Shown: one piece after another, positions 1-64,000 of the stretch
Layout: the number at the start of each line of letters is the position of its first letter
How positions within the stretch are numbered: position 1 is the stretch's first letter
NCBI GenBank assembly: GCA_037310415.1
Contig: CP147780.1
Span: forward strand, 1,024,001-1,088,000
Length of the DNA: 64,000 bases
Direction: 5' to 3'
DNA from: Candidatus Atabeyarchaeum deiterrae
Lineage (GTDB): Archaea > Asgardarchaeota > Atabeyarchaeia > Atabeyarchaeales > Atabeyarchaeaceae
Made by a program: the position numbers and the translations under genes
Notes under the pieces: generated by a model
Told to the model about the DNA's origin: nothing
The model's input: the letters and a program-made list of their open reading frames with translations, nothing else
The model's database searches: none

Positions 1-312
1 CCAAGGCTTTTTGAGGAATTCTTTTTCCTGTTCTTTGTCATCTTCTAGGTCTCTTTTTGTGACTATTTCGTAGCAGCGGTCTCCATGTATTTCTTCAATG
101 TGATCCCCATGCCTCTCATCTATGTATGGGAATGATACTCGTATTACGTACTTGTCCTCTGCGATTGAGATTGCTTGTTTTGCTTCTTCTGGTGTCAGAC
201 CTTCCTGAACGAGTAGTTGTTCCATCTTGTCTGCTTTACAGAATTTGCTTTTGGTCTTGGTGAATACTTGTTTTACCGTTGAAATAAGTTGGTCTTCGTT
301 AACGGCTACCAC
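1..312 (-). CDS. Hypothetical protein, partial (runs off the window), translationally coupled to the upstream LAGLIDADG gene
   Basis: Not in the ORF track. GTG at 312-310 opens 104 stop-free codons (MVAVNEDQLISTVKQVFTKTKSKFCKADKMEQLLVQEGLTPEEAKQAISIAEDKYVIRVSFPY...KKPW). It overlaps the stop of 299..2980. Confidence 0.7.
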   Translation of the reverse strand, partial: MVAVNEDQLISTVKQVFTKTKSKFCKADKMEQLLVQEGLTPEEAKQAISIAEDKYVIRVSFPYIDERHGDHIEEIHGDRCYEIVTKRDLEDDKEQEKEFLKKPW

Positions 313-2980
313 TCTCCATCATACTCTTGAGTTTTTCCTGTTTCCTGCTCTGTGGAAATCCGATTTCGTCGCAGAACACTCTATTATCTCGTTTCGAAGT
401 TATTTGAAGAGCCCATGAGACGCTATAGCCATCTTCTCGCTTGTATATCTCTATTGGGTGTTTATTGACCGTTATGCCGAAATCCTCATGGAGCATTCTT
501 GCCTCCGACTCCAAAAGTCGTGGACGCTCAGGTTGCAGTGCGTTTCGGATGTCTAGGGGTAAGTCTTTGAACATGCAATACCTCACATGTTTCTCACGGA
601 CAACGACTTTGGGTACCTTTTCTCTCCAGTGTTCGCTCATTGCGTCGAGTCGGTTCCTCTGCCCGTCTGACAGTCCCTGGGTCACGTCTACAGCTCTCGT
701 GAGGGTGGTTATCCCGCAGTGAGGTGAGGGTGATCCTTCGTCGCCGAAGGCTTGTTTTAGCCACTCTCGTTTCATTTCGATTGACCCGTTGCGTATGAAC
801 GTGGGTATGTCTGGGTTTTGCAGAATGATTCTACCGGTTATTGCTCCTGATCTCTGCAGGACGTGTCCAACTATGTCTGTTGTTGCACGCACTCTCGCGA
901 TTCTGCCGTCGGTGTATTCTCTGTCGAGTATGTTTGGCCTGCCGAATACGTTTGTTAGTGATTCTGCGATTCTGTTTCTTTGTTCTGCGTCCTTGTTTGT
1001 GTAGTCGAATCTTGGTCCTGCGCCTTTTGGTGTGTGGATTGATCCGTCTGAGAATCTTGCAGCGTGGAGTCTCGCTCCGTCGGTGGTGTTCAGTTTGAAG
1101 GGGAGGTTTGGGTTCTCAACCGCTCTGCGGTTTCCTATTGCCGTGATGTGGCTGTTCGACTCATCGAGGTCTCTGCCGAGGTATCGTAAGATCGGGATCA
1201 GTTTGTTAGCCACCATGCCGTCCATTCGTTCACTCAGTTGGTCGTTTAGATATTTGATGCAGATTTGTGTTCCTCTGTCTTTTAGCTCCTGTCGGAGTGG
1301 GGTTTTCCCTCCTGCTTTATTGATTGCAGCTTGGAGTAGTTCTTGTTTGTACTCTTTGTCAAGATATACCATTGTGGTTAGTGGTAGTGCGTACCATGGT
1401 GTTTCGTAGGGTGGGGCTGTCTTGTTTTCTTTTGGTATGCGGAGGAATTCTTCTCCTTGGTCTGTTTTGTATCTGTAGAGTTCTAAGTTTCCTATTCTTT
1501 CTTGCTCTACTGTTGTGATCTTGTAGTTTTGGTTTTCGTGGGTTATTGTGTGTCCTTCTCCTTCGAGCTTTAGTACTGTTTTGTCTTTTCGCTTTTCTCG
1601 TGGGCTTGTTCTTTCTTTGAGTGGTTCTGGTGAGAGGACTATGCTGTTTGTTTTCACTCTAAAAGTGTTGGCTTCTCCGTCTCCTCCATTTGTGAGTAGT
1701 TCTTCTGCAATTTTCTTGCTAAGGTTTATTGCTCCGTCTTCGATTCTTGCTACTACGAGTCTTTCTCCTCTTTCTGTTTGGATAACCATCTTCGCGTAGT
1801 CCCCATTTCTAACGTTGAACCCTAGTTCTCCAAGTTTGTCGTGGAGTTGTATCTTCGTCTCGCCATTGGTCGTGGCTGGTTCGACTTGGATGCTTTGCTT
1901 CCAGGGTTGGCCCTCAGGTCCCCTCACATTTAGAACATTAACATCTACTTTGTCTCCCACTTTGATGCCCATGGATTCAACGTCCGCTCTCGTGGTGTTT
2001 GCTCTTGTCCCTTTGACCGCTTTGAGCTCAGCGATGGCTTGAACCCCATTCTTCTCGAGAAGTGTCGTTATTATGTCTCTTCGGTGGAACTCCACATTTG
2101 TCATGGGGTTAAGCTTTAGGTAGTATGTCTGTTGAGCTTGGCTGTAGTCTATTGTTGCGTCGGGGTTTCGGGTACTCTCAATGAACGCATCAATGCTGTA
2201 GATTGCTCCTTTCCACTTTATGGCTATGTTTTGGCTTTCGGATGAGCGAAACTCCCTCAGTTCTTGCTCTAAGTCCTTCCCAGTCATGTGGGATAGTTGT
2301 TGTAGATCATGTAAGGCGGTGTGTTCTTTGTTGCTCTCCAGGTAGGATAGTTGGCTTTCACTGTATCCAAGCTCATCTGCAAGTTCGCGTCTGCTGAGAC
2401 CCAGTTCTGTGCGCCACTCTCTAACTAGTTCGCCTGCACCAACTACCCTAGCATCGTAAACCCTTATCTTTCCCAGCTCGGTTGCGTAGGTTGCTTGTTC
2501 CGCTTCCGCTCTGTCGGGGTTACTATGGTGCTCCTTCTTGGTCCTTGTGGAGGCGTCACCGTCACCTCGTATCTTGGTGTTGTCTTTTGTCTCCCCCTGC
2601 CCGCGCATGTCCACATTATTGGGATGTTGCTGTCGTTGCTGCTCTGATCTTTGCGGGTGTTCTCCTATTGCTTCTCTTTTCCTATCTGCGTCTTCTTCTT
2701 TTTGCTTCAGTCTGTCACCATCGGCGCTGGGATTCTCTGATTCAGTGTTAGTCGACTGGTTTCTTATCTCTGCACTTATCCTATGTCCCTCCATCTCGTC
2801 TACCTTGATCGTTGTTTCATTGCTCTCGACAGGACTATTCATTGACCTCTCATATTCTTCCAAGCACCATTCTGACAGGTAGTCCCATTCGCCATCTTCT
2901 TCGCGCGGGTTTTCCGCTTTTTCCCGTAGCTTTTCTCCCTTTTCACCAGGCAACCTCTCGCCCTCCAACAGCCTTGTCAT
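299..2980 (-). CDS. Large multidomain protein: disordered acidic N-terminus, XRE-type HTH, C-terminal LAGLIDADG endonuclease-like domain
   Basis: HTH: ELVREWRTELGLSRRELADELGYSESQLSYLE. LAGLIDADG-type blocks: LHAARFSDG, WLKQAFGDEGS, FCDEIGFPQSRKQEKL. No intein splicing motifs. Confidence 0.75.
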   Translation of the reverse strand: MTRLLEGERLPGEKGEKLREKAENPREEDGEWDYLSEWCLEEYERSMNSPVESNETTIKVDEMEGHRISAEIRNQSTNTESENPSADGDRLKQKEEDADRKREAIGEHPQRSEQQRQQHPNNVDMRGQGETKDNTKIRGDGDASTRTKKEHHSNPDRAEAEQATYATELGKIRVYDARVVGAGELVREWRTELGLSRRELADELGYSESQLSYLESNKEHTALHDLQQLSHMTGKDLEQELREFRSSESQNIAIKWKGAIYSIDAFIESTRNPDATIDYSQAQQTYYLKLNPMTNVEFHRRDIITTLLEKNGVQAIAELKAVKGTRANTTRADVESMGIKVGDKVDVNVLNVRGPEGQPWKQSIQVEPATTNGETKIQLHDKLGELGFNVRNGDYAKMVIQTERGERLVVARIEDGAINLSKKIAEELLTNGGDGEANTFRVKTNSIVLSPEPLKERTSPREKRKDKTVLKLEGEGHTITHENQNYKITTVEQERIGNLELYRYKTDQGEEFLRIPKENKTAPPYETPWYALPLTTMVYLDKEYKQELLQAAINKAGGKTPLRQELKDRGTQICIKYLNDQLSERMDGMVANKLIPILRYLGRDLDESNSHITAIGNRRAVENPNLPFKLNTTDGARLHAARFSDGSIHTPKGAGPRFDYTNKDAEQRNRIAESLTNVFGRPNILDREYTDGRIARVRATTDIVGHVLQRSGAITGRIILQNPDIPTFIRNGSIEMKREWLKQAFGDEGSPSPHCGITTLTRAVDVTQGLSDGQRNRLDAMSEHWREKVPKVVVREKHVRYCMFKDLPLDIRNALQPERPRLLESEARMLHEDFGITVNKHPIEIYKREDGYSVSWALQITSKRDNRVFCDEIGFPQSRKQEKLKSMMESGSR

Positions 2981-3096
2981 TGCTGTCGGTGTGCGTCGGC
3001 AGGTAGATTGGCGCGTGTAGTTTGGCTGGCCGATTGTCTTATTGCTGGTTCTCTTTCAACAATGCTGACAAGCTCTATGTGTGCAAGTGGATTCGC

Positions 3097-3288
3097 TCAC
3101 TCGTTGTACTTATTGGTGGCTTTCTTGAAGATCTTTAATGCCAGCGTCGCCATCCTATCGGGTTCCCCTGTGTAACTTGCTGCCTCGACCACGATAAGAT
3201 CCACCAATCGCTCAACGTTCCTTGCTTTATAAGCCTTAGAAACGGCTTCACATGGGTTCTTGGTTTTCTTCTGGACCAAATCCAGCAT
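3097..3288 (-). CDS. Small hypothetical protein
   Basis: 63-aa ATG ORF, co-oriented upstream of the LAGLIDADG gene and divergent from lhr. Confidence 0.4.
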   Translation of the reverse strand: MLDLVQKKTKNPCEAVSKAYKARNVERLVDLIVVEAASYTGEPDRMATLALKIFKKATNKYNE

Positions 3289-3394
3289 AGTTACCTTTTG
3301 TTGTATTCAGATTGGTTAACGCAAGATTTTTTATCCAGTCTCGACATAGCTAGATTTTTGCGACGAAGTATGCTCTCAGCGAGTGACGTAGCAG

Positions 3395-6300
3395 ATGACT
3401 ATTAGCTTCATCAAGGAGCCTCCATACTCAGAGAAAGAGACGCTCGATAGGTTGCGCCCATATGTGGCTCAATGGTTCAGAGAGACGTTTCAAGAGATGA
3501 CTCCCCCTCAGACATACGCCATTCCATTGATTCACGAGGACAGAAATACGCTTATATTCTCGCCCACCGGCTCTGGAAAGACGCTAGCTGCGTTTCTTTC
3601 AATGATTGACAAACTCTTCGCAATGGGAGAAAAAGGAGAGCTAGATGAGACCATCTATGTCCTCTATGTCAGCCCTCTGAGAGCACTAAACAATGATATC
3701 AGACGCAACTTGATGATTCCACTCGAAGGCATAAGAGAAATCTCACGCAAGGGCAATCTAGAGTTACCCCTCATCAACCTAGCTGTGAGGACTGGGGACA
3801 CACCTCAAAATGAGCGCAGCAAGATGCTTCGACATCCCCCTCACATATTGATAACAACTCCCGAGACGCTGTCGATTATACTTACTTCACCCAAATTTAG
3901 CCAGAAATTGAAGACGGTCAAATGGGTGATTGTTGACGAGATCCATGAGTTATGTGACTCAAAGAGAGGGGTTCACTTATCCTTAAGCCTTGAGAGACTG
4001 CAAAACCTCATCGGGGTTGACAAAGAGTTCGTGAGAGTAGGTTGCAGTGCGACTCAGGCTCCCGTGGAAGAAATAGCAAGGTTCCTAGTGGGATACCGTG
4101 ATGATGACTCATTCAGAGACTGCGACATTGTCGACGTTTATTCGACTAAATCCCTTGACATAAGAGTTCTGTGTCCGGTAGCAAATCTTGCGTATGCTAG
4201 CTACGACTCTGCGACTGATAGCATGTACGACCTTCTCAAGAAGCAAATCGACTCTCACAGAACAACTTTGATATTTACAAATACTAGAAGTGGAACTGAG
4301 AGAGTCTCTTTCAGGCTTAAGGAACTGTACGGAGAAGAGCATGTCGACCAACTGGCGGCTCACCACGGCAGCTTGAGCCGTGACACTAGACTCGATGTTG
4401 AGGAACGCCTGAAAAAGGGAATGTTGAAAGCCGTCGTAAGCTCAACTTCACTTGAACTCGGAATAGATATAGGATACGTTGATCTTGTCTCTCAAATTGG
4501 AAGCCCAAAGAGCGTCGCCAAAGGCCTACAGCGAATTGGGAGAGCGGGTCATGCTCTGCATGAGACATCAATTGGACGACTACTGGTCTTTGATCTAGAC
4601 GACCTTGTAGAGTGCACTGTTCTGGTCAAATCAGCTTATGAAGGCAAGATCGACAGAGTTGCAATCCCAAGGAACTGCTTGGATGTTCTATGTCAGCACA
4701 TAGTGGGCATGAGCATCCAATCTAGATGGTCCGTTGCTGACGCATACCAACTCGTCAAGCGTTCATATTGCTACCATGAACTATCATTTCAGGATTTCAT
4801 GAGCGTGGTGAAATACCTTTCCGGCGAACATGTGAGTCTCGAGGAGCGAGGAGTCTACAGGAAGATCTGGTTTGACGAGGAACAACAAGTCTTCGGGCGG
4901 AAGAGAGGCGCCCGAATGATATACTTCTTGAATGTGGGAACTATTCCAGAAGAAGCTAATTATAGAGTTCTCCTTGAGGAATACAGGAATCCGCTAGGTC
5001 AGCTGTCTGAGAGCTTTGTTGAACGACTCCAACCCGGCGACATTTTCGTTCTCGGCGGCAGGGCGTATGAGTTCAAAAGGACAAGCGGAATGAAAGTTTA
5101 TGTTGGACCAGCCTTCGGTAGACGTCCAACTGTTCCGTCATGGAGTGGCGAGATGCTTCCAAGAAGCTTCGACTTGTCATGCGAAATCGGCAAATTCCGC
5201 CAGGAACTATCAGACAGAATAAGGAAGGAAGGGCTAGATGTTGCTCGAAGATGGCTTCTGGAGGAGTACAAAGTAGATGAGAGATCAGCCGAGAGCATTC
5301 TGGTTTATTTCAGAAATCAACTTGCGATCACTGGAACTGTGCCAACCGATAAGAGGATCATAATTGAAGGATACATCGACAAAAAAGGTCGGCTCAATAT
5401 AGTCTTCCATAGCGTGTATGGCCGACGGGTGAATGATGCTTTAAGCAGAGTATATGCCTATGCTGTAAGCAAGCTCGCAAGAGCTAACGTGGCTACCGCA
5501 ATTCTCGATGATGGATTTGTGATAACCCTCCCAGCTGGGCGCATGATTGATCTAGCAGGAATCCCTCCACTTGTGACACCTGATAATGTCGGGGTATACA
5601 TACGCAAAGCGATCAGAAGAACTGAACTCTTCAAGCAGAGATTCCGCCACTGTGCAGTCAGAAGCTTCATGGTTCTGAAAATGTACAAAGGGTGGGAAAT
5701 CTCTGTCAGTAGACAGCAAACAAGAGCCGTGAAGGTTCTTGACTTGTTGGAAGGGACGGATGACTTTCCGGTGGTGAAGGAGACCTACAGAGAGATACTT
5801 GAGGACGTAATGGACCTACCGAACGCCACGAGCATTGTCAAGGGAATATATGACGGTGAGATAGATATCCGAGTTCTTCCCCTTACTGATGTTCCATCCC
5901 CATTCTCCCATAGCTTGATCCTTGTGGGCGCGGAAGACGTTGTCCTGATGGAGGATCGCGGAGCGCTCCTTAGGGAGTTGCACCGCCAGGTTCTCGCGCG
6001 AGTTGTCGGTGAAGCGGGTGAGGCGCTATTCTCAGAAGAGATAGTCCAAACTCTGTATAATCAGAGGCAGCATGTTACTCCCGAGAGCCACGGGAAAGTT
6101 AAAGAAGATATTCCAAGAATACTTCACGATATAGGACCATCCGAACTCTTCCGAGACACCTACCCAACAATCCTAAACAGAATGGTTGTCGACCCTGACA
6201 CTACTAGGAACTGGGCAAGAGAGCTTGTTGCCGACAGACAGCTGATTATAATTCGAACAGCGAAAGGAGAACTGGATGGCGTCACAATAGACGACTTCCC

Positions 6301-9300
6301 GATGTATTATCATGTCTTCAAAACCTCGTTGAGTGACCCTGACGAGCTTGAGAACAGAATTATCAGAACCCTTAATGAGAATCCTCTTCAGACGAATGAA
6401 CTTCAGGAAATCTTGAATGTCAAAGACGCTGAGCTCAGGAGGGCTTTGCGAAGACTTGAAAGAGCAATGTTGATAGTCAGATCCAAATACGTGCCAGAAG
6501 GATCTGCCAAGGATGAAGTCCGCGAGACAACGTGGAATCTGCTATCAAAGCATATGCCAAAAGAGATCATACTCCGACTTGACGAAACGGATCCTGAAGA
6601 TGAAAAGGAAAAAGCTGCAAGACAATTCCTTTGGTCCCACGGTCCTTGCATCTCATCAGAAGTGGGACTCTGCCTCAACATGACAGAAGAAGAAGCTGAA
6701 AGAATTCTCAAACGACTAGAAAGAACTGGCGAGGTCTTCAGCGGCAACTTCATAGCTTCAAAACCCCCCGCCCAATACCTAATTGCCGAAGACCGAGAGC
6801 TACTGAAGCAGTTAGAAAAGGGAAGAGAGCCAACAAGATTCTCCGAAGCCGTTGTTACGCAATTGGTACTGGAGAAACAGCATCTGACTTCAACAACTAA
6901 GGGACGAGGAGAAGAAGATGTCATAAGAATCATTGGTGAAATCGGGCCGATACAGACACACAGAGCGCTATACCACCGAATTGAAGGATTCGACTGGGAT
7001 TCGCTCCGACGACTTCGCGCTGGCGATAGGAGAATAGTCGTTGGAAGATTCACAGAAAGAGGATTATCATACATAAGCACGAGCGATCTTCCAATTTACT
7101 TGGCTCTACACGAAACCTCACAGAGCAACCTCTCAAACATTGATCAGATGATACTGAACACGATCATACGCGAGAATCCGATAACTAAAGGCAGGATAAT
7201 CGCGTTAATGGCGGTGGACAAGCCAACTGCGGAGGAGAGCTTGGAGAGACTGGAAGAGTCCCTTTTAATCGTCAGAACTGTTCCTCCCGAGACAGAGATG
7301 GAAATCCAGCAAATAACTCTCTATGAACCTATGGAGAACTACGCCTCTCAGTTCAAGAAACTGAGTAGAGAGGAGGCGCTCAGAGCGATTGCCCTTAAGA
7401 CCATTGAGACGCATGGACCGATTACTATCCAGGGAATAATATCACTGACTAATCTCCCATACGACGAAATAGAAGGCACTCTCACTACACTCAGAAGAGA
7501 AGGGTTGATCTTATCAGGGCAATTCATTGAAGGCATACCCATCGAAACTTACGTCATCGCACGCGACCTTCCAATGCTAAGAGAACTCAGCGACCGATTA
7601 TCCGCGAACACTCCAAGAGATGACGAGATCCCCTACGATGGCAGAATAATGGTAGACGTACTTAGCAACCTAGATCCATATACATGGAGAGTTGCCCAAC
7701 AGTTAACTGATCTATATGGAAGCTCATTCCTCAACCCAATAATTGTTGATGGAACGCTTGTAGGTGCAGCTGATGTTCGCGTAACCCAGGATCTTCTGCA
7801 TGTGGCAGATATGAAGTTGTCAGATGTCTTATCCGAGAGACTCAATTTGGTTAAGAGAATAGGGCAGCGATTCATCGACATCGCATTATATTATGGACTC
7901 ATGGCAGTGGAGGTCGAGTTCATTTGGGGTCAACCTGCGGTATCGGACAAGAATGAGAAGATCGTGAAGACCTTCACTGAACTCGGCTTTGAGATCGTTG
8001 GCGACAGGCTATGCTGGGGAGAGACGCCATCAGAGATTTTCGACGAACATGTTGTCAGAGAATTCCAGTTGAAAAAGCAACACGTTCACCCAGAGACACG
8101 AGGCAAGACGAAGCAAGACATAAGCAGAATAATAGATGACATAGTTGGCGTACGACTCCCATGGGAAGACAAGCTCAACATAAGAGTTGAAGGACTAAAA
8201 CGAGAATGGGTGGAGGAACTACTGAAGAAAGATAGGGTCCTTGTTCAAGACGCCCTGTTCAGTTTGAAACCAATGATTGTACCTGTAGCGGATTGGTCAA
8301 CCTATTGGTGGGCTAGCAAGACACCTTTGAAGTTGGGCATTGACCATATTAGCCTTCTCAAGATCATCAGGGAGACTGGTCCAATCTCAAAGAAGGCACT
8401 GATCAGAAGATCTCTGATGCATCAACTCGATGCCGAGCAGATTCTTTCAGTTCTGTCTGACATGAGACTGGCCCTGAGCATAGGCGGCTTAGCAGCTGCA
8501 AGCGTCTGGGTCGCGACAGACAAATGGTTTCCACCGACTGTAAAAGCACGAGAATATGTCGAGCCCCATGACGCAAGAAGAAAGATCATCCTCAGGTTTC
8601 TTAGGAGTCTGGGTCCTCTCACCGTATCACAGCTTCGTGAACTTACAGGATTTCATTCAAGGCAAGTGAGACTCTGTCTCATGGAACTCAGAGACCAAGG
8701 AAAGATTGGACTAGGAAGATTCTCAAGATCTGCAAGGACCCAAATACAATTTGTAGCTCTTGACGACTTGGACGAACTTCACTCACTTTCGTCTACCCTG
8801 AACAGAGGTTCAAAGCGGCTAGGTAGGAGCCTTACAATCCCTCCAGGAGACCCACTCTACTATGCGATTAGGGAGGAGATCAAAGACAACTTCAAAACAT
8901 CTTGGTGCTACTCAATCTGCTTAGATGACGGTTCAGTGGCGGCGGTTTACAAATCGAAAGGTGTTAAGAAAAGACACTTCGTGGTAACAGATCTCCTAAT
9001 ACTCTCCATTCATTGTGACAACAAAGATGTCATCAATAACGTCATTGACCAAATTGATGAAGTCGCCCGGTATAGCGGATCACTCGACATTGAACTCAAG
9101 ATGATCAATGAAAAAGCAGTCACCTATGAGGGTAACCAGGGTATTGTGGAACTCTTCAAACTAAGAGGATACAAAGTTGGAGGGACAGTTCTCTACAAGG
9201 CCTTCTCAGTAGCTGTTCAGCCCAGTGGTAAGGAAGTGTTTGCAGAAGATGTCTGCATAGAGTTCCTCATGCAGAGACAACATCTCGCTCCACTCTACCA

Positions 9301-10453
9301 GGGAAAAACAAAAGAAGACATTTTGACAATCCTCCACGACATAGGACCAATCCAATGGTCTGATTCGATAGCAATTAGAGTTGAGAAGTTTAACCCGAAT
9401 GACTTGGACGAACTGAAGTGGAGAGAGCGAAAAATAGCACATGGGAAGTTTCTAGGCGAAAACATAACTCAAGTACCAGTAGATGAGCTGCTCGATTACT
9501 ATTATGCTTCAAGACCACGCTTTCTCGTCCTTGGGTACGACGAACAAAGGGTGTTGGACATACTACAGGAATTCGGACCATTGGCTGAGAAGGAGATCGC
9601 AGCGAAAATGAATCTGGACATAGACTCTGCACAAAGAGCTATCGAGAACACAGAGAAAGCTGCCAGAATCGTCAGAGTTAGGAGAAGTGAATCACTTTAC
9701 TCATCTGATGTTTGGCTTTACGACGTGATAGACCACTATTTGCCGAATGGCATAGCGGAATTTGAAAGCACAAATCCCAAAGAATCACGGAAGAAGATAA
9801 TACTGAAATTCCTTGCCGCAAATGGACCGGTCAGCCTGAGACAGATTGAAGAATGGTCCCACATCGAACCTTCGGAGATAAAACCAGCGCTGTCAGAGCT
9901 CGAGGCGGAAGGAAAGATAACATCAAACGTCTACATTGAAGGAATCGCAGGAAGAAGGTACGCCAGAAAAGAAGACTTGTCAGAGCTCCGAAACCTTGAA
10001 GAACTATATGTTTCGCAGAAATTGAGTGGCGAACCACCCTATTATGTCATAGTCCCAAGCTATGACTCTATGGTTAGAACATGGAAAGACGAGCTTCTCA
10101 GAAGATTCTCTATGGGGTTAATAGAGCTGGGAGCAGACTATTACATGCTTGCACTCAGATCGGGTAAATCTGCAGCAGCGATGCAGGTGCACTACGACAT
10201 AAACACTCTACGAATACATGACATGGAGATACTTAGTGACTTTGAAAGTGAGACCACGTCTTCAGTCATCAAGGAAATCGAAAAAGTAGCGCGTGAATCA
10301 AGAAAAATGGAGATTCAAATCGAACACATAGACGGCAGAGCAGTTGAAGATAAACTGAACAGACAACTACATGATCGATTTCTCGGAAGCGGGTTCCAAA
10401 CTGATAATAAGGGAGTTCTGCACAAAGATGTTGCGAAGCCCGATCGCGCCTAA
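3395..10453 (+). CDS. lhr: Lhr-family SF2 ATP-dependent helicase with a very long C-terminal array of winged-helix / AlkZ-YcaQ-like modules
   Basis: SPTGSGKT, YVSPLRALNND, RTGDT, ITTPE, VDEIH, SAT, HHGSL, LELGIDIG, QRIGRAGH, VPSWSGE, FRHCA are the Lhr core (about aa 1-870). About 1480 aa of repeats follow. Confidence 0.92.
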   Translation: MTISFIKEPPYSEKETLDRLRPYVAQWFRETFQEMTPPQTYAIPLIHEDRNTLIFSPTGSGKTLAAFLSMIDKLFAMGEKGELDETIYVLYVSPLRALNNDIRRNLMIPLEGIREISRKGNLELPLINLAVRTGDTPQNERSKMLRHPPHILITTPETLSIILTSPKFSQKLKTVKWVIVDEIHELCDSKRGVHLSLSLERLQNLIGVDKEFVRVGCSATQAPVEEIARFLVGYRDDDSFRDCDIVDVYSTKSLDIRVLCPVANLAYASYDSATDSMYDLLKKQIDSHRTTLIFTNTRSGTERVSFRLKELYGEEHVDQLAAHHGSLSRDTRLDVEERLKKGMLKAVVSSTSLELGIDIGYVDLVSQIGSPKSVAKGLQRIGRAGHALHETSIGRLLVFDLDDLVECTVLVKSAYEGKIDRVAIPRNCLDVLCQHIVGMSIQSRWSVADAYQLVKRSYCYHELSFQDFMSVVKYLSGEHVSLEERGVYRKIWFDEEQQVFGRKRGARMIYFLNVGTIPEEANYRVLLEEYRNPLGQLSESFVERLQPGDIFVLGGRAYEFKRTSGMKVYVGPAFGRRPTVPSWSGEMLPRSFDLSCEIGKFRQELSDRIRKEGLDVARRWLLEEYKVDERSAESILVYFRNQLAITGTVPTDKRIIIEGYIDKKGRLNIVFHSVYGRRVNDALSRVYAYAVSKLARANVATAILDDGFVITLPAGRMIDLAGIPPLVTPDNVGVYIRKAIRRTELFKQRFRHCAVRSFMVLKMYKGWEISVSRQQTRAVKVLDLLEGTDDFPVVKETYREILEDVMDLPNATSIVKGIYDGEIDIRVLPLTDVPSPFSHSLILVGAEDVVLMEDRGALLRELHRQVLARVVGEAGEALFSEEIVQTLYNQRQHVTPESHGKVKEDIPRILHDIGPSELFRDTYPTILNRMVVDPDTTRNWARELVADRQLIIIRTAKGELDGVTIDDFPMYYHVFKTSLSDPDELENRIIRTLNENPLQTNELQEILNVKDAELRRALRRLERAMLIVRSKYVPEGSAKDEVRETTWNLLSKHMPKEIILRLDETDPEDEKEKAARQFLWSHGPCISSEVGLCLNMTEEEAERILKRLERTGEVFSGNFIASKPPAQYLIAEDRELLKQLEKGREPTRFSEAVVTQLVLEKQHLTSTTKGRGEEDVIRIIGEIGPIQTHRALYHRIEGFDWDSLRRLRAGDRRIVVGRFTERGLSYISTSDLPIYLALHETSQSNLSNIDQMILNTIIRENPITKGRIIALMAVDKPTAEESLERLEESLLIVRTVPPETEMEIQQITLYEPMENYASQFKKLSREEALRAIALKTIETHGPITIQGIISLTNLPYDEIEGTLTTLRREGLILSGQFIEGIPIETYVIARDLPMLRELSDRLSANTPRDDEIPYDGRIMVDVLSNLDPYTWRVAQQLTDLYGSSFLNPIIVDGTLVGAADVRVTQDLLHVADMKLSDVLSERLNLVKRIGQRFIDIALYYGLMAVEVEFIWGQPAVSDKNEKIVKTFTELGFEIVGDRLCWGETPSEIFDEHVVREFQLKKQHVHPETRGKTKQDISRIIDDIVGVRLPWEDKLNIRVEGLKREWVEELLKKDRVLVQDALFSLKPMIVPVADWSTYWWASKTPLKLGIDHISLLKIIRETGPISKKALIRRSLMHQLDAEQILSVLSDMRLALSIGGLAAASVWVATDKWFPPTVKAREYVEPHDARRKIILRFLRSLGPLTVSQLRELTGFHSRQVRLCLMELRDQGKIGLGRFSRSARTQIQFVALDDLDELHSLSSTLNRGSKRLGRSLTIPPGDPLYYAIREEIKDNFKTSWCYSICLDDGSVAAVYKSKGVKKRHFVVTDLLILSIHCDNKDVINNVIDQIDEVARYSGSLDIELKMINEKAVTYEGNQGIVELFKLRGYKVGGTVLYKAFSVAVQPSGKEVFAEDVCIEFLMQRQHLAPLYQGKTKEDILTILHDIGPIQWSDSIAIRVEKFNPNDLDELKWRERKIAHGKFLGENITQVPVDELLDYYYASRPRFLVLGYDEQRVLDILQEFGPLAEKEIAAKMNLDIDSAQRAIENTEKAARIVRVRRSESLYSSDVWLYDVIDHYLPNGIAEFESTNPKESRKKIILKFLAANGPVSLRQIEEWSHIEPSEIKPALSELEAEGKITSNVYIEGIAGRRYARKEDLSELRNLEELYVSQKLSGEPPYYVIVPSYDSMVRTWKDELLRRFSMGLIELGADYYMLALRSGKSAAAMQVHYDINTLRIHDMEILSDFESETTSSVIKEIEKVARESRKMEIQIEHIDGRAVEDKLNRQLHDRFLGSGFQTDNKGVLHKDVAKPDRA

Positions 10454-10561
10454 CGGCGAGTTCTGGGGAACGTAGTTCATTGACATGTATTCTCCAGTAA
10501 CGAAAGGCGCCAGGAAAAAATAAATATCAAAGCAGGGAATATAGGAGAGCTTTATCCAAAA

Positions 10562-11185
10562 ATGTCGGTATGGTTGAGATACAAGGAAGAGATGTCTCAT
10601 GTTAAGAGCTATCTCATAGAAACCGCTCCAAGTGCCACGGAACTATATTTTCCGTTCACCGACCCACAATACAAGTGGCAACACACTCTGCTCGTGTTGA
10701 AAAGCGGATTGCTTCTTGCAAGAGAGGAAAAAGCGAACACGGATGTAGTTGCACTTGCAGCAATCTTCCATGATGTTTGTTACTATACTGCTGAATATAA
10801 GGACCATGGGCACGAAGGGGCTAAATACGCAACAGAATACTTGAAAAAGAGAAACTGCTCGAATGAGTTAATCGCAAACGTGTCCTACGCGATAGATGTC
10901 CATGTAGGAGAAATGAATCCAAGAACAGTTGAGGCAAGAATAATCCAAGACGCAGACACGATAGACAAGGTCGGTGCGATAGGTGCAACCTTAATACTAT
11001 TGAATGCTGGGGCAAACAAGCTTCTCTTCCTCGACGCAATTAAGAAATACAAGACTGATTACCTTGGAAAGCTCGACTTCATGGTAAACTCGATATGGAC
11101 GAACAAAGCCAAGCAAATAATATCTGAGCGAACGAGCTTCTTGATCGGATTTTTCAAACAGTTGGAGGCTGAGTTGACAGATTGA
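10562..11185 (+). CDS. HD-domain phosphohydrolase
   Basis: WQHTLLV, AAIFHDV, DHG, IDVH, IIQDAD(T)IDKVGAIG. Confidence 0.85.
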   Translation: MSVWLRYKEEMSHVKSYLIETAPSATELYFPFTDPQYKWQHTLLVLKSGLLLAREEKANTDVVALAAIFHDVCYYTAEYKDHGHEGAKYATEYLKKRNCSNELIANVSYAIDVHVGEMNPRTVEARIIQDADTIDKVGAIGATLILLNAGANKLLFLDAIKKYKTDYLGKLDFMVNSIWTNKAKQIISERTSFLIGFFKQLEAELTD

Positions 11186-11427
11186 CTTGAATCGGCTTCT
11201 TCAACTAGTATTCTCGTTTCCAAGAGTCAGAGAAATCATCGCCAAAACATTAATTGGAGACACTAAACTAGGGTATTGTTGAATTTCTGCGTCCTGAAAA
11301 TAGTCAAAGTTATTAGGAGTGGGAGTTAGACGTGCCGAGAGAGGTTGTTACCTCTAATCCCCTGATACCTTCAGCAGATAACAAGAGAATCAGTTCACAG
11401 AGAATGAAGCATTGGAGGAAATCGTAA

Positions 11428-12888
11428 ATGCCAGTACCACGTCACGTTCAGAAGATAGTTGATTCATGGGCGGTCTACAAGAATGACGTTGACGATCCGA
11501 CGTTCAAATCCTGGAGAGAGATTGAAGAAATCCGAAGCAAGAGCCTGCAAAAACAGATCAAGCTCTGTAATCAGTATAGTAAGTTTTACAAGGAGTTTTT
11601 CAAGCGACACAGAATCAGCCCAGACACCATCAAGACCACAGATGACTTGCAGAAAATGCCTCTGTCATTCAAGAAGGACTATATGGCCGACCCATTGGCA
11701 TTCAAACTCGAATTCGATAGGCTTGGCCTGTATGATGCAATCTGGGACATTTCCTACACAACGGGCACGACTTCGGGACGCCCTTCACCTTTCTACAGTA
11801 CAGTCCACGATCACTACTCATCAATGCTGCAAGCCATAAGATCATTCAAAATCGGCGGTGGACCAACACCGGACGACCTCATGATCAATCTTTTCCCCTT
11901 AGGTCCAATTCCACACATTGGATGGGGTAAGACCGTTGAGTACCCTATCGCATGCGGGATACCTGTTGTATGCGCGAATGTTGGATCCCCAAATCCCGAG
12001 TTTCCAGTCCATCGTAAGATGCAGTTCGCAATAGAGCTTATTGAGAAGTACTCAAAGATGCAGAAGGAGAGTAACCGCTCGGTAATCTTCATGGGAGTCG
12101 CCTCATTCATAAGAAGACTACTAATGCTCGCCGAGAAACAAGGTCGAGACTTCAGCGCCGTTCGCATGGTGAGAGCACTCGGTGAAGCTGCGCCCAAGGA
12201 ACTGCGTGACGATATCAGAACGAGACTACAGAATATGGGTGCAGGCGAGGTATTTGTAGGCAACGATTACGGTTTCACTGAACTACAGGGCTCAACAACT
12301 GAATGTGTTGAACTCGGCGGATGTCACAACCCCTCGCCAGAACTATATTACCTCGAGGTTGTTAACCCAGAGACCGGGGAGCGTCTGGAAGACGGGAAAG
12401 AAGGCGCACTAGCAATAACCCATCTTAACCGACGAGGAACAGTCCTGCTTCGATATGTCATAGGCGACTTGGTAGCTATAACGAGAGAAACATGTCCGAA
12501 CTGTGGAAGAAACGGAGAACGCATAATAGTCGTTGCAGGGAGCACGTATGCGACGAGACAAAGCGAACTGCTCAAGGTAAAGGGAGTACTGATCAACCCC
12601 GAAATATTGAGAAACGAGGTTGCCACAACTGCTGGTGTGGGAGAGTACTGTTTCGTCTTGAAGAAAGAGGATCCAAGTGATCCCTACTCCGCAGATGTGC
12701 TAGAACTAAGGGTTGCTCTACTTGAAGGAGTCAACAAGAGCGACTTGGAAAAGGAACTGTCCGAAAAGGTCTTCAACGCTGTCGAGGTTCGACCAAAGGT
12801 GGTGTTCCAAGACATGAACGCAATCTTCGACCCAACCGTCAGTTTGAAAGCCCAACGCGTACTTGACTTCAGACCCAAGACCAAGTAG
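11428..12888 (+). CDS. Phenylacetate-CoA ligase family (PaaK-like) adenylate-forming enzyme
   Basis: YTTGTTSGRP, DYGFTE, YLEVVNPETG, LLRYVIGD, LLKVKGVLINP, KAQRVLDFR. Confidence 0.85.
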   Translation: MPVPRHVQKIVDSWAVYKNDVDDPTFKSWREIEEIRSKSLQKQIKLCNQYSKFYKEFFKRHRISPDTIKTTDDLQKMPLSFKKDYMADPLAFKLEFDRLGLYDAIWDISYTTGTTSGRPSPFYSTVHDHYSSMLQAIRSFKIGGGPTPDDLMINLFPLGPIPHIGWGKTVEYPIACGIPVVCANVGSPNPEFPVHRKMQFAIELIEKYSKMQKESNRSVIFMGVASFIRRLLMLAEKQGRDFSAVRMVRALGEAAPKELRDDIRTRLQNMGAGEVFVGNDYGFTELQGSTTECVELGGCHNPSPELYYLEVVNPETGERLEDGKEGALAITHLNRRGTVLLRYVIGDLVAITRETCPNCGRNGERIIVVAGSTYATRQSELLKVKGVLINPEILRNEVATTAGVGEYCFVLKKEDPSDPYSADVLELRVALLEGVNKSDLEKELSEKVFNAVEVRPKVVFQDMNAIFDPTVSLKAQRVLDFRPKTK

Positions 12889-13096
12889 TAGAGAGAGTAA
12901 GACATCGTGGACCCTAGATTAGGGCAATTCTCATTCTCACTTTTCTCTATTTCACAACCGTCATGCTTCCAGATTTGCTCTGAAGGGTGGAAATACCCAA
13001 TAAACTGAGACTCACGCAACCGGATGGATTCCTGTTCTTCTCTGAAAAATCATAAATAGAGGTCAGAAGCCAATGTTCTTCACAGTATAGTGCCAG

Positions 13097-14101
13097 TTGG
13101 TGTCAAGCAATATGTCGCTCCTTACCGAGGCTATCATCATTACCATAATTGTTCTTAGCTGCCTAGTAGTAGCGTATGCTACAGATCATAAGATTCGTCA
13201 AGCCCAAAAGCGAATCGCAGAGACAAGCACGCGTATCGCAACGCTGAGGCGCAGTAGCCAAGAAGGCTCAAAAGCAAACATGCGAGAACTAGAGCGCTCT
13301 TTAGGCAAGTTAAGAGAGGGGCTCAGAGAAGCGGAGAATTCATCGCTATTTCCACTTGATACAAAGAGCGGCTCCCTTTCGGAAAAGATACGTTCCTCGC
13401 TCCCGTATATTATTGGAATCACAATAGGTTCAGTTCTTGGAGTTTTGCTGATAGTGTATTTCCACCTGCCCGTAATTCTCCTTGTTGGACTATTTACTTT
13501 GGCCACGTTCGTGGGCTCAATGGGATTCTTCCTTGAATTCACCCGTGGCGAAAGAAAGGCCGTGGCATTGTCAACAATTCCAGCAGGGCTTTACGTGTTG
13601 ACTCAGATCCTCGTCATTTTGGGACTCTTTGACTACGTATTCTGGTTATTTGACATAGTGGTAATAATAACGATAATTGGCGCATCGATAATAATCGGGA
13701 AGGAACTTCCCCTTGAGGTTGTCATTATTATTGTGGCAATTCTGTCAATATGGGACATCTACGCTGTTTTGGCAACCAATATCATGGAGAACGCTGTGCT
13801 GAGCCTGCCTAACACCCTCTTCAGTATCATGATTCCAGCAGGACTCACCAATAGTGGTTTGTACTATGGCTTGATAGGAGGTGGAGACCTTTTCTTCTCG
13901 TACTTGCTAGTTACAACATTTACGCGAAGACTGAAGGCGGTTCCAGTCGCTCTCGTGGCACTAATAGCCGCCTCCATACTTGGATTGACAGTTGTCATGG
14001 TGATTTTCGCTGCGAGGTTTGCTCCCGCCTTGCCCTCGGTTCTGACAGCAGGACTGCTTTCAAGTGCATACTACCTCAAGAGGCTGAAGAAATCGGTTTA
14101 G
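13097..14101 (+). CDS. Presenilin / signal-peptide-peptidase-like (A22, GxGD) intramembrane aspartyl protease
   Basis: About 9-10 hydrophobic segments; SIWDIYAV (YD-equivalent), IGGGDL (GxGD), C-terminal PALP. The start may be GTG 13100 or ATG 13112. Confidence 0.8.
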   Translation: MVSSNMSLLTEAIIITIIVLSCLVVAYATDHKIRQAQKRIAETSTRIATLRRSSQEGSKANMRELERSLGKLREGLREAENSSLFPLDTKSGSLSEKIRSSLPYIIGITIGSVLGVLLIVYFHLPVILLVGLFTLATFVGSMGFFLEFTRGERKAVALSTIPAGLYVLTQILVILGLFDYVFWLFDIVVIITIIGASIIIGKELPLEVVIIIVAILSIWDIYAVLATNIMENAVLSLPNTLFSIMIPAGLTNSGLYYGLIGGGDLFFSYLLVTTFTRRLKAVPVALVALIAASILGLTVVMVIFAARFAPALPSVLTAGLLSSAYYLKRLKKSV

Positions 14102-14288
14102 CTAGGAAGATATAGCATCCATATTCTCGTATGATGTCCAGAGAACGGACATGCAAATGGACACTTTATATTCGATCCTTACCATTCTGAAAACACTAGC
14201 AACTGTTTAAGAGAAACCCAAGCTTACTTCAAGCAGAGGCACTAAACCCTGCTTTATGCAAGGCATTGAACTGTCGGTAGGATAGAAC

Positions 14289-15662
14289 ATGTCGGATGGC
14301 TTTGATAACAAGAATGACATTACAAACGAAAGCCATTGGCTCCTATCCTTGCTCAAGGGTACTGGGGTCCCAGCTTCAGACCTATCCTACGACTTGAATC
14401 TACTCCGAGGCAGAGCTTCGAAGAGCAACATGTGCGTTTTGTGCAAAGGGGGAAAGTTTCTCTGCGGCAAACTGAGATGCTCAGTCTTAGCCAAAGCTTT
14501 GACCTACAGGAGGATTGCAAAATCCATTGACAGAGTTGACCTTAACGGAGCATCACCACCGGGAGTTTTCATAGGCAGAATGGGATACCCCCATGTATAC
14601 GCTGGACCACTCGTGCCGCCGATCCATGGCGACACCTACATCATGGATGTTCCCGAACTCTGGGGTCCTTGCGGATTCAGGAAATCGATAGATGACATAA
14701 TTGACTTCAGGTTGAATCTCGTAAGGGGCAAGACTCGCATGAACGTAAATGCAGCCTCAATGAATTCGGCCGGGAAGTCGATGGATGTGATCACCGAACT
14801 CGCATTAGCGAGGAATCCTGTCGAGACTGAGATGCTGCTGAGACATAAGCCAAGTGGATCAATAGTCTTGGATGACGACATACAACCTTTTGGTCCTTCT
14901 GCTCTAATCGAGAAAGTGAAAGTCGGGAATGTCTATTGGGATCCTCAGATCGAGAAGGCCTACTACGACCATGACTTGAAGGCATCCGACGCAGTTTTCT
15001 CCACATATGATAAAGGCACTCTGGTCTCAAGGATCCAGAAGGCTTTCAGCGTAGGAGCATTCGGAGTCAAAGAAAGGAGAAAACTCGTACCAACGCGCTG
15101 GAGCATAACTGCCGTTGACAGCATAATATCAAAGACCTTACTTGAGAAAGTAAAGACTCAACCACTAATCAACGAGTATAGGATCTACGAGTCAAGCTAT
15201 CTGGACAATCGCTGGATCATCCTAATGGCTCCACTTTCATGGACCTATGAACTTGTTGAAGCATGGTACCCTGGCACCACATGGAACCCGGACAGCAGGA
15301 ATATTGTAATATTCTCAGACCATGAAATGTTCGAAGGTCGCACAGCCTATCCAGACATAGGCGGATGCTATTTTGCAGCGAGACTTGCGATCGCAGAGAA
15401 ACTCGCTGCTGATCAACGCCAGGCAACTGCAATCGTGCTCAGAGAATCTCACCCAGGGTACATAGTACCCGCGGGAGTGTGGAATGTCCGGGAAAGCGTC
15501 AGAGGCGCGATGAGAGATCCACCCACAAAATACAGCAACCTTCGAGACGCAATGAACTACATATCCTCCAAGTTCGACATACCGTTACCAAAATGGGTTA
15601 AGACCAGCAAGCTGCTCTATGAACTGCTCCACCAAACAAGGATCGACGAGTTTCGATCCTGA
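14289..15662 (+). CDS. nreA: Nre-family DNA repair protein with C-terminal PIP box
   Basis: CVLCKGGKFLCGKLRC zinc motif, SPPGVFIGRMGYP, RKLVPTRWSITAVD, GGCYFAARLA, GVWNVRESVR, C-terminal QTRIDEF. Confidence 0.92.
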   Translation: MSDGFDNKNDITNESHWLLSLLKGTGVPASDLSYDLNLLRGRASKSNMCVLCKGGKFLCGKLRCSVLAKALTYRRIAKSIDRVDLNGASPPGVFIGRMGYPHVYAGPLVPPIHGDTYIMDVPELWGPCGFRKSIDDIIDFRLNLVRGKTRMNVNAASMNSAGKSMDVITELALARNPVETEMLLRHKPSGSIVLDDDIQPFGPSALIEKVKVGNVYWDPQIEKAYYDHDLKASDAVFSTYDKGTLVSRIQKAFSVGAFGVKERRKLVPTRWSITAVDSIISKTLLEKVKTQPLINEYRIYESSYLDNRWIILMAPLSWTYELVEAWYPGTTWNPDSRNIVIFSDHEMFEGRTAYPDIGGCYFAARLAIAEKLAADQRQATAIVLRESHPGYIVPAGVWNVRESVRGAMRDPPTKYSNLRDAMNYISSKFDIPLPKWVKTSKLLYELLHQTRIDEFRS

Positions 15663-15710
15663 AAGCGTCTCACAAACTCAGTCCACTGACGGGACGCAAG
15701 TGACAGACGC

Positions 15711-15718
15711 TTTATATA
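15711..15718 (+). promoter_or_regulatory. Archaeal TATA box, probably driving a leaderless transcript of the thioredoxin-like gene
   Basis: TTTATATA ends about 24 nt before ATG 15742, and there is no obvious RBS. Confidence 0.5.
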
Positions 15719-15741
15719 GATTCTCTTATTGGTAGAAACAT

Positions 15742-16176
15742 ATGAGCGTCAACACGGCAGAGTTCATGGAACTTGAAAAAGAAGTATCCTCGTCGGGCAA
15801 ATCATTCAGGGAACTTCTTGCTCCCGAATTAGGGAAGGTTTACATTGTTGCCATTACTCGGGATGGTTGCCCTGCATGCGCAAGACAGAAACCCAGATTT
15901 GATAACTTGGCAAGCGACATGCTAAGGAAGCATAGGAACAAGCTTGTTTTTGTTCGGATTCATGTCAACAGACTGCCCGATTCGGAAGATGAATCACTTA
16001 GAAGCAAGAACTTGCTCGGTCATTATTTCTATCCGACAAACCTGATCCTGATTAGAACGAAGGATAGAGGAGCGATAGAATGCTACAGAAACATCGCAAC
16101 AAGAATGACTGAGCTAAGAAACAATGTCGAAGCGTTAATAGAGACCGCGACCGCAATGGCAAAGGACATGGGTTGA
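15742..16176 (+). CDS. Thioredoxin-fold protein
   Basis: CPAC active-site motif and cis-Pro-type FYPT motif. Confidence 0.7.
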   Translation: MSVNTAEFMELEKEVSSSGKSFRELLAPELGKVYIVAITRDGCPACARQKPRFDNLASDMLRKHRNKLVFVRIHVNRLPDSEDESLRSKNLLGHYFYPTNLILIRTKDRGAIECYRNIATRMTELRNNVEALIETATAMAKDMG

Positions 16177-16418
16177 GATCCACTCAAGAAACCACATGAT
16201 TATCACAGGATCCACTGAAGATGGCAACCTTGCTCACTGGAACTATGGGTAGCGTCAAGGAGGGACGTGCGTCTCTGCTTCTCCCCAACTCGTTTCAAAC
16301 TGGTCACATTGAGCATTTCCCACTTCGCATTTACAGCAGTGTTTCACGGCAATAAAGTATTTTACAGCCATAAAACATATATTCTCACGATGTACATCTG
16401 ATGAAGGGAGTGTTAAAA

Positions 16419-17498
16419 ATGGTGAAAGAGATACGTGTAGCCATAGTTGGCCTTGGAAACTGCGCATCCACTTTGGTTCAGGGCCTCACTTACTACAAGA
16501 ATGTTGGAAAGAATGATAGCGTCCCTGGGTTGATGCACAGCGAGCTTGGAGGATACAAGTTAAGCGATGTCAAGGTTGTTGCGGCTTTTGACGTTAACAA
16601 GTACAAGATAGGGCATGATATAAGCGAAGCCATCTTTGCCAATCCAAACGTTGCTGAACGCTTTGCTGAGGTAAAGAAGCTGGGAGTTCAAGTACAGGCT
16701 GGTCCCATTCTTGATGGCGTAGCTCCCCACATGTTCGATTCATTTCACGTATATGGTGATGGAGTCAAACCTGTCGATGCAGTTAAAGTGTTGAAAGATT
16801 CAGGCGCTGAAATACTCATCAACTATCTTCCAGTTGGAAGCAAAGATGCTACTAGGTTCTACGCCCAAGCATGCCTTGATTCTGGGTGCGCCATGGTGAA
16901 TTGCATCCCAGAGTTCATAACGTCTGATCCTGCTTGGGCAAACAAGTTCTTGGAGAAAAAGCTGCCAATAGCCGGTGACGACGTTAAGAGCCAAGTAGGG
17001 GCGACGATTATTCACAGGGCATTAGTGAACCTGATGATAGAGCGAGGCGCGCGGATAGAGGAGACGTATCAATTGAACGTGGGTGGGGATACCGACTTCG
17101 AGAACATGTTGGACGAAAACAGACTTGTCTCAAAGAGAATCAGCAAGACGCAGGCAGTCACAAGCCTTTCCGAGTACAGCTTCCCGACAAGAATTGGTCC
17201 ATCCGACTATGTGAGCTTCCTTGGAGACAAGAAGATTTGCTACATATACATTAAGGGGCGACTGTTCGGCGATAGACCAGTAACAATCGACCTCAAGTTG
17301 TCGGTCGAAGACTCACCTGACAGCGCAGGCGTGGTTGTGGATGTTGTCAGAGGAACCAAGGTGGCACTAGATCGAGGAATCGCTGGACCACTCGAAAGTA
17401 TATCTTCATATGCGTTCAAACACCCACCCGTGATGGTTCCTGACGCAGTCGCGAGACAGTGGTTCCAAGACTTCGTTGATGGGAAGAGAGAAAGATAA
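16419..17498 (+). CDS. ino1: myo-inositol-1-phosphate synthase
   Basis: IRVAIVGLGNCAS, NYLPVGS, GDDVKSQVGAT, QLNVGGDTDF, IGPSDY, VEDSPDSAG, FKHPP. ATG 16419 follows GGGAG. Confidence 0.95.
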   Translation: MVKEIRVAIVGLGNCASTLVQGLTYYKNVGKNDSVPGLMHSELGGYKLSDVKVVAAFDVNKYKIGHDISEAIFANPNVAERFAEVKKLGVQVQAGPILDGVAPHMFDSFHVYGDGVKPVDAVKVLKDSGAEILINYLPVGSKDATRFYAQACLDSGCAMVNCIPEFITSDPAWANKFLEKKLPIAGDDVKSQVGATIIHRALVNLMIERGARIEETYQLNVGGDTDFENMLDENRLVSKRISKTQAVTSLSEYSFPTRIGPSDYVSFLGDKKICYIYIKGRLFGDRPVTIDLKLSVEDSPDSAGVVVDVVRGTKVALDRGIAGPLESISSYAFKHPPVMVPDAVARQWFQDFVDGKRER

Positions 17499-17794
17499 CG
17501 TCAACATTGCCAGATTTGAGTCACCGACTTCATTGTGTCTTAGAGAACGATTCCGATCGTTCTACCTGCCAGACCATGGAAGGGAGGAGACTATGAACCA
17601 TGCTCAGCAGTTTCGGATCTTTCTGCTCTTCTCCACCACTTCGGACTTTGACCGAATGAAAACTTCGCAATATTCCGATTCAGCTGAAGGCACGGAGGAG
17701 CAACTCTATTAAAGTCGCGGTCTCCGTACTTTATATTCAGCCAATATACAATACTTAGCCATAAATCATTTCATAATTGTCGGAGAGATGACCA

Positions 17795-18613
17795 TTGAGT
17801 GCAGGAAACGTAACTGAGAAGAGCATTCTGAAGTCAAAGCTGATCCTCATACCTATGGCGATAATGGTGTACTTGATCGCTGTCTATGCTATTCGGCCGT
17901 TCGTAGTCGAAGGATTTGCCTGGTTTATTCTTGACTTGAATTCCGTGGTTCTTGCGTTAGTTGCTGTCCTTGTGTTCGCTATTGTTGCCCATCGATTTGG
18001 ATGGCTTAAGACCAGACCAGGCCAGATATCTGTGATTCTCGTTATCGGGTTCATCCTTTGGACTTTGGCGGAGACATTCTGGTTATGGTACGAATCAGTT
18101 GGCTTGAATCCATTCCCCTCGATAGCAGATTTCTTCTATATTGCGGGATACTTCCCATTTGCCATCGCTTTATTGCTGAATATAAGAACAATTCATGTAA
18201 AATTCAAATTGCCAATACTAATTCTTTGGATCGCACTTTCTCTTATTGCATTTGCAGTCATAGCAATCATAGATGTTGCGCCAATTCTTCAAGGCGCGGT
18301 TAACCCGGAAGACATCATTGGTATAGTCTATCCCTTGGAAGACCTTGTGATTATTGTCCTTGCTTTGGTTATAGTGCTCAAGTTCCGAGCCGGGGAAATT
18401 GCAAAGGCTTGGGGTGTGCTGGTACTTGGTTTCATCCTGGAAGCGATAGGCGACATCTTGTTCTTGTACGAGCAGAATACTGGAATCTACCAGACTACCG
18501 GGCCCTATGACATAGTAGACCTCATTCTTAGCCTAGGGTACGTAGCTTTTATTGCAAGTGGACTGCTCTTTATCTCGACATTCGGTGCGCGAGGTGGACG
18601 CAAGAGTGCTTAG
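17795..18613 (+). CDS. 8-TM membrane protein resembling stand-alone integral-membrane sensor domains
   Basis: Eight hydrophobic helices; PFPSIADFFYIAGY and YPLEDL motifs; no cytoplasmic output domain. Confidence 0.7.
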   Translation: MSAGNVTEKSILKSKLILIPMAIMVYLIAVYAIRPFVVEGFAWFILDLNSVVLALVAVLVFAIVAHRFGWLKTRPGQISVILVIGFILWTLAETFWLWYESVGLNPFPSIADFFYIAGYFPFAIALLLNIRTIHVKFKLPILILWIALSLIAFAVIAIIDVAPILQGAVNPEDIIGIVYPLEDLVIIVLALVIVLKFRAGEIAKAWGVLVLGFILEAIGDILFLYEQNTGIYQTTGPYDIVDLILSLGYVAFIASGLLFISTFGARGGRKSA

Positions 18614-19331
18614 GGGACTGCTAATCATCCACGAGAGTGGAGCTCCCATCTACTCTTTTTCTATGCAGAAGATGAGTGATGACCAGCAATTGCTGCTCTC
18701 AGGATTCCTGTCGGCCATAGAGTCTTTTGCTAGTGAGACATCCGTCTCCCCAGATGGTGGCTCAATTCACTCAATAGAATTGTCTCAGTTGCTGCTCACG
18801 TTTAGGATCCTCAATCTTCAGAATGATAAAGGTGGGCTGATCCAATACTATTTTGTGCTTATCTCGGATGTAGCGAAGAAGACTCTGCCCGACAATGAGT
18901 CACTTTTGGAGTACGTGATTCTGAACTTCTTGAGCTACAAGAACGGGGACTTTCGAAGGAAGATGAAGCAGACTGGTTACAAGAGAGAAGAGTTCTCGGA
19001 ATTCGACGAGTTCATGAAGAAGATTATGAACCAGGATTGGAATTCAATCAGGAAGAAGGTTAAGCCGGTACCTGGGTCTCTAGTTCAAGGTGTTCTCAAC
19101 GAGATTCGGGACTATATTCCTCTGGATCAGATATTACAACTGCATCCAAAGATAGTTCGTCTTGGTACGTCGTATGCTTTGCTGTCGGATGACCTTCCAG
19201 AGACTGAAGTAGAGGATTTGCTTGATAGAATAAGGCAGAAGCTCTCTCGACTTTTTGGGGAGGACCTTTACAATTCAATTGTAGATGAAGTCAAAAAACA
19301 GTTGAATGCACAGGTCGGAACGTCAGTATAG
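18606..19331 (+). CDS. Longin-like domain protein (Asgard type)
   Basis: GTG 18606 after GAGGTGG overlaps the upstream stop. LLIIHESGAPIYS ... LLSGFLSAIESFASE ... IHSIEL is a longin pattern. Confidence 0.7.
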   Translation: MLRGLLIIHESGAPIYSFSMQKMSDDQQLLLSGFLSAIESFASETSVSPDGGSIHSIELSQLLLTFRILNLQNDKGGLIQYYFVLISDVAKKTLPDNESLLEYVILNFLSYKNGDFRRKMKQTGYKREEFSEFDEFMKKIMNQDWNSIRKKVKPVPGSLVQGVLNEIRDYIPLDQILQLHPKIVRLGTSYALLSDDLPETEVEDLLDRIRQKLSRLFGEDLYNSIVDEVKKQLNAQVGTSV

Positions 19332-19440
19332 ACCAACGATTGTGTTCTTTTTCTCCACGATCGGGCGTTGGGTTGTCAAAAAAAGTAGGTTGTGGAGGTT
19401 AACTGCTTCTTGTATCTATTGAGTCCAAATTCTGTAGGTT

Positions 19441-19806
19441 CTAAGCGAGAGGCAATGCCCATCCGATCGAGGAGCCTGCGAGCACTAAGTGGAGTATGTA
19501 CAATACTATTTCGGCTATGAAAGCTATGATAATAGACTTGTCCCATGCGATGTCAATGAGTACATGTGCGAGTACTATGATTGCAGTATACGCAATTATT
19601 GCGAGTAAGCCGCCTAGATAGAATATGCTAGCAACGTATCCGAGCGCGTAGACTATGGGTATGGTAACCAAAGCAGTCAATAGTATCATAAGCAACTTAT
19701 CGCTACTCTTTCGTGCTCCAGCCACGATCCGAGTTGCCAACCAAAGAACAATGAATAGCACCAGAACCTGTATTAAGAACTCAACCCATCCTAATTCTCC
19801 AGCCAT
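19441..19806 (-). CDS. Small 4-TM membrane protein
   Basis: Four hydrophobic segments; ATG preceded by GGTG. Confidence 0.7.
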   Translation of the reverse strand: MAGELGWVEFLIQVLVLFIVLWLATRIVAGARKSSDKLLMILLTALVTIPIVYALGYVASIFYLGGLLAIIAYTAIIVLAHVLIDIAWDKSIIIAFIAEIVLYILHLVLAGSSIGWALPLA

Positions 19807-19976
19807 TCTTCACACACCAGCTGTTTGAATTATCTTGTGGTTTCAAGCTACTTGATCTGAAGCGTTTGATAAGCTTTTTGTTTTAGGGTCACGACTCGCT
19901 CAAGATAGTTTCACACCGAATTGACTCTTCCTTTTTGCTGGAATATTCTGTTTGGTGCATCTTGACTCTCATTTGG

Positions 19977-20921
19977 CTAGAAGGTTCGGATATCAGGTAA
20001 AAGGGAGTCGACACTGTCGATTTTCTTTGACAGATCTGTGTCAATATATGCTCTCTTCCAATCTGGTCTGCCATATTTTGCCGAGAATACAGTAAGTACG
20101 CTTTTTGAGACGACCGTGTAACCCGCCCCATCGTTGCACTCATGCGCTCTGATCAGGACTTTTGCGCCAATTCGTTTCAGGAAGCTCTCAGCGGCATCTT
20201 CACCAAAGTACCGTATCTTGGCGAGTCCGAGGGGATCCCTTCCGTAGTTTTGTTGAAATCCGTGTATCTCGGGCCGTGGATCATTCCAGAGCAGTTGTTC
20301 CAAGTCTTCGCTTTCAAGGTTTGCGACTTGCTCAAGGGCAGATACGTTTTCTGGTATGCCGCCATGTACAGCAAAGATTCCATTAGCAGTGAGAACAGCG
20401 TGTGGGAATTCTGCAAAAAGTCTGTTGCACAATGCGTAGATTTCGTTGCCCACGTGAGGATATTTGCTCATGACTTCATCTATGAAGCCATAGCGCGAGT
20501 TGACGTCGGGCAACTCATGGTTGCCTCTAAGCATGATCACGCTTACTTTATGTTGGATTTTCAATCTGAAAATTCTTATCAAGACTTCCACAGATTTTGT
20601 TCCTCTATCAACGAGGTCACCTAGGAATACGAGGTATTTTCTCTTAGAGTCTGACGTCTTTACGGCAGATCCTGTCCGACGTAGTACTTCATCTACACTT
20701 TCGAGTTCACCATGAATATCCCCGACAAACACTACTCTACCATGTGCAGGCAGTTTGATAAGTCTGTTATCAACTATAGCCTCAGCGCCGAGCCTGCCTC
20801 GCTCTCGCTCCTCATGAAGAGTCTTCATAACCTTTACTATCAATTCCTCAAATTCATCTGATGACACAAGAACCATTCCCAACCTGCTCTCCCAATCTTG
20901 TCCAAGCTCAGAGCCGTTCAT
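19977..20921 (-). CDS. PPP-family Ser/Thr protein phosphatase
   Basis: GDIHG, GDLVDRG, RGNHE, YGF, VHGG, LLWNDP, FG, IRAHE, TVFSA. Confidence 0.92.
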   Translation of the reverse strand: MNGSELGQDWESRLGMVLVSSDEFEELIVKVMKTLHEERERGRLGAEAIVDNRLIKLPAHGRVVFVGDIHGELESVDEVLRRTGSAVKTSDSKRKYLVFLGDLVDRGTKSVEVLIRIFRLKIQHKVSVIMLRGNHELPDVNSRYGFIDEVMSKYPHVGNEIYALCNRLFAEFPHAVLTANGIFAVHGGIPENVSALEQVANLESEDLEQLLWNDPRPEIHGFQQNYGRDPLGLAKIRYFGEDAAESFLKRIGAKVLIRAHECNDGAGYTVVSKSVLTVFSAKYGRPDWKRAYIDTDLSKKIDSVDSLLPDIRTF

Positions 20922-21152
20922 GACCAGCGTACAAATTCGACGCCGAGCTGTCTTGTCTCCTGTACTGAAGGTGTTAGAAAATCGTGCTTAAATACGAATG
21001 CGTGACCAGTCGCATTAAGTTCCGGGACATAATCAGCTCGATTGCAGCAGACGGAATGGCCAATAAGCAGAAGAAAATGTAGAACTTGAAATGATTGGAG
21101 GTCTTGAGGCGAATCAAGAATCTTCCCTCCCTATCGTTTTCCTCCCTTCTGT

Positions 21153-22010
21153 TCAGAGGCACCATTCGCAAATACCCTGACTTGTAACACAGTGGTTGCA
21201 CCCATTCTTGCCACATTTCCTGCAAGTTATGCTTGTGGCACAGTTCCTGCAGTAGACTTCTTCCTCAACCTCGCAGAATATCGCGTCGTCCATGCAAACC
21301 TGTGTTCCGCAAACCTTGCAGCCGAAAACATCGGTCACCCTATTACAGATCTCACATCTGGCTCTACCGGTGGAAGGATTCTCCTTAGCGAAGGACGACA
21401 ATGTCATAAGTTTAGCGGTCCCATTCAGGAGCAGACCAACGGCTTTGACGTAGCCATCTGTATTCAAGTTCGTTCTGATCGCGTAGTCTTCATTTTCTTT
21501 CTTCACTGTCTCAAGAAGTTGCTTTTCACTCACTCCAAGATCGGTTACAAGTTTCGGAGACAATAGGGATTTAGAGAAAAGGAACCATCTAGTCTTTGAC
21601 CTCCAAGCTACGAGCAGGTCGTCAAGATTCAGCGCATCTACAAGCCAGGACTGCCTCTCAACTCTTGCCTTTGATATCAGGAGAGGATCATGCCTGCTCT
21701 TACACTCTACTGCCCATCGTTTGTTGCCAGATAAGAGGAGGTAATCGAACACGTCTCCACGATCGATTATTTGTGTCTTGGCTAAATGCGGGGACAACTT
21801 CAGGCACAGAAAACCCTGTTCATGCATCACTTTCGCGAACTCAGATTCCCACTCGAATCCAACTAGAAACGTCTTAGTAAACATTGTTAGGTCATCCAAG
21901 TTCAAAGTCACATTGGTATCTTTGAAGTAACGGACTAGGCGGTAGAGCAAGTCTAGGAGCAAGTACTCCTCTTCTCGCGGGACTCTAGATACCAAAGTCT
22001 CAGACCACAC
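21153..22010 (-). CDS. Hjc-like PD-(D/E)xK nuclease fused to a Cys-rich zinc-binding C-terminus
   Basis: GFEWESEFAKVMHEQGF, FDYLLL, AVECKS; 14 Cys in the last ~70 aa. Confidence 0.7.
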   Translation of the reverse strand: MWSETLVSRVPREEEYLLLDLLYRLVRYFKDTNVTLNLDDLTMFTKTFLVGFEWESEFAKVMHEQGFLCLKLSPHLAKTQIIDRGDVFDYLLLSGNKRWAVECKSRHDPLLISKARVERQSWLVDALNLDDLLVAWRSKTRWFLFSKSLLSPKLVTDLGVSEKQLLETVKKENEDYAIRTNLNTDGYVKAVGLLLNGTAKLMTLSSFAKENPSTGRARCEICNRVTDVFGCKVCGTQVCMDDAIFCEVEEEVYCRNCATSITCRKCGKNGCNHCVTSQGICEWCL

Positions 22011-22372
22011 ATCAGTTATACTAATAAACCCAACTTGTTCGGATTATCCAACTCCCATGCTCCGAGCAGTTGAGCACACAACATTTTTCAGTTCCTGTCT
22101 GATAAGTATTTCTCATTATAGTAGAAAATAAATGATTGCGGTATTAAAACTAATGTTTTCCTGCCGAGAAAAGGAGTCCACATATAGCAAACGATATAGC
22201 GAATCATTTCCTAGTTCATCTCAGAACTCGTTTGACCATCTAGCTTTTTCTTCCGATGGCTTGTTCTCTCTGATCTCTCCCATAGAGAACAGAACTGGTA
22301 CGCTTATTAGTTTCAATGATTAGATGTACCCTCACTGTATGTAGAAACAAAGACTTGGAAGGTTTGAGGACT

Positions 22373-25300
22373 TTGGCAGAGAAACCTGCACTGACTCAGA
22401 TGCTTAAGGCAAATGCTGGCCTCAGCGACCAATCGGCAAGCGTGTATAAGTATATTCTGATGGTAGGATCCCTTACCGTCGGAGAGGTCTGCGAATATAC
22501 TGGCTTTGACTATCAAACAGCTTCTAAAGCACTAAAAGAGCTGACCGAAGGAAAGCTGATTCGGAAACTCACGCACGTAGTGGAGCGATACGTCGCCGTA
22601 GCGCCTTACAAGGCTTTTGCGGAGCGTCTAGTTGAGTTTCAGAGGACAATGAAGCAAGTAGAAGAGAACGCAAGGAAAACTACCGAGTCGACTCTCGCAG
22701 AAATCTCCAGGGTCAATGAGGAATGGAAAAAGAGCGCAAACAAAATGAAAGAGGACCAAGTGAGCCAGGCAAAGCGCGAAATCGCAACTCTCAAAGACGA
22801 AGCCGAGAACACTCGCAGCAGTCTCATGGAGAAACTGAAGCAGGAAACAGAGACAAAGAAGACAAGCGTCAGCGAAATGCTCAAGAGCCATATGGATGAA
22901 CATGCTTCAAGAGTTACAGAAACGAAAAAAGATATTGCAGTCAGAATGGATAATTCTGTGGCGAAGTTTGATGAGGTCGCCACAAAACTCAAAGAGGAAG
23001 CCACTCAAACAACTTCGAGATACATCACCAGTCTCGATGTAAAGATACAGTTGTTTATCAAAGCAGTGAAAGACAACCTGACCGTGTTCCAGTCAGGGTT
23101 TTCCTCCCTTATTGAAGATCTTCAAGGGGAGACTTCCACGTTTCTTGATGATTCCAGCTCGAAGATAGACCAACTCGTGGCAGACGTGAAGACCGGCGCT
23201 GACAAGTTGATGCGTGAAGCTGATCAATCCTACCTTCAACTCCTAACACAGCTGAAGAGAACCATATCAGAAAACGTCGAATCAACAACTGGAGCGGTCT
23301 CCACAGAGAACAACCAACTACAGTCAGATTTAGCGAATGGGCTTCGAATATACGGAGAAAAAGCCGCCGAATCAATTGACAACTTCCAGAAGAAAACAAG
23401 GGAAGCAATAGAAGGATGGAAATCCCTTCACAGAGACGAGTTAGGAAACCGATTCACAGCTCTAAAAGAGGTGACTGACAAGCATCTTGAGGATCTCGGT
23501 CAGAAACTGGAGTTGACAAGAGAGCAGATGCCTGAAACCCTGAACGCCTATTCGACAAGTGCGATTAGAGTCTCAGGCGAATTCAGCTCCAATATTAGTG
23601 TGATGATCGATTCCCTAAAGAATGACTTCTTCTCGGGGACAACTCCAGTCGGCGATGAGTTGCAAAGGTCGTGTGACGCTGTTGGGAAAGACTGTTCTTC
23701 ACTTGCTTCCGTGATGGAATCTCTGTCAAAAAAGAATGTGCCTCTGGCTTCGAAGGCTATTTCGGATTTTACTTCTGATCTTAGTAGCAGACTGTCAAAA
23801 ACCATGGCGCGCGCCGTTGAGAATGCCAAATCTTATGCTCAGGAAGCAAAACAAGATGTCTTGAAGGCGATCTCAACCGCTGAAAAAGGAAGGCAACTCT
23901 CAGGCGACGGTACGGCCAGAGCAGAAACTCTGAAGAAAGAGATATCTGGTATGATAGATGACGCTGTGAAGACTTACATCGAGGGTGCAAAGAAAAATGT
24001 CGAAGACCTGGAGAAACTGACTTCTGAAAGAATATCAAGCATCGCAAAATTCGAGGAAGAACTGGAAAAGAAATGGGGAAGCATCACTCCCATACTTGGG
24101 AGAATCGCCGATCTAGCTGATAGCATCAGATCATTTCCCCAAAGAATCGGCAAAGTCACCAGTGAACTGGTCAAACAATATGGCAAGAAGGCAGATTCCG
24201 CTGTATCATCGATGAAGAGAATGCTCAACGTTCACTCAACCCAACTCGGAGACGCGGTAACAAACACGCTCAAAAAATGGAATGCCACACTTGAAAAAAC
24301 TAAGAAAGAGTTGGGGGATCTATCTTCAAGAAGACAAAGGGAACTAGAAGAACTCTTCTCTCAACATATTAGCGCCGCAGAAAAGATTACAGATGACCGA
24401 ATCAAAGAGCTGGCAGACTTGGTATTCACGAGAATCGAAGCCTTCAAGGCGGAGAATTCAAACGCGCAGGCAAACATATCTAAGTACGTTGCTTCGAACA
24501 TGGACAAAAGCAGAACATCATTCAAGAATCTTGAGAGCAATTTGAAGAATGCCCTTGATTCAAGTGGAGTATCTTTCAAGACGGTTGTCGAGTCGAAATG
24601 CACCGAAAACGAACAACTGTCTGCAACCATCATTGATCAGATCACAAAGACTACAACGAGCCTTAAAGAAAGGTTTGAATCGATCGCCAAGGAAGGAAAG
24701 GAGCAAATCAAACAAGTATGTGAGGACACCGTGTCAAGGCTGAGTGAATCAGCCTCGGAAAGTAGCAAGGAGTTACATGACATCGTATCATCATTAACCG
24801 GTTCTTTCAATGGAATAGTCGATACAGCAAATGAAAGTTACAGGAACGAATGTGTAACGACTAAAACGATTGTGGTCAACCTTCTCTCGCAACACCTCAA
24901 GGACTACACTGAAGCCGTAAACAAGGTCATCAATGAAGTGAATCTTATGCTCTCAGAGCACTTCGAGGACTGCAACCAAGTAACAAGCGAGTTCAACAGG
25001 AAACTAGGTGAAATGCTGACTTCGCATCAGAACAAATTCGAGGAATCATCGAGCAAGATGGTTGCAGAATTGACAAATTGCATAGACCGCGATGAGACTA
25101 CGGTAAAGGGCAACTCAAACAGAATGCTTAAGGAGTTCACCGACAACACAACAAAGGTTGGCAAAGAAGCAAACTCAATTGAGACGGTCATGAGGACAGC
25201 ATGGGTAGAGATAACAGACACTCAGCAGATCAACGCTGACAAGACATGGCACTATGTAACAAAACAAGCAATACTAAACCATTTGAAAGACATGGTAAGA

Positions 25301-25666
25301 AGATCCAAGTCGACTGTCACGATTGTGGTGCCGACTTTGGAGGAAGCGCCGTTGGATGAAATCAAAGCTATAAGCAAAGCAATAAGAATCAATATAGTTG
25401 CTGGAGTTGACGAGACACTGCAGAAGAAGCTACTCCAGGATCTACTTACGCAAGGCAACATAAGAATATGGTCTCTTACCGAAAAAGCATATATAAGTTG
25501 CACGAGGGACGCCGAAGAAGTGCTTGTCGCTCCTGTCGCACGAAAAGACACTGACTGTGTAGCAACTGTAAGCGTGGAGGAAAACTACGTCAAGCTCTAT
25601 CACAAATTCATAGGACCAATGTGGATGGCATCCTCAAGAGAGATAAAAGAGAGAGCGTTGAGGTGA
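22373..25666 (+). CDS. TrmB-like HTH protein with ~900-aa helical/coiled-coil insert and C-terminal TrmB effector-like domain
   Basis: N-terminal VYKYILMVGSLTVGEVCEYTG...ALKELTEGKLI...YVAVAP; long amphipathic helical middle; C-terminal MVRRSKSTVTIVVP...RDAEEVLVAP. TTG 22373 follows GAGG (the ORF track opens at 22316). Confidence 0.75.
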   Translation: MAEKPALTQMLKANAGLSDQSASVYKYILMVGSLTVGEVCEYTGFDYQTASKALKELTEGKLIRKLTHVVERYVAVAPYKAFAERLVEFQRTMKQVEENARKTTESTLAEISRVNEEWKKSANKMKEDQVSQAKREIATLKDEAENTRSSLMEKLKQETETKKTSVSEMLKSHMDEHASRVTETKKDIAVRMDNSVAKFDEVATKLKEEATQTTSRYITSLDVKIQLFIKAVKDNLTVFQSGFSSLIEDLQGETSTFLDDSSSKIDQLVADVKTGADKLMREADQSYLQLLTQLKRTISENVESTTGAVSTENNQLQSDLANGLRIYGEKAAESIDNFQKKTREAIEGWKSLHRDELGNRFTALKEVTDKHLEDLGQKLELTREQMPETLNAYSTSAIRVSGEFSSNISVMIDSLKNDFFSGTTPVGDELQRSCDAVGKDCSSLASVMESLSKKNVPLASKAISDFTSDLSSRLSKTMARAVENAKSYAQEAKQDVLKAISTAEKGRQLSGDGTARAETLKKEISGMIDDAVKTYIEGAKKNVEDLEKLTSERISSIAKFEEELEKKWGSITPILGRIADLADSIRSFPQRIGKVTSELVKQYGKKADSAVSSMKRMLNVHSTQLGDAVTNTLKKWNATLEKTKKELGDLSSRRQRELEELFSQHISAAEKITDDRIKELADLVFTRIEAFKAENSNAQANISKYVASNMDKSRTSFKNLESNLKNALDSSGVSFKTVVESKCTENEQLSATIIDQITKTTTSLKERFESIAKEGKEQIKQVCEDTVSRLSESASESSKELHDIVSSLTGSFNGIVDTANESYRNECVTTKTIVVNLLSQHLKDYTEAVNKVINEVNLMLSEHFEDCNQVTSEFNRKLGEMLTSHQNKFEESSSKMVAELTNCIDRDETTVKGNSNRMLKEFTDNTTKVGKEANSIETVMRTAWVEITDTQQINADKTWHYVTKQAILNHLKDMVRRSKSTVTIVVPTLEEAPLDEIKAISKAIRINIVAGVDETLQKKLLQDLLTQGNIRIWSLTEKAYISCTRDAEEVLVAPVARKDTDCVATVSVEENYVKLYHKFIGPMWMASSREIKERALR

Positions 25667-25676
25667 TTCTACAGAC

Positions 25677-26882
25677 ATGTCAGATCTTGATTACGAACTA
25701 GGACTACTTGAGAAACTCGTGTCTTTGGATACGGATTCAAATGAAAAAAGGAACTATGAGGAGTGTAGCAGACTAATATCAGGCGAAGCCAAAAGCGCAG
25801 GTCTGAAGGCCGAGATATTAGATGGAATTGAGGTTTTAAAGGATGATAAGCGACCTAGACCGAACGTAATTGTCGACCTAGATAAGAACTCGGATACTAC
25901 GCTCCTGCTTGTCACTCACTTTGATATTGTCCCCCCAGGAGGGGAATGGACTCATGACCCATTCAAACTTACAATCGAAAATGATAAAGCGTATGGCAGA
26001 GGAGCCAGCGACGACAAAGGCGCAATAGTCTCTTGCCTAGGTGCTCTCTCCAAACTTGCAGACGATAAGACGGCTGACGTAAACGTCAAGCTAATCATAA
26101 CGTGTGATGAGGAAGTTGGAGGAGAAGCCGGCATAGAATACCTCACTGACAGAGTCAAAATCAGAGGAGACGCAGCGCTAGTTGTTGATAGCGGACCTGA
26201 ATACGTGAGTTGTGGAGCAAGCGGAGTGATCTGGGGAAAGATAAAGGTAAAGGGTAAACAGGGTCATGCTGGATATCCGCACAGAGCAGTAAACGCAATT
26301 GAAGAAGCATTAAGGATGCTGTCCTCAATCCAGGACTACAAGAAGAAATTGGCGTCTGAGAAATCGAAGCTCAGAGCGCCACCTGACAGCCCTGAGAAGA
26401 ATGTCTGGCGGCGACTAACAGTTACAATGATACACGCAGGTGAGAAGGAGAACATTATCCCGGGTGAATGTGAGATCCGTTTCGATTTACGTGCGTTACC
26501 AGATGAGGATTTCAACATCATTAAAGGCAACACCGAGAGATTCATCACAAACGAAATTCGCAAGAAAGGTCTCGACGCTGAGTTTCAGATTGTACACTCC
26601 ATGTCTGGCTACTACACGGATCCAAATCATCCGTTACTGAGATCATTAGTTGAGGCTACTAGGAAAGTTTCGGGTCACGAGCTTCCTGTGGCGGCAGATC
26701 TTGGTGGCAATGATGGCACGTTCTTAGCTCGGGTCGGCGTGCCAGTCGCATGCTTCGGTCCTCTCCGGGAAGGAACCAACTACCATGGCAAAGATGAGTT
26801 TGTCTATCCAGCAGACATAGCATTCGCTCGTGATGTGATTGTGAAGCTATGCCAAGAAGGCAGAAGCAAGTTGAAAAGGTAG
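25677..26882 (+). CDS. M20 family metallopeptidase / ArgE-DapE deacylase
   Basis: THFDIVP, YGRGASDDKG, DEEVGG, GKQGHA, ENIIPG, GGND, YHGKDE. Confidence 0.92.
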   Translation: MSDLDYELGLLEKLVSLDTDSNEKRNYEECSRLISGEAKSAGLKAEILDGIEVLKDDKRPRPNVIVDLDKNSDTTLLLVTHFDIVPPGGEWTHDPFKLTIENDKAYGRGASDDKGAIVSCLGALSKLADDKTADVNVKLIITCDEEVGGEAGIEYLTDRVKIRGDAALVVDSGPEYVSCGASGVIWGKIKVKGKQGHAGYPHRAVNAIEEALRMLSSIQDYKKKLASEKSKLRAPPDSPEKNVWRRLTVTMIHAGEKENIIPGECEIRFDLRALPDEDFNIIKGNTERFITNEIRKKGLDAEFQIVHSMSGYYTDPNHPLLRSLVEATRKVSGHELPVAADLGGNDGTFLARVGVPVACFGPLREGTNYHGKDEFVYPADIAFARDVIVKLCQEGRSKLKR

Positions 26883-26945
26883 GCAGGCTCTGCCGAGCCA
26901 ATGGTGATAATTGTAACTTTTCCTGTTATACCTCTGCACGCCTCA

Positions 26946-27794
26946 TCAGGCGACCCCACGCCACTCCTTGAGCGCCTTCTCATATCTTTCAGGCGTTCCC
27001 GTGTCAAACCACTGACCCGAGAACACGTAGCCGTACAATTCACCCTTTTCAGCTATCCGCGGGAAGACGTCTTTCTCTATAAACGACATCCTTCCATCAG
27101 AGATCAAATCGATGACTGATGGCTCAAGAATATACAATCCAGTGTTTATGAGTTTTGAGGGCGCATCCTCCTTGCGGGGTTTTTCAACGAACTTGATTAT
27201 CTTGTTTCCTTCGAGTACTGCCACGCCATAGCTTGAGGGGTCGTCAACAGTGGTCAGAGCAATTGTTGCAGTGGCCCTGTTCTCACGGTGAGTTTGATAC
27301 ATCTTGTATAAATCGATGCTCATCAGGTTATCTCCATTCACCATTATGAAAGTATCTTTGAGAAGGTGCTTAGCAAGTCTGAGAGGTCCGCCTGTACCGA
27401 GTTCCTGCTCTTCCTCCACGAAAGTTATCTTAACGCCAAACCTCTTCTCATCGCGGAAATACTCCTTTATCTTTTCGCCAAGATATCCAATGCTTATGAC
27501 GATATCCCGAACCTCGTATGTCCGGAGCAAATCAATGACATGCTCAAGGATCGGCTTTCCTTGAAGCGGGACCAGTGGCTTGGGAATCTCATAGGTTATT
27601 GGGCGGAGCCGAGTTCCTTTGCCGCCAGCCAAGATGAAAGCTTTGAGAGGCATTTTCTCAACCAAGGCCCTCACAAGCAATGATTCGACTGCTTGAGAAA
27701 GATTCCTCAACTTAACACCATCAATCATTGAACTGATCTTCCGCACAACATCACTGTCGAGGGTTATTGAAAGCTTCTTTTTTCGTCTCATCAT
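26946..27794 (-). CDS. Sugar-phosphate nucleotidyltransferase with N-terminal ribbon-helix-helix domain
   Basis: ILAGGKGTRLRPIT, PKPL, LGTGG, VNGDNL, FVEKP, INTGLY, WFDTGTP; N-terminal KLSITLDSDVVRKI...NLSQAVESLL. Confidence 0.9.
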   Translation of the reverse strand: MMRRKKKLSITLDSDVVRKISSMIDGVKLRNLSQAVESLLVRALVEKMPLKAFILAGGKGTRLRPITYEIPKPLVPLQGKPILEHVIDLLRTYEVRDIVISIGYLGEKIKEYFRDEKRFGVKITFVEEEQELGTGGPLRLAKHLLKDTFIMVNGDNLMSIDLYKMYQTHRENRATATIALTTVDDPSSYGVAVLEGNKIIKFVEKPRKEDAPSKLINTGLYILEPSVIDLISDGRMSFIEKDVFPRIAEKGELYGYVFSGQWFDTGTPERYEKALKEWRGVA

Positions 27795-28038
27795 GTCAAT
27801 GCCAGCCCTGCCGTGGTTCTTCGGTATACGTTTACGAATCAGCTAGCTAACCATTGAAACGTCACGCACCAAACTATCTGAGCTTCAACAATACCTTGGT
27901 TGACAAGTTGAATTGAAGAGTAGAAAACCGATATAAGATTCACGTAATATAAATAGGTATCTTAACGGAAAAAGTGCTTAACTTGTCAGATACAAGCAAC
28001 CCTGACGCGATAGCAAAATTGGGGCGCGTGTTACTCAG

Positions 28039-28329
28039 ATGAACTTCTTGTCAGGCGAGCTGATCCTTGCAGGCATGCTCATCCTCTTGGTAGGCATTGC
28101 ATTCACAATCGCAGGGATAATTGCGGCATTATCTAGGCGAAGTTCTGGAGAAAACAGTGGCAAGAAAAAGAATAAGGGAAGTAACAGAAAGTCGCGAGGT
28201 GGTGGAGTAATACTCATAGGTCCTATTCCGATCCTTTTCGGAACCGATAGAAAGGCGCTAGCGATAACTATTTGTCTCGTGATATTGCTAGTGTTCCTTT
28301 ACCTCATGTTCCTTCTAGGTCATGGTTAG
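28039..28329 (+). CDS. DUF131 / TIGR00304 family membrane protein
   Basis: GGGVILIGPIPILFGTD between two TM helices. Confidence 0.88.
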   Translation: MNFLSGELILAGMLILLVGIAFTIAGIIAALSRRSSGENSGKKKNKGSNRKSRGGGVILIGPIPILFGTDRKALAITICLVILLVFLYLMFLLGHG

Positions 28330-28398
28330 GTTCGGCTCTTGAGTATCATAATTGATGTGGCAGACAAAGGATAATCGATCGCAGCAAAGAAACCCTAG

Positions 28399-28725
28399 GT
28401 GACGTTTACTTTGACTAGAAGCATAAGACGACTCGGAATTGTTGGAATTACCTTTGCGTTCATCGGCATCCTGACTATCTTCTCAGGGTTCTTGCTTGAT
28501 TATCTCCTGCAAGGAAGCGGGGAATTGAATGTCTCTTTCGGCGGAGTCGTCATGATAGGACCCATTCCCGTAATATTTGGAACCGATAGAACATCTGTCT
28601 TAATTGCTGTCATCGGGGCTGCAATCTTGATGGTGTCTATGCTCATCCTGATGTGTGCAGGTTACAGGAAGAGAACGTACTCTTACTCATATCATCGACC
28701 TGCTCGTGCAATGAAGAACTTGTAG
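28399..28725 (+). CDS. DUF131 / TIGR00304 family membrane protein (second copy)
   Basis: FGGVVMIGPIPVIFGTD between two TM helices. Confidence 0.85.
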   Translation: MTFTLTRSIRRLGIVGITFAFIGILTIFSGFLLDYLLQGSGELNVSFGGVVMIGPIPVIFGTDRTSVLIAVIGAAILMVSMLILMCAGYRKRTYSYSYHRPARAMKNL

Positions 28726-28847
28726 AAGGTATCAAAGAAAACGTTTTAAGAGCCATTGGTCGACGAGAACTTTTGTGCTTCACCAGTGTTTACGGAACCA
28801 GTGACGAACCATGAGCGGCGAACACGATGTCGTTTTTCTGCCAACTA

Positions 28848-31424
28848 CTAAGTGAAGCTGACTTGCGCTGTCGCATAGATGCTTCCATAGTAGCTTGAGA
28901 CAAGCCTCAAGTTTGCTAGCGTGCCATTCACAAAGGGGGAAGCTTGTATCTGGATAATGGCTGACTGCCCTGGGTTCAGGTAATAGGTTTCGGAATGTGA
29001 TACATATGCAGTCCCGTTCCAGACCTTGATTGGGGTGTCAATACTCCACTGATACGTATTGTTCAACCACAAAGCTCCCGTGTGTACTCTACCGGTCCAA
29101 TCTGTGAATCGGTTCAATGGGATAGCTGGAGTGGAGTTTCCGCCAATGTTCTTGACATTCAGTGTCACAGTTCCGTTGTTCTTGTAGAACGTTGTGTTTG
29201 CGGGCAGTATTTGGAGGTTGCCCATCATCTGAAGCGGCGTGTAGTCGACTTTGTAGATCTTTACAAGGTGGTTGTTGGATGCAAATGCCACTTTGAAGAA
29301 CTGAGGGCCATACGCATCTATGGACGTCACAGGAGTGAAATCATATAATTGTTGCGTTGTTTGCCAATAATCGTTTAGAGCTAGAAGGGTCGTGTCAGTG
29401 TTCGAGACACCCACCGCCGGGAACGACTCGGTTGCAATCTTGTTGTGATACTGTGAAGAAGACGTTCCCATCGCTGCGATCAAGTACGCATCGAGAGTGG
29501 TTTGCCCCAGCGGCTCAAGATTGTACATCAAGCGATATAGAGTCGTATCAAAGAATTTCGGTTGGATCAGACCACTTGATTCATCGAAGTATTGGGTTTC
29601 GTCAATGAGACCCTTCGATGCAAAGTTGTCTGCGGCAATTCTTAACATCCACAGCCACTTACCTTCATCGCCACCAATACTCGATTGCATATGCCCAAAG
29701 TACACTAGAACATAGCTGGCATTCCATCTCTGTAAGATCTGCAGCGTCGCAGTTTCATTGGTTTGCATGAACGCTAATCCTACTAATGCGATCTGCGTGC
29801 TATTGATAGTTCCATTATCATCTACCGATGTCCTGTTTCCAACGCACGTAATATAGTATCCGTAGTCCCACCAGCTGGCAACGACTGCACCTGGAGGAGC
29901 TTCATTGTTCAACCACGCCATTGCCTGTAACCAATCACGATAGGCCCCTCCAGGGAGAATGTCAGGGGGAGATAGCAATTGAATCAGCGGATAGCTTTGT
30001 CCGGGCGAATTAGAGATAATGGTACCACCATAAGCGAAAACAATGATCCCGATCAAGAAGAATGCGACAGCTGAGTAATCGCGGCCGACGCTCGGGGTTA
30101 TCCGCACTCTCTTCCTATGGACGATTTCTTCTTTGGGAGTTGACATTATTCTGGCAAACGGTTTTAGTGTGCTGGATAGCCCGTAGCCAGCAAGCACCGC
30201 CAGTATAGGTGAGAGAGTTATCACTATTCTCACCATCGATCCAGCAAAATAAATGAGGGTAATGGCCGAGATTATGATGAAGATATCTGCATCCTGGAGT
30301 CTCTTGAAAGCGAACCAGAGCCCCACGACGGCTAGAACCAAGACCACGCTTACATACCAGAAGAATGTTCCCCACTCTGTCGGCTGCTGTTCACCGACGG
30401 AAGCAAGAATTCTTGCCTGTTGATCTCTGAAGATTGGTATGATCACCGTGAGGAACTTCGGCCCAATGGGGCTAAGCGCGAATATAACAATGAACCCAGC
30501 AGCCACCAATGTGAAAAGAATGAACGGGTTGAATGTCTTTATCTTCATTCCTAATCTGCTGAACAGAGGTACCTTGGTAAGATACTTCACGCTTTCGTAT
30601 ACGATCAGGACGCCCAGCAGAAATATCGCTGGAAGAATCTCTGCTTGTTTCAATATGCTTGGAGTATTGCGGGGTGCGAGAACTGCTATGAACAGTCCGA
30701 TCAGCATTGTTATACTATATGTGTTGAAGAGTTTGACACTATAACGACGCATTATAAGCATAAGAAAGGCGAATAGGGTGAATATGTCGATGACATACAC
30801 ATAGGTTCCCCAGCTAATGCATATGAATCCTAAGGACAGACCAGCTGCGATGGCTGATGGTACTGAACCTCTTTTCAGAGATCTGACGAAGAAGTAGAAT
30901 GTGACGAGCATTACGAAAATACCAAAAGGCTCGTTGTCGAAGAATCCTGCGACTTGCCTCTGTATTATCGCTGGAGAAACTGCTATGAAGAATGCTGCAA
31001 GAACCCCTGCGCGACTGTCAAACAACTCCTTCGCAAGAAAGTATACTACAATTGGTGTCAGGGCTCCGAACACAACAGGCATGTAGTAACACACAGCGAA
31101 AGTCGAAACATGAATCCCTATCGCGTTGACAAAGTAATGGAGAATCACAGCCGTGAAAACCATTCCGGGATAAGTAGTTCCAGGTACGTCTCTTCCAAAT
31201 GGATACCAAGCAGAGTAGTCTCGCCAGCTGAACCAAGCGGGAAATCCATTGTTGACGATGTAGTCAACATTCCGCATGAAGTAGAAGGGATCAAATTCTT
31301 TGAGAAGAGGTTCGTAGAGAAATACCGGGGAGAGTCTAATAAGAAGTGCAATGACGAAGATAATTATTAGCGAACCTGCAAGTATGGCGCTGCTGCGAGG
31401 GATCTTCGCTCCGGCAGCTTTCAC
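28848..31424 (-). CDS. aglB: Oligosaccharyltransferase STT3/AglB
   Basis: EFDPFY, WYPFGR, TYPG, AGFFDNE, SWGTY, SVGEQQP, WWDYGY, DNGT, DEGKWLWMLRIA. The frame stays open upstream to ATT 31490. Confidence 0.95.
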   Translation of the reverse strand: MKAAGAKIPRSSAILAGSLIIIFVIALLIRLSPVFLYEPLLKEFDPFYFMRNVDYIVNNGFPAWFSWRDYSAWYPFGRDVPGTTYPGMVFTAVILHYFVNAIGIHVSTFAVCYYMPVVFGALTPIVVYFLAKELFDSRAGVLAAFFIAVSPAIIQRQVAGFFDNEPFGIFVMLVTFYFFVRSLKRGSVPSAIAAGLSLGFICISWGTYVYVIDIFTLFAFLMLIMRRYSVKLFNTYSITMLIGLFIAVLAPRNTPSILKQAEILPAIFLLGVLIVYESVKYLTKVPLFSRLGMKIKTFNPFILFTLVAAGFIVIFALSPIGPKFLTVIIPIFRDQQARILASVGEQQPTEWGTFFWYVSVVLVLAVVGLWFAFKRLQDADIFIIISAITLIYFAGSMVRIVITLSPILAVLAGYGLSSTLKPFARIMSTPKEEIVHRKRVRITPSVGRDYSAVAFFLIGIIVFAYGGTIISNSPGQSYPLIQLLSPPDILPGGAYRDWLQAMAWLNNEAPPGAVVASWWDYGYYITCVGNRTSVDDNGTINSTQIALVGLAFMQTNETATLQILQRWNASYVLVYFGHMQSSIGGDEGKWLWMLRIAADNFASKGLIDETQYFDESSGLIQPKFFDTTLYRLMYNLEPLGQTTLDAYLIAAMGTSSSQYHNKIATESFPAVGVSNTDTTLLALNDYWQTTQQLYDFTPVTSIDAYGPQFFKVAFASNNHLVKIYKVDYTPLQMMGNLQILPANTTFYKNNGTVTLNVKNIGGNSTPAIPLNRFTDWTGRVHTGALWLNNTYQWSIDTPIKVWNGTAYVSHSETYYLNPGQSAIIQIQASPFVNGTLANLRLVSSYYGSIYATAQVSFT

Positions 31425-31913
31425 TGCACCACGAATGAACCCACCTATCTTACCTACACCTTTCTTGAAGGCTCTCCAGACAACCGAAATAGCTCAGAAA
31501 CCCCCGACGCATTTGACATCTCAAATTTGAGGAAAGGGTTGAAATCGGATTGTGAACAGTTACTCATATACTTTATGGTATGACTTTGATTCTGTGCAAC
31601 CCTTCTTGGATTCAGTCCATGCGACGATCATATGGCTGACTAGTATAATAGTCAAGCCCCTCCTTGCTGCGAAGATATAATCTACCGAAGATAATCTCGG
31701 CTGGTCGGTTCTAAAACCTTAACTTCATCAAAACACAGTCGCTGTAAAGGCAACAAGATTTAAGTCTGAAAAAGAATATTCCCTCTTCAACTTAAAACAG
31801 ATGACCTTTGTTTCGAGTAGCACACTAGTCTCGTAGCTCTTCATGTTCACCAAGTCAGGTGCCTACAGAGGGTGTTGCATCCAATCGAATTGTGAGCCTC
31901 AGAGGTCATAAAC

Positions 31914-33203
31914 ATGCTTGACATAAAACTGATTAGAGAAAACCCTGAAGCGGTGAAAAACAACCTCAGGAAAAGAGGAGACAATGAAAAGCTAGCCTGG
32001 ACAGATGAATTGATCCAACTAGACAGCAAATGGAGAGACTCGAAGAAAAAGGTGGAAGAACTCAGACACAGAAGAAACCTCCTTTCTGAGAAAATAGGTC
32101 AGATCAAGCGCAAAAAGCAGGACGCCTCAAAGGAGCTAGAAGAAACTCAGCGCATCCCTCTGGACATAAAGAAGACCGAAGAACAGATGGCAAAACAGGA
32201 AGAAAGGATCAAATTCATACTCATGAGGCTTCCAAACCTATTGCACGACTCTGTTCCAATAGGGAAAGATGATAGCGAAAACGTCGAAGTCAAACGCTGG
32301 GGAGAAACAAGGGAATATGCTTTCACACCTAGAAGCCATATTGACCTCATGATTGAACTCGACCTGCTCGACCTGGATAGGGCAGCCAAAGTCTCAGGTG
32401 CACGTTTCTACTACATGAAGAATGAAGCCGTCCTACTGGAACTCGCGTTAGAGAGATTTGCAGTCGACTACTTGAGAAACAAAGGATTCACAATAATCGA
32501 ACCTCCTTTCATGATCAAAAAGGAACCTTACGAAGGAGTTACCTCACTAGCGGACTTTAAGGACACACTTTACAAGATTGAAGGAGAAGACCTCTACCTA
32601 ATTGCCACATCAGAACACCCTATGGGTGCAATGTTCATGAATGAAGTCCTGCCAGCAGAAACCCTTCCGATCAAGAGCGCTGGCATAAGCCCGTGCTTTA
32701 GGAAAGAAGCTGGAGCACATGGCAAGGACACAAAAGGAATCTTCAGAGTTCACCAATTCAACAAGATTGAGCAGTTCATCTTTTGCAGACCAGAGGATTC
32801 ATGGAGCTTTCACGAAGAGCTCTTGGCAAACGCCGAAGGGCTCTACCAAAAGCTTGGCATTCCTTACAGAGTGGTGAATATCTGCACTGGGGACATCGGA
32901 ACAGTTGCAGCCAAGAAATACGACATTGAAGCATGGATGCCAGTTCAAAAAGCATTCCGAGAAGTCGTATCATGTAGTAATTGCACAGACTACCAAGCGA
33001 GGAGGCTGAACATAAGGTACAGAGAGAAGACAGGTGAGAAATCAGAATTCATACACACGTTGAATAGCACTGCGATAGCGACACAGAGAACGATAGTAGC
33101 AATAGTTGAGAACTGCCAATTGGCAGACGGTTCGCTAAAGATACCAGAAGTGCTTGTTCCGTATATGAGCGGAATTGCAGAAATCAGGGGCAAAAAGCGA
33201 TAG
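31914..33203 (+). CDS. serS: Seryl-tRNA synthetase
   Basis: MLDIKLIREN, AAKVSGARF, LIATSEH, CFRKEAG, FRVHQFNKIEQF, EVVSCSNCTDYQARR, HTLNST. Confidence 0.98.
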   Translation: MLDIKLIRENPEAVKNNLRKRGDNEKLAWTDELIQLDSKWRDSKKKVEELRHRRNLLSEKIGQIKRKKQDASKELEETQRIPLDIKKTEEQMAKQEERIKFILMRLPNLLHDSVPIGKDDSENVEVKRWGETREYAFTPRSHIDLMIELDLLDLDRAAKVSGARFYYMKNEAVLLELALERFAVDYLRNKGFTIIEPPFMIKKEPYEGVTSLADFKDTLYKIEGEDLYLIATSEHPMGAMFMNEVLPAETLPIKSAGISPCFRKEAGAHGKDTKGIFRVHQFNKIEQFIFCRPEDSWSFHEELLANAEGLYQKLGIPYRVVNICTGDIGTVAAKKYDIEAWMPVQKAFREVVSCSNCTDYQARRLNIRYREKTGEKSEFIHTLNSTAIATQRTIVAIVENCQLADGSLKIPEVLVPYMSGIAEIRGKKR

Positions 33204-33238
33204 CCCGTTATGTTGAGAGTCGCAGATGGTGTGCTGGA

Positions 33239-34531
33239 ATGTTTGACGCAATTGTTGTAGGTGGCGGTATTGGCGGGCTCGCCACAGGAGCACTTCTAAC
33301 CAAGAAGGGTTTCAAAGTGTTGTTGCTAGAACAGGCTGGGATCCTCGGTGGACGTGCCAACAGCATTGATTACAAGAAACAGTATATCGTTGACTGGGGG
33401 ATCCACCTTCTCAGGTTTGGGGATAAGGGTATTGCCGCGCAGGTCTTCAATGCACTTGGAGAGAGACTTGAAGTCGTGGAACCTGGGGAAGGGAGACTCT
33501 TCCACGAAGGACAATGGTTTGAGCTTCCGACCAAAGCTGATGTTCTGAGGAGGACCCCGCTTCTTACTGACGAAGACAAAAAGGCGGTTGGAGGACTACT
33601 AGTTAAGATCATAGGAACCGCTCCAGAAAAAACACTCGGTCTCTCAATTGCCGAGTGGCTGGAGGATATGGGTGTCAGTAAGAGATTGGAATGGATCATG
33701 AAGTTGATCAGCAAGCTTTGCATTACAACACATTCTCCTTCGGACCTCTCTTGCGGCGAAGTGTTCACGGTGATATCAGGCGCCCTGAAAACTGGAAAAT
33801 CAGTGGGATATCCGAGAGGCGGGTGGAAGTCAATAGTCGAAAGACTAGCTTCCCTAATCTTGGAGGGAGGCGGAGAGCTAAAGACCAACATGAGAGTTGA
33901 GAAGATCACGATAGATGGTCGGATGAGAGCACGGGGGATTATCGCTGGTAGCAGCAGGATCGAAGCTGACAATATTGTATATGCTGGAACTTGCCAGCAG
34001 CTTCATAATCTCGTGGATGAGGGTGATGTTGGAGGAGCATTTCTTGCAAGGGCCACAGCAATAATGCCCACGGCTGGCGTTAGCATAGATCTTGGCATAC
34101 GCGGCAAAGCTTCTGATTTGAATGGGATGGTCGCAATTTACGAACCCTTCATACTGGGTCAGTTTACCTCGAATATCGATCCATCAGTTGCTCCATCAGG
34201 TCAGCAACTTGCAACATTTCTCTCCGTCTTGTCCCCCGATGAGGTTAGGAAAAAGACTAAGGTCGAGCAAGCTTTTGAGGTCTTGGAGAGCTATGTACTC
34301 AAAATGTTTCCTAGAATTAAGGGATCCATCCTTTGGAAGAGGAAAACTACCATGGATATTGTTGACGGTGTCCTTCCTTCAACCCTGCAGTCAAGGGAAA
34401 AGAGAATAGGATTCATGGGTCCGGTCAAAGGGCTTTACTTCGCTGGCGACTGCTATGATGGGGAAGGCGGGGGAAGTGACATTGCGTTTCACTCCGCAAG
34501 GAGATGCGCCGAAGTGATTGGGAATAAGTAG
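33239..34531 (+). CDS. FAD-dependent oxidoreductase, phytoene desaturase-like family
   Basis: DAIVVGGGIGGL, LLEQ...LGGR, YPRGG, GLYFAGD. Confidence 0.85.
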   Translation: MFDAIVVGGGIGGLATGALLTKKGFKVLLLEQAGILGGRANSIDYKKQYIVDWGIHLLRFGDKGIAAQVFNALGERLEVVEPGEGRLFHEGQWFELPTKADVLRRTPLLTDEDKKAVGGLLVKIIGTAPEKTLGLSIAEWLEDMGVSKRLEWIMKLISKLCITTHSPSDLSCGEVFTVISGALKTGKSVGYPRGGWKSIVERLASLILEGGGELKTNMRVEKITIDGRMRARGIIAGSSRIEADNIVYAGTCQQLHNLVDEGDVGGAFLARATAIMPTAGVSIDLGIRGKASDLNGMVAIYEPFILGQFTSNIDPSVAPSGQQLATFLSVLSPDEVRKKTKVEQAFEVLESYVLKMFPRIKGSILWKRKTTMDIVDGVLPSTLQSREKRIGFMGPVKGLYFAGDCYDGEGGGSDIAFHSARRCAEVIGNK

Positions 34532-34778
34532 AGTGATCCCACCCAATGGTTCATGGCGAGGTTCGCAAAAAACCACTACTCAGAGTAGTAGTAACTGAAG
34601 TTACACCGTTGAGTTAAATTCTCCTCTCTTGAGAAGTAAACCCTGTGTTGAGGGTGCGGCATTACTATTTCTTCTTTTAGAAGAAAGTCCCCTCCCCCTC
34701 CTCCGCCGCGCCTTCAACTTTCTGTCATACCATCAAGCATATCCCAGCTTGGGTGCTATAGGAGAGTTCCCAGTTATC

Positions 34779-35897
34779 CTACTTCAAGAGATTGTTCAGA
34801 GTATCGATTATCTTGGAGAGGTCTTCGCTAGTGACGGCTGGATGGCAAGGAAGGGACATGACTTCGTCCGCGGCGACCTCTGATTCTGGGAAGTCACCTT
34901 TTCTGTACTTGAAAGTGCTCGCGTAATAGGGTGACAAATGTATGGGACTTTCATAGTACGCGGCCGCCGTGATTCCATTCTCTCCGAGCTTCTTAATTAT
35001 GTCGTTACGAGACAATGGTGACTTACCAGATCTTACTCTGGTGGTGTAGAGGTACCATGTATGTTTAGCCCATTCTTCAACCATTGGAAGCTCTATGCCT
35101 GGAAGGTGGTCCTTGAGACCCTCTGTGAGGGCAAAAGCGTTTCTCTTTCTAGCTTCCAGGAAAGTAGGCAATTTTCTGAGTTGAACACGTCCTATGGCTG
35201 CCTCAATCTCTGGCATCCTATAGTTGTGACCAAGCATTTCGCATTGATATTCTTCTTTCTCCCCATGTCTCCTAATCATCCAGATTCTGTTTGCGAGCTC
35301 GTCGTCGCTTGTAGTTACCGCTCCTCCCTCACCTGTCGTAATATTCTTGCTGGCATAGAATGAAAAGCAGGCTAGATGCCCGATGGAACCGGTTTTCTTC
35401 CCCTTATACTCAGCTCCAATTGACTGGGCGCAATCTTCGATAACATAGATTCCTTTGTTCTCGGCCAGCTCCATCAACGGATCCATGTCAGCAGGGTGAC
35501 CATAAAGATGAACAGGAATTATGGCCTTGGTCCTTTTTGTAATCACTTTCTTGACCTTGCTAGGATCAATAGTATAGTTTCTCCCAGTTATGTCCGCGAA
35601 GACGGGTCTCGCGCCTGCTAGCAGAGCGACGTTGGCAGTGGCAATAAATGTGAACGGAGGAACAATCACCTCATCTCCGCTCTTGATACCGACCGCGAGA
35701 AGAGCTGAGTGAAGGGCAGCAGTTCCAGAGTTCACAGTCAACACATGTTTTACACCCAAGTATGATCCGAGCTCATTCTGGAACGCTTTATTCATCGGTC
35801 CCTCGCCGAGGCGGTTAGTCAATATCCCCGAACTTAGGACTTTCATTACTTCCTCCTTTTCTTCTGATCCTACAATAGGTCTGTTTATTGGTATCAT
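34779..35897 (-). CDS. DegT/DnrJ/EryC1/StrS family PLP-dependent sugar aminotransferase
   Basis: NSGTAAL, PPFTFIAT, PVHLYG, IEDCAQSIG, SFYASKNITTGEGG, GHNYRM. Confidence 0.95.
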   Translation of the reverse strand: MIPINRPIVGSEEKEEVMKVLSSGILTNRLGEGPMNKAFQNELGSYLGVKHVLTVNSGTAALHSALLAVGIKSGDEVIVPPFTFIATANVALLAGARPVFADITGRNYTIDPSKVKKVITKRTKAIIPVHLYGHPADMDPLMELAENKGIYVIEDCAQSIGAEYKGKKTGSIGHLACFSFYASKNITTGEGGAVTTSDDELANRIWMIRRHGEKEEYQCEMLGHNYRMPEIEAAIGRVQLRKLPTFLEARKRNAFALTEGLKDHLPGIELPMVEEWAKHTWYLYTTRVRSGKSPLSRNDIIKKLGENGITAAAYYESPIHLSPYYASTFKYRKGDFPESEVAADEVMSLPCHPAVTSEDLSKIIDTLNNLLK

Positions 35898-36182
35898 GCT
35901 TAGTATCAGACTCCGTGAAGAATCATGCTATGAGGAATAGTGAGAGGTACCTGACGCATATACATTCTTCTACTTTGGGTTCTCTTCACCGACGAGAGTT
36001 TATATCAGTTTTGATGCAAACCATCCTAATAGAAGGCAGCAGTTCTAACATTCTCTACCACGATGGACATCAGTGTCTTCAATCAAAGCGTCTTGATGGA
36101 ATAGACGTTGATACATGTCCATCGCGAAAGAGATATATCATACATCAGCCTTATCCTGAACTAGGAGGTATGAGGGTTGGAA

Positions 36183-36347
36183 ATGGAAGAAGAAAAGAAA
36201 GCGGAATACTATAAGAAACCAGAGCAGGTTGCGGCAGCACCGAAACCAGCGCACAAACCGGTACACAAGAAAGCAATACCCAAGGTCAAAGCCAAAGGCA
36301 AAGGCAAAGGCAAAGGCAAAGGCAAGGCAAAAGCACGCAAGAAATAG
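36183..36347 (+). CDS. 54-aa Lys/Ala/Gly/Pro-rich basic peptide
   Basis: Below the ORF-track cut-off: MEEEKKAEYYKKPEQVAAAPKPAHKPVHKKAIPKVKAKGKGKGKGKGKAKARKK. Purine-rich RBS upstream and a T-rich tract at about 36409-36430 downstream. Confidence 0.65.
   Translation: MEEEKKAEYYKKPEQVAAAPKPAHKPVHKKAIPKVKAKGKGKGKGKGKAKARKK
36294..36323 (+). repeat. (AAAGGC)5 in-frame tandem repeat encoding (KG)5
   Basis: Five exact hexamer copies read directly. Confidence 0.95.
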
Positions 36348-36447
36348 AAAATGTTACGCGTCTCAAAGGAAGCATTGGCATCGCTAAGCCCAGTCTGCCT
36401 CGCTTCCCTTCTTTTGTTTTCTGTCTTTTTCGGGGCGCACAGGTTCA

Positions 36448-37320
36448 TCAGGTACACTGATTCTTGAGGCACTGAGGCGTGAGGTTATCATCCCTCGTGG
36501 GATTTAATCTCGACAAGGCCTCTGCTTTGACTGGGGTTACCACCTTGCCTACAAGTCCGTGGAGAGAGTAAGGCAGCCTTGCGAATCTTGTTCCTCCTCT
36601 CGTAACCCATGGATCTATCGGTATGTGTTGCTCTTCTTTCACCCATTTTGCTAGTGCATCTCTTTCCTGGAATCGCAACTCGTACGCGCTAGGATCCTCT
36701 ATGTAGATGTGGAAGCCGCGTCCAGAGTAGATAACTTCAAGGTTAATGTAGCCTTTGCTCAGAAGAATGCCGTGGAGGCGGCGCGTGTATATTGCGGCTT
36801 TCCTGAAGCAGATGTAGCAGAACTGGTACATTGACTTTCTCCTAATTCTCTCGCCCAGAGTTCCACAGTTGGGGCAGTCAATGTTCTCAGGATCTATATC
36901 GAACATGAGATGTTGTCCCACTATATTAGTGCACGAGGCACAGTTCTTCTTTCCTAGCTTTCTGCATTTTAGGCATTTCTCCTTGTCTTCGTAGAGATTC
37001 CTATCGTAGTAGGTGTCCTCAGGACAATAGTCCACCAAGTTGTATCTCAGGTCATCGAGGTCTCTGACAGAAAAGAGGATTAAGGAACCTGCTGATGTAC
37101 TGTATTTCTTTCGTACTATTCCGCTCTCTGCCCCCACGTCAACTGAGAAGATCGGGTTTCTTAGTGGTTCGGGTAGCCGATGAAACCACTGTTTGACTTG
37201 ACCAATGGCGAATTCATCGGAGTAGAACTTCTTTCTCTGCAGGATCGTCGGCGGAAAATGATTGACAGGAAAACACAGCCTCTGAGACAAAGTCGATTCC
37301 TCTTGGTAATACTCTTTCAA
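36448..37320 (-). CDS. Archaeo-eukaryotic primase (PriS-like catalytic domain) with zinc-binding inserts
   Basis: LMFDIDP (DxD), YSGRGFHIY, IDPWVT, RLPYSLHG; four CxxC pairs. Confidence 0.85.
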   Translation of the reverse strand: MKEYYQEESTLSQRLCFPVNHFPPTILQRKKFYSDEFAIGQVKQWFHRLPEPLRNPIFSVDVGAESGIVRKKYSTSAGSLILFSVRDLDDLRYNLVDYCPEDTYYDRNLYEDKEKCLKCRKLGKKNCASCTNIVGQHLMFDIDPENIDCPNCGTLGERIRRKSMYQFCYICFRKAAIYTRRLHGILLSKGYINLEVIYSGRGFHIYIEDPSAYELRFQERDALAKWVKEEQHIPIDPWVTRGGTRFARLPYSLHGLVGKVVTPVKAEALSRLNPTRDDNLTPQCLKNQCT

Positions 37321-37345
37321 AGAATCTGCCGACCGACTTGGACTC

Positions 37346-38305
37346 TCAAGATACAGTCCATTTCTTTTCCTCAGCCTTTTCGTCTTCAGACTCTTGAACT
37401 TGACCCTTGCTGGACAGCATTTTAAGGTATGCAGAGGTCGTAAGTGCTGTTGCCACTGACTTCAATTCGCCTGACCAACCCAAGTTGAGCGATTTCTCAA
37501 TCATGTTAGCAACCTGCTGAGTCTTGGCTTCACCAAGCTGGCTGACTGTTTCGTATACTTCCTTTTTCCAAATCTCATGTGCATCTACTGCTCTGTTAAC
37601 TTGCTCCTTAATATTCCCACCAGAATAAGGCGCGTCATGAGACGGAACGAGGAGATCAATTCTCAATTCCAGCAGTCTATTCAATATGATCTCCTTTCTC
37701 TCAGCACTCCCCGTTAAGTCTATCACGTACTTTCCGGGATTAGAAGGAACTTCGATTACCTCGTCTCCTGCAAAAACAGCTCTCCTATAATCATCGTAGT
37801 ACATGACATGCCCGCCGCAATGACCCCCACTATGAATAACTGTTAAGGTAGAAAACCCCAAATCAAGTTTCTCCCCGCCCAGAAGAATGGAATCAGGGTT
37901 AATCGGCGCAATCTTCCCAAAGGTCGACTTCAGTTTTCGTGTTTCTGCACTTGACTCCCCAAACACATTGAAATGCTTTGTCGCGAGCGTGCTTGGATCT
38001 CTCAAAGCCTCGGCACCCGTGCCATGGATGTAGATTTTTCCACCAGTCGCACTTTTCAGGTCAAATGCTGAGCCGAAGTGGTCAAGGTGCTCATGTGTCA
38101 AGAGAATATAGCTGACGTCCTTTTTTGGATCCTTTCCGGACTTCTTGATGGCATCTATCACTTCTCTCCATAGCTCGCCCTTGCTTCCTGTGTCGATCAC
38201 GGCTATTTTTCTGTCGATGATTATGAAGGCAGAGTTGGCAATTCCATTCCCGTTGCTTTTCCCCGTGACTCTAATCAACCCTGGATACATTTCCTCGTAA
38301 GTCAA
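37346..38305 (-). CDS. MBL-fold metallo-hydrolase with C-terminal winged helix
   Basis: VIDTG, THEHLDHFG, GGHCGGH, FAGD, VPSH. Confidence 0.88.
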   Translation of the reverse strand: MTYEEMYPGLIRVTGKSNGNGIANSAFIIIDRKIAVIDTGSKGELWREVIDAIKKSGKDPKKDVSYILLTHEHLDHFGSAFDLKSATGGKIYIHGTGAEALRDPSTLATKHFNVFGESSAETRKLKSTFGKIAPINPDSILLGGEKLDLGFSTLTVIHSGGHCGGHVMYYDDYRRAVFAGDEVIEVPSNPGKYVIDLTGSAERKEIILNRLLELRIDLLVPSHDAPYSGGNIKEQVNRAVDAHEIWKKEVYETVSQLGEAKTQQVANMIEKSLNLGWSGELKSVATALTTSAYLKMLSSKGQVQESEDEKAEEKKWTVS

Positions 38306-38446
38306 TACACTCCCACCTTTACAATCACAATTACTGTGAGTTAATCACTTAATTCTGTTGGTTCATGTTAAACAAACATTAGCACACAGAGACAGATAGG
38401 AGCGATCTGGGCGAAGTGGCTCCACATCATGAATAATAAAGACGAT

Positions 38447-39331
38447 TTAGATAAATAGCGTGAGAACAAATAGAAGAATCGACCCAATGAATAGGGTTGC
38501 GAAGACAAGTTTGCTCCAATGGAGAACCTTCTCCCCATCCAATGGCGGGACAGGAAGCAGGTTGAACAAAGCCAGCCATCCACTTAGGTTAGCGCCGATG
38601 AAAAAGATTAGCGAGAAATCAGAGAGGATGAAGGCAAATGCTACCATTGTGACACCTATCGCAATGTTAGTGGCTGGTCCTGCCGCCGCTGTCTTCCCAA
38701 ACTCTTTGGGAGTTGCGTTTCCACCTATCATGACCGCACCAGGCATGTATATCTTCCAAGGGAGAAGTAAGAATACAACCGTCAAGAAGGCGTAATAAGG
38801 TATTATCCTGAATTCCGCTATCAAGCCGTGTCTCTGGGCGACGAACTTATGTGCGAGTTCGTGAGGGAGAAAACTCAGAAAGAGAATCACAGTAAGAAAG
38901 AGGAAGAGAGTCCAGTCAAAGTAGGTGAGAAAGGGTAACAGGTAGAGCGGAACCATAATTGAAAGACTCAGCAATGCCAGTAAACCCAAAGCAACTAGTA
39001 AGTGCATGACCTCGGTTCTTGAAGAGTGCCCTCTACCTTTCTTCACTGTGTAAGGTTCTCCATAATCGACTCGGTAGTAGTAGGAAGGTCCAGATTGAGA
39101 TTCTTCCTCACTCTCGTCATCGTACTTACTTGACTTCACGGAGACTTGACCAAGCACCGAAGTAGGGGAATCTTTCTGCAGTACTCCAAGGGGCTGCGCT
39201 TTCTGGGTTTCGGGAGTGCCAGTGCAATCATGTGACTCTGGTAATCTGTGCTTCGCACAATAGTATTTCTGGCAATGCCTGCATGAGTATGGTAGAGACA
39301 CAGATTCTCCGCATTTAGCGCATTTCGTCAA
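38447..39331 (-). CDS. AN1-type zinc finger fused to site-2 (M50) intramembrane metalloprotease
   Basis: CAKC...PYSCRHCQKYYCAKHRLPESHDC (AN1); HELAH, AAAGP, FNLLPVPPLDG (S2P). TTG 39331 is the likely start (the track opens at 39364). Confidence 0.88.
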   Translation of the reverse strand: MTKCAKCGESVSLPYSCRHCQKYYCAKHRLPESHDCTGTPETQKAQPLGVLQKDSPTSVLGQVSVKSSKYDDESEEESQSGPSYYYRVDYGEPYTVKKGRGHSSRTEVMHLLVALGLLALLSLSIMVPLYLLPFLTYFDWTLFLFLTVILFLSFLPHELAHKFVAQRHGLIAEFRIIPYYAFLTVVFLLLPWKIYMPGAVMIGGNATPKEFGKTAAAGPATNIAIGVTMVAFAFILSDFSLIFFIGANLSGWLALFNLLPVPPLDGEKVLHWSKLVFATLFIGSILLFVLTLFI

Positions 39332-39530
39332 TTCCCTTTCAACTCTAAGGATGCAGATGGTCAATTAATGGTGATATTGAGTTAATAAGAAATTCGAATG
39401 CGGAAATATCGTAGGATCGCAAGTGTGACAAGAAATGAAAAAAGAAGAGGATGGCGCTACCATTTTCCAGTATGCCGGAGGTCCAGCGTCAAGTCACTAT
39501 TCCATTAAGTGCAGTAGGGATTTCTGGGAT

Positions 39531-39971
39531 TCATAGTGTGGATGCTACCTCTTCGACAGCATTGCTCTGCGGATTGCATCTATTTTGATTCTGACGAAGC
39601 ACTAATGCCATTAGACGACCTAGTGGAGTCAACCGTGCTGGCGTTCCCTTCGAGTTCTCCGTTCCCCCGCAAAGTAGGTTGATCTCTCTTAGACGTCTGA
39701 TGTTCCACTTAACTGTGGAATAACTTATTCTTGACTCGCGTGACAGTATGCTGCAGAGTCTTGTTAGAGTCATCGATTTCCATTGCAGCTCCTGTGAAGC
39801 TGAAACAAGGAGGATCTTCTGTCTCTCTGTCAGAGTCGATTGGGACAAGTCGACCAAGTGCTTGCCGATCTCATTGTTCCATTTGCTGGAAAACGGTGTC
39901 TCTTGGCGATTCTGGACAGGCTGCAACGCAGTCGTGTGATACTTAAAGTGAGAAAAGGCAACAGCTGTCAC
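39531..39971 (-). CDS. Winged-helix DNA-binding protein
   Basis: LTERQKILL...LTRLCSILSRESRISYSTVKWNIRRLREINLL...RLTPLG. Confidence 0.75.
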   Translation of the reverse strand: MTAVAFSHFKYHTTALQPVQNRQETPFSSKWNNEIGKHLVDLSQSTLTERQKILLVSASQELQWKSMTLTRLCSILSRESRISYSTVKWNIRRLREINLLCGGTENSKGTPARLTPLGRLMALVLRQNQNRCNPQSNAVEEVASTL

Positions 39972-40149
39972 GATTCATGCAGGAGCTGCTGCTGGAGGGT
40001 ACAATAACCTCTCTCGATTTCTTGGCCACCTCTTCTAACCATCTTTGCAGCTTTGAAAACACGTTCACCTTTCATGATAGCCTCTTCACCATCCGTATAG
40101 TAGTCTAGCATGGTCAGCAAAACCCAGTTGGCGGCTATATTTAAACGCT

Positions 40150-40169
40150 TGGTTAACCTAATTTAACCA
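40150..40169. promoter_or_regulatory. Putative operator palindrome next to a TATA box
   Basis: TGGTTAA-N6-TTAACCA lies just downstream of TATATTTAAA, between two divergent HTH-containing genes. Confidence 0.4.
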
Positions 40170-40194
40170 CAACTTGACAGCACATTGACCGTGA

Positions 40195-40941
40195 ATGCTT
40201 GGACTCAATCTTGGTGTTGGTTCCTTGGAGAACACGGATCTTCTTCTCATAATGGCTCTATTAAGAGCAGAGGGTAAAGCAGCTAGAATAGACGACCTCT
40301 CAAAGGAATCAGGTCTGCCAGAGAAGGATCTTCTAAGTAGGATTCAGAGATTGGAAGATAACGACTTAATCAGGAAGCCGTTCAGTAAAGATATGATAGT
40401 CACCCCAGTGGGAGAAGACAGGCTCAAACTGGCAATTACAGCTGTAACTCTCGGCGCAACAATGGAACAGTCTGCAAGCATGCTATCTTGGAAAGAATTC
40501 GAGTCTTTCTGCATGAGGATTCTTGAAGAGAACGGGTACTCTTGTCTCCAAGGATTTCGATTCAGGTCTACACGCGGAAAGAGATTCGAGTGCGATGTTG
40601 TCGCAACAAGAAAGCCACTATTTGTATTGGGAGATTGTAAGCACTATGGCGGAAAGGTGAAAGGACTGAGAACCGTTGTAAAGAGGCAACTTGAGAGAGT
40701 CGACGCATTTTGTAAGACTATCCCGACAATCGTGAGAAGAATCCCAGAGATTGTCAATTGGAGGGAAGCAATAACAGTCCCGGTGATCATAACACTATTC
40801 CCAGAGAGTTCGACAATAATAAATAGAGTTCCCATAGTACCAGCTTTCAAGCTAAACAATTTCATCCAAGAACTTCCATCAAACATCGAGAGCATAGCTC
40901 ACACAACAGTAGAACCAGCAAAGCAGAAACGATTGCTTTAG
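40195..40941 (+). CDS. HTH plus restriction-endonuclease-like (Mrr/NERD-type) protein
   Basis: N-terminal wHTH; LSWKEFESF, ECDVVA, GDCKHY, QLER; C-terminal QKRLL. Confidence 0.75.
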   Translation: MLGLNLGVGSLENTDLLLIMALLRAEGKAARIDDLSKESGLPEKDLLSRIQRLEDNDLIRKPFSKDMIVTPVGEDRLKLAITAVTLGATMEQSASMLSWKEFESFCMRILEENGYSCLQGFRFRSTRGKRFECDVVATRKPLFVLGDCKHYGGKVKGLRTVVKRQLERVDAFCKTIPTIVRRIPEIVNWREAITVPVIITLFPESSTIINRVPIVPAFKLNNFIQELPSNIESIAHTTVEPAKQKRLL

Positions 40942-41074
40942 GAAGCAATATACAAATCACAAGTGTCGTACACTTGGCACCCAAAGAGCTTAAATCGAGC
41001 CGAGAATCATTTTAAGCGGTGTCAAAGCTCTATCTGACTCAATATTCAATGGGGCTTCGCGAGAGGTAGTCTTA

Positions 41075-41626
41075 ATGGAACTTAAGAAGGTTAATATTCT
41101 GCTCACAGGTCCACCTGGCTCAGGAAAAACTCGGTTAATTCAGAAGATTGTCCAAGATCTTAAGGGATCTGGTGTGAATGTGGGAGGACTTGTAACTCCA
41201 GATGTCAGAATCGGCGGAGAGAGAACTGGTTTCCACATAGTCGATCTTCTGACTGGGGAGAAAGGGTTGATGGCTGATGCGAGTTACAACTCGGACATAA
41301 AAGTTGGAAGATATGGCGTCAATTTGGCTGTCATTAGAGAGATCGGGGTGAGCGCCCTTTACAGAGCCATAAGCAAAAGCGACATAATAATCATAGATGA
41401 GATTGGCAAGATGGAGCTTTACTCCAAAGAGTTCCAGGAAGCAGTTGAGAGAGCAATATCCTCAGCAAAACCCCTGCTTGGCACAGTCGGTGAAAGGTTG
41501 ATGCATCCATTTGTGGCGAGAATAAAGACCATGGCAGGTGTTCAGCTGATGACACTAAGCCGTTCGAACTGGGACGAGACATATGAGAAAATCAAAGAAA
41601 TCATCTTGCAGAGCAAGAAGATGTAG
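41075..41626 (+). CDS. THEP1 / NTPase_1 family nucleoside-triphosphatase
   Basis: LTGPPGSGKT, RTGF, VGRYGV, IIDEIGKMEL. Confidence 0.93.
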   Translation: MELKKVNILLTGPPGSGKTRLIQKIVQDLKGSGVNVGGLVTPDVRIGGERTGFHIVDLLTGEKGLMADASYNSDIKVGRYGVNLAVIREIGVSALYRAISKSDIIIIDEIGKMELYSKEFQEAVERAISSAKPLLGTVGERLMHPFVARIKTMAGVQLMTLSRSNWDETYEKIKEIILQSKKM

Positions 41627-41759
41627 AAATAGGTGACCTTCACCGGCTCTACGACTGCGAGTTTATGTTCTCGGATTCTGCCATCATGTATTGTCAATCC
41701 GGTGAACTCTTAGATCTCTTGTGACGGTTTTGAGTTTCGCATGCTTGGAGGGATTTTTC

Positions 41760-42680
41760 TTGAGAATCGGAGTTATCTACGGACGCTTAACAGGTATTTG
41801 GCCCGCCAGAATGCTTGTCAGGAGCATCGAGAAGCTCGGGCATACTCCCATCTTTTTATCCTTGCGCCACGTCACTGCCACAGTCGGAAGAAATAATGAT
41901 CAGACGAATACAGAACAAGAAGGCGGCGACGCAATGAGATTCAATTGCAGAGGCAGAAGTCTGGATGATCTGAGCGCCGCCTTGGTCAGAACCTTGTCCT
42001 ACGGAACTCTCGACCAAATCACATACAGAATCTCTTTGTTGGAACACATGGAGAAGTCAGGGATCTTCGTGGTTAACTCAGCCTATGCGTTCCGACGGGC
42101 TAGAGACAAATATGCATCGCTGTTCTACCTGGAGAAGAACGCTATCCCTGTTCCAAAGACTGTCGTAACTGAAAGCTTCAGGCAAGCTCTGAAAGCCGTC
42201 AGAACAATAGGAGACGTGGTGATAAAACCTCTCGTCGGTGCTAGAGGGGAGGGCTCGATACGCACTTCAGATTTTGACGTGGCCTACAGAGCCTTGAAGG
42301 CTGCCTACTCAGTGGGGCAAGTTCTCTACATCCAACAGTACATTCCGAAACCTGATCGGGATATCAGGGCCTTCATCGTGGGCGATGAAGTCATCTCGGC
42401 TATGTATCGAATTGCGTCTCCAGGAGCATGGAAAACAAATGTTGCACAACAGGGAAAACCTGTCAAGTGCGAGCTAACGAGCGAACTGGAAGATCTTGCA
42501 GTCAGAGCATCTAGGTCTTTGGGGCTAGAATACAGTGGAGTAGATATAATAGAAGGTGAGAGTGGACCACGAATCACCGAAGTGAATGCCGCGCCAACAT
42601 GGCATGGCTTGCAGAAAGTGACGCCCTTCGACATTGCCGATCGCATTATGGAGCATGTCATCAAGACGGTCAAAAGATAG
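41760..42680 (+). CDS. RimK/MptN-family ATP-grasp glutamate ligase
   Basis: ARDKY, PVPKT, VIKPLVGARGEG, YIQQYI, DIRAFIVG, WKTNVAQ, GVDI, EVNAAP. TTG 41760 follows GGAGG. Confidence 0.9.
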   Translation: MRIGVIYGRLTGIWPARMLVRSIEKLGHTPIFLSLRHVTATVGRNNDQTNTEQEGGDAMRFNCRGRSLDDLSAALVRTLSYGTLDQITYRISLLEHMEKSGIFVVNSAYAFRRARDKYASLFYLEKNAIPVPKTVVTESFRQALKAVRTIGDVVIKPLVGARGEGSIRTSDFDVAYRALKAAYSVGQVLYIQQYIPKPDRDIRAFIVGDEVISAMYRIASPGAWKTNVAQQGKPVKCELTSELEDLAVRASRSLGLEYSGVDIIEGESGPRITEVNAAPTWHGLQKVTPFDIADRIMEHVIKTVKR

Positions 42681-42744
42681 AGATCTACACGTGAATGCTA
42701 GCTTGTCATAATGAAGAATAAGAAAAGACGTCTAATCCTGCCAG

Positions 42745-43521
42745 TTACCTGAGCAATGAGTCAAGGGTCGTCTGGTAATGTTGCAGCATTTTCTTGTCGC
42801 TGTTGCCTGAAGTGAACAGTTGATTTCCTAAATAGCCAATTGCTTTTATCAGGTCAGGTCTGAAAGAAATTGACTCACGAGTGTTGAACACTACGCATTC
42901 AATTTGATTGTCCGCTGAAGGTATCAGTCCATTCAGAAGTATACCGTAGGCTGCAACCTGTGGTATGGCCAAGACCAAGTTTGCATCCCTCAGATCCGGC
43001 TTGAAGTCAAGAACTTGGACTTTGTGATCAGATCTCAGTCGCACCAAATCAATGTGTCCTGTGAGTTTCAAATCCTCGCTATAGACTGGGACCTCGGAAG
43101 CAACCATGTAAGGATCAAAGTTAAGCAAGTATGACAAGACACTACCGTGACTGCTAGATGATGATACCACTTTTCTAACTAGCTTCAGCAATTCGCTGTA
43201 AGATTCGGGCTTTATCAGACTCTCCTTCGCCAAGCTGTATGTTAAGCTGGCCTCAGCACTCTTAGAAGTATTCGATAGTCTCATGGCAGAAGCTCTCTTG
43301 AAGTCGTCCCTTAAGAAGTAGTGGTGAGGTATCTCATCCTTGCAAACTCGTTCCAGGAAATTCCAAAGAGGCGATGCAAGATCGTGTAGAGATGGATCAG
43401 ATATCAAGGATCTGTGATTTGTTCTATTCCACTGAAACAAATAGGTGACGTTCCTGTGTGTTATTCTTTTTCTAACAATCTCCTTCGAAGATTGTTTGAC
43501 CTCCATCTCTAACACCACCAT
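42745..43521 (-). CDS. PD-(D/E)xK nuclease (RecB/Cas4-like) with C-terminal PIP-like motif
   Basis: SEVPVY, GHIDLV, VLDFKP, QVAAYG; C-terminal QTTLDSLL. Confidence 0.8.
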   Translation of the reverse strand: MVVLEMEVKQSSKEIVRKRITHRNVTYLFQWNRTNHRSLISDPSLHDLASPLWNFLERVCKDEIPHHYFLRDDFKRASAMRLSNTSKSAEASLTYSLAKESLIKPESYSELLKLVRKVVSSSSSHGSVLSYLLNFDPYMVASEVPVYSEDLKLTGHIDLVRLRSDHKVQVLDFKPDLRDANLVLAIPQVAAYGILLNGLIPSADNQIECVVFNTRESISFRPDLIKAIGYLGNQLFTSGNSDKKMLQHYQTTLDSLLR

Positions 43522-43722
43522 AGGCTCCTACTTGACTTCTAAGTACATATTACTTGTGGTACTATACTCTCGGTTGCCCAAATTTGATGCAGTGTTGGTT
43601 TTGATCAAGTGCCCTTTCTTCATCACAAGAATAGTTTAATATGATAGAATTCTAAATAACTACTGTAGGGATCTGTCGACTTCGAGGTTTGGTGCGAACC
43701 TGCTTCAGCGAGTTGAGAGGGC

Positions 43723-44343
43723 TTGATTCACTCAATTTACTTCATAAACACTGGTGGTCGCCTTATGTTCAGCAGAAAATACGGTAGCATCGAGCTGAAT
43801 CCAGACCTAATGGCCGGCTTCCTCACTGCGATAAAAGAGTTCTCAGGAGAGATATCGGCAGGTACGGAAAAGGCAAAAGATGCTGTAAGAGAGATTGAGA
43901 TGGAGACCTATAATGTCGTATACGATTTCAGAACCTCTGACGGATTGATGTGTGTAATGTTACATGATAAGAAAGACGATCCTCGAATTGTAAGAGGAGT
44001 AGCCAAAATCATACTCGATGGATTCCTGAAGAAATACAGAGATGAACTCGATGATTGGAAAGGCGAACTGACTATCTTCTCAGAATTTGGAGAGGTGTTA
44101 GACGAGATAGCCAAAAATGGGAAGGTGGCCGAGGTATATCCAACGCTGAAGAAAAAGCTCACTTCTTTGACAGTAAAACTCGGAATGATAAATGAGCCAG
44201 AATACAAGGTCGCCTTGAAATGCGATGGGAAAAGGACTTACCGAGAGATTGCTGATGAACTGAAAATTGATCTGGAGACCATCTATACGGTAATGAGTAG
44301 GCTGAAGGATCTGGGTCTCATCAAAGAGGAGGCCGTCGAATAG
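43723..44343 (+). CDS. Longin domain plus C-terminal winged helix (NPRL2-like architecture)
   Basis: IHSIYFINTGGRLMFSRKY...LMAGFLTAIKEFSGEI...FLKKY; CDGKRTYREIADELKIDLETIYTVMSRLKDLGLI. Confidence 0.78.
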   Translation: MIHSIYFINTGGRLMFSRKYGSIELNPDLMAGFLTAIKEFSGEISAGTEKAKDAVREIEMETYNVVYDFRTSDGLMCVMLHDKKDDPRIVRGVAKIILDGFLKKYRDELDDWKGELTIFSEFGEVLDEIAKNGKVAEVYPTLKKKLTSLTVKLGMINEPEYKVALKCDGKRTYREIADELKIDLETIYTVMSRLKDLGLIKEEAVE

Positions 44344-44392
44344 TCCACTCTCTTCCATGCACCTATCAAGGTAGCCATGAGTCTAGTTACCT

Positions 44393-45100
44393 TTACTTGA
44401 TCAAGATGGCTCCAGACGTCATGATCAGCAGACCAAGTATCACAATGCCTGGAGGAAGGATCAGCATCGCAACACTTTCTCCAGTTGAGAATATCCATTG
44501 GAGTACTTGTCCAAAGTAATAGACTAAGAATCCTCCTGCAAGGAGCAGAGAACTGTTTCTAATTACTCCAGCGCTTTGGACGGCTACATATAGGTATATG
44601 AGTGGTATCACTACTGCAAAGATTGCGTATATGACGTCAAATGTGAGTCTCACTGGAGTCCCAACTGAAATCAGCATTTCGTCAGGCAAGAATGTAAAGA
44701 ATATGCCACAGATTGCTGGTATGACTGGCAATATGAATTTGAGAACCTTGTTCTCAAAAACACGCAGTGTAAGTGCAAGAATTATGAAGGTTAATGCAAT
44801 CCATTGGAATGTCTCACCGAGTCTCCAAAGCCAAAGATAAGTCAAGTCAATTTGGTTAACATAGAAATCCCACGCGATAAAGAATCCTCTACTAATAGCC
44901 AAGAACAAGAAGAACAGCGAGAAGAACAGGTAGAACATCGTGTTCTTTTTCTCTCGTGCACCTCCAGCCATAAACCTTAAGGCCTTAAGCAAAGCGAAAT
45001 AGCCGAAGAGGAGAAACTCATACGCAACCGCAACAAACCAGAATCCTATTGCAACAGAAGCCCCAACTGAAACATAGCCAGGATATGGACTTAGAGACAT
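44393..45100 (-). CDS. 7-TM membrane protein
   Basis: Seven hydrophobic helices; FFLFLAISRGFFIAWDF motif; GGGGTGA RBS. Confidence 0.75.
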   Translation of the reverse strand: MSLSPYPGYVSVGASVAIGFWFVAVAYEFLLFGYFALLKALRFMAGGAREKKNTMFYLFFSLFFLFLAISRGFFIAWDFYVNQIDLTYLWLWRLGETFQWIALTFIILALTLRVFENKVLKFILPVIPAICGIFFTFLPDEMLISVGTPVRLTFDVIYAIFAVVIPLIYLYVAVQSAGVIRNSSLLLAGGFLVYYFGQVLQWIFSTGESVAMLILPPGIVILGLLIMTSGAILIK

Positions 45101-45442
45101 CTCCGTTATCTCACCCCTTTGCGCCCGATTTGAAAGAATCGCCTTCTTTTCTGGATCAAGATAGGAGTGTAAGAGTCAAACCATACTTTCAAGAGGGTCG
45201 ATTAAGGCAAGTCAGTTTAGGGTTATGACGCCCGTTTGGTCGCTCAGGATTTGCAGGTTAGATTTCTGCGCGATTACAGCTCGACTTGATAATGACTCTG
45301 ACATGAACATGCATAAATATGTATCCGTCTCTGTTTCCATCAGATGAGCACTCAATATCATAGGACTGCAAAAGATCCTCGTCAATTCGACACGCTCACT
45401 ACTCGTAATCCAATACCAAGCATGATATGAGGTGGAACTGAG

Positions 45443-46837
45443 ATGGAGGACATTATTCTTAGACTAGTTGAGAGAAGCACCCAAGAACTCGGCGCCGAAT
45501 TTGTTGAAGCTAGGTTTCAGAATACTCGGGGCTTGGGAATTTCTGTTATTGATGGCGTGCCAAGAGAAGTAGCTCGCTCTGTCAATATCGGACTGGGCGT
45601 CAGAGCCTTCAAAGGTGGGGCATGGGGGTTTAGTGCAACAACAAACGTTAGGGATTCCCTGATCGCAGATACGGTTAGATCAGCCGTCAGAATAGCCAAA
45701 AAAGCCAGTGAAACGGCCAAGCAGAAATTCAAACTTGCGAATCTAGCTCCTACGACAGGAGCAAGCACTGTCCCCGTAAGAGTCAACCCCTTGGACATAC
45801 CGATGTCGGAAAAAATTGAGTTGACTCTTGACCTGAACAAACAGGCAACATCATTCAGTCCCAAGGTGGTCAATACGAACACCTTCTTTGGTGAGACCAA
45901 GGGTTACGTTTTCATCGCTAATTCGTCTGGCACAAACGTAAGAAAAGAAATAGCTCGGGTGCGAGCTGGAGCCAATGTATACGCTGCAGAGAATGGAGTT
46001 AGGGAAAGAGGATTCGAAGTGGTGGGTGGAACTGGTGGATACGAAGTTGTTCAAAGTGAAAGCGCCCACAGATTAGGTGAAATCGCGGCCGAAAAAGCAG
46101 TGAAGCTCCTAGATGCCAAAGCAGCACCTTCGGGGAAGTTCACTGTAGTACTGGATCCAAGACTTGTAGGCGTTTTCGCTCACGAAGCATTTGGGCATGC
46201 GTGTGAAGCCGACAAAGTTCTATCAGGAGCTTCACTTGTTGAAGGCAAGATCGGGAGCAAAGTCGGAAATGAATCTGTAACGATCATGGATGACCCCACT
46301 ATTTCGGGACTCTACGGATCATTTACTTACGATGACGAGGGGATTGCGGCTAGCTCACACGTTCTGATTGATCGAGGAGTGCTCAAGGGATATCTTCACT
46401 CGATCGAAACCGCCATCAGAATGAACGTCGAACCAAACGGATCAGCACGTGCTGAAGACTTCATGTCTACTCCAATTGTCAGGATGTCAAACACATATGT
46501 AACTGCAGGAAGTTGTGAAGTTGACGAGGTCTTTGAGAATGTTAAGAACGGGATCTATGCGGTGGGCAGCGAATATGGCTATGTGATTCCAGCTAGTGGG
46601 CAATTCGTGTTCAAAAGTGAGTATGGATACATTGTAAGAAATGGAGAGCCCAAGGAGCTGATCCGCGATGTTGCGCTTAGCGGTTTGATATTGGAGGCAC
46701 TGAACAACGTTGAAGTCGTGGGACGTGATGTTGGATTTGAGCCAGGGGTCTGTGGAAAATCGGGTCAATCGGTTCCAATTTCCACTGGGGGTCCACATGT
46801 CCGTATGAGCAATGTCGTAATTGGAGGAATGAGGTGA
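45443..46837 (+). CDS. tldD: TldD family metalloprotease
   Basis: GLGVRA...WGFS, HEAFGHACEAD, YDDEG, RMSNT, CGKSGQ...GGPH. Confidence 0.93.
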   Translation: MEDIILRLVERSTQELGAEFVEARFQNTRGLGISVIDGVPREVARSVNIGLGVRAFKGGAWGFSATTNVRDSLIADTVRSAVRIAKKASETAKQKFKLANLAPTTGASTVPVRVNPLDIPMSEKIELTLDLNKQATSFSPKVVNTNTFFGETKGYVFIANSSGTNVRKEIARVRAGANVYAAENGVRERGFEVVGGTGGYEVVQSESAHRLGEIAAEKAVKLLDAKAAPSGKFTVVLDPRLVGVFAHEAFGHACEADKVLSGASLVEGKIGSKVGNESVTIMDDPTISGLYGSFTYDDEGIAASSHVLIDRGVLKGYLHSIETAIRMNVEPNGSARAEDFMSTPIVRMSNTYVTAGSCEVDEVFENVKNGIYAVGSEYGYVIPASGQFVFKSEYGYIVRNGEPKELIRDVALSGLILEALNNVEVVGRDVGFEPGVCGKSGQSVPISTGGPHVRMSNVVIGGMR

Positions 46838-46844
46838 TCCAGAG

Positions 46845-48215
46845 CTGAGGAACAAGGGAAGCGCAACCTCTGATCTTCTTGAGCTAGGAGAGAGACTGGT
46901 CAAGAAATCTGATAAAGGCAAGTATGACCAGCTTGAGCTATTTATCTCTCAACATGTTTTGACCTCGGCCGAGGTTGAAAAAGGATCTGTCAAGAAAGGC
47001 GAGAATCTGCTTGATGTGGGAGCTTCAGCGAGGGTCGTCGTAGGAAGATCAGTCGGATTCGCGTATGCTACTTCTTTCGATGAGAAAGACATCCTTGAAG
47101 TTATAGAAGAAGCAACCGTCCTAGCAAAGGCAATCCCCCCAGATCCAGATTTCCAGTCAATGCCGGGAGTTGAACCATATCCAAGCATCTCGAAGAGACC
47201 AGACAAACGAATAGATTCAATAACTGTTGAAGAAGCAATAGATATGGCTCAACAGATAGGAGACTCAGCAAGAATCGATCCGAGAATCTATTCCATAAAC
47301 ACGTCCGTTGATCTTGCGTCGGTGAATGCGGCCATAGTCAATACACTGGGTATCTCGGTGAGCGAAAAGGATACGTATGTCGGCGTTTCCGCGAACATTG
47401 TAACGAAAAGTGAAAGCGAAATGGCATCAGGTTTTGAGTTCCGAGGAGCTAGAAAGATCAGTGAAATAGATCTAGGGTGGGTTGGGCGGGAGGCTGCAAC
47501 TCAGTCGGTCAAATCACTCGGAGCCAAGAAGATTAGTTCAGGCAGGATGCCAGTAGTCTTTGGCCAGAAGGTCACTGCGGCCATAATATCAGCTGGTGTA
47601 TCGGCTGCTTCCAGCGCCGAGAACATACAGAGAAAGAGGAGCTATCTCACTGGGAAGCTTGGTGAGTCGATAGCGAACAGCGAAGTCACCGTGACTGATG
47701 ATGGAACGCTACCGAACGGGCTTCTTACTTCAAAGTCAGATGCAGAAGGATCGCCAAGGACTAAGACAACAATTGTTGAGAAGGGTGTGCTTAAGTCGTA
47801 CCTTCAAGACTCCTATACCGCTAAGAAAGACAGGATCAAGAATACTGGGAACGCCGTTAGAAGCGGTGGATGGGATTACAGAACCGCTCCAGGGATTGGG
47901 CACACAAACCTCATACTCAAACCTGGGCGGGGAAAAATCGACGACTTGATTTCCGAGGTAAGAGAAGGCATACTAGTTCTCTACACAGGAGACAGACCCA
48001 ATATTGCGACAGGTGAATTCAGTGCTCAGGCAACGGTTGGATTCAAAATCGAGAATGGAGACATAGCCTTTCCAACCAAGCAGGCAATGATTGGGGTCAA
48101 GTTGATCGACTTACTTGATGATCTTGATGCAATTGGAAACGATTCTCAACAGATCTCAGGGGTTATAGCTCCTAGCATAAGAGCAAAGGAAGCAGCAATC
48201 TCTGGCGGAACATAA
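46845..48215 (+). CDS. TldE/PmbA family protein
   Basis: GASARVVVG...GFAY, DAEG, TGNA, TGEFS, APS; no HExxH. The homologous-looking N-terminus extends 38 codons upstream of TTG 46959 to CTG 46845, after GAGGTGAT. Confidence 0.88.
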   Translation: MRNKGSATSDLLELGERLVKKSDKGKYDQLELFISQHVLTSAEVEKGSVKKGENLLDVGASARVVVGRSVGFAYATSFDEKDILEVIEEATVLAKAIPPDPDFQSMPGVEPYPSISKRPDKRIDSITVEEAIDMAQQIGDSARIDPRIYSINTSVDLASVNAAIVNTLGISVSEKDTYVGVSANIVTKSESEMASGFEFRGARKISEIDLGWVGREAATQSVKSLGAKKISSGRMPVVFGQKVTAAIISAGVSAASSAENIQRKRSYLTGKLGESIANSEVTVTDDGTLPNGLLTSKSDAEGSPRTKTTIVEKGVLKSYLQDSYTAKKDRIKNTGNAVRSGGWDYRTAPGIGHTNLILKPGRGKIDDLISEVREGILVLYTGDRPNIATGEFSAQATVGFKIENGDIAFPTKQAMIGVKLIDLLDDLDAIGNDSQQISGVIAPSIRAKEAAISGGT

Positions 48216-48297
48216 GCTAAATTAACTAGCACGTTTTAATGTGTGCGATTCTGAATCGGATCGTCACATTCAACTACATTCAGAGAGTGAATGGTAA

Positions 48298-48675
48298 ATG
48301 ACTGACGAACTTGAGAGGATAAGAGTAAGAAAAATGGAAGAGCTGCGAAGACAGGCGGCACAAAGACAGAAATTGGAGGAGGACAAGAAGAAAGGTGAGG
48401 ATGCCAAGAAGAAGATATTAGCAGTTGTGTTCGAACCTGACGCCACTCAGTACCTCATTGAATTGAAGAAGAGAGATGCAACAACCGCCACGGAGATCGA
48501 AAACACAATCCTGAAGCTTGTTTTGAGCCGACAACTGAAGTACAAAGTTGATGCTGTCGACATAGAAACCCTAGAGAGGCGCATCAAAGGCATAGAACCC
48601 AAAATTACAATCAAGCGAAGGGGAAAAGAAGAGGTGGACCTAACAGATAAGTTGAAGGAAGACGAAGACAGGTGA
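48298..48675 (+). CDS. PDCD5/TFAR19-like DNA-binding protein
   Basis: DELERIRVRKMEEL, KILAVVFEPDA, IENTIL, KITIKRRG. Confidence 0.75.
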   Translation: MTDELERIRVRKMEELRRQAAQRQKLEEDKKKGEDAKKKILAVVFEPDATQYLIELKKRDATTATEIENTILKLVLSRQLKYKVDAVDIETLERRIKGIEPKITIKRRGKEEVDLTDKLKEDEDR

Positions 48676-48879
48676 GCATTAGAGATTTTAGAGAGGCGTC
48701 TGAAAAGACAGTCCAATCAAGTCGCGATTTTTCGTTGACGCTTTCACCTGCACAACCTGTCATGCGAGATTCGCAACCGTACAAAAACAATTATTAAGTC
48801 ATTCCGATAAGATTTTAGATCGATATTCAGATATCATGTGACGGAATCACGCGTTATATTGTTGACAGGGGATAGCTCA

Positions 48880-49608
48880 ATGTCGTTTGAAAGAACTAGA
48901 ACTGGAATCGATTCACTTGATGCCTTGATTGAGGGAGGTATCCCAAGAGGCAGAATAATCCTGATAGCTGGAGGGTGCGGCACTGGGAAGAGTATCTTGT
49001 CGACCCAGTTCATCTATGAAGGAGCCAAGCACTTTAATGAACCGGGAATCATGATTACGACAGAAGAGAGACCAAAGAGTATACGCCAGAACATGCTACG
49101 CTTCGGGTGGAACCTAAAGGAACTTGAGGATGGGAAGAAACTCGCGATTATAGATGCAGCTTCCCCAAAAGCTAGGATTCCATCCTCAGAAATGTACAAA
49201 ATAAGTTACTATGACACAAATAGCCTGCTACTGAAGATCTACGAGGCCGTCAATGAGATTGGCGCAAAGAGGGCAGTAATCGACTCAATACCTGGACTTG
49301 CCCTCAGACTGGAATCAGATTCAGAGATTAGAAGAGCAATATCACAGCTAGGGTCACTTCTATCTGAGTTGGAATGTACCAGCCTAGTTGTTTCTGAAGT
49401 TAATATCCCAGGTAGGCTCGGAAGGTTCGGCATAGAGGAATTCATAGCAGACGGAGTCTTCTTGCTGGAGAACTCACAAGTTGATGGCAGATACCAAAGA
49501 ACCTTCTCAATAGTGAAAATGAGAGGCACCGACAACAGCGCGGACGTTCATGAACTCAAAATCACAGACAAGGGAATTGAAGTGATCTCAAAGGGAAGGA
49601 AGAAGTAG
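48880..49608 (+). CDS. KaiC/RAD55-like RecA-superfamily ATPase
   Basis: TGIDSLDALIEGGIP, GGCGTGKS, TEE, VIDS, EEFIADGV, KMRGT. Confidence 0.93.
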   Translation: MSFERTRTGIDSLDALIEGGIPRGRIILIAGGCGTGKSILSTQFIYEGAKHFNEPGIMITTEERPKSIRQNMLRFGWNLKELEDGKKLAIIDAASPKARIPSSEMYKISYYDTNSLLLKIYEAVNEIGAKRAVIDSIPGLALRLESDSEIRRAISQLGSLLSELECTSLVVSEVNIPGRLGRFGIEEFIADGVFLLENSQVDGRYQRTFSIVKMRGTDNSADVHELKITDKGIEVISKGRKK

Positions 49609-49694
49609 ACAAGTTGGCAGAACCGTTTCTCACTTTTTGCATCTTTCCCAGTTTTCCATCGGACCGCACTTTCTCCCCTTTTTTCTTTTGTTTC

Positions 49695-50747
49695 TTATTT
49701 CATAAACTTACCGAAGGCGAGACACAATCTAACCCAGCTGAAATCGCCTACTTCCCTGAGGGCTAAGTTCATTCCCTCTTCATCCCCCTTTTCGAACACT
49801 TCAACCAATTTCAAAGACTGCCTAAATGCGTCGGTACTCCTGACTTTTTCATCTCTTGCGCCACTGACAACGTTCTTAGCAGTCTCAAGTTCCTCTGTGA
49901 GAAGATACTCTATTGTAGCTTTCCGATAGTTCTCGGCTGCCTCATTCGTGTTCTCGCCTTTCAGGTACTCTTCAGCAGCTCGTAAATGGCATACTGCCGT
50001 TTTCTCGGTTTCCCCTCCCTTCTGGTATATTGAAGCTGCTTCTAGCAGGAAGCCAGGCGATCGGTTATGATCCTTCGTTTTAATACTTTCTTCTGCAGCT
50101 TTCTGCAGATCATCTGCAGCCATAAGATAGTACTCATCCGCTTCCCTCTTGTTTCCGGATTGAACGAATGCTTCCGCGGCTTTCTTGAGGCATTTTGCAG
50201 ATTCATTGAATTTGCCAACTCTCAGGTAGAGATCTCTCGCATCATTAAGTGCCCTCACCGTTCCATGCACATCTTTCAGCTCAAGTCTAGCATCCGCTTC
50301 CCTCTCAATATGCTGTGCCGCTATGATTGGTTCACCTAAAACCTCATATTCAGTGGCAGCTAACCTGTAGTTCTCTGCAACGTTTCGCAATAGATTCGAC
50401 TTCTTGTATGCTTCTACAGCCTTGAGATACAGTGGTATTGCTCCTCTATGATCGACCTTATCCGAGTGGCGTTTTGCAGCCTTGACGTAATTCTCCCCAG
50501 CCAAGTTGAATTCCTTTATCTCATCGAATTTCGTTGCAGCTCTCTCGAAGAACTCATCTGTCTTCCCACTCCGATCTTCTTCGTATAGCTTCACCGCTTG
50601 TGTGAGAAATCTCACGGCATCAGCCTGCTCCCCTTTCTCAGCAAGTCTTGCCGAAGCTTCGAAGAGTTTCTCTCCCGCTGCCTGCTTAACTTTCATCGAT
50701 CGGTATTTCTCTGCTTCATCAATGAGTTTCTGTATTTTCTCATCCAA
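49695..50747 (-). CDS. Alpha-SNAP-like TPR solenoid protein
   Basis: Repeating ~40-aa helical units: AGENYVKAA, VAENYRLAA, SAKCLKKAA, ADEYYLMAA, AAENYRKA. Confidence 0.7.
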   Translation of the reverse strand: MDEKIQKLIDEAEKYRSMKVKQAAGEKLFEASARLAEKGEQADAVRFLTQAVKLYEEDRSGKTDEFFERAATKFDEIKEFNLAGENYVKAAKRHSDKVDHRGAIPLYLKAVEAYKKSNLLRNVAENYRLAATEYEVLGEPIIAAQHIEREADARLELKDVHGTVRALNDARDLYLRVGKFNESAKCLKKAAEAFVQSGNKREADEYYLMAADDLQKAAEESIKTKDHNRSPGFLLEAASIYQKGGETEKTAVCHLRAAEEYLKGENTNEAAENYRKATIEYLLTEELETAKNVVSGARDEKVRSTDAFRQSLKLVEVFEKGDEEGMNLALREVGDFSWVRLCLAFGKFMK

Positions 50748-50879
50748 CTTGGATTTTCCTCCTATATGCAGACATTAGTCACACTATATAGGGTTACTTC
50801 CTATAATTCGTGATCCTCAAAACCCAAAGGTAAAATACAAGGTCAAGGATATACATTTCCTTTAGGAGGAGAGGAAGAC

Positions 50880-52550
50880 TTGAGTAGTAAATCCCCATAT
50901 CAATCCAAAATATGGTTAAAGAATTATGATAAGAATGTGCCGCCCAAGCTACCCGAACCGAAAACCCCATTGCACAAAATCCTTGACGATACGGCAAAGG
51001 AATTCCCAGACAAGGCTGCTCTAATCTTCTATAAAAAGAAGATAAACTTCAGAGAATTCAAAGAGTACTCTGACAGGCTTGCTGCAGCGTTCGTATCAAT
51101 TGGAGTAAGAAAAGGCGACATCATAGGACTGCACATGCCTAACCTTCCACACTACCCGATCACAATGTGGGGAGCATGGAAAGCTGGCGCGGTCGTCATG
51201 GGTGTGAGCCCCATGATGAAAGAGAGAGATCTGAAACATCAACTCAAAGATTCTGGCGCCAAGGTCATCGTATCTGCTGAGATGTATGTGAAGATGGTTA
51301 GCACACTCAAACCTGAGACCAAACTCGAACACATTATCTCCGCCGGTCTGAATGACTTCCCAGAAGGTTCCTTGCCAAAACCAAAAGAAATTCCAGGCGC
51401 AACTCATTTCGTCAAACTCATCACAGAACACAAACCGAACCCCCCAAGCGTTCAGGTTGACTTGAAGGAAACACCAGCCTTTCTGCAATACACCGGAGGA
51501 ACAACAGGACTGCCTAAAGGTGCGACAATAACCCACTACAATCACCTCTCAAACATGAATCAATTCACTGCGTGGCTTGCCTTCAAGAAAGGCATAGAGT
51601 CAGTCGTTTCTGGTTTCCCCTACTTCCACATAGCAGGCACATTGACATGCACGATGTCGGTGATGAATGCGGCCACACAAGCACTAGTAGTGAATCCAAG
51701 AGACCTCCCGTTGATTTTCCAGCTCGTCAATGAACATAGACCAACGTTACTAGCTAATGTCAGCACGCTGTACATGCTCATGCTTCGGCACCCTGATTTC
51801 AAGAAATGTGATTTCAGCTCAGTCAAGTACTTCATAAGCGCGGCAGCTCCGTTTCCGGCGGAGGTCATAAAGGAATTCGAGAAAGCTGCCGGGAGGAGAG
51901 TCGTTGAAGCGTATGGTTTAACAGAATGTTCTCCTCTCGTCGCATCAAACCCTGTTGAGCATATGAGAAAAATAGGTTCAGTTGGAATGCCATTTCCAGA
52001 TACAGATGTCAAGATTGTTGAAGTGGGAACAAAAGATAAAGAAGTCCCTTTGGGTGAAGCTGGAGACCTACTAGTTCGAGGTCCACAAGTATTCAAGGGA
52101 TACTGGAATAGACCGGAAGAGTCCAAAGCATCGCTAATAGGCGACGGATGGTGTCGTACAGGTGACGTAGCAAGGATGGATGAAGATGGATTTATCTACA
52201 TAGTTGATAGAACCAAAGACATGATCAATATTGGTGGGCTGAAAGTCTATCCCAGAGAAGTCGACGACACACTGTCCGAACATCCAGCCGTAATGATGGC
52301 TGCAACAGTTGGGCTTGTTGATCCTGACCGGCCAGGAAGCGAGAGGATCAAGGCATTCATTGTTCTCAAGCAGGGCTATGAAGAAAGCGAAAAACTGAAA
52401 CAGGAAATAATACAGTTTGTCAAGGATAAGATAGCTCCATACAAGGTTCCAAGGTTCATAGAATTCCGAAAGGAGTTGCCCCTGACGCTGATAGGCAAGG
52501 TTGTCAAAGTCTCTCTGAGAGAAGAAGAGAAGTCCAAAACAGCGAAATAG
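50880..52550 (+). CDS. Long-chain fatty acid-CoA ligase
   Basis: QYTGGTTGLPKG, PYFH, EAYGLTE, RGPQVFKGYW, TGD, IVDRTKD, VYPREV, LPLTLIGK. Confidence 0.95.
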   Translation: MSSKSPYQSKIWLKNYDKNVPPKLPEPKTPLHKILDDTAKEFPDKAALIFYKKKINFREFKEYSDRLAAAFVSIGVRKGDIIGLHMPNLPHYPITMWGAWKAGAVVMGVSPMMKERDLKHQLKDSGAKVIVSAEMYVKMVSTLKPETKLEHIISAGLNDFPEGSLPKPKEIPGATHFVKLITEHKPNPPSVQVDLKETPAFLQYTGGTTGLPKGATITHYNHLSNMNQFTAWLAFKKGIESVVSGFPYFHIAGTLTCTMSVMNAATQALVVNPRDLPLIFQLVNEHRPTLLANVSTLYMLMLRHPDFKKCDFSSVKYFISAAAPFPAEVIKEFEKAAGRRVVEAYGLTECSPLVASNPVEHMRKIGSVGMPFPDTDVKIVEVGTKDKEVPLGEAGDLLVRGPQVFKGYWNRPEESKASLIGDGWCRTGDVARMDEDGFIYIVDRTKDMINIGGLKVYPREVDDTLSEHPAVMMAATVGLVDPDRPGSERIKAFIVLKQGYEESEKLKQEIIQFVKDKIAPYKVPRFIEFRKELPLTLIGKVVKVSLREEEKSKTAK

Positions 52551-52700
52551 AAGAAAAGGCAGAAAAAGCCCAGATTCTACTTTACGAATTTGCAACTCCG
52601 TCGAGCTTCCAGAAGATCGGAGATAAGCCCTCCATCTATTTCATCTTTTCTGAAAAGTAAAAAAAGAGGTAAGCACTGCGGATCAGGTAGCAGACCTCTC

Positions 52701-53885
52701 CTACAACTGTTTATTTGATAGTATCGTAACGCCGGCAACCGACCCTGTTCCACCTAGATTATGAGTTAGACCTATCTCAGCACCGCTGACCTGTCTTTTG
52801 TCTGCTTCATTTCTTAAATGCCAAGATATCTCGCAGATCTGTGCGATTCCCGTTGCTCCTATCGGATGCCCTTTGCTCTTCAGACCGCCACTCGGATTTA
52901 TCGGTATCTTTCCACCTATCTCGGTATTACCCTGTTCTATGAACTTTCCTCCTTCGCCCTTCTTGCAAAATCCTAAGTCCTCGGTGTCCAGTATTTCTGT
53001 TATTGTGAAGCAGTCATGAACCTCGGCTAGATTGATGTCTTCGGGTCCAATGCCAGCCATCTTGTAGGCCTCCTTACCAGCTTCAACGGTCGCATAGAAT
53101 GTTGTAAAGTCTGGTTTAGACGCCATATTGAAAGTGTCAGTGGCAAGCCCCAAGCCAGCGACGTAGACTGGAGCGTCGGTGTATTTCTTGGCAAGCTCGG
53201 CCCGTGTGATTATTACTGCTGCGGCTCCATCGGTGACGGGGCAACAGTCATAGAGTCCAAGTGGAGAGCATACCATTGGCGCCTTAAGAACATCCTCTAG
53301 CTTGATCGGCCTCTGGAAATGAGCATACGGGTCTAATGCCCCATTCTTGTGGTTCTTGACGGCCACGTAACCCATCTGTTGTTTTGTGGTACCAAAATCA
53401 TGCATATGTCTATTCGCGTAGAATGCAAATACGGCCGGCGCTGTCATCCCTCTTGCATAGATTGGATGCATTCCCCGAGCAACTACCCCTTGAAGTGATT
53501 CTATCGGGGGCACGTCGCGCATCTTCTCTACTCCAAGGGCCAAGGCAACATCATATGCCCCAGATGCGACTGCAAAGCAAGCATTTCTGAAGGAATCGGA
53601 GCCAGTTGCACAGGCGTTCTCTAGCCTTGATACTGGTCTTGGAAAGAATGAGAGTGGTTCTGCAAGGGAAGCTCCGGTTAGTATCTCGCGTTTTATTATG
53701 CTGCCTATGCAGGTACCGAGCCAAGCAGCTTGTATTTCCTTTTGATCCATTCCATTATCCACACTTTTAAGCGCGTTCAAGTATGCTTCGCTCATCATAT
53801 CCTCGTAACTCTTTTCGAATAATTCTCCGAACTTGATCATCCCAAAACCTACAACGGCGACTTTGTTCCTCATTTTCATCTTCAC
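52701..53885 (-). CDS. Thiolase (archaeal / SCP-x type acetyl-CoA acetyltransferase)
   Basis: ENACATG, GVEKM, DGAAA, EVHDCFT, NPSGGL.SKGHPIGATG, HNLGG. Confidence 0.95.
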   Translation of the reverse strand: MKMKMRNKVAVVGFGMIKFGELFEKSYEDMMSEAYLNALKSVDNGMDQKEIQAAWLGTCIGSIIKREILTGASLAEPLSFFPRPVSRLENACATGSDSFRNACFAVASGAYDVALALGVEKMRDVPPIESLQGVVARGMHPIYARGMTAPAVFAFYANRHMHDFGTTKQQMGYVAVKNHKNGALDPYAHFQRPIKLEDVLKAPMVCSPLGLYDCCPVTDGAAAVIITRAELAKKYTDAPVYVAGLGLATDTFNMASKPDFTTFYATVEAGKEAYKMAGIGPEDINLAEVHDCFTITEILDTEDLGFCKKGEGGKFIEQGNTEIGGKIPINPSGGLKSKGHPIGATGIAQICEISWHLRNEADKRQVSGAEIGLTHNLGGTGSVAGVTILSNKQL

Positions 53886-53921
53886 GCTCCTATGTTGGAA
53901 ATCACGGATTCCAATTCTTTC

Positions 53922-54347
53922 CTACTTCTTGGCTTCCGTTGCTTCTCTAATCGGTTTTGCGCGGAAGCCGTATCTGAACAAGCCCTCGGCCTCACCAAAT
54001 CTTCTGAAGACCAGTTCTACAGGCATGTCTATCTTGACTTCCTCTGGCTTTGCCTGCGTCATGGACACCATTAACCTTGCTCCGTCTTCTGTGTCGACTA
54101 TCGTCATGATCGTGGGGGTCTCAAAACCTGGGGGCATAACATGTTCAACCGTGAACGTCACAACTTTTGCTCTTCTGCTGATGTTGTGATCTTCGAATCC
54201 CTCCGCGCTTGCGCACTTGAGGCAGATTCTCCCCATCTTCGGGAAGTTTATGTAACCACATTTCTTGCACTTCAGACCTACGAGCCTGTACAGTTGTGGG
54301 ATTTCTCTCCACAACATTGGAGAAGCGATCGACATTTTTAGTTTCAT
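53922..54347 (-). CDS. DUF35 Zn-ribbon / OB-fold thiolase partner
   Basis: WREIPQLYRLVGLKCKKCG...CLKC...MPVELVFRR...YGFRAKP. Confidence 0.92.
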   Translation of the reverse strand: MKLKMSIASPMLWREIPQLYRLVGLKCKKCGYINFPKMGRICLKCASAEGFEDHNISRRAKVVTFTVEHVMPPGFETPTIMTIVDTEDGARLMVSMTQAKPEEVKIDMPVELVFRRFGEAEGLFRYGFRAKPIREATEAKK

Positions 54348-54356
54348 TCCTCCTCT

Positions 54357-55400
54357 TCAAGGACTTGCCGATATTACTCCTTTCAACTTCGCATACTGGA
54401 TATAGTTTATTGTCTCCTTCGATTTCTGGAAATTCTTGATAGAGAAGAGTGCATTCTTCTTGGCTTCCGCAGTGGGCAACAACTTGAGGCTGATTGCATC
54501 ACTGCATCCGGCGCCGTACGACAGCAACATGATTCGTTCATTTGGTTTAGCTTGTTCAAAGACCTGCGCTAGACCTAGAAGTACGTACGCAGCTCCAGTC
54601 TCTCCGAAAACATTGAATGTGATTCCAGGCATCAAGTTTGGCATATCGAATCCGACTTTCTTCGAAGCATCTATACCTTTTGACGGATCGATGCCAAACG
54701 GTAGCATTTGCTGCACGACGTACCTGAAGTCCTTGGAAGTCTTCCCTAGTTTCTTAATTAGACCGCTGGCGGCTTCAACCACAGCCTTTGTGTAACCGTA
54801 CTCTCTTGCGAATCTATCGTCTCCGCTATCCCTTTCATATGCGTCGGCGCTTCTTCTCCACCTGTCTGCGAATTCATATGCAGAAGAGGTTGCGCCTTCG
54901 ATCTCCGCTATGGCATTCTCCTTACCAAGCATAACAGCGCCTGCTCCAGCGCCTGAATAGAATTCGAGCGTAGAACCTGGAGATCCCAGTAGACTGTCAG
55001 TTCCTATTACTAAGCCGTACTTGGCTCTGCCAGCGTTTATGAGATCCATGCAAGCCAACAAGGCAGAGGTTCCTGCCCTTGCAGAGCCGCCAAACTCCAT
55101 TAGCGTAGCTGAAGAGGGCACACCAATATGAGCGGCGATCGTCGTTGACACTGTCCTGTCAGCGTAAGGACTTGAGGTAGTTCCAACATAAACAGCCTCA
55201 ACCTTCTCTGGCGAAATACCAGAATGCCGAACAGCATTAGTAGCTGCCTCTGCAGCCATTGTGACTACATCCTCGTCTGTGCTCGGCACGGCCTTCTCAA
55301 CATCCATTAATGGTGGCGGATAGTTGCTTGCCTTCAAAATCTCGCTCAACTTTATTCTATAGCTCGGTACGTAAGTCCCTATACCTACTATGCCGACCAT
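54357..55400 (-). CDS. HMG-CoA synthase-fold protein lacking the catalytic Cys/His
   Basis: GIVGIGTYVPSYRI, DEDVVTMAAEA, GAGAGA, SYGAG. GGSARAGT replaces the ACxxGT motif, and QQM replaces HQP. Confidence 0.85.
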   Translation of the reverse strand: MVGIVGIGTYVPSYRIKLSEILKASNYPPPLMDVEKAVPSTDEDVVTMAAEAATNAVRHSGISPEKVEAVYVGTTSSPYADRTVSTTIAAHIGVPSSATLMEFGGSARAGTSALLACMDLINAGRAKYGLVIGTDSLLGSPGSTLEFYSGAGAGAVMLGKENAIAEIEGATSSAYEFADRWRRSADAYERDSGDDRFAREYGYTKAVVEAASGLIKKLGKTSKDFRYVVQQMLPFGIDPSKGIDASKKVGFDMPNLMPGITFNVFGETGAAYVLLGLAQVFEQAKPNERIMLLSYGAGCSDAISLKLLPTAEAKKNALFSIKNFQKSKETINYIQYAKLKGVISASP

Positions 55401-55613
55401 GAAGTCCTCATCTCCCTTGGGAACAATCTTTGCGGGTATTGCTATGTAATTTCATCGTACTGTTCACCTTTTTAATCTTTACCAGAAACAGAGACTGTTC
55501 TCTAGTGATTTGAAATCAATGAAACGACAACTGTTAAGAATAACACACTTGAAATTCAGGACAAGAGCCTACCTTATCTCAACTTAAATCGGATCCGCTT
55601 AAACTGAAGGAGC

Positions 55614-55986
55614 CTATTGGCTGCTCTCCAAACGGCTCACGTAGTCTCTGTGATCGAGCATCGCTCTTATGGCTAGTGCTGCCGTCTGAGGTTCCTCGTA
55701 TACCGGGATGCCACCTTCTTGCCTAAGGTACCGCAAGACCCTGCTATCTTCATTGGCATGTATCGTTAATCCGATTATTGGCTTTCCGTATCTATGCTTA
55801 AGTTCCGCAAGCAGTTTGGCTTCATCCAGTTCTCGTTTTGTTCCCATCTCCGTTATGATCGTATCTTCTAAGACAACGGTGAAAGCTTCGAGTAACCCGA
55901 CACCTATGACTATCACGCAATCTATGTAGCCTTCTTTGAGAAGCGTTTCGGCGCATGTAGACACAACGCCTTCCCCGAAGGCTCCG
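55614..55986 (-). pseudogene. 3' remnant of an ADP-forming acetate-CoA ligase alpha-subunit-like gene
   Basis: IDCVIVIG...YGKPII...GIPVYEEPQTAALAIRAM matches the C-terminal flavodoxin-like domain. Upstream sequence switches abruptly to low-complexity DNA. Confidence 0.7.
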
Positions 55987-56263
55987 TTTTTGTTTGAGGA
56001 GCATTTTCTCGGCTCGGTTTTGTTTTTCCGCATTTTCTTTTGGTTCTTCACGCGCGTGAAATGCATGTTTTCTTGGGTGGTATTTGAAGTCCACGCGGGG
56101 CATTTTTCGGTGGTGCATTCTACGGTGCCGTAGACTGTTTTGCATGATTCTTCGGATTCTGTCTGGTTTTGCGTTTTTGTTGCAGTTTCGGTCTTGTTTT
56201 GCATTTTTCGGTGGTTCTCATAGCTTCTCCTTGCACGGATCTGTGGGTCGGCAGACGTGTGGA

Positions 56264-56280
56264 GTTTTGGCTCGGGGCCC
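56264..56280 (+). repeat. 17-bp direct repeat, copy 1 (GTTTTGGCTCGGGGCCC)
   Basis: 16/17 identical to 57517-57533. Confidence 0.7.
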
Positions 56281-56397
56281 GTGGTCGCCTTGTTAATGGG
56301 ATCGAAAGTATTGAATCTTGCGATCTTCAACAGACTTAAATACGTGGAATGTTGGAAGTATTTTCAATGCTAAAATTAGGAGGGTGAGAGAGGAAAA

Positions 56398-57075
56398 ATG
56401 TTGAAGCGTTCTAGTCGTCTAGCTTTGATAGTGGTTACGACTATTCTCGTTTTTTCGCTTTCGTTTGCAATGTCCGCTCGACCAGTGTCTGCGGGTCAGA
56501 CGTTCATTAATTCGGTTCGATTTGGGAATGATTTTGGTTACGGAAGGATCAACGTCGATCTCTACCGCCAAGGTACTGGATACAGTTTCAAGGTGACATT
56601 CTACTACGAGATATGGGTGTGCACAGACGTACGTTACTACCCCCAAACGGGACATATAGACAACCTGAGGCTGGGGGTCGACACTTGCAACGCGGCGCAC
56701 ACGCAATGGTACCACCAGCTATATTCTGGATTAGTGATGTTGACTGGGGTAGTTAACCAGTATTTTGAAATTGGTGGTACGCAGGTTGCCACTAAGTATC
56801 ATGATGGTGTGAAGTATACAGTCTACTACGGGACAGTGATCTTTGGACCGACCTATAATCCGTACAGTGGACAATACATCAACGCCTACATGATGTGGGG
56901 TGCATGGAATATCAACATGATATATTTCGAAATCATTGTGAGTATGAATTATGCCGAGCTTGCGAAAGATCAGAATGCGTTAATAATGGACTATTTCCGA
57001 GATCTGTACTCGAACGCGTACCAAGTTACGTACTTCCCGGACGTATTCTTCTTAGCTAACCCGCCCTGGCAATGA
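56398..57075 (+). CDS. Secreted Tyr-rich hypothetical protein
   Basis: Sec-type signal MLKRSSRLALIVVTTILVFSLSFAMSARPVSA; strong purine-rich RBS; aromatic beta-rich mature part. Confidence 0.8.
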   Translation: MLKRSSRLALIVVTTILVFSLSFAMSARPVSAGQTFINSVRFGNDFGYGRINVDLYRQGTGYSFKVTFYYEIWVCTDVRYYPQTGHIDNLRLGVDTCNAAHTQWYHQLYSGLVMLTGVVNQYFEIGGTQVATKYHDGVKYTVYYGTVIFGPTYNPYSGQYINAYMMWGAWNINMIYFEIIVSMNYAELAKDQNALIMDYFRDLYSNAYQVTYFPDVFFLANPPWQ

Positions 57076-57127
57076 ACACGCCGCAAATAAGTCGATTAGC
57101 ATAATCGAAACAAAGAGAGTCTGGAGT

Positions 57128-57148
57128 ATCTTCTCTTTTTCTTTTTTT
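57128..57148 (+). terminator. Oligo-T archaeal terminator
   Basis: TTCTCTTTTTCTTTTTTT tract about 55 nt after the stop of 56398..57075. Confidence 0.5.
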
Positions 57149-57516
57149 GGGTCTTCTTAAGACCGTATTGATTCTACGATAGTCGGAGAAGAGTTAGGTG
57201 ATGAGAGGACTTCTAGTGTTAACTGAGGGTATGTTCAACAATGCAGGTTGCGCCAGGTCAGGAATTCGTGGAGAAGTATGTTGAGAGGATGAATTCTCCT
57301 TGTAGTGTTTGAACTCTTGATTGCTGCTCTCTATTTTGCATTTAGAGGGGTAAGCTAACTAGTTTTGCCCTGGTGTTCTTGGGGCGTTTTTGGCGCTTGC
57401 TCTTCTTGGCTTGCCAGTTGCTTCTGTTAGAAGCGTTTGTCTGGAGTGCACTTTGTTCGTGGGACTATTTTTCTCTTGTTTACGTCCATCTGAGGCGACT
57501 TACCCTTAGTTTTTTT

Positions 57517-57533
57517 GTTTTGGCTCGGCGCCC
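57517..57533 (+). repeat. 17-bp direct repeat, copy 2 (GTTTTGGCTCGGCGCCC)
   Basis: 16/17 identical to 56264-56280; forms the left arm of the structured element. Confidence 0.7.
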
Positions 57534-57652
57534 TATGCCTTCGCCCTAAAAGAACAAGTGGCGTATGTTCGGATAACGTTCCACGTGCGCCTACTTTGTT
57601 CTTTTCCCCCTCGCCTCTCGGCTCGGGGTCGGGCTCAGGCAGGGCGCCTCGC
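57522..57652. other. Branched inverted-repeat element (structured RNA or ssDNA site)
   Basis: Nested stems GGCGCCCT/AGGGCGCC, GCCT/AGGC, GCCC/GGGC, AAAAGAACAA/TTGTTCTTTT, CCCC-TC-GCC-TCTC-GGC-TC-GGGG. Confidence 0.7.
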
Positions 57653-57662
57653 AGTGTACGGT

Positions 57663-57696
57663 CAAATCACCTCTCTCTTTCGTTCGAGGTGATTTG
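57663..57696 (+). promoter_or_regulatory. RBS-sequestering hairpin
   Basis: Perfect 11-bp stem CAAATCACCTC/GAGGTGATTTG that contains the GAGGTGA RBS of TTG 57698. Confidence 0.7.
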
Positions 57697-57697
57697 C

Positions 57698-58828
57698 TTG
57701 TACAATAATGATGATTGTTCTCGTGGCTGTGGTTCCTTTGGGCGTCGAAGGTATTCGTTGAGGGTTGATGCTCTTTCCGCTGAGGAGTGGGCTTATCTTC
57801 GTGGCTTGTACCTCGCTGATGGGACTAAGCGTGTTACCTTCTGTCTTGGTGGAGATGAGGTGGAGTTGTCGCTGAAGCTTGTTGATATGCTAAACCGCGC
57901 TGGGTTGAAGCCGATTGTGAAGAAGGATCCAGATGAAGAAATGTTGCTTGTGTCCGCGTGGTCGTTGAGTCTCCTTGAGTTTCTGGGGCGCAAAGGCACT
58001 CTGCTGCATGATGTTGAGGCGCGGAGGAGGTTCTTCGAGGAGAACAGGCTGATGAGTGTTGGGCTGGGTGTTCCCTTCATTGCGGGTCTGATAGACGGTG
58101 ACGGCTTCTGTCAGGTGAGTGTTGTTGATGAGCTTGGTCCCTTCGGCAAGGTGAACAGGTGGAGGTGGGGGTTTGCTCAGAAGAAGTTGCCGTTTCTCCT
58201 CGACTACTTCAGGGAGTTCGTTGAGTCTCTCGCACTCAAGAGCGTAAGGATTCGTGTAATGAGGAATGGCGTAGTTGTTGCAGAGATTTGTCAGGCTGGC
58301 ATCAAGGCTCTACTCAAGGCTGGCATAGCCTCCCACTCAGTGAAGGCGAACCAGTGGGTGAAGAGGGTGGAGGAGCTTGACAAAACGAGTAGGCGAGTGA
58401 GCTATTTGACTTCTAATGAGGTTGCCGAGAAGCTGAGAGTAAGTAAGCCAACCGTGTGGCGCTGGCTCAAAACTGGAAAGATGCGATGTGCCCAGTGGAC
58501 TGCGAGGAGGCTGAAGAACGGCAAGGAGACCTATCTGTCGCATCGTTACATCCATGCGGAGGAAGTTGAGCGCGTGAGGTATGAACTTGAAGAGGAAAGA
58601 GCGCTATTGAAACAAGTCAGGGAAGATGGATACGTCAAGTTCAATGATGTGGCTAGAGTTTTGAACGTTCCGAAAACCACTCTGCGACGGTGGTTTCGGA
58701 GCGGAAGAGTGCAAGTTACATTAGTCCGAGGGCGCAATAGAGACCGCGGGTACTGGATGCCGAGGAAGGACGTTGAGCGCCTCAAGCGCCGGGTCCGCAA
58801 GTCTGAAGACTTTTTGAAACGTCGCTGA
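57698..58828 (+). CDS. Double-motif LAGLIDADG endonuclease fused to two excisionase/MerR-like HTH domains
   Basis: YLRGLYLADG and FIAGLIDGDG; YLTSNEVAEKLRVSKPTVWRWLKTG and FNDVARVLNVPKTTLRRWFRSG. The start is moved from 57515 to TTG 57698 after the RBS. Confidence 0.85.
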   Translation: MYNNDDCSRGCGSFGRRRYSLRVDALSAEEWAYLRGLYLADGTKRVTFCLGGDEVELSLKLVDMLNRAGLKPIVKKDPDEEMLLVSAWSLSLLEFLGRKGTLLHDVEARRRFFEENRLMSVGLGVPFIAGLIDGDGFCQVSVVDELGPFGKVNRWRWGFAQKKLPFLLDYFREFVESLALKSVRIRVMRNGVVVAEICQAGIKALLKAGIASHSVKANQWVKRVEELDKTSRRVSYLTSNEVAEKLRVSKPTVWRWLKTGKMRCAQWTARRLKNGKETYLSHRYIHAEEVERVRYELEEERALLKQVREDGYVKFNDVARVLNVPKTTLRRWFRSGRVQVTLVRGRNRDRGYWMPRKDVERLKRRVRKSEDFLKRR

Positions 58829-59234
58829 GAATGTTGCACGGCAGATGCAACATGCTGCTAGTCGCTATCAACGCGTCTGGCTTGATGGGGTTTGTGGCTC
58901 CTATCTCCAGAAGTGTCCTTATACACCAGAATCATTGGATTTGTGAGCTTCTCGCACATTTTGACCAATACCAGAACTTGTTTTGTGAAAGACCAAGACT
59001 ACACAGAGAAGCTGAACAAGTTACGATGCTGGTTCAGAAAGTGCTCCAGAGTTTTGCGTAATGAAGTATTCTGGTCAATATGATACGAACTAGTTGCATA
59101 TTGCGAGTTTTCTGATTGGATTATGATTGGGATCATTTATAGATATGCAGGTTTATAGAGGATTGATTAGTCATTTCCTAGATGCTTGGCAATAGCGCAT
59201 TTAACATATCATCTGGTGATGGTACTACTGAACT

Positions 59235-60590
59235 TTGAATAGTGGTGGTGTGCAGATCGGAATGGGAGATTCTTCTCTAGCTTCCCAAAGTGGCCCTTGT
59301 ATGGAATTGATAGTGATCTCGCCAGAGCCTGCAATGTTTGAAAGGACAATCATGGTTGACACAAACTATTTGATGCAGGTCAATCAGGAAGACATTATGG
59401 AGATGTTGTTCAACCCTTGCTACGAGGACAAGTTTACTGAAGCTAGCAAACTGATAAAGAAGCAAATGATAAAACTGCTTCGAGACGTTGTCAACCGCAA
59501 ACTTGACTTATGTTTTACAAACCACATTGCAAGGGAATTTGTGTGTCGGCAATGCATGAAAAAAGGTCTAATCAAGATCTACATGAAGTACATTACGGTT
59601 TTGACCCCGAGAGAGGCATTTGAATCTGAGTTCTTGAACGTCTCTGCAGCCATCAATTCTCAAATCCCAGACCCTTTGGGAAAGGGTGAGATTAACGACA
59701 CGTATTCTTATATTCTGGCAGCATTGGCAGGATCGAAGTATTTTGTGACTGAGGACAAGCACGTTACGTCAATCTACAAGTATCTGGCTGGTATCAGAGA
59801 AGGAGATTCAAACCTCAAAGCCAAAGAAATCAAAAACGTGAACGAGACGTACAAGATACTCAATTCACAAGAAACTGCATTCCCGATCGATGATGTTCTC
59901 AAGGCGCTTTTTGGAGATCTTGGGTCATTGCCTGTTCCAATCAAGATTGGGAGCCTGGGGGATAGCTTGCCAAACGTATTGGATAAGGAGGATGTTTTAG
60001 TACGAATTCTCCGGTTTCTGCAAGAGATTGGTCACCTAAGGGCAAGTTCCGCGAAGGTCCCAGATGGTTGGGACGAATCGCTTGTAGAAAAGTCAAGACT
60101 GCGGATTTCGGCCGTGGCTAAATCAGTAGGCATATCAGATTTCGAAAAAGTAGATCCTAGTCGTTTTGGTGCGAAACTTAGGGAGAGAATTGCAGACTGG
60201 ACAGGAGAACCTTCGGATCAGCAATTGGCAGAGGATCTCGGCGGCAAGGTTAGTGATCTGCGGGCCATCATGTACAAGGAGGAGGTGGGATACATGGATT
60301 GGGAGGATCAGTTCTCTGCCGAGGAACCTGTGAAGGAGTTCAAGGTTGAATGCGGGAACTGTCGGAGCCATGTCGAGTTGGAGGCTTATTATGACGGCGT
60401 CGTAGAAGTTGATGATAGGGAGATGGGTACAGAGAACCTTCATGAGTGGTCTGGTGAAATTGAATGTCCATCGTGTGGGAATCTGTTGGAGGTTGTCTAT
60501 AGAGTTTGGGAATATCCTGTGATGTGTTTCAACACTGATGAGACAGAGTGCGAAGGCTGCAAATTGCTACCTGAGAAGAAATCAAGCTAG
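59235..60590 (+). CDS. PIN-like nuclease domain protein with C-terminal zinc ribbon
   Basis: IMVDTNYL, IAREF, INDTYSY, YFVTEDKH; C-terminal CGNC...DREMGTE...CPSC...WEYP...CEGC. The start is uncertain (59235, 59262 or later). Confidence 0.7.
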   Translation: MNSGGVQIGMGDSSLASQSGPCMELIVISPEPAMFERTIMVDTNYLMQVNQEDIMEMLFNPCYEDKFTEASKLIKKQMIKLLRDVVNRKLDLCFTNHIAREFVCRQCMKKGLIKIYMKYITVLTPREAFESEFLNVSAAINSQIPDPLGKGEINDTYSYILAALAGSKYFVTEDKHVTSIYKYLAGIREGDSNLKAKEIKNVNETYKILNSQETAFPIDDVLKALFGDLGSLPVPIKIGSLGDSLPNVLDKEDVLVRILRFLQEIGHLRASSAKVPDGWDESLVEKSRLRISAVAKSVGISDFEKVDPSRFGAKLRERIADWTGEPSDQQLAEDLGGKVSDLRAIMYKEEVGYMDWEDQFSAEEPVKEFKVECGNCRSHVELEAYYDGVVEVDDREMGTENLHEWSGEIECPSCGNLLEVVYRVWEYPVMCFNTDETECEGCKLLPEKKSS

Positions 60591-62618
60591 TAATTGATGG
60601 ATAATCTTTCGAGATTCAGCGGAAAGCTTTCGCCATTCTGCAATCGCTCGGGCGAACGGCGATACGACTCTTATTCCTTTCTCAAGAAACATCAGTCTGT
60701 TAGCATCGGAAATATCTGAAAAGACGACAAGATAAGGAGCAATTGTCTTGTCTTCCCTAGACTTTTGTAAGGCATTGATCTTGTTCGCTGTCTGCTTAAT
60801 CGTTTTTTCGATTTCGCCCACATGTAGTTTTACCTTACATTCGTAGAAGTCAACCGTCTTTCCATCGATTTTCTCGGCAAGAACATCAATCTGCTCACCC
60901 TCCTCTTGCGTGTCACATCTTACCGATGCATACATGCTGCCTTTTTCCTCCACCAGCCAATCAAAGAACAGGTACTCGAAGAACTTGCCCTTAAGATTGC
61001 CTAGCGTGTCTTCGGTTCTCGCTTTGAGTTCAAGCAAGTTGAGCCTTCGCAATTGATCCATCTCAGCTATTCTGTCAGGAATGTTTATCTCAGTCTCTTC
61101 GTAGACTACCGTTTCAAAGACAGATGACACGCTTCGTTTTCCCAGATACTCCCTAAAGATCTCGTTGTCCACCTCTATCTCCCTGACTTCTATCAGATTC
61201 CGCTTTTCATAGCTATTCAGCAGGCTCTTAGCTTTCCTATATGATGTGATGCCAAATCCTGAATAGTCACAGGCACAGTCGAAAAATACCAGCCAACCTG
61301 AATAGTCGGAGATGCCAAGGCTACTAACAGCCTCAATCAGAATGCAATAGCTGTAATCGTATTCCTTCCTCCCCTTTTCACCTACTGGGTGCTTAAATAC
61401 TCTTATCTGAACTTTCTCAATCATATGCTCCAGCTTACGCTGTTCTACAACTCCCATCACCAAAGGGACAAATGCTGGAACACCATTGAAGACCGTGAGT
61501 TCTTGGGCATCCAAAACATTGACTTCGTACCAAAGCAAATAGTAGTTTAACTGCTTCATCACTGAAGCCTTATCTGTCTTATGCATGTAGTCAGGGTCTG
61601 TCAATCCTTTTGGTTTCAGCAGTTCACCGAATTCTTTCTTGTCAAAGCTTTCTGAGAGGACCAATATATTGTCATCAGCTCCGCGAACTGCTAGCTGATT
61701 CTCGAGGGGCAGAGATATCTCATTGTTTATCCTGTCAAAGTATCCGTCAAAAACATACCAACTTTTTCGCTCCGGGTGTCTTTCTTCACGGCGTTGAACA
61801 CTCTTCTTCCCGCTACTCGTAAGAGAGGGATCCAGCTTATGCAAATCCACGAGACAACTTTTTCCATATTGCTCTTTCCCGACTAGTCTATACCAGAGAT
61901 ATTGGAGAGCGTAGACATAGCCTGCATAGGCGCTCTTCAAAAACTGTTCTTCAGTAACGGGGTTCAGAACTGTCGCAGCGAGCTGACCTTTGGGAAAGCC
62001 ACGTTTAGTGTCATTTAGGTCTATTAGCGTATAGGCGATCGTTGAGACTTTGAGCGCTTGACTTTCAGTGACGTTCTCAACGGCAGAAATAACATGAGGC
62101 ATAACAACCTGACTTATCGAATCAAGAAAAGCAAGTAAATGCTTCGTTGAGGTTTCGAACTGTTGCCACTCCTCTGATTCCCTAATCCCTCTCGCGGCTT
62201 TCCAGATTCTCTTTATGAAGATTGTCTTTTCACAGGTGTTAGGTATATCATTTAGTGGGATACCAGTGAACCTTGCTCTGAAGAACGTATAGTCCTCAGT
62301 CAGATCCAAACCGGTTCCCATAGTGACTGAACGAATTAGGCACCTTACGCAAGTATCAACCAGAAACCTATAGCCAGCGAGCAGCTCATGCTCATCCTCA
62401 ATTCCATGGTATTCTTTCAACCAGCCTCTGAATGCTTGGGTTCCTAACGCGATCCTCAGGACACTCAACCACGCTAGAAACTCTCCAATCGCATTTGTGA
62501 ACACGGTCGCGTCGCTATTATCTTTTTTCAAAATGCAGTCCCCAATATCAAGATGACTGGGCGATTTTCCTAAATATATGTTGCATATGTCTGATTGGGG
62601 ACGCCTGAACGAAGTCAC
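60582..62618 (-). CDS. Hypothetical protein with C-terminal PD-(D/E)xK restriction-endonuclease-like domain
   Basis: KGKFFEYLF, QIDVLAE, FYECK in the last ~135 aa; the N-terminal ~540 aa is unrecognised. Confidence 0.7.
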   Translation of the reverse strand: MTSFRRPQSDICNIYLGKSPSHLDIGDCILKKDNSDATVFTNAIGEFLAWLSVLRIALGTQAFRGWLKEYHGIEDEHELLAGYRFLVDTCVRCLIRSVTMGTGLDLTEDYTFFRARFTGIPLNDIPNTCEKTIFIKRIWKAARGIRESEEWQQFETSTKHLLAFLDSISQVVMPHVISAVENVTESQALKVSTIAYTLIDLNDTKRGFPKGQLAATVLNPVTEEQFLKSAYAGYVYALQYLWYRLVGKEQYGKSCLVDLHKLDPSLTSSGKKSVQRREERHPERKSWYVFDGYFDRINNEISLPLENQLAVRGADDNILVLSESFDKKEFGELLKPKGLTDPDYMHKTDKASVMKQLNYYLLWYEVNVLDAQELTVFNGVPAFVPLVMGVVEQRKLEHMIEKVQIRVFKHPVGEKGRKEYDYSYCILIEAVSSLGISDYSGWLVFFDCACDYSGFGITSYRKAKSLLNSYEKRNLIEVREIEVDNEIFREYLGKRSVSSVFETVVYEETEINIPDRIAEMDQLRRLNLLELKARTEDTLGNLKGKFFEYLFFDWLVEEKGSMYASVRCDTQEEGEQIDVLAEKIDGKTVDFYECKVKLHVGEIEKTIKQTANKINALQKSREDKTIAPYLVVFSDISDANRLMFLEKGIRVVSPFARAIAEWRKLSAESRKIIHQLLA

Positions 62619-63088
62619 CTTTTAAGTGTCCAGTTCTGTGCAAGAAGTCGTCAACACATTTGCGGCGAAAGCCCAAGGGGGAGTGTTTCCAGTTGATGAG
62701 TGCCAAGCAAGTTGTTGCCTTGTGCCATCTCTTGTATGAAGCGTTATGCTGGCGTGTCAGTGGTAGCAGTATGTAGTCCATGTGGACAGGCAAGTGGCGC
62801 TACACTCTCACAACCAAAGTTAAGCGCCTCAGACGCAAGCTGTGTAGGTCTGTCGACTGCCATGAATGCTGTGGAGATGTTCGGTGGTGCATCCAACACA
62901 TGACTTATTTCTTGGCGCGCTGCATGTGCGTTGTGACCATCAAGGAAAATAGAGCGAATAGTTGTGGGAGTCGACGAACGATCGACAAGCCGAGGTAGCT
63001 TCGATAGAGGATCCTCAGAAGGCGGTGTTGTCTAGCCACTTGTGGCATCGCAATATTCTTATTAGCTGCTCCTGCGACATATTTGTTC

Positions 63089-63844
63089 ATGAATGTTGAG
63101 ACCCTTAAACGGAGAATCACCTCGCTAATTAAAGAATTCCAGAAGGTGGAATCAGCGGTCCGCGCCTGGGAAAAGCGAGGCAGTTTGGCTAAGTCATTAG
63201 CCAGGGTTCTTTACTATATTGGCGAACCGTACAAACCTGAGCCAAGAGTTCGCACCAGTCCCACGCTTTATGCCAAACTCAAGGACATTATTGATAACTC
63301 GTTGAAGTTGCTGCCAGACAACAAACAGTATTTGCTTACTTCATGGAACCAGTGGCGGCGCAGTGTTGGAGAGGATGATGTCGATTCGTTGGACTCTACT
63401 CAACTTGGAGACGGAATAAAAATTCTCGACGATATTTCGGAGTTCGAAAAGAAGTCTGAAGAGAAGAAGGCTCCGCCTTCACCGAGCAGAGTCATACGCG
63501 AATGTGGAGGACTCATCGATCCGCAACTTTACGAGCTTTGTGCAGGGAAGGATTACCACGATGTGGTGACGAACGCCTTCACAGTCTTGGAGGACAGGAT
63601 ACGCAGCAAAGCGGGGCTTGACCCAAGCCACACTGGAACCAAGTTGATGGACGAGGTATTCAATCCTTCAACTGGACTACTTGTTTCTGGATCGACTCAC
63701 AATGAACGTGAATTTTTTTACTTGATTTTCCGCGGGGCTCACGGGTTTCTTCGCAATCCACCATCTCATCGCATCACAGGCGGCGAATCTGAGATTGAGC
63801 CAGTCGAAGTGATGTGTTTGGTGGATTACCCCTCAAAATCCTGA
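63089..63844 (+). CDS. TIGR02391 (Ymh-like, HEPN) domain protein
   Basis: AFTVLEDRIR, GTKLMDEVF, FRGAHGFLRNPPSH (RNxxxH). Confidence 0.82.
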   Translation: MNVETLKRRITSLIKEFQKVESAVRAWEKRGSLAKSLARVLYYIGEPYKPEPRVRTSPTLYAKLKDIIDNSLKLLPDNKQYLLTSWNQWRRSVGEDDVDSLDSTQLGDGIKILDDISEFEKKSEEKKAPPSPSRVIRECGGLIDPQLYELCAGKDYHDVVTNAFTVLEDRIRSKAGLDPSHTGTKLMDEVFNPSTGLLVSGSTHNEREFFYLIFRGAHGFLRNPPSHRITGGESEIEPVEVMCLVDYPSKS

Positions 63845-63976
63845 TGAGAGCATCAATTCGGAAATAATGAGTTTCTCGATGTCGCGTAATTCAGCAAGGC
63901 AGGTGGCAGTTTTGGAGGAGAAGGGAGCCTCGATTGCATCATGGAATTGAAAGGTTCGCTAGAGGAGTGTTAAAAG

Positions 63977-64000
63977 ATGGGGAGAACGTACTCGAATATA
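63977..64000 (+). CDS. Possible start of the next gene (MGRTYSNI...), partial
   Basis: ATG preceded by GAGGAG; only 8 codons are visible. Confidence 0.3.

Follow-up and report, generated by a model that had tools for sequence, protein, structure and literature searches.

How is a selfish nuclease kept in check? In phage T4, homing endonuclease genes place their ribosome-binding site (RBS) in a hairpin (PMC2988022), and the leaders of I-TevI, I-TevII, I-TevIII, segB and mobE share this arrangement with the locus described here: the Shine-Dalgarno (SD) sequence of a selfish nuclease is buried in a stem before the start codon, with restraint of a toxic or costly enzyme as the presumed purpose. 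Our locus departs from the T4 leaders in that its host is an Asgard archaeon and that the 5′ arm of the RBS hairpin (hairpin 2) literally mimics the 3′ end of 16S rRNA. Moreover, a larger, more conserved and separate three-way junction (hairpin 1), for which T4 has no counterpart, precedes the RBS hairpin, and the alignment of copies shows no conserved TATA-like block between hairpins 1 and 2 that might act as an internal promoter for transcripts with an exposed RBS.

Structured, RNA-like elements beside a mobile nuclease gene, in the end region of the mobile element, are also known as the omega RNAs of IscB and TnpB, and the first-pass annotation of this DNA had likened the hairpin to such a nuclease-guide RNA of the IscB type. 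We find no support for this comparison: the flanks of the hairpin are conserved leader or promoter sequence rather than a variable, guide-like segment, and the partner is a LAGLIDADG protein in which Pfam detects neither a RuvC nor an HNH domain. LAGLIDADG enzymes recognise DNA by their own protein surface. A LAGLIDADG fold fused to a C-terminal helix-turn-helix (HTH) DNA-binding domain is likewise found in bacterial WhiA, a single-copy housekeeping regulator that has lost the catalytic residues, whereas the protein encoded here has kept both motif aspartates and its gene is multi-copy and mobile.

The features that bear on this comparison, all within the 64,000-nt stretch of Candidatus Atabeyarchaeum deiterrae DNA that we analysed (the window), are collected in Table 1.

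Table 1. Positions (in the window), strand and basis of the features around the nuclease leader.
Feature	Position	Strand	Basis
Older copy of the A-poor upstream module	55986..56263	+	74% identity with the sequence just before the hairpin on G001 contig C169
Relic of hairpin 1 (~26 nt of its 5′ start plus the 4 preceding bases)	56264..56291	+	Sequence comparison
ORF225 (225 aa, signal-peptide-like N-terminus, without Pfam match)	56398..57075	+	ORF list, Pfam
T-rich, A-poor tract adjoining hairpin 1 on its 5′ side	57373..57521	+	Sequence composition, alignment
Hairpin 1 (three-way junction)	57522..57652	+	Folds and covariance model R1 (212 bits for the window copy)
Hairpin 2	57664..57695	+	Fold and conservation in all copies
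Free-standing, double-motif LAGLIDADG nuclease gene (376 aa) with two C-terminal excisionase-type HTH domains	57698..58828	+	Pfam and NCBIfam

Hairpin 1 had been proposed from the letters of the sequence alone, and both the sequence and the branched fold were borne out, with z-scores of about -8 on either strand. As plus-strand RNA, its minimum free energy is -71.3 kcal/mol against a mean of -44.3 kcal/mol for dinucleotide shuffles (z -7.9; equalled by none of 200 shuffles). The minus strand adopts the mirror fold and is equally stable (-72.2 kcal/mol, z -7.3), and the architecture is unchanged on either strand when DNA energy parameters are used. The fold is therefore real and far above chance expectation. 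Its outer stem is built, in order, of GC / TC-TC / GGCGCCCU / GCCU / UC-UC / GCCC, with an AU bulge at GGCGCCCU. The long arm (57548-57605) carries in its upper part the two G-T wobbles that had been described, seen as U.G pairs in the fold, and the short arm (57607-57628) consists of CCCC / UC-UC / GCC-UCUC-GGC with UCUC as its end loop. The predicted plus-strand fold contains exactly three symmetric 2x2 TC/TC loops, the number originally claimed, two of them in the outer stem and one in the short arm; an extra TC lies at the junction. Read on the minus strand, the window copy has tandem G.A loops and a GAGA end loop, again as first described, but the GNRA character of that end loop does not extend to other copies, where it is replaced by TTTT, TTT, TGT or TTC. 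Searching the whole window with Rfam at gathering thresholds returned no match, and permissive thresholds over 57000-59200 gave chance-level matches only (E ≥ 0.9). Rfam thus identified neither a known intron family nor an IS end, the two identities that the first-pass annotation had set against its own reading.

The second structure of the leader directly precedes the gene. In hairpin 2, the 5′ arm AAATCACCTC pairs with the 3′ arm GAGGTGATTT, which holds the SD sequence at 57686-57693. Since the 16S rRNA of the same genome ends in GGATCACCTCCT, the 3′ arm represents an 8-nt SD sequence and the 5′ arm a copy of the rRNA tail; in other words, the segment GAGGTGAT, complementary to the 16S 3′ end, is paired instead with an anti-SD mimic. 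The window's own stem is longer (57655-57704; -23.5 kcal/mol, z -5.5), and the start codon, a TTG at 57698, is buried in it too. Hairpin 2 is conserved in all copies, and the SD sequence is paired in a predicted stable stem directly upstream of the start, the same disposition as in the T4-type leaders, by analogy with which this RBS hairpin would have a clear and known logic. An SD-sequestering hairpin implies that the plus strand is read here as mRNA. In every copy, a TTG or ATG follows the same SD sequence at a distance of 4-8 nt. Codons 2-6 (57701-57716, and likewise in other copies) are rich in Asn, Asp and Ser (AATAATGATGAT) and conserved at the nucleotide level; they could hold the initiation region open, or could serve the minus strand as a TATA-like box.

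How widespread is this leader? We gathered 39 loci encoding relatives of the nuclease from genomes and metagenomes and searched them with a covariance model (R1) of the 181-nt leader, comprising hairpins 1 and 2. This yielded 13 full or nearly full copies, from three Atabeyarchaeia genomes, which are all the genomes of this class in our collection, and from wetland metagenome contigs. Each of the 13 lies directly upstream of, and in the same orientation as, a free-standing gene for a LAGLIDADG protein with excisionase-type HTH domains. The match to the model ends at the start of the tblastn protein match or at most ~75 nt before it, and the start codons that we could locate directly follow the leader's SD sequence. 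BLAST against the genome of the window (a single 2.76-Mb contig) recovered a second full copy and a degenerate third, both directly upstream of a homologue of the nuclease gene, while a whole-genome search of the three genomes with the model found no standalone leader. The suggestion that the hairpin is a conserved partner of LAGLIDADG-HTH genes has thus held up, with 13 of 13 copies linked and none elsewhere in the three genomes. The linkage runs in one direction: about 20 of the family members among the 39 loci have no leader, and an energy scan found no comparable structured leader upstream of them. Two of these members, L059 and L038, are preceded by unrelated structured stretches, that of L059 (1320-1510, genome G002) being AT-rich (-62.5 kcal/mol, z -3.9). 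Draft contigs C52, C198 and C221 of genome G001 (L022, L019 and L020) end within the leader, C52 and C198 overlapping as one copy; assemblies thus break at the leader as at other repeats, and copy numbers in draft genomes are underestimated.

The partner protein had also been called correctly, as a LAGLIDADG-HTH protein: it combines a double-motif LAGLIDADG region with two HTH domains of the HTH_17/excisionase type. Its motifs read LRGLYLADG and IAGLIDGDG, with D and G invariant in seven copies. An AlphaFold model (pLDDT 82; residues 1-17 disordered, with pLDDT below 50) gave the monomeric double-motif enzymes PI-SceI, I-AniI, I-DmoI and I-Tsp061I as best Foldseek matches (E 1e-7 to 1e-6). By sequence and model, the protein is predicted to possess the two acidic-ended helices and the alpha-beta-beta-alpha-beta-beta-alpha double domain of a LAGLIDADG homing endonuclease.

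Directly upstream of hairpin 1, the organisation differs between the window and other copies. Most leader copies are preceded by a conserved, A-poor and T/G-rich module of ~290 nt (55986-56263 in the window; 3650-3893 at L023) with many T-runs, repeated GCATTTT words and a promoter-like block, GGGTTCTTATAG, that in most copies lies 45-50 nt upstream of hairpin 1. The window's older module aligns with 12 other copies, abuts an orphan acdA tail and has its promoter-like block, GGTTCTCATAG, at 56213-56223. There, the module is followed by a relic of hairpin 1 that stops at the second TC loop, then by a 1.2-kb insert, and only then by the complete leader. Homology with other copies resumes at ~57517, exactly where contigs of related strains diverge, and a weak TATA-like ACTATTTTT is present ~55 nt before the complete hairpin 1. 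The window's putative promoter, recognised by conservation, is accordingly either the block 1.3 kb further upstream or this weak look-alike. The A-poor module may end read-through from the interrupted host gene and then restart transcription. Nine of the 13 copies share a conserved YATG 12-20 nt before hairpin 1 (e.g., L051 1235-1245). Stop codons are nearly absent from every frame of the leader, and in several copies (L026, L051 and, with a TTG start, L018) an ORF from just upstream ends at a TGA inside the SD sequence. No coding signature was found in this short upstream ORF; translation through the hairpins may act as a switch.

What, then, does hairpin 1 do? With moderate confidence, we assign it to the plus-strand mRNA, where it would be the first of two parts of a cis-acting leader that restrains a potentially toxic mobile nuclease. 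Transcription would start at the conserved TATA-like block ~45-50 nt upstream, which in the window would be displaced or degenerate. Since hairpin 1 is flanked by this block on one side and, in like orientation, by the SD hairpin on the other, an mRNA starting at the block must contain it. The first ~130 nt of the mRNA would fold into a very stable three-way junction, and the next 35-50 nt into the hairpin in which the SD sequence is paired with the copied 16S rRNA tail, and which in the window buries the weak TTG start as well. Together, both parts would hold down translation of the potentially toxic nuclease and insulate it from read-through out of the interrupted host gene. Fold, conservation, invariable association with the gene and pairing of the SD sequence are established; that the three-way junction acts as RNA is more conjectural, and our guess at its role is a stabilising structure that caps the 5′ end and/or a docking site. 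The roughly 20 family members that manage without the leader count against this reading. The UC/UC loops would then be contact points for a conserved partner, more likely a host factor than the fast-evolving nuclease.

The leader belongs to a mobile unit. On contig C169 of genome G001, a frameshifted LAGLIDADG unit (L023, 1512-3976) is inserted after about codon 28 of gpn, leaving an orphan 28-codon head of this GTPase gene on the hairpin side and a complete gpn on the other. In the window's genome (G000), cyth and gpn are adjacent (795871-797206) and the insertion site (796372-796520) is empty, so that the first-pass annotation's guess of a mobile unit other than an intron proved right. The window copy itself adjoins an orphan, acdA-like 3′ tail (55614-55985) whose break meets the start of the upstream module; a second copy of the acdA tail, 82% identical in amino acids, is found outside the window, 36 kb to the right (1115813-1116172 of the same genome), which suggests an island of ~36 kb whose left end is occupied by the nuclease unit. 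The second leader copy of this genome is likewise flanked by a duplicated gene head, of 43 aa, and the orphan gene piece is always on the hairpin side. From these orphan and duplicated pieces, we infer that the units insert into protein genes and bring a replacement for the displaced piece. A published survey of Atabeyarchaeia mobile elements mentions neither the LAGLIDADG genes nor the hairpin (PMC11529989).

This setting lends itself to a reading at the level of DNA, in which hairpin 1, extruded as single-stranded DNA or as a cruciform while the DNA is replicated, repaired or transferred, marks the island's left end for recognition in recombination, in the capture of cargo or in homing. We consider it fairly unlikely, yet it accounts for several observations. 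Hairpin 1 sits inside the conserved left-end module of a unit that inserts into protein genes; either strand folds equally well with DNA parameters; DNA tolerates tandem G.A and G.T mismatches, which would account for the mixed strand signals described below; and the primary sequence is conserved far beyond what an RNA stabiliser would need. In the window, a 1.2-kb insert with a foreign gene separates the 28-nt relic from the complete hairpin. This gene, ORF225, is unique in the genome and lies outside the leader family, and the relic-insert-leader arrangement could be the footprint of recombination at the hairpin. It is, however, the sole case found, no further relic being present in the genome, and the relic differs from the complete hairpin start at ~6 of 30 positions, unlike a fresh target duplication. 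Standalone copies or arrays are likewise absent, ~290 nt of conserved A-poor sequence separate the hairpin from the junction with host DNA, and homing by double-strand-break repair requires no end structure.

Known folded recombination sites sharpen the comparison. Integron attC sites are also imperfect palindromes with conserved unpaired bases and adjoining captured cargo, here bracketed by the relic and the full copy. In contrast to attC, our element has a branched fold and is conserved in sequence besides structure, and it occurs neither in cassette arrays nor, as noted, on its own. Among the five nearest ORFs, Pfam matched only the LAGLIDADG-HTH protein and one Hypoth_Ymh; neither a tyrosine nor an HUH recombinase, the kinds that act on folded DNA sites, turned up there. 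The single-stranded DNA hairpins of IS200/IS605 offer a loose likeness if the element is read as DNA.

Which strand, if either, acts as RNA? We counted pairings in a model-based alignment of the 13 real copies, used because RNAalifold on a MAFFT alignment misses the outer stem through misalignment. Standard pairs fill 88% of the helix cells, compared with 40-49% when the partners are slid. Covariation had been set beforehand as a test that could refute the element: it is present, yet modest. Seven pairs have both sides changed, a number reached in 67 of 500 shuffles, although cells with a double change number 16 where 7.5 are expected, which none of 500 shuffles attained. The clear cases fall mostly in the long arm, with one pair seen as U.G, C-G, A-U and U-A and two alternating between A-U and G-C. 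Covariation is thus real but modest in a phylogenetically narrow family, and much of the conserved structure is, by the same token, conserved sequence.

The wobble pairs speak for the plus strand. G.U pairs, which only the plus strand can form, occupy 42 cells of hairpin 1 against 13 for A.C mismatches, their minus-strand equivalent, and the corresponding counts in hairpin 2 are 21 and 5. The free energy is better for the plus strand in eight copies and for the minus strand in four, with the window level. The G.U excess, the promoter-like block and the SD hairpin hence favour the plus strand, while the evidence from loops and mismatches points the other way: the loops are always pyrimidine/pyrimidine on the plus strand and GA/GA, GAA/GGA or AA/GA on the minus strand, and we know of no rationale for pyrimidine/pyrimidine loops in RNA. 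Within helices, Y.Y mismatches outnumber R.R mismatches by 45 to 12. Further TC/TC loops have arisen at new positions of the outer stem, in L051 and L037 and in L041 and L035. Four copies have a lengthened short arm, in which UC, UCC or UUC loops separate a string of short helices. Because new loops of the same kind appear at new positions, the TC/TC loops themselves appear to be under selection.

A structured minus-strand RNA, whether antisense to the leader or a small RNA in its own right, would make sense of these loops. The tandem G.A pairs that punctuate its helices would contact a protein or stabilise the fold, and the RNA would control the nuclease gene in cis. The CGAG/CGAG tandem G.A is a classic stable motif, and unpaired purines together with such motifs are typical of functional RNAs; every internal loop would be of this type on the minus strand, including the newly arisen ones and the loop chains of the long short arms. 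The minus-strand fold is, moreover, the more stable in 4 of 13 copies (by 5-15 kcal/mol, all four with many UC-type loops), and on inspection the AT-rich conserved codons 2-6 could be its TATA box. We nevertheless regard such an RNA as quite unlikely. A.C mismatches would fill ~7% of its helix cells, two of them in the window's long arm, its GNRA loop varies among copies, and no U-run follows the hairpin, where the tract is T-poor on the minus strand, and hence there is no obvious archaeal terminator. The sole RNA library with signal, which carries no strand information, is represented by two contigs (56395-56550 and 56814-57063), both over ORF225, leaving the leader and the nuclease gene uncovered, which counts against the plus-strand leader as well. 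Nor do the loops amount to the k-turns bound by archaeal L7Ae, in which tandem sheared G.A pairs come after a bulge of 3 nt. The minus-strand 2x2 loops do share the 5′-GA/3′-AG core closed by C-G pairs, but they are symmetric 2x2 (or 3x3) loops and free of bulges on either strand, and the wobbles favour the other strand, where they are U.C/C.U. Overall, wobble pairs and gene organisation point, though not decisively, to a plus-strand mRNA leader, not to a separate noncoding RNA.

A more far-reaching proposal is that the three-way junction, rather than a passive leader, is a recognition module, read through its regularly spaced UC/UC (GA/GA) loops as RNA or as folded single-stranded DNA, that together with the LAGLIDADG-HTH protein or a host factor moves an undescribed class of Asgard gene-targeting islands or captures their cargo. 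The relic and the full copy around the foreign gene would then be a footprint of its activity. We consider this very doubtful.

The plus-strand leader could also be bound by the nuclease itself, the LAGLIDADG-HTH protein docking on the three-way junction for autoregulation or using it as a guide or scaffold in target choice. LAGLIDADG maturases bind introns, I-AniI and the bI3 maturase, both of which bind structured RNA, are among the structural neighbours of the LAGLIDADG domain, and the linkage of leader to gene is strict. Still, such a partnership is highly improbable when the two are compared in their rates of change. Over the first 100 nt of the leader, the window copy is 81-97% identical to ten other copies (68% to the most distant), whereas the coding DNA in the same comparisons is 50-65% identical (~80% for the closest relative, L026) and the proteins behind near-identical leaders share only 34-43% of their residues with the window's; a cognate pair should co-vary. 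A maximum-likelihood tree of 32 family members has two deep clades with good support, and genes with the leader occur in each of them; well-supported branches force at least four gains or losses of the leader. Either the leader is ancestral and nearly unchanged, or it is a module swapped between genes. Its conservation and its spread over both clades indicate strong selection independent of the particular protein, and a constraint that does not track the protein favours a host factor or an intrinsic property of the RNA over a cognate protein-RNA pair. Many family members, furthermore, lack the leader, and a variable, guide-like segment is absent.

The remaining candidates can be set aside briefly. 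Concerted evolution within the genome finds no support as the cause of the leader's conservation, as the window's leader resembles metagenome copies more than it does the other full copy in its own genome (77% identical); mimicry of a host RNA finds none either, similar sequence being absent elsewhere in the genome; and a BHB or group I/II intron is contradicted by the lack of tRNA, rRNA (and tmRNA) genes in the window, by the lack of an intron family match, and by the duplicated gene piece, which repairs the host gene without splicing. A coding function of hairpin 1 is rejected, the ORF from 57515 being a chance product of A-poor, stop-poor sequence: in 8 of 11 copies the frame of the gene is closed 0-3 codons upstream of its start, so that the long ORF through the window's hairpin is accidental, copy lengths differ by non-multiples of three, frames vary among copies, and amino-acid changes go along with those in the stems.

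What remains is a genuine structured leader, conserved and so far undescribed, that accompanies mobile genes of the LAGLIDADG-HTH family. Judged by sequence, no part of the unit is more conserved than hairpin 1; the unit itself, built around a selfish LAGLIDADG nuclease gene, has spread among the genomes of a single lineage of Asgard archaea. At ~180 nt and 13 copies, the element adds to a very short list of cis-regulatory or noncoding RNA motifs in Asgard archaea. The multi-copy LAGLIDADG-HTH unit, which repairs the protein genes it invades with a duplicated gene piece, has its left end marked by this element, whose covariance model offers a practical probe for such units in new Asgard genomes. 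As conservation is far stronger in the leader than in the nuclease, and as the leader is spread family-wide, the constraint on it must come from something other than the nuclease. Once found, this partner would show how archaea, or the elements themselves, check selfish nucleases.
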